Assembly (NCBI GenBank): GCA_020536535.1
Contig: JAHLWZ010000836.1
Span: 25,513-89,512, forward strand
DNA from: Pelomyxa schiedti
Lineage: Eukaryota > Protista > Evosea
Direction of reading: 5' to 3'
DNA length: 64,000 nt
Shown here piece by piece: positions 1 through 64,000 of this stretch (position 1 is its first letter; the number at the start of each line of letters is the position of its first letter). The position numbers and the translations under genes are program-made. The notes beneath the pieces are model-generated. The model was not told the origin of the DNA. It worked only from the letters and a program-made list of their open reading frames with translations, and ran no database searches.

Positions 1-92
1 AGATAGTAGAGTTCCGCATGTCGATACTGGAAGTACGTACAATCTTTATTCTGTATTACTTTACACTACAGTGTTTTTCACTACTGTAGTTT

Positions 93-1623
93 ATGCCGCA
101 TCATCTTGGTCTGTGGACCGTGCCGTGCCTTTTCGAGATTGAGAGCAAGGGCGATACCGCGTTACCGCAAACCGAAATTCGAAGACGGGTAATTGCGGCT
201 TTGTCAGCTATCTGTGCTCGACACCCCTTTTTACGGGCTCGGTTTGGGCCACCCAGTGACAGGTTTGTTTTGTTGCTATTTGATGCTTTTGAGATTATTT
301 ATGCGGACCAAGATATCTTAAGATTCCACCTTCGATTTCAGATTACGAACTCCCTGTGTCTTTCGGTGATTTAGGCTCTTCCTCAGAAGCCCAACAATTA
401 CTACTGGCTCACGCAAAGTAGCCTTGTGTTGTTGCCTATGAAGTTACTCACAAAAATCCGAAGTGAGGATTTGGGGCAAAGGACTTGGAAGTGTATAGTC
501 AGTACCTGCAAGGATTCCAAGGCTATTTTCTTGAATTTCCTTTTTTCTCACAGCATCATCGTGCGCTGTTATTTCTTAATCCCCTTTTAATTTTATTTTA
601 TCAAGGATGGTGTATCACTTGCCCATTTGTGCAGAGACATTTTACAAGCACTGAATGGGGAAACTCTTACCCCACTCCCCATTCCTCAACCTCATGAATG
701 CAGACACGCCGGTGTGACTCAGCAGATAGAAGAGAAATATATAGGACACTGATTTCCATTTGAGGTTCATCATTCTTGGAGCCTGAAAATTGGGATGCCT
801 TTGACACAAAATATCTGCCCATTATCGAACGCAATCGTACACTCGTGAAAACCACTACATCAGCCTTCAAATTCTCAGTTGCTGAAACGACAGCAGTTGT
901 GAAGGTATGTTGCCTGACTCGTGTTTTTGTAATCCTTTCTCCCAGGCCTGCAAGTTGAATTCTACCACTGTTCCTTGCCTTTTTATGGCAGCTGAAACCC
1001 TCGCACTGGGATGCCCACTCACAGTAACTGGATGTATCCCAGTCAACCTACGTTCACCTGATGACATGGGGCTTTCGTTTACCGTGTCACATATCATGAT
1101 ACCACCCTTCCGACCAGCTATCCCAACCTCATCCACTGCAGAGGCGCAAACCGCCTGTTTATGGGAACTCTCACGTCAGTGGCACACCGCGATGACACTA
1201 GCACATCAAGCACAATCTGTACCAGGTGGCCGAATCCATCAGCACTCAAGTGAGATATTTTTGGGTCGTGACTACACGCCAATGGTTGACCTGAACCCCA
1301 AATCTCTGAACGTAATGGTAATAGACCACTCAATCAATAACAAGTCAGTTCCTTCTAACAACACTTCTGCTCAGATTTCTAGCATGGGAGATGCAGGCAC
1401 AAAGTTCGGGATTGACGAAGCCGGAGCCAGTCCAAGGAGCCTCTTCCGTGTCTCCAGTTTACTCAACACTGGTGGGAAGAACTTCGTACCACGCGATCCT
1501 ATCATGTACTGTGGGACACTCTCAGGCTCCTTACAGTTTAGTATCGTGGTCTTCACACACCTTCAGGAAATTGCAGATACCTTGGCCCAATCCATTAAGA
1601 GGCTTGCAATTTCTGCCATTTAA
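93..1623 (+). CDS. CoA-dependent acyltransferase (alcohol acetyltransferase/condensation-like fold), multi-exon; 5' end uncertain and may extend to or beyond the window start
   Basis: RHPFLRAR motif in the first ORF. Splicing the GT-AG intron 561-605 rebuilds the catalytic FSHSIIDG (HxxxDG) motif. Last exon has the C-terminal PVNLR motif and ends at TAA 1623. Confidence 0.7.
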
Positions 1624-1801
1624 TATGTTTGTATTCAAAAATCTCTAAAATTAGCTATTTTTTTATGTTTTTTTATGTCCATGCACCAGTGCCAACGAAG
1701 TGAGAACAGACCAGAACTGATCGAAAACCGTCTCACAAAAAATTTCTTTGAGCCGGTGGTCGCGCTACAGTGCATCAATGTTTTTTGAGGAGACTTCGAA
1801 G

Positions 1802-1990
1802 AAAATTGTTGTGCCGGTCCCTCGAGGCGCCCCGCCCCCGGGATACCCAGGAAACGGAGCACCAATTTCGAGGTAAAGTTAACAGCTTTATGCAATAACC
1901 ATTATGCGATACCCCCTGGGGTTTCGGGGGCAGCAGGAATCGAACCTGCAACATGAATTTGAGGGTGGACGACACAAGCAGCACCGTAGC
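1802..1990 (-). ncRNA. Putative ~190-nt structured Pol III precursor containing the permuted tRNA
   Basis: Leader TTGTGTCG (1977-1970) pairs with trailer CGGCACAA (1816-1809). A GC-rich hairpin at 1873-1820 abuts the anticodon arm. TTTT at 1805-1802 follows the closing helix. An A-rich tract lies upstream at about 1993-2008. Confidence 0.55.
1874..1954 (-). tRNA. Circularly permuted tRNA-Asn(GTT): 3' half (nt 44-73) at 1954-1925, 8-nt spacer at 1924-1917, 5' half (nt 1-43) at 1916-1874
   Basis: Minus strand reads ATGTT GCAGG TTCGATT CCTGC TGCCCCC G / AAACCCCA / GGGGGTA TC GCAT AATGGTTA TTGC A TAAAG CT GTT AA CTTTA. The halves give a 7-bp acceptor stem, perfect T and anticodon stems, G18G19, U8-A14, A15-U48, G46 and G73, totalling exactly 73 nt. 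Confidence 0.8.
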
Positions 1991-2178
1991 TTGTTTTTAT
2001 TTTTATTGTAGCATCGGCAAAATTGACCCGGCAAACAGGCATCATCAACAAATTTTTTTTTGGTGAGTGCGCATTGTGGGAGGATCTTGAAAAGCGGTTG
2101 GAAAGTTCGATCCATTTCTCCTTGAACTTTGCTTTCGCCAAACGAGTTTGATTTTAAAAAAAAAAACAAAGTCGGAAG

Positions 2179-2807
2179 ATGCAACGCCTTGTAGTTTTTG
2201 TTGCGTTTGTGGTTGTTGTCGTTCATGCAGCACTTCCAGATTGTCCAGTTCACCTCTCTGCCAGTACGATCTTTTCCTTTTCGCTCAAAACTCTTACCAT
2301 CTAAAACCGTCAGCACTTACAAACCAATTGTCGGAGCAACTGAGTATTTCAGGCTATACCTTGACTGACGGAAAATGGGAGTCCGCCCCTGCAACTGTAA
2401 AAACTCCTTACATCTTCTATAAACTTGTGTTTTACCAAATCAACACAATACAGACTGTGTCTCCTTACTCTGACACAACTTGGGCAGCAACTGACCTTTG
2501 TGTTGGCGTTGAAGGGAGGTAATCTGCTATATGACTCTGAAATTCTATCATCGAATGTGCTAATTTTTTTGCATGTAGTGTGACTTACAAAATCGGAACC
2601 ACTGGCTACTCAATGTATCGCCCATTCCGTAATATCTTTGTTTCTCAAAATTAACGACGGTGCAGCGTATGCAAGTTTGACTTACCAGAAATTGGGTACA
2701 ACACATGCAGTGTCTTGATAAACCCAGTAGGGTCAAATTACACAGCCACATACAGCGGTTGTGATAGCTATAAGGCAAACATTCTCTTTGTCCTGAGTGA
2801 CTACTAG
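2179..2807 (+). CDS. Small secreted Cys-containing hypothetical protein, multi-exon
   Basis: Signal-peptide-like start MQRLVVFVAFVVVVVHAALPDCP, GT-AG introns, stop TAG at 2805-2807. Confidence 0.55.
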
Positions 2808-2863
2808 TACAAGAAGTAAACAAAGAAAACAACAATAAACGGTTTATTTTATTTTTCTTATAT

Positions 2864-5800
2864 TCAGCTCTTCTCCTTTTTGAGGGCCGCCTTTTTAGAT
2901 TTTTTGAGTAACTTTTCCTCTTTGGAAAACACTTCCTGGGTTTAGTGTTAGTTTAAAGATAGACTTGGTTTGTGTGATACCTTGGAGGTTTTTTCTGCTG
3001 CAGTTCGCTTTGCAGCAGCTTCTTTGCCCATTGTCCTACGGACAGGTTAATTCATGATTCTGGGTTTGGTAAAGTTACCCCTTTGTGGCACTAGGAGGTT
3101 CCAGTTCTTCACTCAGGTCAAAACAGGCATCAGTGGTAAGGGAGGTAGCGGCAGCATTGATAAGGTAGCTTTGAATGGCTGGCACAGGGGCTAAGGAAAA
3201 GCCTTGGTTCTGCCAGACTTGTATTCCTCTGTTTTTCGGTAAGAAACGGGGAGTAAGGAGGAAAGCAAACTTGATGATGCTTGTGAGGTTTCGGTATTTA
3301 ACAAAGTTAATCAAGTCCGTTTGGGGAATTTTATCGGGGTTGCCATCTCCCGCGAAAATTATGTCAGTCAAAAAGGATCCTAAAAAGTGTAAATACAGCT
3401 GGAGGTGAGTGAATTATACCAAGATAAGGGAGACATGGAGCCACTGCTACTTTAAGAGTATCTCGATATATTTGAAAGTTGCCCTTGGCATCGAAAAGTG
3501 CTGTAAGTTTGTCATAAATGTCCCAGGCAGCTGGAGTCAAAATCTTAGGTAGAGAATGATTGTATTAGGTATTTAAGAGTATAATTAACAACTTGTTTTC
3601 TAGTAAATGAAATAGAAAGCATATAATTACCTCCCAGGAGTTTTTGAGACGGTGAACAGCCGAGTTTTGAAGGGCTGAGATAATCTCCATGACAGCATTG
3701 AAATTGCGAAGGTTAAATGATGCCTAACCAAGGAAAAGTCAAAAGTGAGAGCATCAAATGGATTCAGGGCACTAACCTCAGCACATAAAAGTAATCTGTG
3801 TATGGCAACAGCACGATCCTTTACGTCACGTTGCTGTACTACCTCAGTAATAGCCCAGCATGTCCTCTGAATACAAGTAATTATTGAATACGTTTGTAAT
3901 TTTCGTACCCTGTTTGACTCCAGTATCATTCTGGAGATATTGGGAGCGTGGGTTTCCTTCTTAGCGACCTTGTTCCAATTTTGCCCAATGAACTCTGAAT
4001 TCATCAATGCTCATGAAGTACAACCTGAAAAAGGAGAACCTTTAGAGCGCACTTTTTTCCACAAGTCCCACTCAAGGAGTGCAATTTGCCTTGCCATTTC
4101 TTCGGGGTGCATATCAAGTATTGATCTGATTGGTGTCTCGGGTGTAAGACCAATTAAGATTACAGGCTGTGGAAAGGCAGCTTCAATCACTGGCCTCTCT
4201 TTGGGCTGCGGCAATGTAAGAGGCCAAAGTCAATTCTTAAAAGCACACTTTATCAAGAGAAACACTTGCGGCCAACTTTGTTGACTCAGCAAACAGTGCT
4301 AGAATTTCTTTCATTTTAGCCATCATTTGAGGATTGTCAGAGAAGTCATCGTTATGCTGTGATGCCCACATTTTAAGCATGCTTATAACTCTAGAAACAA
4401 TTAGCCTCTTGAACGCAAATTAGATGCATCGCATCCACCTCAGTCGAACTTTGGCTCTAACGTCAGTAACCCAAGAGGCGGGAGCGCCAAGAGGTCGACG
4501 TAGGAAAAATCTATTCATGTTACAGAGGTCTAATGAGTCATGTTCAGGCACCTTACAACTAGTAAATCTAGAAGATCCGTTCCAGAAACAAATGCAGAAT
4601 AGGAAATCAAAAAGGATTGCACGAACGCCAAATCTGTTTCCCGTGAGTCCGGGCATTCAATGCCAAAAAAACCCAACCTATCTCTTCTTGGTGAGTAAGA
4701 AACTGAATAAGTTTGTATATATTTCCTCCACGAATCATCACATCTCTCGATCCTGTGGGAATCTTTTTTGGGGAAGTAAGTTTAGATATTTTTGGCCCAG
4801 GATGGTTACTGCTGCTGTTTGGCCTATTGGTACACGCATCCAAACTACATTGTCTTCAGAGTCTGGTTCCTCAAATTTTGGATAGTGCAAGTTACATAGC
4901 TCTGCCACTGACGGTGGTGGTTCACCAGGTTCGTTGAAATACTGTAGGGTATTGGAAAAGGAAGGATAAAGAAGAGGAAACTACAGTGACAACAGAGTCA
5001 ATTCCTTCTGGTACATATGTAAGTTGTGGGACCACAGTGGCCTTAGGCTGAACAGTAATGAACTCCACAGAACAAAATGGGTGGAAAAAAGTGGAAGTGT
5101 ACCAGTTCTGCAGCTGTTGCAATCATTGCGCCAGTGAGTTCAGTGCCTAACAGCTTGGCCAGCTTGCTTTCATTACCATCCCTGGTCACATTATAAGTGC
5201 ACAATGAAACAGTAGTAAAGGTGTGTGTATGATGGCAATAGCAATAGCAACAGTAAGACAAACAAAAAAAAAGAAAAAAATAACAAAAAAAAAAAAAAAA
5301 AACAGCCAGTGGCAACAGCAACAGCAGCATTACATTGAATTCCTACGGCAATCGTCAGTAGTCCTGCTTCGTGGTCTGGTGACCACTTTGCTTGTATTTG
5401 CCATGACCGAAGGGAACCGCGGGGAGTCGGCCCCAACAGACGATCCCACCGAGGCGACGCCGCAGCTCGCGGTCGCCGTGGCGTGGGAGGCCCCGGGGGT
5501 CGCCGAGGCAGACGACACGGAGGCGGGCAGGGGCGTGGGCGCGGGGGAGGGGCTGCAGCTCGAGGCCGACTCGGCGTCGCTGCCCGCCGCGGACTCGCTG
5601 TCGCTGCTGTCGTGGACGTCGGGCGCCCCGGACTCGAGGCGCGAGATGGGCGGGGGCAGCGGCGGCGCCGTGGAGGATGTCGTGGTGGAGGAGCCCGGGG
5701 GGTCCGGGGACGGCGTCTCGCAGGACTCGCCGCCGTCGTGCCGGTGGTGGTGGTGGTGGTGGGTCGAGGGGTGCCTGGAGTGGGTGGCGGTGGTCGACGT

Positions 5801-6042
5801 GACCGTGGTGATCACGGTGTTGCTGTGGCTGGTGTGGCGATGGTGGTGCCTGTCGTCGAAACTAAGGCTTCGATGGGGTCGTGTCTCCTAGTTGTGTGGA
5901 ATGGTTGGTTTGGTTTGGTTGTTGGGTGGGCAGGCGAAAAAAAATAGCCAGAGCACAAAACAGTAGTTAGAAGACAAGTAGAAAGAATGCTGGTGTTTTT
6001 TGCAGTTCAAGAGCAACAACTCACGGGTACTGTGTCTGCCAT
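2864..6042 (-). CDS. RasGEF (REM + CDC25 domains) with Ser/Thr/His-rich N-terminus, multi-exon
   Basis: IRGGNIYKLIQFLT (REM); HPEEMARQIALLE, WNK...APNISRMI, CVPYLG, FLTDIIFAGDGNPD and INFVKYR (CDC25). First exon MADTVP is followed by a GTGAGT donor. Confidence 0.9.
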
Positions 6043-6288
6043 GTTTAATGCCCCGTTCGTGGTATAGTTTGACTTCGCAGAAAATCTGAAGCAACTTCAA
6101 CAACTTTCTCCTGCCTGAAGCATCCTGATTCCCCTGACTAGGACAGTGAAGGATGCAACGTGCACAGAGATCGCGATCAAAGGATTTGCCTCTGGCTGTA
6201 AGCTGTGTATCTGTGTATTTTCCGAAGAGGCATTCACGTAACTTCGAACTGTTCGAACAGTCCGAACGATTTTCATTGCAGCAACGGG

Positions 6289-8161
6289 ATGCGGCGCGTT
6301 TTCGGTCTCGTAGTGGTGGTGGCGTTTTTTGGTGTTTTGGTGGCGCCAGATGCTGACGTCATGATGCCCATGGAACCTTGTCAGGAGGGCAGAATAACCG
6401 CCTACACGTAACTTACAAATCCACCCCCTTCATTTATTGTTTATTGTAGAAGGATGAGGGTTGTGTTCTGGGTTTTTCCCTTTTCTGTCAAATGAAATTA
6501 AAGACATTAAAAGGGGTTGGGAGAGTGGAGGAGCTTGCAGTTTTGGGGCTTGGAATGGAGACACTGGTTATGGCTATCAGTACAGTGCTGCTCCAAACGA
6601 AGACTTCTATGACCACGCAAGACAGGTTCTACGCCATTTTACACAACGAGAAGTAGCCTTACTGTTTCTGTATTTAAAAAAAAAAAAATATAGTGTGGTG
6701 TCTGCTACGAGCTGGTCGGACCAGCAGGTGCAACCAGAATCATTGTTGCTGATATGTGTCCAATAAGTGGAAACGAACCCTGTGACGGCTCCATGCACCA
6801 CTTTGATTTGAGGCAAGTCCATTCTACTTTCTCTCTTAGTCAATTTCATCCAGTGATCCTACGTTCCCACTTTTGGCGGAAGAGAGCCTGGGAATTGTAA
6901 ATATAACTTACCGAATGGTATCATGCGACGTTGAAGGAAATTTGAAAATACGTGTAAAAGATGGCTCGTCTGTGTGGTGGTTATCAATCCTAGTTTTTAA
7001 CCACCGTGTTGGTGCGCGAAAGTAACGGTATACCCTCAGCTTATTTCATTGTTCAGGTATTGACAAACTGGAAATATCTGAAAATGGCGGGAGTAGCTGG
7101 ACCGAGGTTAGAGTTCCTTTGGGTGTTCACTACGAAACGGAAAATAGGTAACCAGAGCGGACTACAACGAATTTGAAATTTCACGCCAAGTATGTCTCTA
7201 TTTTAAAATAAATTCAAGGAGACTTACCTGAAAAAAAGCCTGGGAATGAATTGCAATTGCCACTTATTGTAAGAGTGACTGGATTCACAGACGATCAAAT
7301 TTCTATAGATCTTCCAGCTATTGAGGTATGATAGAAGTATATTACAACTGCATTTACCAAAAATAAGGGAGATGAGATAATCGATTCTGGCTCACAATTT
7401 CCGGCAGTCCCTGAAGGTTATGGAGGAAGTTCTAACCAATGCTGTTCTCCACAAGACGAATTCACTGTAGTATATGAGGATTCTCTTGGTTTGGGATGGA
7501 TGGATGGTTCATGGGGTACCACAAACAACTTCGCATACACTCAGTCCACCCATGACGGAAGCAAGTGCATTCAATCTGTGATTAATGCTTGGGGCGGGCT
7601 CCAGTTACTCAATAATGTTGGAGGGCCCTCAGATCAGTATGTCCAAGGAAAAACTCTTCCTTCCTAAAAATTCAACAGGTACGAGAGCTTGGATTTTTGG
7701 ATCAAGGCATCACAGGCCATCGATAGTGGTATCTCTGTCTGGCTAGATGATAAGGTCCACGTTACCACTCCGGCTGTAACCACAAGCTGGCAATGTAAGA
7801 AGCCGCTTCCTTTAACAATCAATTCTGAATCCGTGAACCTCTAGTATTCAGTTTCAACATGACGGTATTGGATCCCGATGAGAGGATATTTGGGTTCTCT
7901 GTCCAGAACGGAAACACCGCCCTCACACTCTACTTTGACAGCATAGAATTCGTCATAGACCCCGATGCACCCACAACAAAGGCATGCCGAAATATTCAAA
8001 AATATCCAAAATTAGAAGCACTTTCTCACTCATCCTACGCGCAGGAGTGTGCTGATGGTGTGGAAGGAGGCACATCCCTTGGAATATCTGTTTCACCAGT
8101 GTATGCTCTCTGTGCCTTTTGCATTTGCTGCCTCATTCTTGCCTCATCCTCTCTCCTTTGA
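6289..8161 (+). CDS. Expansin-like protein (DPBB + CBM63-like) with an extra putative carbohydrate-binding module and hydrophobic C-terminal anchor
   Basis: Signal peptide; GGACSFG, CGVCYEL, DMCP and HFDLS expansin motifs; later VYEDSLGLGWMDGSW module; hydrophobic tail ending at 8161. Confidence 0.8.
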
Positions 8162-8287
8162 GGTGACTTGTTTCATCTTTTTCTTTAAAGGCAAATTGTG
8201 TATCGCATGAGACACTTGCACTACCTCTTTTTTCCTTTCCCTGGCTGAAGAGAAGAAAGCTGCGTTTGTTTTCACGTACCCAAAAAA

Positions 8288-8552
8288 ATGATGAACGAGG
8301 GTGGTGATGCCGGAGAGGGCGACAAAAGCGACAGCAACGAAAACGTTGACAGCGACGTAGAGAACGAGGGCAATGGCGACGACGACGACGAGAGCGTGCC
8401 ACCGGTGATCGCGGCGGGGAGGAAAAAGCTGGAAGATCTGAAGAAGGTGATGTGCTACACCGCCCCGCAGTACGCCCACGTGCCTCTGTTTTTGCCGACC
8501 CCCGAGTTTCTCAAGTACCGTGTGGCGTCGGATCACTTCCAGGTTGGTTTGC

Positions 8553-8626
<74 letters not shown>

Positions 8627-10064
8627 TTCTTGTTTGCTTGTTTGTTAAATGGTCCTTTTGGAGACTGCTGTGGCCTAACTCGTTATTGAATGCAAGACGG
8701 CAGACTCGCTGCGTGCACTGAGCGATACGAAATTGTTGATGGCCGCCAAAGGTAACAACCTTGCACTTGTTGACACGAGCAAAAAGTCCTCAACGGAGAA
8801 GTGGAGATGCAATTGCCTGATGTCTGTGAATTCTGGGCATGGCTACATCGTCGTCTGTATGCTCACTTCACTGCCTTCTTTGTTTACGTTGAATGCAATG
8901 GATTGCACGCGATATGTTCTTAAAACTCTCTGAAGGTGCATGGAGCGGCTTGCTGGTGGAGAGCATTGAAACAGGCGAGAGGATTATTGACACTGCTGCT
9001 GAAATAAAACCAGAATTCAAGGCAATGAACAATGGATCCGCATTCTTCACAAAGGAGGGCAAACTGTACCTTGTTGTTTGCACAAATTCGGGTAAAAGGT
9101 AAGTTTATGTGAGAGTGAAAACCAACTCAGTTCCCCTTTCAGGGCAATACGAATAATATCCCTCCCAGAAGCAAACTTAGTTTGTGATTTCCAGTTACCT
9201 CGTGCTGCAAATTGTGTATCCTGTAGTCCAGACAGTGTGTGGATTGCAGCAGCCTGTGATGGCGCTGTGTCAGTGGTAGCACCTATAGCAACTACATTTT
9301 CACCTATAAATCTGAACATGCCACCCCCCGTAACACTCCCTCGGCGCATGTGGTCAGCAGATCCTCAGTACGTCACTTGGAGTGATGACAGTACCATTTG
9401 TTCAGTATCAAGTGAGAACCACTGCCTTTATTGGTGGCATGTACCTGACTGGAACAAGCCTTCCAGTTTATCATTCCCTGAATCCCTCTACAATATGCAG
9501 TTTTTACGGGGTACTCATGTCATAGCAGTGATCAGCAGATCTTTTTTAAGTACTCAACCCAACTTATTTTTGTACCACCAACATTTCCCAGGATTCGTCA
9601 ACACAGACACATCAACAATCGTTCAGCAATTCTCGAATTTCCAAGGGGCTATTACTGGCATTTCATTAACACAGACAGGAAAACTCTTTATCGGTACAGA
9701 GACGGGCGTTTACCAGTTTACACCAGGGGGTATACCTTCTCTTTTGGACCTGTGTATGGGAAGTATGTTGCCATTTATTTATTTATGCACTGTATTCTAA
9801 AAGCACCACAGGCATTCGGAAAAACCCGAAGACATGGGAAAACACTCACTGGGAGGACTATCTCCCAGAAGACCTTATTTCTCGGGTAACTTCTCTCCTC
9901 TTCCACATTTCACTGAGTACCACAAGATTTTCCCCAAAGAAGGAGATGAAATTATTCCGGTTGGAGGACCCACTGATGAACATGGCTCTAGTGAAGGTGA
10001 GGAGGATGACAGTGACGAGGATTATGTGGACGATGGCACCGCCGGTGATGACTCTGATGAATGA
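8288..10064 (+). CDS. WD40/beta-propeller-like protein with acidic termini, multi-exon
   Basis: Propeller-like segments (CVSCSPDSVWIAAACDG, YVTWSDDSTICSVSSENHCLYWW, ITGISLTQTGKLFIGTETG) and D/E-rich ends. Confidence 0.55.
8554..8624 (+). repeat. Poly-T homopolymer (~71 nt) in intron 1 of the WD40-like gene
   Basis: Read directly from the sequence. Confidence 0.95.
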
Positions 10065-10126
10065 ATCCATTTATCCAATCCATTTTTGTTGTTTGTTTGT
10101 TGTTTGGGATAAAGTGATGACCTTCT

Positions 10127-11261
10127 TTAATGGGAAGTGCTTCCGCCATCCACTGGTAAAACAGTCCCTGTTATGTAACTAGCAGCATCAGAAGCCAAAA
10201 ACAACACTGCATTGGCTATCTCCTCCACTTCACCCACTCTGCCCATGGGAATTTCCTCATTTACACGCATTCTCTCGGCGAGGAGTGCATCAGTGGCTTT
10301 TGACTTCGGGAACAGAACCTTCTTGCTCTCTCCAGGAAGTAGGAATGACTCCCTTTCGTCGTCAGTGCATTCCTCTATCCACCGTGTGACAAAAGTGTCA
10401 CCGGGACAGACAGCATTCACTCTAATATTATCGCGTGCAAGCTGTAGTGCCATTGCTTTGGTTAGCTGAACAACAGCCCCCTTGGATGCACAGTAGGCCG
10501 CGGCGTCACCAGAGGCTGTGATTGCCCAATCCTAGGCAAAAGAGTGAATTGTTGTATTGTCAGTGGTGAGTACATACTGATGCATTGTTTACGATGGCAC
10601 ATTTGCAGTGTGTACGTTCTATGGTGTCGCGCATGACTGGAAGTGCCAGTTTGCTCATTCGCCATGTGCCGGTTACATTGGATTCCATCACATTAGCCCA
10701 TTCTTCTTCAGTTGTATCCTCTGCCGTTTTGAGTAGAACCACACCAGCATTGTTGAACAGAATGTGCAGTCCCCCAAACTTTTCTATGATGACCTGGAAG
10801 CAACGCTCACAGTCCTAGTATGTGGAAGTCCACGTTAGGGCACTCTCCATCCTTTCATGAGTGACCAATAGTGCAAGGGAAAAAGCCAGCAATCTCAAAT
10901 CCAAAAAAAAAAAAAAAAAGAAAAACAAAACCAAAACCAAAGCACAAGCTTGCCTGGGGTCTCTTGTGGTCAGCCTCAATGAAAAAAGATGAATCCGGAG
11001 GCAATTCAGCCTGCAGCCTCAGGCCCAAGTCCCTGCGCCTCCCAGTGAACCCAACCCTCGCTCCACGCCTCACAAGTGCACGCACAACAGCCTCCCCAAT
11101 CCCAGATGTACCCCCTAATAGGCCAGTATTAACAACGAACGAACAACGGTTGGTGGGCCGACGAGAGTAGTAAGAGATCGGGGCCGGTGCGTGTAAGATA
11201 AATGCAAACCTGTGACCAGGCCCACCTTGCCAGAAAAGTCAGGTTCGTGGCTCGCCGCCAT
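10127..11261 (-). CDS. Classical short-chain dehydrogenase/reductase (SDR), multi-exon
   Basis: VTGGTSGIG, LFNNAGV, YCASK (YxxxK), [23 protein letters not shown]. Confidence 0.93.
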
Positions 11262-11344
11262 CGTCCACAGCACGAAAACGCGTTCCCTAAAAGAAGAAAA
11301 ACCCGAAAGCCAACGCCGAAATAATAATAATAAAAAAAGAAATC

Positions 11345-12040
11345 ATGAAGGCTGGTCTGGTGTTGGTGCTGCTGGCGGTATCAGCTGTCTCAGCATGGGA
11401 AATGAATAGCACCGCGTTGCGCTGGTCGATGGGTAACCAACTTAACGCCAACAAAAAATCGATCTAATAAACCTCAGATTCGCACTACATGCAATGCGGG
11501 GCGTCCTACTCTGGCAATGAGCTCGGCACTTGCTCTGACGAGACCATATGCACTGCTGGGTGTGCTATGACTAGTGTGACAAACATGAACAAGCACTGTG
11601 GGGGAGGAAAGGACCCTGGCGAGATGAACTCCTGGCTCAAGTCCAATGGAGGATATTCTAGCGGCTGTCTCATTGTGTGGGCCAAGCCCTGTGATTTGGG
11701 AAACATGGCTGGTGGGGTATGTGTTCTTATTGGAGACAGGTGCCGACATATTAACAACCAAAATGCTAACTTTAGACTGTGACCTATTCTGCTAGCTATA
11801 ACAGTATCTGCAGTGATATTAACAATGGCGTTGGATATGTAATTCAAGTACTCAGCAAGTCTCACTATGTGCTTGCCCACGACTGTGACACAGCGTATGT
11901 TCTCTTTTTTTTTGTTATAGTTGATCTGCATTGACTTGTTCTGCAGAAAGACATCCTACAAGGTGTATGATCCTTACTACAGCACCACAGAATATGCTCA
12001 TTCTGGTGTCACTGAGTGGGTCAAGTACAAGTGTGCGTGA
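11345..12040 (+). CDS. Secreted papain-fold C39-like peptidase
   Basis: Signal peptide; YMQC...GCAMTS (oxyanion Q and catalytic C), SHYVL (H) and VYDPY (D). Confidence 0.7.
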
Positions 12041-12290
12041 CATCCCTAAAAAGATTTGAAGTTTGTTTTTTTTCCATTCCGATTGTTGGGGCAACCCACC
12101 AAGACCAAACCACGCCTGATGGATTCCTGTAAAAAAGGGCGATGAAGTTTCCCGAACAGCATCGATTGTGGTGTGGGAATGCTACCCTTGTCGCCCCATC
12201 ATGAGAACACAAGAATAGAAGGGAAAAGGGAAAAAGGTCCGGAAGCAAAAAAAAAAGTGTTTCCCGGCCAGCACTGACACAGTGGTGCAG

Positions 12291-14436
12291 TCAACCACTT
12301 ACATGAATGACGTTGTCATTGAGGAGTTTGATGTGGGCAACGTTTTTGACCCTCGGTGGAATTTTTGCTTGGCTCAGAGTGGACATTTGAATGTGGGATG
12401 TCAGCGATGCGAAGGTGCCGGGCTTCACAATCATCACCAAGGGCTTCTTGATTGGGTAAAGTCTGTAGTTGTAAACTGTTTGTCTGATGGCCTGGTCCAT
12501 TTTCTCACTCAGCCCACTCACCTTTTTTTATTCATTTGAAAGTTAGTGAATGAGAACAGAGCCTCACGTTGTGGGAGAATTCAAGAATTTGAGTACTTAC
12601 TGTTTCCGTGTCAAGAGGAGAGTGCAGTTCCACATAAGCATGATACCTACTTACAGTATCGTCTTGGAAGAATGTGAAGTCTACAACGTTGGATCCAAAC
12701 ACAGTGGCCATTATTTTGCGAAGGTGAATCTCATTGATGTTCTCACCGAAGATGCTCAAAACGGAGCCCACTCTATACGCAAATTTTATCTGCAAACTCA
12801 AAGAGTGAGCGAAGAATTGACAGTTGCAGGAATGGAGAAGAAAAAAGGAGTGAGAACGAACCTCTGGGCATTGACCCTCAAATCCAACCAACTGAATGGC
12901 ATCCCCAATTCGGTATCTCCACAACCCAGAGAAGTTTGTCAGAACCACTTCGTAAATGTGTCCAACAACACCCTCTTGTGGCAAAATGGCTCCACCAGTC
13001 CCCGCACATCGTTTGGCTTCTTCTTCATCCACAGGCATGAATTCAAAAAAAGCAGCATCAGCAAGAAGCCGGAATTTGTTTTCTTTGAAGGTGCTGCTTG
13101 GAGGAGGAAGTGCCATGATACATTCCGATGCTCCGTACATGAGTTCTCTGAACTGTATCCCATCTCCAAACCATCTCTCCAATTCACTGACATATCCCAG
13201 TGCTGGATTCGGAACATTGGACACAATCAAGTTGAGCCGTGGGAAAGCGTTCTGAACCCAACCAGGCATCCCTGGTGGAACTCTCGATGCGGAGGCCCTC
13301 AACGCGGAAGCGTGAGAAGGCATTGGTGCGTGACTGAGTTGAGGAGGTGGAACTTCGCGGTGCAGAGTTCCGTGTTCCACGTCAAAGACGAGGCTGTCCC
13401 AGTCTCGAATCATGACTGAAAAGAAGGAGTGAAGCATTCCGGCAAACGGAATTGTCAGACAAACGACGTCGCGGTAACTTCTCAAAGCCCACAAGGAGTG
13501 AAGGTACATTGCCGGTTCCACCCATTCTGCTGCCTAAAAGAAACCTCTGTCAAAGTCAATCGAATGGTTTGGAAATAAATACTTGATAGACTGCAAAAGG
13601 TGATGCTGACAGAAAAGGGATCAAGTTCTTCACTCTGAGGACTATAATGGGGCCCACTGCACCCTGAGTGATTCCTCCAGGGCTCTTTTTCACCCCCTGC
13701 TGAGTATTGATATTCATGTACAACCCCATGGACTTAGGGTTGTTACTGGCCATATAAGCGCCAGTCATACACTTGTCAACGTCAATCTTGGTTACTGGAA
13801 CCAATCTCTGAGGCCCAGTTGTCCCTTTGACAAAAAAAAAAAAAAACCCAAGCATCAGTACGCCAGAAACGTAAGCATGCGGCCACTTCCCCTCGTCTCA
13901 CTAATTTGAATGTGTGGTGCTAATACAAAACAGTTACCGGTTGTTGCAGTCAGCAAAGAAATAGGATCCGAGCACAAAGAGGACTTGCAGCCAGTCTGTG
14001 CCACTTTGTCAACATCCGCAGCAATGTCCGAATAAGTGCACAGTGGAATTCTGGCTCTGAATTGCTCCATCGTGCGCACACCATCGTTTGCCATCATGAT
14101 TCTGTGCTTGCGGGCGAAATCGCAACCCCCGTTCGCGCAGCTTCTTCGCAGGATTGACTGCAGAAGATCCCTCTGAACTTGAACGAAGTTGGCCTGGTTC
14201 TTGACAATTTGGTGAGCAAGGCGCCGTCTGTTGGCGCGATCAACCAACTGCATGGCGATGACCTGGAAATTACAATGGCGGAGAGTCATCCAATGCGAAA
14301 AGTTGAAACCCAAAAAGAATGGGGAAGAAAGGAAACCACTCACCCCAACGCGGAACAGAGCATTCACAACGCTTTGCCTGAAGATGAAGACCAACGAAAC
14401 AACACCAAGAGCAGTCAGCACTCCACAACACACCAT
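12291..14436 (-). CDS. GH3-family acyl-adenylate/amido synthetase (GHDC-like, N-terminal TM), copy 1
   Basis: TTGTTG...LVP P-loop, YGASE, FFEFMP, YEVVLTNFSGLWRYRIGD, and C-terminal PGTF...QAKIPPR. Confidence 0.85.
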
Positions 14437-14486
14437 CCGGCTTTTCCAGAATTTAGTTGTTTTTACACTGAAAACTCGACGCGATC

Positions 14487-14563
14487 TGGCTGGAATAAAA
14501 TAATCAACAGACCGGAACGCTGTACTTTTCGTTTGGATCGGCGGTCTGGGGTTTTTTCAGCCA
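14487..14563. repeat. Dispersed ~80-bp inverted-repeat element, copy 1
   Basis: GAATAAAATAATCAACAGACCG...GGATCGGCGGTCTGG-T-run; similar to 16799-16881 and 35381-35459. Confidence 0.75.
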
Positions 14564-14693
14564 TCTTTTGATTGAACCGTTGTTGAAAGTGAGGAATCTC
14601 CGGCCTCGCGGAACTACATTCAGAAGAAAATCACTTTCGAGAAGGCTACTTTAAGTATGTTTCCCGAACAGCAGTGATTGTGTTGTGGTGCAG

Positions 14694-16790
14694 TCAACCA
14701 CTTACATGAATGACGTTGTCATTGAGGAGTTTGATGTGGGCAGCGTTTTTGACCCTCGGCGGAATTTTTGCTTGACTCAGAGTGGACATTTGAATGTGGG
14801 ATGCCAGTGACGCAAACGTGCCGGGCTTCACAATCATCACCAAGGGCTTCTTGATTGGGTAAAGTCTGCAGTTGTAAACGGTTTGTCTGATGGCCTGGTC
14901 CATTTTCTCACTCAGTCCACTCGCCTTGTTTTGTTTGTTGTGGAACGTTATCATTGGATGAATTGGAAGTTCAGTTGCTTACTGCTTCAGTGTCAAGAGG
15001 AGAGTTCAGTTCAACATAAGCATGATACCGGCTCGCAGTATCATCTTGGAAGAATGTGAAGTCTACAACGTTGGAACCAAACACAGTGGCCATTATTTTG
15101 CGAAGGTGAATCTCATTGATGTTCTCACCGAAGATGCTCAAAACGGAGCCCACTCTATACGCAAATTTTATCTGCAAACCCAAAGAGTGAGCGAGGAATT
15201 GACAGTTGCAGGAAAAAAAAAAGGATGAAGGATGAATGGAGAAGAAAAAAGGAGTGAGAACGAACCTCTGGGCATTGACCCTCAAATCCAACCAACTGAA
15301 TGGCATCCCCAATGCGGTATCTCCACAACCCAGAGAAATTTGTCAAAACCACTTCGTAAATGTGTCCAACAGCACCCTCTTGTGGCAAAATGGCTCCACC
15401 AGTCCCCGCACATCGTTTGGCTTCTTCTTCATCCACAGGCATGAATTCAAAAAAAGCAGCATCAGCAAGAAGCCGGAATTTGTTTTCTTTGAAGGTGCTG
15501 CTTGGAGGAGGAAGTGCCATGATACATTCCGATGCTCCGTACATGAGTTCTCTGAACTGTATCCCATCTCCAAACCATCTCTCCAATTCACTGACATATC
15601 CCAGTGCTGGATTCGGAACATTGGACACAATCAAGTTGAGCCGTGGGAAAGCGTTCTGAACCCAACCAGGCATCCCTGGTGGAACTCTCGAGGCGGAGGC
15701 CTCAACGCGGAAGCGTGAGAGGGAATTGGTGCGTGACTGAGTTGAGGAGGTGGAACTTCGCGGTGCAGAGTTCCGTGTTCCACGTCAAAGATGAGGCTGT
15801 CCCAGTCTCGAATCATGACTGAAAAGAAGGAGTGAAGCATTCCGGCAAATGGAATTGAAAGACAAACGACGTCGCGGTAACTTCTCAAAGCCCACAAGGA
15901 GTGAAGGTACATTGCCGGTTCCACCCATTCTGCTGCCTTAAATACGACTCTGTCAAAGTCAATCGAATGGTTTGGAAATAAATACTTGATAGACTGCAAA
16001 AGGTGATGCTGACACAAATGGAAGCCTGTGTCTTCTCTTGAAAACAGTTATTGGGCCCACTGCACCCTGAGTGATTCCTCCAGGGCTCTTTTTCACCCCC
16101 TGCTGGGTGTTGACAGTCAAGCACAGCCCCATGGACTTAGAGTTATAGATTGACACATACGTTGCAGTGATCCACTTGTCGATGTCAATCTTGGTTACTG
16201 GAACCAATCTCTGAAGCCCAGTTGTTCCTTGATAAGAACATAAGTAAGACAGCAATATAAATGCGTGTCGGCCTTCCAGCAACACCCACCGGTTGTTGCA
16301 GTCAGCAAAGAAACAGGATCCGAGCACAAAGAGGACTTGCAGCCAGTCTGTGCCACTTTGTCAACATCCGCAGCAATGTCCGAATAAGTGCACAGTGGAA
16401 TTCTGGCTCTGAATTGCTCCATCGTGCGCACACCATCGTTTGCCATCATGATTCTGTGCTTGCGGGCGAAATCGCAACCCCCGTTCGCGCAGCTTCTTCG
16501 CAGGATTGACTGCAGAAGATCCCTCTGAACTTGAACGAAGTTGGCCTGGTTCTTGACAATTTGGTGAGCAAGGCGCCGTCTGTTGGCACGGTCCAGCGAC
16601 TGTATGGCGAATACCTGACAAGACAAAAAAAATAAGCAGTGACAGTTACCAAGGCGAATAAACCGCGAAAAGAAAGTACCAGAAGAAACCACTCACCCCA
16701 ACGCGGAACAGAGCCACGCACAACGCTTTGTCTGAAGATGAAGCACAACAAAACAACACCAAGAGCAGTCAGCACTCCACAACACACCAT
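14694..16790 (-). pseudogene. GH3-family copy 2 (tandem duplicate) with an apparent 1-bp deletion at ~15700; pseudogene or assembly error
   Basis: Near-identical to copy 1 over most of its length. GGAGGCCTC here versus GGAGGCCCTC at 13291-13300 shifts the frame. Confidence 0.7.
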
Positions 16791-16798
16791 CCCGTAAA

Positions 16799-16881
16799 TG
16801 GCGGAATAAAATAATCAATGGACCGGAACGCTGTCGTTATCGTCGCTCAGGATGGGCGGTCTGGTTTTTTTTTTATTCCCA
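16799..16881. repeat. Dispersed ~80-bp inverted-repeat element, copy 2
   Basis: Terminal inverted repeat GGAATAAAA...TTTTATTCC; inner stem GACCG/CGGTC. Confidence 0.75.
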
Positions 16882-17118
16882 CTAGGCTTTTTTCTTTTCT
16901 AGATTTTGATGTTTGGAAACAACCCGAACTGATTCCGTGCCTTCATAAGGTGGTGAACAACACCATCGTAGTGTCTCACACTTGCATTGCTCAGATCAGC
17001 ATCACTCCAGGCATGCAAGCAGAATTTACGGAGAAACGCCCAAGTTTGCCGCAAACACCCAAGTTGGTTTACTAACTACGGTAGTTCGTGGTAAGAAACG
17101 CAACTTAAAAGCCACCAA

Positions 17119-19373
17119 ATGGCAACGGATGCCCGTTTGTGCCCCATCTGCGGGCGAGCGTTTTTCCACACCGGAGGGTGCCAGCCCTTGGCCTGGCCCG
17201 CCTGCGGCCACCACGCGTGCACGTGCTGCGCCGTGGCGATGGCCCACACAGCCCTCCTTGCCTCCCTCCCGCGTCCCCCACCGCGTCTCGTCTCTGCGGC
17301 CGCCGCGACGCCCACTATCCCTTCTGCGTCGGCCTCTGCTTCTGTTTCCTTTGTCATTCATTGCCCGCAGTGCAATGGAGGTGCGAAGCTCACCGTTGAC
17401 GACATTTCGTCATCAAGGTAATGGGAGATTAGTAATTATGGGTGGGGGTCAGACTGTTGCCGCACTATCTCTATCTCATTAAGCAGTTAGCACAAAATTA
17501 ACTCTTAGGTAGGTGCGTCGAAGAGGCTGTTGTGGCGGTGCTGAAAACAGATAGCAGTCTTTTACAGGAGAGCGAGGCCTTGAGGGCGCCACAGCTCGAA
17601 GCGGAATCGCCCCTGTGTGCCGCAGAGTGCGGAAAGAAGGCCACATTCTTATGCGTTCAGTGCAACAATGCGCCGCTGTGCGAGGAGTGCTTCCCGGGAT
17701 TGCACAAGTTCCAGTTCCAGAAGGGCCACACCAAGAAGAGCATCGGTGAGATGGCGGCGATAAGAGACGCGGAGAGGGTCCTCAACACATCCAATTGCAG
17801 GGAGCACTTTCAGCCGCTCACCATTTTCTGCACACAATGCGATACTCTGAGCTGTGTTGTGTGTGGGCAGTTTGGGAAGCACAGAGATCACTCTGCCAAG
17901 TGCGTGCCTGTGGTCGAAATGAAGGAGAAGTTGATGGCGAAGTTGACCACAGTTTTGGATCAGTGTACAGCTTTGCAAAAGCGGATGAATGCTTCGGAGC
18001 AAGAAATAAGCCTTAAGTGCACAACTCTCGCTCAGAATTCTGGAGAAGTGGAGAAGTGTATCAACGCGTTTTTCGATTCATTGTTGGAGGACATTCAAAG
18101 AAGGAGGAATCAGCTACTCACACAGCTGAATCTTCTGCACTCCATCTCCTCAGAAAACCTAGAGATTCAGAGGCTCTCAACAAAAACTGCCAGGGAGTTC
18201 CTCCAGGCCCTGGCCCAGCAGAAACCACAAGCAGGGGAAACCTCTCCGAAAAATTCTTCGCCCCCTTCACCCGGTAGTGCACTTCCAACCAGTGCTGATG
18301 CCGTTGTTGTTCTTCAAACCGAGGAACGAATCCAAGTTCTTCAGAACATCCTGAAAAGGCTCTCAGCCGAGAGCCTTGACCTCTCCCCGTGTTGTTCGCC
18401 AGTGTGGAAGTGGGAAGTGGATGACAGTTTGCTTAAGTCCCTCCAGAATATGTGCATCACAACAAATATTCCAGTGAGCAAAGGTACTACAGTTCAAACT
18501 GTTGTGACCCAAAGTACCCCTGCGTTTTCAATCACGTTCACAACACTCAATGGGCACAACCAGGTTCCACCAACTACAGTTGACTACACTTCTCCATATC
18601 AGAAGAGTGTCATACTGTCGGGTGGGATTCAAAAGTGGGTCGTTCCATCAAGTGGAAAGTACAAGATCACCGCCGTTGGTCCGAGTGGTGGAAATAGTGC
18701 CTACTTTCATACTACGGGGGGCCTTGGTGCTGCCGCTGTATCAGTGGTGGAACTGAACGAGGGGACTATCGTCAACATTCTGGTTGGGCAAGAAGGCGAG
18801 GGAGACAAGAGCACAGGGGGAGGAGGGGGAGGTACGTTCATTTGGGAGGCGAACGGAGACGAGGGGCCCCTCGTTTGTGCCGGAGGTGGTGGTGGTGCAG
18901 TACAGACGGCAGGCAAGGATGCCAGTGTGACACCAGACGGGACACACGGGAATGGGCTGACATCTGGGGGTGGCGTGAATGGCGGCGGTGGAACACCAAG
19001 CGACCCTCGCCAGCGGGCAGGGGGAGGAGCTGGCTGGCTATCCGATGGCTGCCAAGGGGAAGGGTACACCATCAAAGCCGGGGGTGGTGTGTCCCCACTG
19101 CGAGGTGGTGGGGGTGGCACCTTCGGGGGGACCCAAGAGCGTGTTGGCAGCGGTGGGTTCGGCGGCGGTGGTGGAGGGCAGGGCCAGGGGGTAGCCCTTG
19201 GGGGCGGTGGGGGTGGCGGATACAGCGGCGGGGGGCCCGGGGCTCCCAATGGTTCACTGTTCCTGGGTGGGGGCGGTGGGGGTTCCTTCTGCAGTACCAA
19301 ATGTCAGCAGACACACATGACAGTGTCCCAATCCAGAGGAAATGGCTCCGTCACCATCGAGAACCTAGCCTGA
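17119..19373 (+). CDS. TRIM-like E3 ligase: RING + 2 B-boxes + coiled coil + ALK/LTK-like glycine-rich domain
   Basis: CPIC...CGHHACTCC...CPQC RING; CVQCNNAPLCEEC...H and CREH...FCTQCDTLSCVVC...HRDH B-boxes; GGIQKWVVPSSGKYKITAVG followed by GGGGG tracts. Confidence 0.85.
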
Positions 19374-19425
19374 GTCACCAGGTGACCACCAAAATTATGC
19401 ATAATTTTTGTTTTTCCTCATTTTG

Positions 19426-20379
19426 ATGGTGTCGGTGCCCGGGAGTAGTAAACGGCGGTACGTGAACTATGCACAACACTCGGGATCAGTAGATGTGCTA
19501 CGAGAGCTCCATTCTTCTTCGACCTTACCTCCATACGACGTAATTTGCCTGTTTTTTTTTTTTTTTTGTTTTTTTGTTTCGTTGTAGTGTATTCTTACTT
19601 TGCAAGGGCAGGATGGTTGAGCAGCTTGCATTGGCTGTAAACCATTGTTCCACTTCCACTTCTCCCTCGTCTGCGCACGACTCTGCGTCACCGACTCTTG
19701 ACGAGTCGGATACTCCCAACTTGGTTGGGCAGTTGGCGGCGGCTCGCTCCTACCGCTGTGCCATGGCATACTTGTGTGTAATCTTCTATTATTATGATAA
19801 AGTACTCTATCCAAAGCTAGTTTCACTTTATCTTGTTTTAATCAATATGTGTTGTTTTCTGCTCCCTATATCATGATAAGAGAGACAATAGAAAAAGAAT
19901 TCTATTATGCGCGTGCTGAACAATTTTGTAGGACAGCAAGATTGGACAAAATTCGCCAAATGAGATGGGAAGTGGGCTCAGCACTGCCAGATCAATTACG
20001 GGAGAGAATGTCACCGCAGGAACTTTCGTTCCACATGGGTTACTGCCGACTCCTTGCCGATTACATGGCTTCTATAGGCATGGACCTCACAATGGTACAG
20101 AAACACACGGTCATGCAAACCCTAATCCCTACCTAATAGGACCTTTCTCACCCACCTGTAAGTAATGATGACATTTACGTCGAGATTCGAGGTACCCCTC
20201 AAGCAAGTGAAAGCAATACCACTTCCACTTCAGCCGAAGGCGACCCTTCTTCAGCCGTGGAAGTAGTCACAGAAACAGGAACCATTGTTTTGGACAACAG
20301 AATGCAGTTTGTAAAAAGGTGCCCGACTGTGGATTCCCTCATCAAGCAAGGCCTTATTGCACACGTACCCCATTCTTAG
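19426..20379 (+). CDS. PSF1: GINS complex subunit Psf1
   Basis: VLREL..LPPYD start; RLDKIRQMRWEVGSALP...MSPQELSF...YMASIGMDLT; PP..DIYVEIR; EVVTETG; LIKQGLIAH. Confidence 0.85.
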
Positions 20380-20429
20380 TTACATAAGAATGAAAGAATC
20401 ATCAAGAAAAATTTTGTTTGTTTAACAAA

Positions 20430-22458
20430 TCAAGGCTTCTTTACTGTTACGTGTGTGATGGAGGAAGGGGCATGGGGTTTGAAAACACTGTAGGAAAAGT
20501 CCATGGGGAACGAGCCTGGGTTTGCGAACCAAGATTCTTCAACTTGGTGGGAGTATTGCATGCATTGGTCTCCAATCACGGTCTGAGTGGTGAAAGTTAA
20601 TGACAGTCAAAGGAAATGTGGGGCTTACCAGGTGTGGGAGTGGGAAAAGGAAAAAGGCATGCTCAAGGGTCCAGTGAATTGGCCGAACGAGTGTTGAAAG
20701 AGGGCACAGATGTGCTTGTGAGGCCAGTGTCTTTGCAAGCTGGAATTGGAGAATGTTAGACACGAATTGAAATTGGGATTACCATAAGGGATGGTGGCAC
20801 GGCGTCAGAAGTGCTATACGGAGTAATGTTGTTTCTAAATAAGGAGCTGAGAAGGTCCTGACGGAATACCACTATTTCTTGCGTGCAGTACCGTATTCTA
20901 TAATTATGTTATACACGAGGTTATGGAAAGCAGTAATACCTTGCTGGATTTGTGGGAAAAGAAACTTTCTCCAGTACTGTTGTTAAAGGTTCAATCAGGC
21001 ACGTTGGAAGTGGAGGATAAGGTAAAGTTCTGTTGAGATTTCCACAAGGATCGTTGGGGCCTGGAACAAAAACGAACCTGGATCGCGAAGGGAGAAAAAA
21101 ATCTCAGAACAGTCAAAAAGACTACCCTACCTGGTAGTTTGACAGATCGACGAATGTTGACTGAGCATATTCGCCAGGGAATTGAATAGACCTAGTACAT
21201 GACTGTAGTCACTTCCACCTCCGTAAGGCCGACTGAGAAAATTTCCAAGCATAACAATCATATCAGGAGGGGAGTCATCACACCCAGAAAGGAGTGTATC
21301 AAGATTTGCCATTACCTTTGGAGTAAGACGGGTTACTTCAGGGGAAAAAGACTGCAAATGGTAAGTACTTGGGAGTTATCTATCCACACGTCAGACAAAA
21401 AGAAAATTCTGGCCTCCGGGTTTTCCTCTTCATATTGCTTCAGTTGTGACTGGAAGAAGTGTCAAACATTGGTTTTGGGTGTGGAAGACCAACCATTATT
21501 TGCGAATTAGGACACGCCCCAAACAAATCTATACCTCCAAGTGAAGCAAGGCTGGCATCGCGGTGCTCAGGCGGTGGTTGTGCCAACGCATTTACTACAA
21601 ACACGCTTTCTTTCATTTGCCCCTCTGCAAGTACAATGGAGTTTTCAGTGAATACTGACTGCTCTGGCACGAGCATCTGGCATCAATGTGAACCAAATAG
21701 GAATAAGGGTTTCTTTACACACTGCATTTGTGATGTCTATTGGTACTAGTGATGAAGAACTTTCAAGGTGAAGTTGACCGCCACGTAAACGGCTGAGAAC
21801 ACCAAGCACAACTGATGTAGATGACGTACCAAGAAGAGACTCCAAGGCTGTCAACTAGAAATCGGTCAGACTTTGGAGGAGCACATTGTGTGGGGTGACT
21901 TTTAGGAGGAAAGGCATCTGACAGGAGTAGTGGCAAATTTGGGACTTCGAAGCTGTCTTTGATGAATGACATTGTAACGTCGATCAAACACAGTCAACTT
22001 ATCTTGAGCAGTACCGAAAATCGATGATGGCTTCGTCACACTGTGTGATGGTGAGAAATGGAGGGTTTTTTTAGGGGTGCACCGACGTTGTGAATCCATG
22101 CTTGGCAGGATTGAATTCAAACTTGGGCATATCGTTAACAGTCAAAACAGTAAACAGGCTCTCAGTAATGGATTGAGCCGCGCTGCTGACTTTGGAAATC
22201 CAAGTTGCTGCCAAACTTTCATCCACGACTGCACTCTTCGCTTTCGGAACGTAAAAAGCGAGACCCAAAAGAAAACGAGAAAGTAAAAGACTCACGGGGT
22301 TCATCTTGGAGGAAATCGGCGATAGCGTCGTACGAGTCCGGCGACGAAACTAAATGCGCAGCTAGAACCGCAGCCGCCTTTGGCGTAACATTAAGTCCCA
22401 ACAACTTGAACTGAGCCGCCACACGCTCCGGTGTCCATTTCACCACCCCACCCAGCAT
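20430..22458 (-). CDS. POLE2: DNA polymerase epsilon subunit B
   Basis: LHLESSSSLVPIDIT, FTENSIVLAEG, FFLSDVWID, MLGNF, FVFVPGPNDP, RYCTQEIVVFRQDL, LASQAHLCPL, NPGSF. Confidence 0.93.
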
Positions 22459-22678
22459 CCCAGATCCAAAGACAACAAAAAAATGAAGATCACAGGAAGA
22501 AGCTCTGGGACTCATTTATTTCGATGTTCGTGAGGCCATGAGGCGATTTCATACAACTCTTGACACCATATAATGCCGGATCGAAGGAGACCCACTCATC
22601 TGAATCTGCAATCTACAAATTGTTTTTTTCTCTCAACAAACGCCCGTTTGTTGTGTCGGTGGTGTTGTGGTGTCGAAG

Positions 22679-25600
22679 ATGTATATTGCGGAGATCATCG
22701 TAGAGGGATTCAAGTCGTATGCTCACAGAACCGTGATTGGCAAGTTTGACCCTCTGTTTAATGCAATTACTGGTCTCAATGGATCTGGCAAGAGCAACAT
22801 CTTGGACTCCATTTGCTTCGTGCTGGGGATTTCTCAGCTCTCTCAAGTTTAGTCTTTTTCGCCTCGGGAATATGTTGTGTAGTCTTAGTTATGACATTAC
22901 AGGTTCGAGTAGGATCCCTGCAAGAACTGGTGTTTAAGAAGGGGCAAGCAGGAATTACGAAAGCATCTGTGACTATTGTATTTAATAACGAAGACAAGAA
23001 AACCTCACCTGTTGGCTATGATGAATTCAATTCCATCAGTGTCACCAGACAAGTGGTGATTGGTGGTCGAAACAAGTATCTTATCAATGGCTCTCTTGCC
23101 CAAGCCGGCAAAGTCCTGGTTCATAGCCACCCTTCATTTCACTCTAACTTCTAACTTTTAACACCTAAGTGCAGAACTTCTTTCAATCTGTTCAGGTTAG
23201 TATGAGATTTTTATCTCTTTCATTGACTTGTGTAGTTGAACGTAAACAACCCCCATTTTCTCATTATGCAAGGACGCATTACCAAGGCATCTACAACACT
23301 TCACCCCTTTTTCTCATTCTGGCAGGTAATGAACATGAAACCTCTTGAGATCCTTGGGATGATTGAAGAGGCTGCAGGAACGAGAATGTACGAAACAAAG
23401 AAAAAAGCAACTCTTTGTACAATTGAAAAAAAGGAGAGAAAGGTAGAAGAAATCATCAAGGTGTGAGAGAAAAAACCAAGTGCACTACTGAACAATGAAG
23501 ATTCTTCAAGATGAGATCAGTCCTACTCTTGAAAAACTGCGCACTGAGCGTGACGAGTTTTTAGCATACACTGGAAATCAGACGGTTGTTGACAAGCTAG
23601 AGCGAGTCGTTTTGGCCCATGGATATGCCCAATCTCTGGTATGAGATTTCAACATATACAAAAGATTGACTTAGTAGTAGGAAGTTTTGAAATCGTCAGA
23701 AAAGGCGGAAAAGGAAGTAGCTGAAAGAATAGCTCAGCTTCAAGTTTTAAGAATACCAACTTGTTGTATTATTTACATCACCAAAGGAAACTATATCCTC
23801 CCATGAAAAACAAATTCGCGAAAAGAAGAGCAAAATTGCTTCTCTTACTGATAAGCGCGACAAGGTTTCCAGTAACTAAGGGAAATGTCATCTCAATCCT
23901 AACTTAAAATAGGAACATAATTCACTCCTCAAAAATCTGGAAAAAGAATCTGGTTCTGCATCAGAGCTTGTTGTCAAAGCTAATGTAGCTCTTTCACACA
24001 AACAAGAGGCTCTGCAAGCTGCAAAAAAGGCTTATCAATCCACTCTGGAGGAGATAGCTGCACTTACTCGAGCTCTTACTACAAAAACACGAGAGCACAA
24101 AATAGCCGACGAATTATTAAAGGGTGCTGATGCTACAACTGCCGGTCTCGTAGAAACTCTTCGTATTGTAGAGGCCCAGTATGAGACAAAGAGCATTGGT
24201 GTTAGTGTTGGTTCCAATGCAAAGTCTACTTCAACAGCAGACCCGTTGATGGGTATGTCTTCAATTAGAAGAGCCAAAATAGTTATTGTTTTTTCTTTTC
24301 AGATGCACGGAAAGCTGTTACTGAAGCAACAACGGAAGTTAAGCAGCTTGAAATGGAAGAAAACCATTTGCAGCAACAGCTAAGAGTGAGACATCCAAGC
24401 TCTTTAGTCTGAATTAAAAACCCACCAGGAAAAAAAGAGGAACAACGAGAAGCCAGCCCAAGAAGAAATAGCTCGGTACAATAAACAAATTGACAGACTC
24501 AAAGCTGAGCTGGAAGATCTAAAACAACGGCAACTATCAGTTGGGTTTGACCAAGAAAAATTGGATGAACTTGTCAAAAATCACACCAATTTACAAAGAC
24601 GTGCTGCCGAGTTGAAAGATGTAAAGATCTTTTATGTCTCTCCATGTTTACATTGTATCCAGAAAAAAGACCACCCACCTCCATACTTATCAAGATTGCA
24701 ATTCCTGTACAGTAATCCAACACCAAGCTTCGACCATGGGAAGGTCAAGGGACTTGTAGCCAAGTTGATTGATGTACCCGACCCATCTACAACAACGGCC
24801 GTTGAAACTGTCGCAGGAGGGAGGTTGTACAATGTACGCTTTTTTCCTTTTTACATCAAAACCAAAAACATCTTGAAACAAGGTGGTTGTTGATTCTGAA
24901 AAAACATCATCAGAGCTTATAAAGAACGGCAGACTTCAAGATCGTTACACTTTCATTCCATTGTCCCAGATAAGGGCTTCTAGGCTACCCGATCGGGTAC
25001 CCAAACACTTCAGTTGTTTTCTACTAATCCTACCAGGTTGTGAGCGCTGCTGAATCTGTTGCCGGAAGAGATAATGTTCGACTAGCTTTGTTTCTCGTTC
25101 GATATTCCTCAGAGGTACAGAAAGCTATGGAATATGTCTTTGGTGGAGCCTTTATATGCAAAGGTATGCTCTGTTAGAGATAAAATACGGATTGAGAAAC
25201 CAAACAAGATGACCCATCTGCTAGCAAAGTTGCGTTTTCTCCATCCACTGCAGCAAGGGCAGTTACCTTAGGTGGTGATGTGTATGACCCCCGAGGCACA
25301 CTTACTGGTGTGTATAAACTTCATTTGTTTGACACACTCATTTTCGAAGGTGGCTCGCAACAAAGCGCACATTCCGTTCTCAAAGCAATGTGTGAGCTCA
25401 ACACAGTAAATGAGGAATATGAAGCAGTTACTGGAAATCTAAAAGATGTTTCCATACAGATCACTGGCATTCAGGTTTTTTTTGTTATTCCCTTACTTTT
25501 TATTTATTAATGAGTAACAGGAAGCTGGCAGACAAACTCGTTCAGTAAAAACGGCGCTTGATCTCAAGCAACACGAACTTGAAATTTTAACTGCTCAACT

Positions 25601-27539
25601 ATCCTCCTCACCAGCAGCCCAGGTATTACCATTTTATGTACCGCCATAGTTACCATTTGCAAGGTCATTAAAGAGATTGAAGAGCTTCAACAGAGGGTTG
25701 TGCTGAAACAAGAGGCAATTGCACAAGCAAAAGAGAGACTCGCTAATGCCACCAGGCGGTGTCAAGAGCTACAGGGACAAGAGGGAACGCAATCCACTGG
25801 TTCATCACGAGACGCTGAGTTGAAGAGATTAGAGGTGACAAATCTGTCTAGAGCTGTTATGACTGTACAAAATACTCACAAGCACAGGAGCAAATTCGGC
25901 AGGCAAAGGCAGCCGTGAAAAAAGATGCTAACCAAAGAAAGGAAAAAAAGCAGACTGCAGAGAAGCTCCGTTTAGAGAAAGGTTATTCCATTCACAACTG
26001 TTGGCCTTTCTACAATTCTTAAAACAGAGGGACTAGAGAAGGAACTAGACATCCAGCAGAACCAACAATTGAAACAACTTGAAGAGCAAGTCAGGGTAAG
26101 TGCTGCAGAGCTCAAAGATGTAGAGGAAACGTATGCTGAGGCCAAGGTAGTACAAGCTGACAAGTATCCTTGACTGCTTCTAATGTTCCTTAGGTTAAGA
26201 GGGATCAAGCTAAGGAAGCAGAGGAAGCAAGAAAAAAAGAGATAGAATCTCAGTCCCATAAAATCACCAAGCTTAATCAGGTCCCCACCCAGGCGATACA
26301 CTTCCCTACCTTGGCTTATCCTTTACAGGAATGTGACGAACTATTCTCTCGAAAAAGTGAAGCAGAAATTGATCTAAAGAAACACGAACACTCACGCGAG
26401 AAATGTAGCAAAGCCAAAGAGCAGGCCAGCAAGTACATTCGTGAAAAAGAAAAAAGTCACCCTTGGATAAACTCAGACAAACAGTTTTCATTTGCACATG
26501 TTAACTTATTTAACACTACTTAGTAAATTTGGTCAGAAGGGCGATTATGATTTTAGTCATATTGAAGATGATAAAAGGAAGCTAAAGGAAAAGAAGGCTG
26601 AGCAGGAAGAACTATTCAAGAGGGTGCGCAATGGTTTTTCGCCTGGGAATCACTAACAAATAAAAGTTGAACCGTAAAGTGATGACAATGTATGAATCGA
26701 CAGAAGGTACACTCATCCGGAAGTATGGAAATACTCACAGCCCTTCATGAAGAAAAATACCACGACTTGGTAAAAAAAAGAGAGAAATTGGAAAAAGATA
26801 AGAAATCTATCGAGACCACAATTGCAAATCTCGACTTAAAGAAGAAACAGACTCTGCAAGCCACTTTCAAGAAAGTTGACAAGTAGGATATCAACCCCTT
26901 ACCGTTTGTGATTGCTAAGGCCGTTTTAACAGAGATTTCACCTCTATTTTCTCTTCCCTTCTACCTGGTTCTACTGCAAAGCTGGAGAAAGTTGGGGATA
27001 CTATATTTGAGGGGCTGGAAGTTAAAGTGGCATTCAGAAATGTATGGAAGAGTCTTACCGAGTTATCTGGTGGTCAGCGGTAACTCATCTTTTTCGTCTT
27101 TAATGTGTTTTAACTCGAATTGCAACCACTCAATAGATCACTTCTTGCCTTGTCACTAATCTTGGCTCTTCTGTTATACAAGCCTGCACCAATGTATATC
27201 CTAGGTTATCCGTCTTCCATATCAATGCACGCCCGGAGTTGTCTAACCTCACTACAATCAGATGAAGTTGACGCTGCTCTCGATCCAAGTCACACCCAAA
27301 ACATCGGCAGCATGCTCAAGACCCACTTTGGGCACAGCCAGTTCATAGTGGTGAGCCTCAAAAAGGGCATGTACAACAACGCCAACGTCGTCTTTGAGGC
27401 CAAGTGCATAGACGGAGTCAGCACAGTCAGCCGCAGAACAAACAAAGACGTCGTCGCCACAGGCGCGGACTCTGACGACGAGGACGCCCAGCCCCACGGT
27501 CCCACTTCCAAACGTCCCAGAAAAGGGGGCAGAACATAA
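22679..27539 (+). CDS. SMC2: Condensin subunit SMC2, many short introns
   Basis: [25 protein letters not shown] (Walker A); [17 protein letters not shown]; hinge GGRLYNVVV; LSGGQRSL; [15 protein letters not shown]; SQFIVVSLK. Confidence 0.97.
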
Positions 27540-27905
27540 AACCAAAGAAACAACGCCCACCCAAAAGCAGCAGCAGGAGCGCTACTTGCAGCTACACGAC
27601 CAAGTACAGAAGAAAAACAACAGAATTTGATTTCTTTTTTTTACCTTTGGAAGTGTGAAATTTTCTGCCTGCTGAGTGTGTGGCCTTCCTGAATACCTCT
27701 AATAATTATTATCCACGCTAATGTTGACAACAGAACATCGGAGAAAATATTGCAAAGTCGGCACTGCTTGGCAAGAGTAGCAGTTTTTTACTGTTCGTAA
27801 CCGGTGTCGGAGATACTACCAATGAGGAGGTATCTACGAAAGAAAACACCAACCGGAGTAAAAAAAAACCAACTTATTTCTCCTTGCAGTTGACCGATCA
27901 GTTTG

Positions 27906-29528
27906 ATGGCGAGACTGGAGCCAAGCGCCGTTTCGAAGTTTGGTTTGGCATTGGACCTTGACGGTGAGGTTTTTTTTTTAGTGCTTGGGCAGAAAGTGCC
28001 TCCCCTAATTCTGTTGTTTGTCCGTTGGCAGGAGTTCTTCTTAGGGACGGGGTTCCAATGCCAAGAGTGTTGGAGGCTGTGAGGAGGCTTACAGGACAAA
28101 ACGGTACGACGTCGCGTGTGCCGCTAGTTTTTGTGAGCAACAATGGGGGGTTACCTGAGCGTGATTATGCTAGTGTTTTGTCATCTACATTGCAGTTTAA
28201 CGTGAGTGACCAAAGATACTATCTTAATAGTGAAGGGACAGCTGGGATGGGGATAACTTTTTTTTTTTTTTTTTTTTTCGTTTATTAGATGATACCTGCT
28301 TGGGATTGTTAACATGCAATAACAGGTTCATGAAAATCAAGTTGTACTGTCACACACACCCATGAGAAAACCTGCTGCTGAATTCACCAACAGAAAGGTG
28401 CTTGTTGTGGCTCGAAATGAGGCTGCAACCAAACTTCCTCCAGCCTATGGTTTGACAAAGTTCATTTCTCTGACCGACTTTGCTTGCGCTCACCCACAGT
28501 TGTGGCCTCTGAAGACGTATCCTCCTTTCTTGGCTCACCTAATGGTGCGGTTCCATTTCTTCCACTTGTAGGCTCTGATGAATTAGCCCAGCTGCCTCTT
28601 TGATGAGACACCAGTTGAAGGGATTTTCATTTTTCAAGCACCAGATGATTGGGGAGAGGTTCACACTTCTTTTTCCTTTCCCTAATAACGGAATTTAGGC
28701 CATCCAAATAATCTGCGACTTAGTTCTTGGCAACGGTAGCATAACAACGGTTGCCTCTATTCTTTGGTAGAAGATTCTAATTTTCACTGAACCCAGCCAC
28801 AAGATGTTTCTGGAGTCAAACCGCAGATACCCATTTTTTTGGCAAATCCGGATGTTGTTTATCAAGGGGATCATCATGTACCCCGCTTTACAGTCGGAGC
28901 CTTCCTCATGTGTCTGCGCACAATGTACAAGGTAATACATTGAAACACGTAAATCAATCACTTGTTAAACATACTGCAGTATGCTTCAGGAAGGGATCTT
29001 GAGGTGAAAGTTTATGGCAAACCTGACATATTCACCTATAAATATGTTGAAGAATCTCTTCAACAACAGGTTCCCATTCATAAATAATTTTTTTACCACT
29101 CCACTACTCCTTACTACTCTCCTTCAATCAGGCTGACACTTTGGGACAGAAATTAGAGGTCATTTACGCCATAGGTTTTCTTTACCAAAGGAACTTGTAT
29201 CACTATCAAGTAACCGGCCACATTAGGAGATAACCCATCCTCTGGTATTACCCTCTGTTGAACTGCACATCTGCATTCATAAAAAAAAAACAGACATCCA
29301 AGGGGCTGACAATGCCAGCCTCACTTCCAACTATTCTTGGTTCACAATTCTAACCCGCGGAGGGTGTTTTCACGGTCAAGATAACGATCCCCGCTTCCCG
29401 GCTAAGGTTCTACGTCTCCCTCTCACCAATCCTACCTAATTCACAAATAGGCTGTTGTAACTGACTTCAGTGATGCCCTTTCCCTTGTGTTCCAGAGAGA
29501 ATCTTATTCCCCATCCAAAACAGAATAA
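27906..29528 (+). CDS. HAD-superfamily class IIA hydrolase (HDHD5/CECR5-like)
   Basis: DLDGVL, FVSNNGG, QVVLSHTP, YGKP, IGDNPSSDIQGA, WFTILTRGG. Confidence 0.88.
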
Positions 29529-29590
29529 ACGGAAAAACATTGGAAACATAGAAAATTTAAAAAACCTACATCACGGGTTTTCTTTTCTCT

Positions 29591-30579
29591 TCAAACAGTT
29601 TTGATGTACTTAGAAACAAAGGTTCGCACACTCTTGGCAAACAGGGAGAGTCTGGCGTGGTTCTTGGGTGGATGTCTGGGGTCTTTTTCCATTTTGCCAG
29701 TTTTGGCTGAAAACCAAGCAAAGTCCACCATCTCCTTCTGATGTCGGGGTATGCCCTGTTTCCGGTTATGCTTGCCCATGGCTTTTTTGATGGAGTTTCT
29801 GAGCTTGAAATAATGAGTGCCAGGCGGCAAGTTCACAATGAAAACCGGGGTCCTCCGGCCATCTACATTCCGCCTCACGAGGATATAGGGCTTTTCCTTG
29901 TTCAATAAGTCCGCAAACCTGAAGCGGTGTGTGGCTTCCGGTTCCCCAACTTTAAACCTGGACAGTTTGAATTCCTCCTTTAATTCACGCTTGGCAAGGT
30001 TGAACCAGCAAAGCTTTCCTTTCACACGATCACATCGTTCTGCCTTGCCTGCTGCAATATTGTATTCCCCTTTGTATGTCCCTCCACGTTCCTTTCCTAG
30101 CCCCAGCAGAAAGTCTTTTGTAGGAGTAGTAGCAAGCAGGGCAACTCCTGCACCGGCATTTATTTTTGCCTTGGACCGAAGAGCTCTGCACCACTTATGG
30201 GTGCATCCCTTTTCCTTCTTGTGCTTCTTGTCCTTTTTATCCTTTTTGTGCTTGTGCTTGTCCTTGTCCTTGTGCTTTTTGTCCTTCCTGTCCTTTTCCT
30301 TGTCCTTTTTGTCCTTGTCCTTGTGCTTGTGCTTGTGCTTGTGCTTTTTGTCCTTTTTGTCCTTCTTGTCCTTCTTTTTGTTCTTCTTATGCTTCTTGTC
30401 CTTCTCCTTTTTGTTCTTTTTATCTTTCTTTCCCTTATCGTCCTTATCCTTCTCCACTGTAATTTTTTCACTTACATTGTCCACCTTGAGCTTCTTTGTC
30501 TTGGTTTTGCTGTTAGTAACAGGGAAACTAGTAGGAAACCTACTACAGGAGGCAGGACTATTCGGTCCCGTTGCTTTTT
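29591..30579 (-). CDS. Lys/His/Asp-rich linker + Nudix hydrolase domain; no upstream ATG in frame, probably the C-terminal part of the ART gene
   Basis: GAGVALL...LLGLGKE...YNIAAGKAE...AKRELKEEF Nudix-box-like motif. Frame is open from ~30579 and the first Met lies near the C-terminus. Confidence 0.7.
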
Positions 30580-31530
30580 ATATAAAATAAGATATTCAGG
30601 AAGGGCTAAACGATCCCTGAAGATGGCATATTCTCTCTGTGGGAAGTTAATGTAGAGAAATGTATTATTGTACCTTTCTTTCATGTGGACCCAGTACAGC
30701 AGCATCCAAACCAGAAACATGTGGGTGCCTGTGGTGCCTCAGAGAAAAGTTTCTCTTCTTGCCCTTGTTTTTCGTTGATTGGACTAACGCAACAGAAGAA
30801 GCAAACCAAGATTACGCGAAGTATAAACAGGACCTGTACCCCGAGACGTTTCTTAGCATATCCATCAGCCACAGATACGGACTGTGGAGAGTAAATAACA
30901 ATGATTCAGAGAGGACACAGTATACCGGTGCTGTATAAATTGCCTTTCCAACTTTATGCTTTGGGGAGGAAAATTTAACTTTGAAGCCGTTTTTAATGAT
31001 GGAGCAGACTGGGCAGCGAGCAGAATTACATACCGGTGGTGACGGGTTTTGGTTTTGTTTCTGTATTACCGTTATAGTCATAGGTGCTGAGGTCATATAC
31101 CAGTAAATTACAAATACACCGTGTTCCATGGAACACCCACCTCTTGTGAGCGTGTTCCTTCAATCTTTGGGCACTCTTAATAAATCGCTCTTTAAGCCTC
31201 TGGTTTCTCACCTATTAAGCAAATGCTTCATGTTCAATACGGGTTTGAGGATCATTTTTCAAAAAATTAAGCAGACTAGAGAGTGCGTTGTACGTTTATT
31301 GACTCACCTTGAATACCGCAAGTACTTTCATGTTAGCAGGTGGCCTGTAAGGCCTGTCGTGATGCTTCAATTTTGTACGTCGGCGCCATCCACGCTCCAG
31401 CTTATTCAGTACCCACTCGAGGTGCCGACCACGAACAAGTGTCAAGTATCTGCAATTTTGTCCCTGTGTATTATATTCGTTTCTCTCTTTGTGGCGGTTT
31501 CATTTTTTGACTTACGGGTGGGTCCGCCAT
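30575..31530 (-). CDS. PARP-like (H-Y-E) ADP-ribosyltransferase domain, 7 exons
   Basis: Spliced by eye: MADPP/GQNC...VFK/VRNQRL...WVFHGTRCICNLL/...CNSARCPVCSIIKNGF...GKAIYTAP/SVSVADGYA...LRVIL/GK.../REYAIFRDRLALPEYLILYK. Confidence 0.8.
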
Positions 31531-31662
31531 GTCGTTTGCCAACCGGTTTTTGTTCTGTTGTGGTTTCTACGAAGTTACCAACTTGGCAAGGAAAAGGAAG
31601 AAAAAAAAACCCGAGCCCGCGCGATGTGTTGTTATTTTTTTTCCACTTTTGTAACTTGGAGG

Positions 31663-33300
31663 TCAAGGGCTCCCTTTGGAGGTGTAGGACAAACACCACT
31701 CAATGGAGGCGGACATCGGCGGTGTTTTGACACGTGACAGCACTTGCCTGACGTCATCCCGTTTCAGTCCACAGTCTAAAACCAGCCATTTGACCACCTC
31801 AATCCTATCGCTCTGACAGGTTTCCAGGAGCAGCTGGTTGCCCTTTACTCTGAGGTCGGCATAGACCAGTCCACCACATGAAACCAGCCACTTTGCTGTT
31901 TCAAGTTGCCCATTGCTGCAGGCCTGGGCCAGCGCCTCACAGTGGTTATATCTGGCAAGTTCTGCTGGTGTCTGTCCTATCTTACTGGCAACCCATTTAG
32001 CGGTCTCTATGTCCGCTCTGGCGCAGGATACAACAAAGGAACCTGGCGCGATTGGCATACCACGTGATGTGAGCCACTCTGCAATGTCCAGGTGCTTCCT
32101 TTCACAGCAAAGTTCTAGGGTGTTGGTTCCGATGCAGTGGGTAAACTGGAATTCCCGCTTCGCTGAGGAGAGACCGTAACCTGACAGGGATTGCCGCATT
32201 GGTAGGTCCCACATGTCAACGACCCACTTTAAGAGGTCCAACCTGCCAAACGCACATAGTCCAGGCAGGAGTATATCTACAGCGTAGTCTTGTCCAACAC
32301 GAGCGAAAGTTGCACTAAGCCATTCTGCTATATCCCGATGCCCAAGAAGACAGCTCTGGGCAAAACAAGAGTTGATCCTATTTGGCCCCAGTACAGTTAT
32401 GGAATATGTTGTGGCGAGCCACTTGACAAGTTTCAAGTTTCCGGATTTGCAGGCGCACTGCAGCGCATCACATTCAAAACAGCAGGCCTGCTGGCTCGTG
32501 AGCGAGAACCTAGTTGCAAGCCACTCTACAAGTTCCATTTTGCCTGTTCCACACGCAAGCCTGAAAGCATAGCACAGCCTATCACAAAAGTGTTTTGCAG
32601 CCAGCCCAAAGGTAGCATCCAGCCACTGTATAGCACCCATATGGCCCCCCATGCAAGCCAACTGCAGTGCCATTGTGACTCCATCTCCACTCACAGAACA
32701 CACCCCAGGCCTGTCCAAGAAACTCTCGTCAATATCATCGGAATCACTTGCGGTGGTAGTAGTATTAGCAGGCGCGGTGGCGGGGTCCGGTTTCACCATC
32801 ATGGGACGAGCGAACGTGGACAGCCACCAGCGGGCTCCGGCGACGGAGCCTCGGCTGCAGCACAGCGCGACGGCGCGGGACGTGGGCTCGCGGCCTATGG
32901 CGGGGCACAGGTAGCCCAGCGACTGCAGCGCGGCGTGGAAGGCGGACACGGAGGCGACGTCGCGGAGCAGCAGGGCGCGGGGGCGCCATGGCGGCGGCAG
33001 GGGGCTGCTGCTGCTCCCGGGGACGGGGCTCGGGGGGTCGCCGCCGCTGCTGCAGTAGCGGAACGCGATCCAGTGCGAGCAGCGGAAGCACTCGAGGGAC
33101 GCGCACTCGGCCACGGCGCACAGGGGGCTCCGGCGGCACTGCTCGTCCACAAGGCGCCGCGAGCCCAGAGCCACGAGCGGGAAAAAGGCCTCGGCCGCGA
33201 CCACGCAGTCGCGGGAGGACAACAACCGCCATACGTGGCTCCAAACGATGTGGGATAAACGTACAACATTATCACCAACTCCTGTCTTTTCGGTCGACAT
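31663..33300 (-). CDS. Degenerate ankyrin-repeat protein, intronless
   Basis: Repeated AC..G.L..++WL units across a 545-aa ORF. Confidence 0.8.
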   Translation of the reverse strand: MSTEKTGVGDNVVRLSHIVWSHVWRLLSSRDCVVAAEAFFPLVALGSRRLVDEQCRRSPLCAVAECASLECFRCSHWIAFRYCSSGGDPPSPVPGSSSSPLPPPWRPRALLLRDVASVSAFHAALQSLGYLCPAIGREPTSRAVALCCSRGSVAGARWWLSTFARPMMVKPDPATAPANTTTTASDSDDIDESFLDRPGVCSVSGDGVTMALQLACMGGHMGAIQWLDATFGLAAKHFCDRLCYAFRLACGTGKMELVEWLATRFSLTSQQACCFECDALQCACKSGNLKLVKWLATTYSITVLGPNRINSCFAQSCLLGHRDIAEWLSATFARVGQDYAVDILLPGLCAFGRLDLLKWVVDMWDLPMRQSLSGYGLSSAKREFQFTHCIGTNTLELCCERKHLDIAEWLTSRGMPIAPGSFVVSCARADIETAKWVASKIGQTPAELARYNHCEALAQACSNGQLETAKWLVSCGGLVYADLRVKGNQLLLETCQSDRIEVVKWLVLDCGLKRDDVRQVLSRVKTPPMSASIEWCLSYTSKGSP

Positions 33301-33401
33301 CGTGTTCCCGTAAAAAGAGTCTCTTGTTAAATCTCAAAGAAAGAAAGGGCTCCGCGTTTACTTGTTTGAGTGGAAAAAGTGGCTGGACAAGTCGAGGGTA
33401 A

Positions 33402-35006
33402 TTACCTGCCATGCTTTTTCTTTGAGGAATGGCTTGCGGTAGGTGTTTTTGTCGTTGCTTTTGTGAACGCACTCAAGTTCTGTTGCAACAGCAAAGCGAG
33501 CTTCTGCATTGACTCCCTGTGTCCTGCGTCAGCGGCCCTCCGGTAAAGCGAGAATGCCATATCCAAGTCTATGAGCCCTTGTGCGCCAAACTCTAGGGAC
33601 GATGCAACCCTGAATATGGAGACCACATGACCCCTTCCAATGACTTCCTGATAAAGAGAGTTGGCTTTGCTGATGTCTGCAGACACACCCAGACCATTTT
33701 CATAGCACAACGCCAGCAGGACCCTTGCCTCACATGAGGATGTTTCTGCTGCAGCCTTCATAATAGGCTCGGAACCATTGTAGCCGCGAGCACACCCCAT
33801 CAAGACACTGCATCCATATGTAAGAATTGCTTGAGTATTGCCCTTCTCGTAGGCACTTCGGATGAGCGAAACGGTGAAGTTCATATCAACGGGTACACCT
33901 GTTCCTCGGCAGTAGCATGTACCAAGCTCGAACATGGCGTCACTATTTCCGGCATCAACTGCCCTCTTCAGGAGGGGAATTGCTTTATTGTAGTCCACAG
34001 CAACCCCTTTGCCATCTATGTAATACTGAGCAAGTTTGCACATTGAAGGCGCATGTCCTTTCATTACAGCTCTCTCCGCAAGTGAAACAGCTTTAGCTGG
34101 GTCTTTGGGAACGCCATCACCACTCATATAGGCATCGGCCAGGCTATTCATGGCAGCCGCGTAGCCACCGTCAACCGATCGCTGGAAAAGCTCAATTGCC
34201 TTCGTGATATCTCTCTCGGTCCCACTTCCAGTTGAAAGTAAGCTGCCCATGAGATATAAGGCCTTCGGGTCGCCGGCTTCAACGCCCTTTTGAATAAGTG
34301 CGAGACCTTTGGCGATGTCCTCAGGTACTCCTTTCCCAATTATATAGAGGTGACCGAGATTCAGCTCAGCACGCCATACAACTTCTGGCTCATTTGTACC
34401 AGCAGCTTTCTGGAATAGAGAAATAGCCGTATTAGTATCAAGTGGAACGCCATGGCCATGGAGATAAAGACATCCAAGATTAAGATACGCCCCTGGCCAT
34501 CCAAGATCAGCTGCTCTCTGTAGAAAACGAACCCCAGTGTCTAGATTTTTCACAACGCCACAACCCGTCATATAGCAGTCCCCAAGGGTGAAGAGTGCTT
34601 CTGCATGTCCGGCATCTGAAGCCCTCTGAAGGTAAGGAATCGCTAGCGGGGGATCTTTCTTGACACACTCCCCAAACAAATAGCAGTTGGCCAGCTTGAG
34701 CATTGCCTTCACACTGCCGGCGTCTATTGCCTTGTTGTAGTACTGAATGGCCTTGATGGGATCTGGATCTGTGCCCTGGCCCCTCCTGTAGTATTCCGCA
34801 ACAGTAAGCAGCATCTCGTGATCGCCAGACCCATCAGCCAAATCCGTGAATATAGCAAATCCCCTGGGTTCGTTATGTCCAGCGTTGAAACAGAAATCCA
34901 ATTTCATCGTTCCACCCCTAGCTCTTTCTCGCCAAATATCGTCAAGATCCAGATCCATTTCACTAGGAAACAGGTAGGTTAAGCACGAGAAAGATGTGCG
35001 ATACAT
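33402..35006 (-). CDS. Sel1-like repeat protein
   Basis: About 11 repeats of A...LG.CY..G.GV..D...A...+Q.A...G. Confidence 0.9.
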   Translation of the reverse strand: MYRTSFSCLTYLFPSEMDLDLDDIWRERARGGTMKLDFCFNAGHNEPRGFAIFTDLADGSGDHEMLLTVAEYYRRGQGTDPDPIKAIQYYNKAIDAGSVKAMLKLANCYLFGECVKKDPPLAIPYLQRASDAGHAEALFTLGDCYMTGCGVVKNLDTGVRFLQRAADLGWPGAYLNLGCLYLHGHGVPLDTNTAISLFQKAAGTNEPEVVWRAELNLGHLYIIGKGVPEDIAKGLALIQKGVEAGDPKALYLMGSLLSTGSGTERDITKAIELFQRSVDGGYAAAMNSLADAYMSGDGVPKDPAKAVSLAERAVMKGHAPSMCKLAQYYIDGKGVAVDYNKAIPLLKRAVDAGNSDAMFELGTCYCRGTGVPVDMNFTVSLIRSAYEKGNTQAILTYGCSVLMGCARGYNGSEPIMKAAAETSSCEARVLLALCYENGLGVSADISKANSLYQEVIGRGHVVSIFRVASSLEFGAQGLIDLDMAFSLYRRAADAGHRESMQKLALLLQQNLSAFTKATTKTPTASHSSKKKHGR

Positions 35007-35190
35007 ACGCCATCACTTCTTGCCTTGATTTGTTTTGCCTCACGTCTGCTACACGGGGTATTTTAAAGTTTTTTGAGGATCTCACGGTTTCTTTTTTTGA
35101 CAGTAAAAGGCAGGGGAGTGGCGCCATCGTGTCATAACTAAAAGGGTTATTTCGAAGAACTAAAGAAAGGGATTAATTCTTGGGGAACCA

Positions 35191-35330
35191 TTGCAAACAA
35201 TGGCTCCACGTTGTCCAAACGCAATGAGCCTCTGTTTTTGGGCACAATACAAGAAGGACAGCTTCGACTTGGGTGGTACAAACAACCAGGAATCCAACCA
35301 CAAAGAGTGTCCTGCCACGAAACAGGCTCC
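35191..35330 (+). mobile_element. Possible relic of a Mutator-like (MULE) transposase
   Basis: Short reading WAQYKKDSFDLGGTNNQESNHK resembles the MULE WA...F..G..TNN..ES.H motif. No long ORF. Confidence 0.3.
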
Positions 35331-35380
35331 CGTGTCTCCGTGGCAAACTTCTCAGACAAAGTTTCACCGAAGCCTTAGTT

Positions 35381-35459
35381 GAATAAAATAATCAACAGGC
35401 ACTGTCATTACGTTATCCTCGCTCAGGATCGGCGGTCTGGTGTTTTTTTTATTCCGCCA
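35381..35459. repeat. Dispersed ~80-bp inverted-repeat element, copy 3
   Basis: GAATAAAATAATCAACAG...CGTTATCCTCGCTCAGGATCGGCGGTCTGG...TTTTATTCCGCC matches copy 2 about 18.6 kb away. Confidence 0.75.
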
Positions 35460-35483
35460 ATTGTGGCTTTTTACCGTAACACC

Positions 35484-37212
35484 ATGTCGGCAACAACTGG
35501 GGAGGAGGCGCGGGTGATGGTGGCCAGACTGTGCGGCACGGCCTCCCGCCCCGGTATGCGCCTTGTGGGCGTTGTGGCTACCGTGGCCCTGGCCTGGGTG
35601 TCGCTGCTGCACTTCGACTCGTACGGCGGGGAGCAGGCGCGGCTGCTGGCCCGCGTGGCTGCAGCGGGGGGGTGCGGCCTGGGCCTTGGTGCAGGCGCAG
35701 GCACGGGCGGCGGTGCCTCCCGTGGCGGCGACCCGAGCGGAGGAGCTGCTACGAGCCACGGCGTGGTGCAATTCGGGCGGTTCTACTACCCTTGGGTTTG
35801 GCTCTCCTCCCGTGCTTAGTTGTTTTTTTTTTTCGTTCCCCCTGTTTTTGTTATAGTTGGTTATGGGTGTGTTAGTATTTATTTCATTTCGCCAGGTCAA
35901 CTATACTTATCAAGTCGATGGAGTTAAGTTTAGTAGCAGGATGTGCAGACCACTAGATGACTACTGTGGATCATACTCTGGCATTATTGAGGCTGAAGCT
36001 GCATTGAACAAGTCAGTTTCCCTTGCATCGGCGTTTCTTCCTCATGTTGTATTTTAGGGTATTAAATTTTGACACGATGGTCATTCACAGTGTCTGTGTC
36101 GATCCTGCTGATCCTTCTGTACATTCTTCCTTAATGTCTGATAATGGAATTATGCCAAGTAATTCACTATTGTAGGTAGCCTTCTTAGAGCCAGCGGCTT
36201 CATTTAGACCGTATCTCCTTTTCCTGCTTTTACCTGCGGAAATTGTAATTGCTCTCCTGTCCATCTTTGCTGTTGGACCCTTCCATGGGAATCCTTACCT
36301 TAGCCCTTATGTGACAAAACGAAATTGCTTCATTTTTTATTTTGTAATCTGTCCAAACTAAAAATGACCATACCAACTCAATGGTAGAATCGCCTTTCAA
36401 CAGCAATGCAGCGCAAACTCTTAGCCCTCTTGGCTTTTGCTTGGTTTCTATGTCTTCACCTCGTTTTTTACAAATATCATACAAGGTAATCCTTCATTTT
36501 ATCTTTCCAGTGATTAACCACTTAGCCCAGGAACCCATTCAATGAACCTAGTAACTTACATTCAAGGTCAGCTACTGTTCTTTGGTGTGTTCTGAAGAAA
36601 TGTAAAACGTAATTAATTAACAATTGCAAGGAATTCTGGCCTACATCCGGCTTAAACTCTCTAAAAAGCCCCTGCTTTCTAATCCTACATTAATTATCGA
36701 GCAGGACAATGTCACCGGACTCCCCATTGCAATGGGGCAAGATTTCACAGTAAACACCATGCTGCCACACTTGACCTAATCCCACAATCCTTCCAATTCA
36801 GATTACCGTGGAGTTCAGTGTGCTTGAGAACACTGTGATCAATGACGCCAGTGTGCAACTGCAGTGCACCGCGTTCCGCGGAGACAAGGCACTTGGATTC
36901 CACGGCAGGAAAACCAAGCCGGCACTCTCGACTAGCTGCGTTGGGCACATGATACACCGAGGCGAGCAAGTGCGAATCCACTACGGCGTGTTCAACGTGC
37001 CGACTCCATCTTCCGACAAGAAGGACCTGCTGTGCTGCCACGCACAAATGAAAGAAGCCAGGGGCAGTGGTACAATAGTGGGGCCACCAAAGTGCGTATT
37101 CAGCTGGGCGATTGTGCACCAGATCGATGTGATGCTAGCCAGTGATGTTTCCCACCTTGATACACCCAGGCACCATTTCGATGTTGGAATTTGGGAGACA
37201 AACTGCACATAG
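35484..37212 (+). CDS. Hypothetical membrane protein, multi-exon
   Basis: ATG at 35484, hydrophobic segments, GT-AG introns, final 134-aa exon ending TAG. Confidence 0.5.
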
Positions 37213-37442
37213 GGCCTGCAACAAAAAAAGTTCCAGATTGGTAGTATGCTTTTTGGCATTGACACACTTCTCACTTTCGAGAGTCCTGGAATACAGTGTT
37301 TTTCTTTTGTGAAGATTGGCATGAGAAGTCCCCAGGAAAAAAAAATCCCAAACTTTTGTGCTGAGAGCAACACCCTGATTCATCAAAACGAATTTTTTAG
37401 TGTGAGTCCCAAAGTTAATAATATCCTTCAGAGCTCATGCCG

Positions 37443-39431
37443 TCACGGGAAAAACTCAACAATGACTGAACCACTTCCATACAGTGACGACAAGCCAACA
37501 GAACAGCCCTCTGCCCCGGGATTGTGGATGAACGAACCACCCCAACCCCCACCCGTGCCACACACAGCACCCACCCGATGCCACACAGAGTAGGACCACC
37601 TGAACACTCCACGCCCGCCCCGTCTCCGCGCCAATCACTACTGCACTACCGCCACCGCCACCTCCCCCCCCAAAACCGCCATTCCCAAAATCTTTGGGGC
37701 TATCATAGCTGCTAGCCCCAAAGAAGAGAAGGGGGTTTCCCCCAGACTTCCCTCCAGTGCCGCCAAAGCGTGGGGACTTACCACCTTCGGCTGCTGGATC
37801 GGACATTGATGTGCTGCCGGCACAGCCATTAGAGATCCAGCCAGCCCCTCCTCCTGCCCAGATGGTTGGCCCCGTTTTGGAATCCATACTTGTGGGCTGC
37901 GGCTCACCACCACCCCCACCTGTGCCTCCACCACTAGACAGGCGGTTCCCGTGTGTGCCGTTGCGTGTTAGGCTGGCATCCTGGCCATTGCTTGTACTTC
38001 CCCCCCCTCCACCTCCTGCACATATTAAAATGTTGCCAGAACCGTGCTCCCAGACGAATGTACCTCCGCCACCTCCTCCATTTCTAGCTCTGGTTTCACC
38101 CCCCTGACCAACAAGGATGGCGATCACTGCGCCTTCTTCAATTGCCAAGAATGATGTAACAACAGCCCCACGCCCTCCTTTGGCCCCGAAATTTTTGGCA
38201 TCACCACCACTTGCTCCAATAGCAGTGAATTTATACATTCCTGAGAATGGAACGATCCAACGCTGTATTCCTCCTGAAAGTGTGACACTCATTTGGAATG
38301 GTGAACTATAGCCAACAGTGGTCGGTTCTTCTTTGATTCTCCCATCAAGTGAGGTGAACTGGAATATCCTTGCTGCTTTGACTATTGCAATGACTTGCGT
38401 CAATTTCGCCGCTTGTGTGCGATTGTCTGTTTCCAATTGCTGGCACAGTCTTGACAAGCGTAGAATTTCCTCATTGCAATGAATTTCTAAGTTGGAAAAC
38501 ATCTCTTTGAGTCTTTTGTTCTCATTGACCAGTGGCCCAAAAATGGGGTTAAGTTTAGCAATAGTACAGGATTGGATATGCTCATCGTAATGGCATTTTG
38601 GGCCACTCCATGTGCAAAAAGGCTGTGCACAACACTTCACAGTCACTCTCGAACATGCCTTCTGATGCTCCTCCATTACTCTTGGTCTCACTTTTTCCCC
38701 ACATCCATTTGGGCAGTCTTTCAGCGAGATTAGTAAAAAAGACATACAAGGCAAGGGGTAAGTACTTATAGGGCAATCAGACTCCTTGTGTGACAGGTCC
38801 TTAAGCGATCTCCTTATCACGTGGTCCCCACAAATGTCACATACAACAGGTACACTCAAGCACTCTGTTTGCTCGTGTTGCAGTTGACTTCTGGGGGCAA
38901 CTTTCATGCCACAGTGCATGGGGCATTCTGTACCACAGTGAGCAATATATGACAGTGGCAGGCCACATACCAATTGGACACTCGGGGATGTGAGAGCAAA
39001 GTGTGTCCCTCTTGAATATGGCGCCGCACACAGGGCACTTGACTTCAATCAGAGCCAACTTTGCCAAAATAGGCTTAGCAGTGACAGGCTTTAGTTTGCC
39101 TTCCATTTCCTCATCACACAATGGACATGTTTTCCTCTGATTTGTATATAATATGAGAAAACAAACAACAACCAAAGGGAATGTGCACACAGTCATAGAG
39201 CAAGCCATACACAACCAGGCACTGCAATCGTGAACAACTGGATGATATGCAATTGCTGAGCACACTACGCACGTGTACCGTGCATCTAACATTGTCCCCT
39301 CTAAGTACTTGAACCACGACCCCGGTTCCTCCTGGATAGGAACGAGTGAGTTCGGTGTATAACAGATGTGTGTTCGTCTTCTACACCTTTGTTAAAAGGT
39401 CCGCGTCACAGTTGGTCGTATGTCCCGCCAT
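37443..39431 (-). CDS. TRAF-like E3 ligase: RING + TRAF-type zinc fingers + coiled coil + ALK/LTK-like glycine-rich domain; C-terminus frameshifted
   Basis: CVVC...HDCSAWLCMAC...CPLC RING; CPMHCG, CPNGCG and CTWSG...H...C fingers; GGIQRWIVPFSGMYKFTAIG. The terminal GGSF...GSGSVIVE lies in a different frame (stop at 37443). Confidence 0.8.
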
Positions 39432-39601
39432 GCCTTCGAACAAAAAAAAAAAGAAAAACTGTTACTCCTTCTACCCTCCGGTGAATAAAAAGTGTACCGC
39501 CAGGCCTTGAGTGTGAAACGAGCTATCTATTGAGCTCCCCACAAGAGGGCAGGGGGATCGAAACCTCCATCTCCAAAGCACAAATTGAATTGAAAAAATC
39601 G

Positions 39602-41284
39602 ATGGCATCGTTGGGTGGTGTGGCGGTTGGCGCTGTTGTGTGCTTGTTAGTTGTGGTTGGGTATCCCACAATTGCGAGTGCACGTCCTCATACTGTGGAG
39701 CAGCCGTATCTATCCACTGCCAACCTGACAATAGGCATGTGGTGCGGCATACCCCCTCAGTACCTCTCCTACGACCGCGTGGCCGAAGTAGCCGCGGCGG
39801 GGCTCACGGTGGCCTCTGGCCCCTGCGAGGGCACCCCCGACTACACCTACAACTCGGCCCTGGCCTCCTACGCCTCGTCGCTGCCTGCCCCCGCCCGCCT
39901 CTCCGTCCTCGTCACCGACTCGCGCGCCGTCTCGGCCGGCTACGGCGACGACGTCTCGGCCAACGTGGCCGCCGTGGCCGCGGACTACTCGCCCTACCCC
40001 GCGGTCTCGGGCTACTACCTGCGCGACGAGCCGCCGGCGCAGGACTTCCCGCCGCTGGCCAACGCGACGTCGGCCTTCCGCGCCGCGGACCCCTCGCGCC
40101 CCGCCTACGTCAACCTGCTGCCCAACTACGCGTCGGCGCAGCAGCTCGGCACCGCCACCTACGCCGAGTACGTCGAGCTGTTCGCGCACGAGGTCGCGCC
40201 GGCCGTCACGAGCTACGACTTTTACAACTTTTACAGCGACGGCTCCGACTCGACGGGGTTCTTCTCGAACCTCGAGGTGTTCAGGTCGGTCATGCTCGAG
40301 TACGGCTCCATCGAGTGGTGGCTGTACATCCAGGCGATAGAATTCTCCGGCCACAGGGCTACCAGCGAGGAGGAAAAGAGGTGGGCCGCGATGCACACTA
40401 TTGCTTACGGGGCGTGCGGCGTGTGCTACTTCACGTACTGGACTCCCCCCCAGACAAGCGAGGAATTCGGGGAGGGCATCATCGCGTACGACGGAACCCA
40501 GACGGTGCAGTACCCCCAGGTGCAGAGGATAAATGCGAAGTTGGCGGCCTTGGGTGCTTTCACTTGCGCCGCATCTTCCAAGGATGTTTGGCACAATGGT
40601 GAGCTTAGCCCAGATACGCACCCTCGCCCGTCGTGGGACTCTGTATATGTTCGGGGAGGCAATGCTGTTACCGTGGGCAAATTCGCGGCCTCGGATGGCG
40701 GTGAGCTTGCTCTGATTGTCAACAGGGACTACACCTCCCAACAGCTTGTCAACTTGTGCCTTGCCTCAGCGGATTCAGCACCACTAGAATTCAGTACTAC
40801 TTCCAACAGTTGGGTGGCCATGGATGTAATCAGCGGCGATGAGTGGTGTGTCAACGTCCAAGTGGAAATTGATGCCGGTGATGCGGCTCTTGTGTATCTC
40901 AAGGGACCAGTTCCGGCCGGTGAGCCTGGAGCCGAGGCCTATGTTGGAGTTGTGAGGCATGATATCGGCTCCCTTGATGTTGTGGATTCCCAGTGGGGAA
41001 CAATGGAATTACGAAGTGCAGGCTGGCGCGACTGTCCAAGTGGCTTCAGCCTCGTTGGTGTTGATTTCGAGTCTAACGGCTTCTGGCTGTGTGCCAGGTC
41101 TGACCTGAGTTCAAATACATTCTACCTTGGAAATGTTGTGAAGGATGCAGGCACCCTTTACAAAGTGAGTGGGGGAACTGCAACTCCAAGTGGTTCTGCT
41201 AGTTGGAACACATGTCCTGATGGAAGCACACTTTTGGGAACTATGTTTGACAGCAATGGCTTCTGGTTGTGTTGTGTTCTCTAA
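39602..41284 (+). CDS. Secreted glycoside hydrolase-like TIM-barrel protein (clan-A/GH42-like) with two C-terminal Cys repeats; intronless
   Basis: Signal/TM segment; GYYLRDEP, YVNLLPNY, SYDFY, YGACGVCYFTYW; two copies of W..CP.G..L.G..F.SNGFWLC. Confidence 0.75.
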   Translation: MASLGGVAVGAVVCLLVVVGYPTIASARPHTVEQPYLSTANLTIGMWCGIPPQYLSYDRVAEVAAAGLTVASGPCEGTPDYTYNSALASYASSLPAPARLSVLVTDSRAVSAGYGDDVSANVAAVAADYSPYPAVSGYYLRDEPPAQDFPPLANATSAFRAADPSRPAYVNLLPNYASAQQLGTATYAEYVELFAHEVAPAVTSYDFYNFYSDGSDSTGFFSNLEVFRSVMLEYGSIEWWLYIQAIEFSGHRATSEEEKRWAAMHTIAYGACGVCYFTYWTPPQTSEEFGEGIIAYDGTQTVQYPQVQRINAKLAALGAFTCAASSKDVWHNGELSPDTHPRPSWDSVYVRGGNAVTVGKFAASDGGELALIVNRDYTSQQLVNLCLASADSAPLEFSTTSNSWVAMDVISGDEWCVNVQVEIDAGDAALVYLKGPVPAGEPGAEAYVGVVRHDIGSLDVVDSQWGTMELRSAGWRDCPSGFSLVGVDFESNGFWLCARSDLSSNTFYLGNVVKDAGTLYKVSGGTATPSGSASWNTCPDGSTLLGTMFDSNGFWLCCVL

Positions 41285-41366
41285 TTAAGTAGTAACAAGA
41301 CTTGTTTCCGGTTTTTTTTTAAAAAAGACAGATAGGAGTAATTACAACTGGGTAAGTTAGGCCAGG

Positions 41367-42390
41367 TTACTGGTGTTTGCAACCAGAGCCCTTTTTGGCA
41401 GAGCCACTGGATGAGAGTGCAGGCGAAGAATGTGAGCTTGCTGGTGAGGCATGCGTTCCTCCTGTGGAACTATGACCCGGTTGGGCTGCAGCTGCAGCGG
41501 CAGCCGCTTTCTCTTTCTGAACTAGCTTGGCATGGTAAGCCCGGGCAGCAGTTTCAAAGACAGTTGCTAAGTTGTCCTTAAGGGGGTAATAGTGAGTGGA
41601 TAATATGAAAAAAACGAAACCTACTTGTGTTAATGCAGAACACTCTACATATTTATATGCCCCTATTTCTCTGGCCAGATTTTCTCCCTGGACGGGTTCA
41701 GTAACTTCTACAAGGTGGCTGGAAAGTTACCTGTTCTCTCGGGAGAGTTTTTCCTGGTTTAGAGCGCATATCCGACTTGGTTCCAACCAATACGATTGGT
41801 GGAAGGGGTGTTACGAAATTACCAATCTCAGGGAGCCACTTTGATGTGACTCGGGCAAATGATGATGGTTCCGTGAGAGAAAAACAAATCAAGAAGACAT
41901 CCGTTCTGTTACACAGTTAGAACGCCTGTGTAACACTACAGCAGTATGGGGACGGAATCAGAAAAACGAAAAGCGTACCCAGGATAGCTCAAGGGTCGCA
42001 AGCTATCATACTCCTCCGAACCTGTGGTAAATGTGAACTCATTTTTCTTTAGTCTCTTGCACACCACTTGTATCCCACAGGCCAAAGGCAATCGCAATGT
42101 TGTCAACCATGGCATTTGCATTATAGTTGTCCTATTAAATCGTCACAACTACATACACAATTGAGAGTAGCATACAAAAACCTGTGGGTAAGATACTAAG
42201 TTTTGGGGATAAAAACCAAATGAAATACCGTAGGTACATAGTCTCCAGGAAACGAGTTGGTTGTGTACGAAATCAATAAACATGTTTTCCCTATACCGTC
42301 GTTTAAAAAAAAAATTGGACAGTAAAAAAACGAACCGACGTTGCCGTCACCAACGACCATGACCTTCAATTCAAATGCTTTCTGCGACAT
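41367..42390 (-). CDS. Rho/Rac-family GTPase with atypical switch II
   Basis: [64 protein letters not shown], and C-terminal CKHQ. Confidence 0.92.
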
Positions 42391-42622
42391 TTACAACACA
42401 CTAATAAAAATAAACTGGAGCGGATTAAAAGTGGTGCCACCAGCGGCACTACTTGATTTTTGTTTTTTTTTTTTTCTTCTTTCCTTGTGGAGATACTTTG
42501 AAGTTTGTTTTCAAGGACTTTGTCAGCCCCGAAAGCGAAAAAACAAAAACCACTGGTTGAACCATTTTTCGCCATAGGGCGAACACATCTCATCTATCGT
42601 ACTTCATCACCCATCACACGAC

Positions 42623-45600
42623 TCAAACGGCGCTTTTCCACTCGCCCATAACTGTCTCAATGATGGCAACGTAGTTGTTGATAACCTCTTCCCTCCACTC
42701 GCCCAACTGCTTGTTGTTCTGCGCCACTTCTTGCACCAATGCTATGAGTGCCTCGCTCTCTGTGAGGTGTTTTTTAAAGAGGCACGAAAAGACAAGATTC
42801 GATGTCAAACCTCACACCTGCTTTGTGAGTGGCTATCTCGATTTGGAGCTGTGACACCCGTGACTCCAGAGTCCTGCGCTCTGTTGCCCAGTCTCGTTGC
42901 TCAGTGCTCACAATCACAACACCACATCTTCCGTGTTCTTTTTTTTTCTTCCACCACCTCTTCAGTCCCATGTTTGTGGCTCAAAGAGAAAAAAGTTGTG
43001 ATTTCTTTTCTTTATTATACTGTAAGTGTGGCAATGTATGAGTAACTGAAATGGTTTCCCGTTATTTTTTTTTTATCTATTAAACACAAACACAGCTCTA
43101 AGTTGAGATAGTGTGGTTAGTGATGAATTTGGTTGCCGTTGAACTAGTGCTTGTTCGAAATGGGATTGAGTGTGTGTGTGGTTGTTGTGTGATTGTTGGA
43201 TGTGGCAGCTGCATGCCGTGATTGGGTAGCAACTGACACTTTCCTTCCTGTTTGTGGTGATGTTGAGGTTGATGCTACTGGAGTGGTGGCTAAGGCAATA
43301 GCCGGTGATATGCTGGGCTTGCGGAGTGTGGATGGAGAAGAGTTCTGTGTGGCTGGAGTGTTGTTGGAACCAGAACCCGGCTTTGTGGGAGTGCTGTTGT
43401 TAGTAGTGGTATTGCCATTGGTGCTAGTTTGAGACTGTTGGTGCGCATTGTTGGCTGCCTTTGGTGCGGGGGTTGGCTTAGCCCCGTTTGGAGGAGTGGT
43501 GGTGCTGTTGTTTTGAGTCCCGCTGGGGGACGAGGCTTGATCTGATGATGTGTCGGGACCAGAATCGCTTGGGGACAGTGGTGGCGACTTCGTGGCACTG
43601 TTTTCATCATCCTGACTTCTTTTAACTTGAGGAGTAGATGTTAACTTTTTCTTTTTTGATTGCTCACAGCTATACCTGATTTGGCAGTGGTCGGGGAATT
43701 GACAGGTGACCCTTCAGGGGTAGGGTCTTCTCATCAATAAGTTAAATAGAAAATAGTGTAACACATACCGGCGTTTGATGAAGAACTCTGCGCTCTCTTC
43801 TTTGAGTAGCCGGTCATCTGTGCATCTTTAACCATTGTTGCAATTTCCTACAGTGGGATGACAGTAAAAGAAAAAAGAAAAAGCAGGAAAGACTACCATC
43901 TGAACTTCAGATTGCAGTATATGTATCGAAGATGAGGGCTCCGAAAAGGCCACTCGGCCAAATTTTTCTCGGAAAAGAGGAACCAATTCCGATTCAGTTT
44001 TACAGAGCTGTTGTTGTTGGCGGTTTAAAGGGAGTTTTATTGAAACCTTATCCTGAAATCTGAGCAGCAAAACTGTAACATATGTAATGACGTCAATGGT
44101 ATCAGCGGGTGGATGTGAATCAGAATCGATATTTGGTCTGAGAAAGAACGGCCCGAAAATGGAAGCAACCTATCTTTCCTATGAAAATTGCGAATTTGGT
44201 GAGTATCTGTACTTTTTGAAGATCTTGACCACACTCACTACTCCAATATCGAAGAAAAGAAAGAACATAGGTCAGAAGTGCGCTATTTGGGAATGGAAGT
44301 TGCTGTATAAGCCATTTAAGAGTGAGTATTTCGGAATCTCCTGCGCCTTGCCCAATACCTGTGATAGTAAGTTGAGTCGGCTTCAAGTGATGAAAAATAT
44401 ACGGGAAAGCATCATCTCTCCAACTTTAGCAAATTTGGGGTATAATGAGGATGTGAGCAGTGGTTCGGGTAACTCTGCAAGGTACAATTTGACAACTTCA
44501 CCCAAAGTTACATAATCGGTAAACGATTGGTCTAGCGGTTGACCTAATATGCATTAGCTTAAACCACAGGGGTTGGTGAAAACCAGAATCAAACTGAGAC
44601 TTCAGTTTCTCTAGAATAGGGTAATTTCCCTCTTGAGTGAAAATTTTATCATTGCCAATTGCTGAAAACCACTTATTCTTTTATCACTCACATTGTAAGA
44701 GGAAACCTCTAAGATACAAGCAATTCAACACTTCACGCATAACAGGTGGCACTAATCTTTGCTCTGGGCGAGAAGAGATAACTTTCATGTCAATTCCGAA
44801 TTGTTTTGTATTTTCTGTTTGCGAGAGGTCACTTCCTACTAACGTAAAATAAAAATACCATTGACCCGGGACTGAAGGAAAATACAGAGTTATGGTGAGA
44901 AAAATTGGAAATGATAGGGGAAGTACCTTGGTGGATAAAACTGCAAACCAGTGCCTTGTTTGCTCTTCCTGAGGTGCAGCAATCTGCAATTGTAAGAGAA
45001 GGAAGGAGTTGATGTGAGATGTACCACAAAGGGCTTTTCCTCTTTAGGTCGGTGAACATTCCGTTTTAGCATAATGCAGAGCTGTGAATTGTCTCTTACT
45101 AGTACTACATCGTAAAACTGAAGTGCCATTATTCTTTTTGGAAATGGATCCTGAGATTTGGTTGGTAAGATATTTTCTAAGAACTGTTAACCTGACTATC
45201 AGAATAACACAGCAGGAAGGAATCCATTACTACAAGCCATCGACGTTTTTCTTTGGTGAAAGCCTGGGTTTTTCTTGTTCTTGGTTGGACTTCCACTTGC
45301 ACAGGTTTGAAGCAGTAACTATGAAAACGAGCTTCAAATTTGTTCATATAACCGCATAAAGCACCCTCGGTCTATAGATTGTTGGTACGGAATAGTAGTA
45401 GAAACAGATTACAAAGTTAATGTTTTGTACTCGGTTTCTTATCTGCTCCTCTGTTTCTGGTCTCTTACCATTTGATGAGAACTCATTTGAGGAAGAAGCT
45501 AGATTACAATAATTTGGTCAATTGGCATCACAACAACCACTCCACTTCCAGACAGTCTATGATCGTTGTAGGAGAGGTTCCCGTTAAGCCATTTTACTAA

Positions 45601-48600
45601 AAACTTTTAGTTATTGGTATTATAAGTGTGATTACCTAGGGTATCATTATCATAGTAAAGGAACACTAATTCAGTTTGTGCTTCAAAGGCTGTTGCAAAT
45701 AGAGGCTCCATTAACACAAGTGGCGCATTGCCATCAATTACAGTGACTGTTAACAAAATTACTGCCTGAGGAAAAAAAAACACAGTCAAACCAGCTGTCG
45801 TGCATGTGTCAGCACTCACAAAAGCTGTGTTAACAAAAACTTGGGATGGGAGAAGAGCAAAGAAATTTCCCTGAGCATTCAACAATTAAATGCTTCAAAG
45901 AGTGTCTAAATATTACCCCTTTCTTGGAGAAATTTGGCTGACTCGTAAGTAGGTCACTCAGAATTTGGCAGGCAGCTACCATGAAACCAGGTTGGCTTTT
46001 TAATGTGGGAGCTATTAATGAGCATGTAGTCTTGCCCATATTCTCCAAAAAGGTTTTTGTATAGTTATTTGGGTTTTGTACTGTCTTCACCCATTTGTCC
46101 AAAATTGTGCTACGACGAAATGAGGGGAAAAAAAGATAAAGAGTTGTACCATATAACTTCACCAATGGTCATGGTCTGGCGCACACTAACTGGGGATGGC
46201 TCCAGCTCCCCAGGGTGAAGAACAAGAAGTTGCACATCGTTTGAAGGGGAAACGGGTGGAGGGAGCTCTGCAGGTGTTTCCTCTGCTGTTGTATCTTTAG
46301 GCTCAAGTCTGTTTTTATGTTACAAAATGATAATTGCAATGATAATACAGGCAAGATTTTTTATAGCACAGCTCCTCTGTGGATGCGGATCCTCTTGTGT
46401 TTAGCCACTCGGCAAGAAGAAGAACAGGTTCCAGACAATACGGCGCTTGTTGATATTGCTGCACTTCCAATATGACTGTGGCCTACAGAAGTATGTTGAT
46501 AGGCTGTATTCCATTGACAACGATGGAAACATACTTGAAGACGACACTTAGTGAAATTCACTTTATCTTCTATCCAGGTTGGATTTCCTTCCTCTTTCTA
46601 AAATGAGATAGGAGAAGCCAGAAGAGGGGAATTGACCTATGAAAGTCAGGTCAGTGAGATAGACTCCAAGGTAGGGAATGCACGGCTTTTATAAGTGAAT
46701 AAACAAATCAAAAACTAGGAAGAGAGACTGGATGGATGTTGTGCAGTTTTTGTCGTAGTCGGGCATTATTTTTGGTACTCTCCATCAAGTGTTTACAAGA
46801 GTCGAAAGTAGTGCTGTGCCATGGAGATATTCCCTAGAGAAATTTAAGGGGGAAAAGGATTTATTGGTCATACAGTCCAGGTTTTCTTCATTCTGTGTAC
46901 TATGCTGTTTGTAAGACCCGCAATAACTTCCATCAGAGCGTTATAGTTTTGGAGTTGTTCAAGATACTATGTATTTGGGAAAGGTTGGCAGGTATTGTGG
47001 TAGGTAAAATAAAACACACATCAGCCAACTCAATGAAACGTTCTAGAACCCTAATTCTCGTTGGAAGGTCATCAGCAGCAGTAATTTCTTCATAAATCCA
47101 CTTGCTTATCTATGACTCATTTGTTGAGGGTAAAAACAAATTCATTCTTTTACCTTATTGAAGTGCTGAATCATTTTTGAAACATTGGGAGCTAGGGTTT
47201 TATCTTTTTTTGTCCAGGAAAGTCCTATAAGCTCCCAGGGCTTAATCGCACAATAAATACTTTGTTCAACAAGTGTCAGTTGCCTTGCAATTTCTTTCAT
47301 CTTTTGTTTATTTTAATGATGTGAAACTTTTTTTTTTGTGCAATTCAAGTGAGATAAATACATGTAACGTCTGCATTGAAAAAGAAGTAGATGCATTATA
47401 TTGTTGTCCAAGAGCAATATCCAGTGGAAGAAGAGGGAGTGGTGGTTGTCTGTCAAAAACTATCTGCTTTTTTGTCTCTTCACCGCTAACCTGTGTTGTG
47501 TGTATTTGAGTTTTCCTTGTTACTTGGCGGGTAGAATACAGCTCTGTTCAATGAATGAAGGACCCTTTCTGCGGGGTTTTTCATTGCCGCTGAAGTTTCC
47601 TCCAGGAATTCTCTCACCCGACTTATTAGCTCAGCCTGGGTGCTACTGTTCCAGAGGCGCTCAATCCAGGTTCTCAAAACATTGAAAACTCTAGTTGTAT
47701 AAGGCAATGCATACAAATCAAATAATTACCTAAGCCGTATTGGTGTCAGTACATTTTTTGTCCAAGAGTCCATGTCTGCTGGTGGAATGGTGGGATGGTA
47801 ATTGTAGCTAGATCGGAAGTCAGAACATAAGTTGTATTGAAGAAACAAACCGAGCAATGAGTAGTTCCAAAAGACGAGCGGGAGGAGTGTGTCCATTGTG
47901 AGTGAGCAAGAAATGAAGCATGAAGTGAAGATCTTCGCCACCATTTTCTGAGGTTAGTCGAATAACAAGACCCTCGACTGTGCCCAGTTTCACCAATCCA
48001 TTATGTTCTACGACACATCTGCACATGAATAAATCTCATTGTTGAGAGTTAAGAATTGCGGTGCTATGAATGGGTTTTATTTTTGAAGAGGATTCTTTGT
48101 ACGACTTGCCCAAGTTTTCACAACTGATTGATGGGGAAGAAGTTCTCAATTGGTCTACTGAAGTCGATATTTCACTGCCATTTGGAGCTCCCATAGTACC
48201 CTCCTGCGATGTCGAAGAGGCACTGGATCTATCTTCATTGTTGCCAGTATTTTCTACGTTTGTATTGTTTGTGTCACTGCAGGTTATTTGGGGTTTGCGT
48301 AGTGGTGATAAAGCATTTCTATGAGCACTGACCAGAGCGGCTTTGGATTCATTCAGTGCCCGGGCTGTTGGTACTGCAGCCCTTGTTGACCTCACAAATG
48401 AGTTGGATGTTGTAGCGGTGCTGCTTGATGATGTTAGAGAGCCGTTATTTGAAGAAGTGCCCTCTGCACTAGCGCTAGTGGGTGGCGTTGTGCCTGGTTG
48501 TACTGTTGCCTGCGTTGTGCCGCCAGAACTTAGAGACGGGGGAGGTGACTTTGGAGAAAGAGGGGGTCCATTTGTCACCAAGCTTCCGTTCGCCGAATTT

Positions 48601-49601
48601 TGTGTGGAACTCGATTGAGCTGTTGTGGTTGTGGGCAGTGGTGTTACATCAGGAGTCGATTTCGGCTTTTCATTAGCAGCAGCTAGAGGAATACTCACTG
48701 GGGGAGTGGGTACGGGCCTGCCAGTCACCCCAGTGCCATTGCCACCATTACCATTACCATTACCACTACCACTACCATTACCATTAGCATTAGCATTCCC
48801 ATTGATGCTTGTAGTATTACTTTTTTCTTTTTCGGGCTGCGGTTGGGCAGGTGCCACTGCCTTGTTCTCCACTTCCCTGCTTGTGGCCGTTGAGGACGAG
48901 GGCGGTGAATTCAGTGCAGGAGACGACGACTGGGACGGGGACGACGGGGACGAGGAAGAGGGCTGAGACTGGGGGAGTATGCTACTAGGTGGCTTGGTCA
49001 GAGGGGGAGCGGGCCTCTGCTTGATGGTGGAGGCCACGGACTTGGGCACCCCGGGCAGCTGCCTCCCCGTCGTCGGCGACACCGACCCTGGCCCAGAAGT
49101 GGAGCTGCCGTTGCCATTCCCGTTCCCGTTACTGCTGTTGCTGTTGCTGTTGTTGCAGCTATTACTGCTGGTGTTGCCGTTGCCGCTGCCGTTGGTGGTG
49201 GGCGCCCCCACTGTGTCGGTGGCCTCGTCGGCGGCACCCCCTCCGACTTTGTTGCTAGTGTTGGTGTTGGTGTTGGTGTGAGTGTGAGTGATACGCGGGG
49301 GCACCGGCGGCTTGTTGGACGCAGACTTGCCGTGTGCACCACCACCAGAAGAGGACGACGGCGTACCAGACGACGAGGAGGGGGACGGCGGCGACGACGA
49401 CAGTGGCTGTGAAGACGACGACGCTGCTGCCGTGTGGTTGGTGTTGGTGGTGGTGTGGGGAGAGGGTGAAGTATGGGGCGAGGCGCTGGGCTTGGTTTTG
49501 GACGACGCGCCGTGTGTGGTTGATGTTGGGGGGCGGGTGCTGCTGGGAAATGGGTTGTGGGTGCTGGTGATGGTTGGGCTGGCTGTTGTGGCCGTTTTCA
49601 T
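42623..49601 (-). CDS. Large signalling protein: low-complexity N-terminus, REM-CDC25 RasGEF, PH-like, RhoGAP-like, coiled-coil tail; 3' exons tentative
   Basis: GTVEGLVIRLT, RVFNVLRTWI, IARQLTLVE, APNVSKMIQHFN, PCIPYLGVYLTDLTFI; FGIDM...VPPVMREVLNCL, VKLYLAELPEPLL, LIQQLPFPNSALLTYVLSFL. Confidence 0.85.
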
Positions 49602-49887
49602 CGCCCTAAAAAATTAAAATTTGCCGTTTTATTTTTTTGTTCAAGGCTGTTAGCCAAAGGGACTGGCTGTAATTCTCCCGCGGTGATTTGCGTTCAAAGA
49701 TGAAGCCGATCCAAAAACAGATGTTTTGTACGTAACAATCACAGGGGTTTTTTTGTGGGGGTAAGGGCTTGGGGATGCTTGTACGTCCAGAAAAACTCGA
49801 GAGCTTTGGTTTATAAGGCTCCAAAATCGCCTGATATTGGCCTTGTAGATTGATGGTGGGTTAGCTATGGGAGTGGAAGGTCAACCC

Positions 49888-51129
49888 TTACTTGGATTCA
49901 GCCAGTTTTAGCCGTGGCAGATACAACGCTGGGCCCTCTGCTTGGTGGCCTGTGACCTTCTCATAATAGGGTAAATCTGGGTGGTTGTTTTCGCTGCTAG
50001 TGGAGTTGATGTAGTAGAACCGGGTAATTTCCGTTGCAGCGGTCACAGTGGGATGCGTTTCAGCAGAGTCTGCTGGCTGGATTGGTGTGACTCCCTCTGG
50101 GCCATAATTCAGCGGGGGATTTGGGCCACTCCCAGTGTAGGCAATGACATATCTAGAGGCAATCTCGTATCCCTGTGAGTTGAGGTTTTCAAAGTCCGTT
50201 GAGAACCGGGTTCGGTTGAGTTCAACTGCAAAAGTCGAGTGTGTCAGGGAGCATAGAAGAGTCACAACTCGGTGGGCAAAGAATTTGTGATTCATGGTAA
50301 GAAGGGATGTGATCCGGTTGATATAGAATAAAAGTGTGGCGAGCAAGAAAATAAATACAGGGTTGTTGTACACTTGTGGTGGAATGTGGAGACCTGAATC
50401 GTGAAGAAATGAGAGCTGAGTATGTAAGTACAAAACCTAAACTTCGTTTTAGGGGAAAGAGACAGCGCATGCTTAGAAACCATATACTCGGCACATATGG
50501 TATGGGTATCTGAGTAATTGAGGGATTCGTCACGGAACCGTTTGTAGTAAGTTTTATAGTGAGGTTCCGTAGTTGATGCACACCTCATAACAAAATTGCT
50601 GTGTCAAAGAGTAAAGTCAATAAAATAAGTACCTCTTTTCAAAAGAAAAGCAAAAAAAGGCCATACGCGGTTTCATCATAGATGTGTTTCCAAGTTGCCT
50701 CCCTACATACAGTAGGCAGTCTTTCTTCCTGCACTGGGAATGTAGGAGGATTGCACATTGCACATTGACACATGGAGTCCTGATCCACAGGACACGCCCC
50801 GTGGTCGCGCTGTACCCCTGGGCACCTGCACAACAAATTGCATGCCCTCTCCAATTCATTCAACAACTTCCTCCCAGGACTAACATGGTCAATTAGCCGC
50901 CAATCGCCAGAAACACAAGTTGCACATACAGCACCCCCCCCCCCACCGCCACAATTACACAGTGCGACAGTTAGATCACAAACCATTTGGCGACTGTCAC
51001 CGGGGAGCCTCTGTCCGCCTGTAGGTTCTCTCCTGGCTCTTTGCAGTACGCAGCCAGTGCCGACGTGAATATAGTAACGGCTTCGTACTTCTTCATGGCT
51101 AGGTGCACATCGAAGGTGGTTGCGGCCAT
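49888..51129 (-). CDS. Hypothetical protein, multi-exon, with a Cys-rich segment
   Basis: ORF pieces can be joined through GT-AG introns (MAATTFDV...KW/CPGVQR...CQCAMC...). No recognisable family. Confidence 0.35.
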
Positions 51130-51266
51130 TTCGTAGTCCCAACGTTGTGGTTGGTTCCAATAAAGCAAAGGGGAGTTTCGTGGAAACAACAAATTAGGTT
51201 TTGCTTGATTTATTTGGTTACTGAAGGTGTGTTGTTAACAAGTGGCAAATACAAGACGCAGTGCCC

Positions 51267-52551
51267 TCAAGAACTGCTGCTGGAACCTAAGTGTAGGATG
51301 AGAACAAAGGTCAGGGTCAGAAGGGAAAGGGTGGGGGTGCGCACCAACTTCGGTACCAACTCTGTAGGTTCTGATAGCTTCCCACTTGATTTTTGAGTGT
51401 GTGACGGGCAATGCTCTGCGCAGGGCCTTGAAGGATGTTTCACCCATTGTTGTATAGCTTGTATCAAGAGCTTGGTGGAAAGCTTGCTCCACCTTGATGA
51501 TGGCTTTCATGGCGTTGGTGGCTAGAGCGGTAGGATCCTATAAGGAAGTTATTAGAATTCCACAGCAGTTTTTTTCCGGGACTTACTGCAGCACCCGGGG
51601 CCGTGCATTTCTTTGTTGTGTCTGTTTGCAACTGAACATTGCCATCCTCATAGTAGTGCACTTGCACACGGATGCGTCCGGATAGTTGCATATTACCCGA
51701 CTTGGCAACAACTACTTTCCACTCCGCACGCCACCTTCCATTCCTTAAAAAAAAAGGATGAGAACTTCAATCAAAAGGGGATATGAAAGTACCAAAAGTT
51801 GGAAGGACTGAACTTAGCAGAAGATATGCAAACAAAAATAGCATTTTCAGCCCTTGAAGAATATACTGTAGCTGTCCCATTGGGATAGTGGTCAACACAG
51901 TAAGTCAATGCCTGCTTTTCGATAGCGGCACGTGCGGGCTCCAGGTCAGGTGAAAGTTCGCCTGAAAGAGGCCTAGCACTGAGAACCTCCTAGTGCACGT
52001 TGAGGGAGATAGCCTCACGAAGAAGTGAATCTACCTGCTTAATGTGGTCGAACTGAAGAACTTGCTGCCCAACAGGATCAACATATTCGTTTTCTCCAAC
52101 TTCACCATACTTGGAAATAAGAACCTTGTTTTTGGAATGGTGTTAGTCGGGGAAAAAAAAAAAACCTAATTGAAATCACCTTGTGTGTGCCTCCTGGGGC
52201 ATCAACTTGAACCATTTGGTCACAATTGTACTCTTTGAAAGTGGCAGCGGCGGTACTGTTCAACAACGATTCATTTGGAAGTAAACGTCGCACGTCTGAA
52301 TACATAGAAAACGAGGGCGTTAAACTTTACGAAAAGTGACGAGATCTCATTAAGTGTTGATGGCCCTTCGCCGACTCATTACACGTGTGGTGCGTTGCGA
52401 CAAACGAGAATGACACATGTCAAAACAAAAAAAAAAATGACAGCGCAAACAGACCTGTAACAACATCCAAGAACTCGCCCGGAGGAGCGTTCATGAGAAA
52501 CCTTGTGGCGATGTCGACAAGCTCCGCATCCGTTGGTCCGTCAGCAGCCAT
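51267..52551 (-). CDS. CAPZA: F-actin capping protein alpha subunit
   Basis: FLMNAPPGEF, NFWNGRWR, VQVHYYEDGNVQL, FKALRRALPVT..KIKW. Confidence 0.96.
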
Positions 52552-52873
52552 TTTGGGTTTTTTTTTTCCTTTTCTTTGTAATTTTTTTCTTTCTCCTTCT
52601 CCTTCTTCGCTTGTTTTTTTTTCGTTTGAGATCTCTGAACATGTCGGCGTTTGTGATGGTTCAAATTGACATTTTGAAGCTTTTTTTGGGTGCGTATTTT
52701 CGGTCTTTACTTTGCCTGGTTTTTCATAGCTGAGACCAGTAACAGTCTTCGTTAGCCGTTGGCCGTTTATTCTTTGTCTGTTGTAGGGTTTGTATGTAGA
52801 AAAAGACAAGTGAAATCCATATCCCACACAGAAGGGTACCTATCAAAGAAGACTTGTAACAAGATAGCAACGA

Positions 52874-53501
52874 TCACAGATGATCCATAGAGGCGTCGGT
52901 GGGTGCAGCCGCTGTGGCAGTTGAGGCAGCAGAACTGCCGCTGGTAGATGCGGAAGCAAGAAAGCCTGATATTTCATTCAGGTGGTCCTGAACTATCATA
53001 AGCTGTTCCATAGCTAAATGCAATTCCAGACGTTGAGTGTAGGATGTGGAGTAGACTTCAGGGAGAGCCTCTGATGTGAATGGTTGATCCAGTACCCGTT
53101 GCAGTTTATTATAAATGTCCTTTGTTTTTGGAATTGTAATTAGTACGTGGATAGCTGAGTTGCAAAGCAAACCACAACGAGACCGTAAAACTTTGAAGGG
53201 CAACTCTCAACTTCAACACTTGTAGACTTTTCCCTTTTACTTAACTGGGCAAGCTGAAACCACAAAACAAAGGTCAGTCAATACGTAGAGATTGAATGAA
53301 TAATGGAGCAACACCACCGCACGTCCTTTCGGCCACGCTCAGCAGTTCTAGTATCGCCTGGGGAATGTCATTAAAACACCACGCCATTCAGGGGATCTAC
53401 GCGCTCCTTCCCGCTCTCTCACTACACCATCATAATCTCACTGGGCGTACCTGTTCGACTTCAGCCAACTCAGCCAAAGATGGGACGCCGGCGTGGGCCA
53501 T
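52874..53501 (-). CDS. MED11: Probable Mediator subunit Med11
   Basis: Small helical protein L.EVEQ.ILELLSVA...F...DI..KL...STSYTQRLELHLAMEQL..VQDHL, matching my recollection of the Med11 pattern. Confidence 0.55.
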
Positions 53502-53593
53502 CTCTACAATGTGCAATATATTTTGTTAATAAAATCAGAAATGGACGAAATGATGGAACATGGCCGGCAAAGCAATTTTTTTATTTTTTTCGC

Positions 53594-54950
53594 TCAAGGC
53601 TTCACAAAAAGACCCTGAATCCATACACGGTACATAGTGATTTTTCTTTTCCTGTTGAGGAGTTCTCTTGTGTCATAAGCAATGTTTCCAATCGTGAAAT
53701 TGCAGTCTGTGAAGAATTTCCCTAGGGACTCTGTGTTGTAGGTTGCGTTAGACAATCTGACGGGAATAGCAAAGCCATCTCACCAATAGAAAAGAAATGA
53801 GCAACAGTGCCGTCGCCACGCAAGTAGACATTCTCACTCAGTTTCCTGTTTTTCTTGGAAACAAACCGCATCTGGGCAAGGTCGTAGAGCCCATAATCTC
53901 TTATGAATATCTTTCCTCCGGGAGCTAAAACTTCCCAGAGGTTGCTGATGACGGTATTGAGTTGATGCGGAAGTATAGCAGATAATGTGAAGACGATCAC
54001 TATAACATCAATGCTGTTTCTTGGAATTGTTTCCAGAAGTACTGGAGGCAGGGGCTGCGTAAGGTCACACACAAAAGGTTTGCAACGAGAAGAATCGAAC
54101 TTTTCATGTTTCTATAAAGTTAGGAGCGGGGGGAATGGAATGAGCGCAACTCAAAGAGGTCGCGAACTTTACCTGGAGAATATCTATGGCCCGTGGAGAG
54201 CAATCACATCCAAAGAAGTGACACTCGGGAAGAAGAGCCATTAATGGCAGGAGAGTGTTTCCAACACCACACCCTGCTTCAAAAATCTTGAATTTATTTG
54301 CTATGGTACTGTCTATATTAACATATCTTAACATCCCATTAACATTAAGCACTTCCTTAGGAGGGGCAAATAAATGTAAAAAGAAGAATCCATACCCTTG
54401 TGCGAGGAGGCAAAGCCGCTATCTCAGGGAAGCTGTGGGCCAAGTAATTGCGGTCTTTGAAGAACTTTGCTTCGAAGTGGTCGTAGAAGGTCCGCCAGGA
54501 CCCGGCCGAGTCGCGCTCGATCTCCGCGAGGCGGTCGGCGCCCACGTCCACGTCGCCGTCGGCCGAGGACTCGCGCGCCGCGATGGCCCTGGCCGCCGCC
54601 TCGGCCCGCACCACGTCCCACGGTATCTCCGCCCACGTCACGTCCGTCCTCCGCGGCCTCACCCGCTCCCTCTCCCTCTCCCTCTCCGCCTCCCCGTCCC
54701 TGCCCCCGTCGGTTTCCTCTCTCCCGCCCTCCTCCTCGGTGGCTGTGGCAGAAGCAGCCGCGGTTGTGGTGGTAGTGGTAGCGGTAGCGGTAGTGGTGGT
54801 TGCGCGTGCCGACCCACTACTCTCTGATGCTGCTTCGTCGGTTGTGGTGGTGGAGTCTGAGGAGGGCTTCGTTGTAGAGGTGGTGTGCAGGATGTTCCAG
54901 AACACGTCGTGGTACTCGTGGTCCTCCGTGTGCGTGTCGTTGGCTGCCAT
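53594..54950 (-). CDS. tRNA m3C methyltransferase (METTL2/METTL6/Trm140 family)
   Basis: W..FY....KFFKDRNYL, FEAGCGVGN, CDCSPRA, IFTLSAI, FIRDYGLYD.AQ.RF, Y.RGDGT...FF, NRK....M.RVWIQ. Confidence 0.92.
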
Positions 54951-55163
54951 TGTTCTCTGGTCGGCGGGTGACTACCTGAGTCAGTCCTAATTTCGTGATT
55001 GTGTTTCTGTTTTCGTTCCACTCCATTTGTTTTTTTTTTTTTTTTATTCCTTATTTCGCACAGTGCGATCAATTGTACGCACGCGGATCGCTACGCGCTC
55101 ATTGTCTAGGAATCAGCGGCGCCCACTGCGGTTTGGATTACGATAGGAAATAGAAAAGAAACT

Positions 55164-58100
55164 ATGCACTCGACACGCAATTTTGCGCTGCTTGTGGTCG
55201 TAGCGGTCGCTGCTACTGTCATTTTGTCGTCTACGGCGGTCGTACGTGCGCAGAGCCACCCGGCCACGTGCGGCGGTTTCGTTCGCGCGGACAGGGTCGC
55301 CGCCGGCGCATCGCAGCATCCAGATCTTACAGCTGTAGTGGTGACGTTGTCTCCGGCGTCGGGCGGTGCCCCTCAGACTGTGGAGTGCACTCCTGTATGC
55401 TACCCCCCTTTTTTTTTTTTTTTTTTTTTTTGCCCCTTCTTCTTCTGGCGCACTGACAACATATGATAGTTTGGGTATTATGTTTTACCAATTGACGAGA
55501 ATGTGCGAGGAGTTTATTCCATCTCTATAAACGAACCTACAGGCTGGAGTTTTGGTGTGTCCTTGCACTATGCTATCAAAACAAGTTGGTAACTAAAACC
55601 AAGCTCCTTCTTCTGTTTCTGTGGATTTCTCCAACCCACATGCCTGTGAAAATGATATTGACTTCTCGATCATGGGCTTTGCAGTCACAGGCTCGGTTGT
55701 TGCGTAGAAATACCTTTCTTTCTTCTCATTGGGTGGACAGGTAGCTGTTACAAACTCTGATAGGTGTCCAGCAAGTGTATCCCCTTCAGGAGTCGCCGTG
55801 CAGTTACTCACTGAACATGGAAGCATCATCTCACGTATCTTAATAATGAATTTATGTGGGACTAACACCAGTTGCAGAGACCAAAACGACAAATGGAAAT
55901 TTTGTTTTCACCGAAGTTCCACCAGGAGTATATACTTTACAGGTTTCCCTTCCCGGCACAAAATTCCTGCAGGTTTCCCTTCTGATTCCTGAAGAATGTA
56001 AACCCTCATTTGATTTGCAGGATACCATGCAAGTGGAAGTGGTGTGGGGTAATGTTGCTTTAGAGAAACCATTTGAGATTGTTGGCTTCGATATCAAAGG
56101 GACAGTTGCTTCTACTGACAAGGAATACATTGGAGGGGTTGAACTAACATTATACGATTCTACCAAGACACCAGGTACCTTTTTGCTTGAAAGAAAAAAA
56201 CCAAAAAAATTGTTTTACACTGAACTTTAGTTGCACAAACATTTTCAAAGCAAACCACTGGCGAGTTCATCTTTGAGAGCGTTTCTTGTGGTCAGTACAC
56301 TATAATACCACAGTACAAAAGTGGAGCAACTGTGTACAATTTGAACCCATCTGAACTCCCTATATCTGTCACATTCGGTTTGCATTTTATTCGCTACTCC
56401 CTGATAACACCATCTAGGACGAGTAGTATTAGACAAACCTTTTATTGTTGTGGGCTTTTCTATTTCTGGTATGCACAAAAAGCTGTCCCTTTTTTTTCAT
56501 ACCGTGTCAGGTCGAGTATTGAACAGTGAACAATCACATGTGGGAATTGAAGGGGTTTCTGTAAGTTTTGATGGCACACCAGCTGCAACAACAGATTCCG
56601 ACGGGTTTTTCCTTTTACTTTTTCTTCATCACTTCTCAACCAATCTGCAGAAGCTACACCTTAGAGCAAGTCACATCTGGCAAGCATGATATTACAGCAA
56701 GTCTTCCTCACCATGGCTTTTCTTCAATAAAGGGGTTACACCTTACCCCAAATTCGGGATCTCTTCCAGATATTATTGTTTCTAGGTAATCTCTCTTTAT
56801 CTGATTTGTTGATTGACCTTACTAGTTATGACGTGTGTGGGATTGTTACACTCCATAAAACCCCAGCCTCATTCAGTGTAACATCTATTGGTGTTCAGCT
56901 TTTTTCGAGTTCATCGAAAGCCAAACCAAAAACAATGTAAACATGTCCCTTCACCCACCTCTTTGATTGATGCAACACAGCTATGTCAAATCTACTGGTG
57001 AATTCTGCTTTGAGAGTGTTCCCAAGGGGGAATACAGAATTGCTCCTGTTCAGACATCCTCCAGTCCTGTTCAGTTGCTCCCTTCTTCCCTGACAGTGAA
57101 TGTTGACAAGCCAGTTCTCAACTTGAAATTCACTCAAGTTTCTTCAATTTATTGGCTAATTCGTTCATTAAACGTTTTCTAGAGTCTTTGGGCAATCTCA
57201 GGCCACATTGTTGTTCTCGAACCAGAATCAGCCCACCCCGCTGATTTGAAAATTACTATGTACCCAGCCATCATAAAAATCCTTGTACTTTCCTAATCTA
57301 ATATTAAGGGAAGGACCAGCTTCTGCAACAGCCACCATCACCCCAGATTTCAAGTTTTCTTTTACCGGACTTCTGTCTGGTACCTACAAACTCCAAGTTG
57401 CCCAAGTTAAGGGCTGCTATTGCTGGTCTGAAAATGAGATCAATGTCAAAGTACTGTGTTCTTCTAATCATTCCTCGCCAACTGACATATCTTTTCATTA
57501 GGTCTCTAATGGCAATGTGGAGGGAATCACTTTCATACAACATGGATTTTCTGCCAATGTTGATATTTCCCATCCATCTTCTGGTTGTTCTTCTCTCAAT
57601 CTTTTTTCTATCTAATATCTCTTCAGTTGTTGCCAGTAACAGTTTAAATACAATTACCAAAAATCTTACACGAGGTCTCAACAGACTTTGTTTACCTTCT
57701 ACAGGTATAGCAAAATTTTGTTAGGTTATTTCACTGGCAAACACTGTAATTGCAGGTGACTGGTCAATGACCCTTAGTTCTTGTGCCCTTTTTGGCAGTG
57801 CTCCTTCATTGGGGATTAGTCACCTTTCCTGCCCCTCGTTATCTCTCAAGGCGTCTATGATTCTTGTGCAAGGCTCTGTGCACTTTGCTGGAATCCCAGG
57901 TGGACCTCAAGACCACCCCGTGAATGTCAGAATGTAGTTTACATAAAAGCAATCAAGTGCCTAAATCTATTTCAGGGAGAGCATTTTGTCAGATGGTACA
58001 CCAGAGAAGATGTCTGAGACTAGTGGTTAGTCCACCATTTTCCCTCTGACTTTTCTTTCTATTCTCATCTTTCTTCCACATTATAGTTTCCCAGTCAACA

Positions 58101-59828
58101 GCAACATATTCCACAAGTGGAAAAATTGGGGAGACAATTAGATTTACTCCCCAATCTTCAAAATTACTTTTTACCCCTCCATCACGCACAATCACCGTAA
58201 CATCTAATGAATGCCCTGTCACAGTGCTACCATTCGAGGCATCTCTTGGAGTGTATGCGCGAAGTACCTACATTGCCACTTCTAACTTAAAATAGGTTCC
58301 TACAAGGGCATGTCGTTCCTGCAATGGAGGGAGTGGAAATGACCGTCTCTACACAGGGCACAGAATCTACTTTCACTGTTCTTACCGATAAACTGGGCAG
58401 CTATTCTGCAGGGCCTTTACCCAGTGGAATATCTTACTCTGTGGTGTGTACCGTTGCTTTTTGAGGTTGTTTTCACATCTCTAAGTCTTGTAACATGGCT
58501 GGCTTCAATTGTGTTCCATCGGGAGACGGAAACTTTCAAATTACGCAATTGATCAACTTAAGGGTTCGTGTAATGGAACCTGGTGAACCAGCCCAACCTC
58601 TTGCTGGGGTTCTTGTTTCAGTCTCCGGCATGCAGTTCCGCAGCAATAACTTTACACTCTCCAATGGAGCCGTGTTTTTGACTGGTCTGACACCTGGTCA
58701 ATACTTCATTCGACCTGCTATGAAAGAGTATACCTTCACTCCCTCAACAATGGTACAGCACTTTTCGTTCCCAGTAAAAACTTAAAAAAAAAAAACCAAA
58801 TAGCAAGTCGTGCTGGAGGAGGGGAAGGAGGATACTGATGTTTTATTTGATGCCAAGCGCGTTGCTTTCAGTGTCTTTGGCTCAGTTCATTTCCTAAATG
58901 GCGAACCTTTTTCGAATACCGCTGTTTTGGCAACTGCACCTGTAACCACATGCCTATCCCCCATTTTTTTTCTAATTTGTGTTAAGGGACATACCGAAGA
59001 AGCACACACCGACAGCACTGGACAATACCGAATTAGAGGCTTAGTTCCTAATACACCATACACCATAACTCTGAAATCAACCGAAGACAAAGGTACGTTT
59101 CTTCACTTTTTACTATGTTAATGCCTTGCAAGGAATTTCACATTTGATGCCCAGCAAACACACTCTCACTGTAGGACTTTTGGATAGTCATGGTGCTGAT
59201 TTCATCGTCGTCACGGCACCAAATGACTGCGTTATATCAGGGACTGTTGATGCTTTACCTGAGGTACTGCAATATCTCACAGTCACCGCCTCTCCAACCA
59301 CGGGGGCTGGTGCATCTGTTTCTGCATCACTTGGACCAAGTGACCACTTTGAACTCCACAAGTTGAAGCCCTTCCAAAAATATGACATCAGCGTTTCTGG
59401 TTCTGTACCAATGGGCATGCAGTGTGAGTGTTCCCCAATGCCAGCAACTACTGTTTTAGCAGGAGCTGATGGGGCAGTGCACAAAACGCTAGAACTGTCT
59501 TATCCATGTGTCTCACATTTGGTATGGAGAATCCAAGAGATCTTTTACTTACACTTTGTAGGAAAAGGCAATGCAAGAAGAACCATCATCACCAATACTT
59601 CCTTTATTATTTTCTATTATTGTAGTCATTGCAGCCTATAACTGGACTGCAGTATGTTTCCCTTGTTACCTGGAAAATTGGCTGACACCACCCAAGGTAA
59701 AACAAAAAGCTTCACAAACACTTCACCGTTTTGGAGTTTCTCTACCAAAATCCATAAATGAAGCAAAAGCCTACGCCGACAGTTTCGGAAAACGAGCCCC
59801 CAGAAGAGAAAAGAAGTTGAGATCATAA
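55164..59828 (+). CDS. NOMO1: Nodal modulator (NOMO) homologue, type I ER membrane protein
   Basis: Signal peptide; CGGFV, VECTP.GYY.LP, EP.GWSF, GF.V.G repeats, LTPGQYFIRPAMKEYTF.P, KRVAFSVFG.V..LNGEP, EEA.TD..GQYRIRGL.P, C-terminal TM. Confidence 0.9.
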
Positions 59829-59974
59829 ACTCTCCCAGTCCAGTACCACAACCCAAACCAACACGCACCTCCCCTCAAAGTAAAAAAAATTTTTTGTTGA
59901 GATGCTTTGCTCAACTGTAGTAGGGACGAGTAACACCCTATTGTATTTTACTTCTGTGGCAAAAAATAAAACAG

Positions 59975-62900
59975 ATGGCGCTAGGAGTGGGCAACAGTTT
60001 GAATCGCGGCCTGGAAGAAGCTGGAAACACTTGCGGCCATGCTCTGTGCTCCCTATGCGCCGAGGCAGCCATCGCTCGCTCACTCCTGGCTTCCCACATC
60101 CCCACCGCATCTAGCGTGACAGAGGCTCCGTTGCAAGCAACACCAGCCGTGGATGCGAGTATCGCGTGCCAGCACAAGGGGTGCAGCGGCGTCACGACGG
60201 CGCGGGTTCAGCTGCCTTTATCCCTCGCAGAGGCTGGGTTCGGGAACATCAACACCCGCCAGACTGAGACTGACACTGAGCCAGGGGCTGAAGCGAGACG
60301 CCGCTCTGGCAGGGACTGTCAGGGACCTATCTGCCAATCTTGTGCACACTTCTCAACAGTGTCTCCAACTTGAAACAGTAAGAGGCTCTCCCCCATAAAT
60401 ATCTTCTCACCAAAACAACAAAAGCAAACCGAAGGAGGGTTATGTTCAGTGTGTTGACTGCATGGGTGACTTCAGGATTCTGTGCCAGTCTCCACCTGGA
60501 AAAAGTTCGTTGAGACTATTTGTTGATAACCCTTTGATCCCGGTGTCATTCAAGCAGACGTTTGGTGCTCATTCTCTTCCGAAACCAGACACTCTCGACT
60601 GCTCCTCAACCATTTTCTTCGACTTCACACTCCCATCTGATGTGGAGGTCAAATTGCCAACAGACGCACCGCCTGACTTGATGGAACTGAAGGAAATTTC
60701 ACCCAAGCACTTCCACCTCTGGGCCAAGCTGAAAGAAACGAACGAATTGCACAGAGTCATCAAGTTTGTGATTGGGGATGCCACAGTTCCAAAGTTTGAT
60801 GTCGTTCCGGGCCATGGTGTTGTCAATCTCCCTGCAATCATCCTCTTTAATGTTGGCATGCTTGTCGGTAACTTCATTAAAAAATCCATTGTGAAACTAT
60901 TGGCTCGTCTTTATCTGCGAGCAAATGTGATCCAAGTTGGAGCATGGAACAGCTGTGCACAGCTTGTTGTGCACTCATCTTCACCCTGCAACTGGCTTTC
61001 TCCAGTAGGTGCTGTTTTAATGGCAATTGGGAAAAGAGGAGAAGAGGATGAGGATGAGGATGGGGAAAAGGAAGAGGAAGAGGAAGAAGGCCGCCTTGAC
61101 ATGAACGACCTGGGCGATGCAATTCAACGAAGATTGAAAGGCTTTCCACTTTCCTCCAAGTTCCGTGATTTGCCTCCATCTACCGAAGAGACAGTGACTT
61201 CGTCATCGTCATCAGGAGGAAGTGGAGTCGAAAGTGAACTCCGAGAAATGTTGACTCGATCGTCAGTCTTGAAACAGTTTGTCCCCTTCCTCTCCTCCTC
61301 CTCCTCCTCTTCTCTGTTTCAAAACTCATTTTTCCCATTTTTGTCTTCTGTTCCTTCTGTGGAATGATGTCTCTCCTCTCTCCTTTTTTCCCCGATTCTG
61401 GATGATGGTGAACAGCAAGCCACTGTGTGGAAGTTTCCAGTGCATTGACATCATGTGCAACTTCCACCCAATATGCTCCAGTTCACACAATGCCTATCTT
61501 CAACTGTTCGTTGACAACCCAATGCTGATTGCCTCTGTGAAGCAAACTTTCATGCCTCCGAGTGTCCTGTCACCGACTGCTGCATTCTTCAAGCCATACC
61601 TCTTTTTTGATGTATCAGTCCCTTCTGGAGTGTCTCCCTCTTTCCTGAAGGAAATTCCTGATGAGCTGGAAAAGATCGTGGAATTACAGCAAGTCTCTTC
61701 GACACGATTCCACCTCTGGCTGGAGCTCTCTGTTGAGGAGAGTAGTTTCTTGGCTGCAGTGAAGTTTATTGTGGGAACCCATCAACTGGAATGAGCGATG
61801 GCACCGTGATTCCTGGATATGGTGTTGTCAATGTACCAGTCATCACTCTTTTTGGACTTTGTGTCTTGTTCCACCTTTCTATCGCTAGAAAGGAGGGGAT
61901 GGTGGAAGCAGTTGTGTCATACATTTCCAAGGTTGCTCTCCAGGTTGTTGTGCACCAGTTGGCTGGTTACTTCCCAATGATTGGCCAAATTACAGTTAAC
62001 CCTCTGTTTCCTTGTGCTTGGCTTGCTCCACTCGTTGTTGCCCTATGTTCTGCGAATGTTGGAGTTCAAGGGATATCTTCTGAGATTCCTATGACAGAAC
62101 TCCGCGACTTTGATCTCATGGGGAAACTAACTTCCAAGATGTTTCCGAGGGAAGAAGAGGCCAACAATGATTTGGGCCCTAAGCCTGAAATCGCCAAAGA
62201 GAGTGATATGTTATGGGTTCACACTCATTATGATTGGTGATAGTTGGTGTGTATTCATTACCCAACCACTTTCAACTCTTCTCACCCTCTTTCGCAGTGC
62301 TGGGAAGACATCCATCAGGAACCAGTGTGTTTGTTCTTTGTGTTGTGTTCTGCTAGTTCCGTGTCACTCACCCATTTTTTAACAGATATGTGATGCACAC
62401 ATTTTCCTCGTTGTACTGGGCCACAATAGGTGCAGACTTCCTAGTACATGTATGACTCCACTTTTTTTATGAGTTTGGCTCTTTTTTACCTCTTCCATTT
62501 TCAGGATGCGCATAACTGGATCATGGGCGAAGGGGTGAAGGTGTCACATTTGGCTTCCATTCCTTTGGTGTGCTTTGTTGTGGAGTCTAATTGTATTTAA
62601 AGGTCAAAATGTAAAAATTGTTGTTGTACCTTTTTCAAGGGATATTTGTTTTTTTCACGGAAATCAGACCATTGAAACTTTTCCCTCAGTGAAACACTTG
62701 GGCTCACTCAGTAAGGTGTTTGTCTACCATGTGGACCTTTGTGCTTGTTGTTTGGAAGAGGTTGGTTACCCCTAAAACCTTTGCCCCTGGACAAAGGTTT
62801 TGAGAGGAAAAAAAGCTTTGCCCCATGGGTGAAGAAAAAAGGGTGAAGGTGTCAGTGTTTTCTGCTATAAAGCTTCGCCCCAAAACCTCTGCCCCATGAT

Positions 62901-63502
62901 CCAGTTATGCAATGGCTGCTGGGGAGCACCTGCAAATCAAAGTATACCAGTCGTTTCATCCTGCCCTTTTTTTTTTAGAACAAAATAGATATGGGACACA
63001 GCTGGGCAAAATAGATTCCGGTCAATTCCTGCATACAACTGTATGTCCACTGGAATAACAATGCCTTTTAACCAACATCCAAAAAAAAAAAAAAAAAGGT
63101 TTGGAAGTCTGCATTCTTGTGTTTGATGTCACCAAGAAAAAAACATTTGAAAATCTTGATGGGTGGTGCAGTGACTTCCCCGTTGCAAGAAGAGCAAATA
63201 GTGGTGTCATGCTGTCTTTTGTTGGAAACAAAATTGATTGTGGGTGTGAAAGACAGGTTTATCTGCTCTTTTTCACCTACACATTCATCATACATCGAAC
63301 AGGTAACAGCTACGGAGGCACTACAATGGTGCGCAAAAGGACCTAATTTCCACTTCTTTGAGGTTTGCTTTCATTTTCGTTTGGCCCCCTTACCGTAATA
63401 AATCAACAGGTCAGTGCCAAGGACGGCACCAACATCACGAACTTCTTACAGAGCGTATGGGATATCACAGCCACCCCCTTCCTCCAGAAGCTAAAGTTCT
63501 AA
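59975..63502 (+). CDS. Multidomain protein: partial RING, two tandem ~200-aa unknown repeats, C-terminal Rab7-like GTPase without prenylation Cys; interrupted by a frameshift and a MITE
   Basis: CGHALCSLC...CQHKGC; duplicated LFVDNP...KQTF...FHLW...PG.GVVN.P; IGDS/AGKTS, ATIGADFL, IWDTAGQ, ILVFDVT, VGNKID, EVSAKDG. Confidence 0.65.
62515..62905. mobile_element. Non-autonomous DNA transposon (MITE, 391 bp) with TA target duplication
   Basis: TA-ACTGGATCATGGG...CCCATGATCCAGT-TA terminal inverted repeats; subterminal (T/C)(T/C)GCCCC repeats; GGGTGAAGGTGTCA present twice; no coding capacity. Confidence 0.85.
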
Positions 63503-63528
63503 ATAAAAAAAATCCTTTGTTCGTTGAA

Positions 63529-64000
63529 ATGCAACAAAACGACGAAGAGGCGCAACAACCGACCAGTACCACGACCAAGACCCGGTGCGATGTGTGCACG
63601 AGGTTGCTGGAGGACCCCGTGGCGCTGGACTGCGGCCACTTCCTCTGCTCCCTCTGCGCTGAGGCAGCCCTCGCCGGCGCCCTCGTGGCCTCGCGCTTCC
63701 CCTCTGCCCCGCGCGCCCCTCCGTCTCTTGGCGCACCTTGCACCCCCCCTCCTCCCACTCCTCCTCTCGCTCCTGCCGCCTGTCCCCCAGGGACCACGGC
63801 CTCGGCCACCCCCGACTGCCCAGCACCACCACCACCACCACAGGCCTCCCTGCCGGCCCTCGCAGCGGCGGCCGCTGCTACCACACGCAGCGAAACCCCC
63901 GCCATGGACGACGACGAGGGCCCAGTCGAGGTCCCCCTCGCGTGCCCGCACCAGGGCTGCAAAGGTGGTGCAACGGTCGTCCGCCTCCGCGTGACGGCAG
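63529..64000 (+). CDS. RING-finger protein (paralogue of the 59975 gene), truncated by the window end
   Basis: MQQND...RCDVCTRLLEDPVALDCGHFLCSLCAEAA...ACPHQGC; frame open to the window end. Confidence 0.8.
   Translation, partial: MQQNDEEAQQPTSTTTKTRCDVCTRLLEDPVALDCGHFLCSLCAEAALAGALVASRFPSAPRAPPSLGAPCTPPPPTPPLAPAACPPGTTASATPDCPAPPPPPQASLPALAAAAAATTRSETPAMDDDEGPVEVPLACPHQGCKGGATVVRLRVTA

Follow-up and report, generated by a model that had tools for sequence, protein, structure and literature searches.

A permuted tRNA-Asn cloverleaf in Pelomyxa schiedti forms the core of a conserved folded RNA recovered as two processed pieces

Introduction

The known circularly permuted tRNA genes are broken at positions 15/16, 20/21, 37/38, 50/51 or 59/60 and carry a BHB motif at the junction, and in the permuted tRNAs of algae circularisation precedes the processing of the acceptor end (PMC3978253). 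On the minus strand of a 64,000-nucleotide stretch of the Pelomyxa schiedti genome (hereafter the window), a permuted tRNA-Asn(GTT) gene broken at 43/44 had been predicted from sequence, in what was taken to be an amoeba-like host; Pelomyxa schiedti is indeed an anaerobic amoeba. Finding a permuted cloverleaf in a genome does not suffice to prove a tRNA gene. The question raised by this locus is whether its two halves are joined into an ordinary tRNA-Asn or whether they belong to an RNA of another kind.

Materials and Methods

The genome searched was the Pelomyxa schiedti assembly, with 52,367,397 bases in 5337 contigs (52.4 Mb and 5337 scaffolds in PMC8887013). The RNA data are assembled contigs from two single-cell RNA runs (2023) of one sample, probably the libraries of PMC10579272, judging from the year, label and study code; the libraries of that study were tailed in vitro with poly(A) polymerase (PMC10579272). 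Data of this type capture a modified or charged 76-nt tRNA poorly, and contigs lose rare forms.

Results

Permuted halves and joined cloverleaf

The swapped halves lie on the minus strand exactly where they had been predicted, with the 3' half ahead of the 5' half (Table 1) and, once joined, they are called by ARAGORN as a 73-nt tRNA-Asn(GTT). In the native order of the window, ARAGORN makes no call. A scan for permuted cloverleaves finds this one site in the 64 kb window and none in 200 Markov-shuffled windows. The acceptor stem of 7 bp with one U-G pair, the Levitt pair A15:U48 and the discriminator G73 are all present as claimed; the G46 that was also claimed occurs in the window locus, but is not conserved, being A in the paralogs. 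Similarly, the extent originally given (1874-1954) encloses both halves correctly, but the real unit is larger, running from 2081 to 1737 when the promoter-like element and the T run are included.

Table 1. Features of the locus, in minus-strand order (positions in the window).
Feature	Position	Strand	Evidence and remarks
Upstream promoter-like (DUSE-like) element TCCCACAA	2074..2081	-	63 nt above RNA start; invariant in the three paralog types
Whole RNA, 267 nt, closed by terminal helix	1752..2018	-	fold z, consensus fold, RNA contigs
5' scaffold strand (leader)	1955..2018	-	terminal-helix strand, A-rich linker, long-stem strand; kept on the processed piece
tRNA 3' half, 30 nt	1925..1954	-	positions 44-48, T arm, acceptor 3' strand, discriminator G73 at 1925
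Spacer closing the acceptor stem, 8 nt	1917..1924	-	uncovered by RNA contigs; 25% identity across paralogs
tRNA 5' half, 43 nt	1874..1916	-	acceptor 5' strand, D arm, anticodon arm; GTT at 1883-1881
Trailer scaffold hairpin, 17 bp	1826..1863	-	16-17 of 17 pairs kept per paralog, several via compensatory change
3' scaffold strand, pairing with the 5' strand and ending in the terminal helix	1752..1825	-	paired parts 84-92% identical
T6 run, Pol III terminator-like	1737..1742	-	sequence; a T run follows the unit in every paralog

Fold of the whole RNA

The permuted cloverleaf lies at the centre of a larger RNA, about 270 bases long, which is conserved and folded. The single 267-nt sequence has a fold z of -3.88 and, in the consensus fold, the leader and trailer flanks pair into a terminal helix and a long stem, to which the trailer adds its 17-bp hairpin. 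Because these flanks pair into a scaffold around the halves, the scaffold sits at the position of the tRNA variable loop. Between the two pieces in which the RNA is found (see below), 38 base pairs are predicted. As a separate observation, pairing is possible in all three paralog types between the D loop GGUUA (1900-1896) and UAACU (1881-1877) on the 3' side of the anticodon loop, at an energy within 0.7-2.9 kcal/mol of that of the cloverleaf fold.

Paralogs and conservation

The genome holds five copies of three types, with the anticodons GTT, AGT and TGT: the window copy and one on contig C636 (GTT, with identity extending over 3.2 kb), two copies in inverted arrangement on C1130 (AGT) and a single copy on C859 (TGT). 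All three types give a 73-nt cloverleaf once joined. The similarity spans 2018 to 1752, and a protein-coding cause can be discarded, given that no open reading frame accounts for the conserved unit. Across the three types, identity reaches 83% in the long leader stem (83-88% over the paired parts of the leader) and 84% and 92% in two trailer segments; it is 67% and 77% in the tRNA halves, 25% both in the spacer and in the linker adjoining position 44, and 14-25% outside the unit (14% beyond the T run). The paired flanks (83-92%) are more conserved than the tRNA halves (67-77%).

Compensatory changes across the two halves (in acceptor pairs 5-7, in T-stem pair 51-63 and from Levitt A15:U48 to G15:C48) indicate that the tRNA-like fold is under selection, and uphold the cross-half compatibility noticed in the original prediction. 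Several base pairs of the scaffold also covary among the paralogs, a pattern which, coming from three sequence types only, is suggestive and has little statistical power. The discriminator tracks the anticodon (G73 with GTT, A73 with AGT and TGT), and the anticodon-loop bases C32, U33, U36, A37 and A38 are invariant in the paralogs. The fact that all three anticodons are “legal” was set aside as weak evidence, since about 12 of the 16 NNU triplets are legal.

Two processed RNA pieces

The RNA contigs found between 1500 and 2300 comprise two pieces and nothing else. Piece A (2018-1925, 94 nt) is present in both runs and, in one of them, G73 (1925) is followed by a non-templated U-C and a run of A; its contig carries two mismatches. 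Piece B starts at 1916 or 1915 (G1 ±1), where it is fused directly to the template-switch adaptor, and reaches 1751, a 3' end that may reflect priming on the A-rich stretch 1749-1743. The piece from the C859 paralog starts exactly at its own G1. The spacer (1924-1917) has no covering RNA contig in either run, and the joined 43/44 junction is absent from the RNA contigs, which drop rare forms. Both pieces keep their flanks, and their contigs run without interruption through 1954 and 1874, the points at which branching would be expected from an abundant spliced form.

As these libraries were probably tailed with poly(A) in vitro, the run of A shows where the native 3' end lies, which has the form G73-U-C(-A). 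Such an end is what RNase P, RNase Z and a CCA-adding enzyme are expected to produce, with the first added base unexpectedly U (the tail reads U-C-A against C-C-A). Transcription, cutting at G1 and N73 and a CCA-like tail, in support of the original prediction, are all seen in the contigs of this one sample (ends at 1916/1915 and at 1925, plus U-C-A). Template-switch strand invasion at the G run was considered as an artefact and does not explain the gap: C residues are more numerous in the contigs than in the genome, the C859 start coincides with G1 and piece A ends independently at N73. Likewise, genomic oligo-dT priming on the AAA of the spacer cannot give two extra pyrimidines.

Promoter and terminator

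The U1 snRNA gene of the same genome carries ACCCATAA at the same -63, whereas the element of Table 1 lies within 150 nt of only 3 of the 74 ARAGORN tRNA calls, those three being themselves atypical RNAs. In Dictyostelium, small RNA genes of both Pol II and Pol III have the DUSE some 60 nt upstream (PMC7919456). The window element matches this DUSE and is an upstream element of the snRNA type; the 267-nt RNA is probably transcribed by Pol III.

Genome-wide, TCCCAYAA plus a short motif is found 285 times, against 19 for the reversed control (an excess of about 15-fold), so that the DUSE-like element is widespread in Pelomyxa, outside the Dictyostelia. The U1 snRNA gene itself (L038:2649-2811) scores 62.3 bits, and its 5' end reads AUACGUACCUG instead of the usual AUACUUACCUG.

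Junction and ordinary tRNA genes

At 43/44, neither a BHB nor a relaxed BHB was found (3/4, 0/4 and 1/4 pairs of the central helix in the three types), and no shifted break sites giving a tRNA-sized product are shared. Conventional tRNA-Asn genes, whose existence had been left to be checked, are present: ordinary tRNA-Asn(GTT) has at least six matches in the genome, one of them verified as a full gene. Ordinary Thr genes (AGT, TGT and CGT) are present as well, so that the permuted locus fills no decoding gap. The central part of the original prediction is not supported by these results: its 43/44 splice junction has no BHB and no joined contig, and the flanks are retained; as for an ordinary tRNA-Asn as the product, the flanks are more conserved than the tRNA, the anticodon varies and conventional genes exist.

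Discussion

The product of this locus looks like an undescribed eukaryotic tRNA mimic more than an ordinary tRNA, and we consider it probable that it is a tRNA-mimic RNA in two pieces, which RNase P and RNase Z cut and which is CCA-tailed but not re-ligated, rather than a throwaway precursor of an ordinary tRNA. A 267-nt non-coding RNA, presumably made by Pol III, starts at 2018 under the snRNA-type element, and its 5' and 3' flanks fold into a long scaffold, enclosing a full permuted cloverleaf and occupying its variable-loop position. In the one sample it exists as two pieces, cut before G1 and after N73, with the spacer gone; RNase P and RNase Z would do the cutting and a CCA-adding enzyme would tail the upstream piece, with the two pieces staying paired (through some 38 bp) and 43/44 unligated. 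More tentatively, the conserved terminal helix may be a protein-binding module, with TEP1 (no other TROVE protein was found) as the first candidate, and the role of the tRNA domain may be that of an effector or decoy towards proteins that handle tRNAs, on the model of bacterial YrlA. What counts against a mimic is that the cloverleaf in the core is complete and of standard length, with a canonical anticodon loop and with GUU and G73 as Asn determinants, which exceeds what a mimic needs; also on this side are the U-C-A tail (not C-C-A), the origin of the RNA contigs in one sample and the small number of paralog types (three).

A true circularly permuted tRNA-Asn gene, although unlikely, keeps an appreciable chance, since the joined length is exactly 73 nt, the loop is canonical and GTT goes together with G73. 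The two-piece RNA would then be an intermediate, whose ligation gives a 76-nt tRNA, and the scaffold would present the 43/44 ends to the splicing endonuclease, or to another nuclease, without a BHB. The constancy of the joined length in all three paralog types, the compensatory changes in acceptor stem, T stem and Levitt pair, the processing at G1 and N73 and the two genes with a tRNA-splicing endonuclease catalytic domain in the genome all agree with such a gene. However, it would have to do without a BHB at 43/44 and with a poorly conserved linker (25%) beside position 44; no junction contig was recovered, though the 94-nt piece was captured; the acceptor-cut pieces keep their flanks, whereas algae circularise before acceptor processing; and the gene is not required for decoding. 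Were it nevertheless real, it would add a new lineage to those with permuted tRNAs, with a junction not reported so far and independent of a BHB. It is quite improbable, in turn, that the unligated pieces work as a functional two-piece tRNA, aminoacylated (with Asn here and Thr in the paralogs) and serving the ribosome or acting as an amino-acid donor or sensor, with a domain of about 190 nt replacing the variable loop. The mature-type acceptor end, the discriminator that changes with the anticodon, the invariant C32 U33 U36 A37 A38 and the precedent of the unligated two-piece tmRNA would suit this role, but there is a single discriminator change only, the ordinary Thr tRNAs of the genome have U73 and not A73, the D loop/anticodon loop pairing competes at similar energy, the tail is U-C-A and charging is hypothetical. 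A broader proposal, which we regard as improbable, is a family of never-ligated two-piece RNAs in which a complete, chargeable tRNA, with anticodon and discriminator switched between Asn and Thr, is joined through its variable loop to a large protein-binding scaffold, maybe for docking aminoacylated tRNA domains on TEP1/vaults or for entry into the ribosome like a eukaryotic two-piece tmRNA.

The alternative named in the original prediction itself, eroded remnants of tandem tRNA-Asn genes (or, more generally, decayed tandem tRNA genes or a functionless tRNA-derived repeat), is largely refuted and very improbable. Related loci in which a whole tRNA stands between a preceding 3' half and a following 5' half would be in keeping with decay, but not the conserved promoter, terminator and paired scaffold, the compensatory changes, the precise processing, the low copy number (five) or the permuted homolog in an unrelated wastewater study.

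Compared with the permuted tRNA genes of Cyanidioschyzon, prasinophytes, the Bigelowiella nucleomorph and Thermofilum, the locus has the same order, with the 3' half first and a short spacer (8 nt, against 1-74 in the known genes; PMC3978253), and also an upstream promoter, a T run and a spacer removal of the RNase P/Z type. It differs from them in its break at 43/44, in having no BHB, in being redundant with ordinary genes and in the long conserved paired flanks that its RNA keeps, with no ligated or circular form seen among the contigs.

A likeness in arrangement is found in bacterial YrlA (PMC4201824; bioRxiv 10.1101/312249), which has the same order of T arm, acceptor stem-loop and D arm within a terminal stem. 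In M. smegmatis, RNase P cuts the YrlA, which receives a CCA and remains in two fragments (PMC4201824); like the window RNA, it has a covarying Levitt pair, a 7-bp acceptor stem and two unligated pieces. Unlike YrlA (about 110-150 nt), the window RNA is eukaryotic and 267 nt long and keeps a full anticodon arm; YrlA is without the anticodon loop, which is replaced by its scaffold, whereas the scaffold of the window RNA joins at the variable loop. The YrlA 5' motif GNCGAAN0-1G is matched only in part (GCCGAUG in the window RNA, GCCGGUG in one paralog), and the Rfam YrlA model RF02553 scores 18.6 bits against a cut-off of 69. The two-piece tmRNA also has a permuted gene, a removed intervening segment, unligated pieces and a CCA-type end on the upstream piece; the window RNA differs from it in having an anticodon arm and G3-C70 instead of the alanine G3-U70, and in its nuclear eukaryotic gene, and ARAGORN makes no tmRNA call. 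The window RNA is not a member of the YrlA or tmRNA family. Rfam gives only sub-threshold tRNA, YrlA and tmRNA-arm matches.

Regarding proteins, no Ro60 was found by an exon-wise search, which may miss a divergent gene: the sole TROVE locus has TEP1 architecture. Animal Y RNAs, for their part, are described as having no tRNA module (PMC4201824; bioRxiv 10.1101/312249). The genome carries genes for TEP1 and for the major vault protein (MVP). In trypanosomes, TEP1 is the sole TROVE protein and the vault RNA was identified by its bulged terminal helix (PMC9326685). The window RNA resembles vault RNA in being a small RNA of the Pol III type, and perhaps also in the interrupted terminal helix that closes it, but is longer than any reported (84-190 nt), is cut in two, has a full tRNA domain and has box B preceding box A, in reversed order; the Rfam vault model RF00006 gives no match at the locus. 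Conservation of the window RNA is highest in its interrupted terminal helix, and a module GCNNRUGC ... CCACNNGC is shared with tRNA-core RNAs that are unrelated to it but have the same upstream element (by strict pattern in 3 of 8 families, with a shuffled mean of 0.12). From this conservation, the recurring module and the trypanosome precedent, TEP1 seems a reasonable guess as a candidate protein partner. As side observations, the TEP1-type gene (L098, G000:C807:25500-35000) encodes TROVE, DUF5920, DUF4062, NTPase, APAF1 helical and WD40 domains and an RGG-rich N terminus, and vault repeats occur on six contigs.

Cut, unligated permuted tRNA mimics have been described in bacteria (M. smegmatis YrlA and two-piece tmRNA), and our literature search returned no report of such a two-piece permuted tRNA-mimic RNA from a eukaryotic nucleus. 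The window RNA, moreover, keeps an anticodon arm, absent from YrlA and tmRNA; it suggests a way in which tandem tRNA genes, once under an snRNA-type promoter, can give rise to RNAs of the Y or vault type, and offers a concrete candidate TEP1 ligand in an amoebozoan.

Related RNAs in and beyond the genome

Wastewater runs of a separate study hold relatives on short contigs: one has the same permuted order, with a different T stem, a 5-nt spacer and G73, and others have the same anticodon arm and a shorter trailer still ending in the ACCACCGG motif. Pattern scans of JGI metagenomes, IMG/VR and GTDB genomes returned no homologs; seven anticodon-arm pattern matches in those databases, having no T or D arms, were dismissed as chance. 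A further wastewater contig (run X6, depth 3.9) is identical to the window over 1759-1909, except for a 3-nt deletion removing the anticodon (1881-1883), which could stem from an error, from skipping during reverse transcription or from a variant.

Within the genome, four loci on C1375, C1831 and C791 (L083, L087, L036 and L037) are driven by the upstream element and have, within a terminal stem, a whole tRNA with a 3' half before it and a 5' half after it. As the intervening sequence is here itself a tRNA, these loci point to tandem tRNA arrays, which are the likely origin of the permuted RNAs. A 151-nt RNA on C792 (L075, G000:C792, about 215,230-215,390, minus strand) has the same upstream element, a permuted tRNA core broken after the anticodon arm and a terminal module in common with the window RNA; its loop TT-TCA-CC holds a UGA-reading triplet on an imperfect stem. 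Further tRNA-core RNAs with terminal stems occur on C590 (L070, L071), C861 (L078), C571 (L035), C919 (L038) and C876 (L079); the C590 RNA is broken in the anticodon arm, the C876 core is unpermuted and tRNA-Pro-like, and the C861 RNA scores 32.4 bits on the YrlA model. Finally, ARAGORN calls a tRNA-Val(GAC) and several tRNA-Arg(GCG) (L017:2257-2328, L001:1282-1356), in which G34 is unusual for eukaryotic four-codon boxes.
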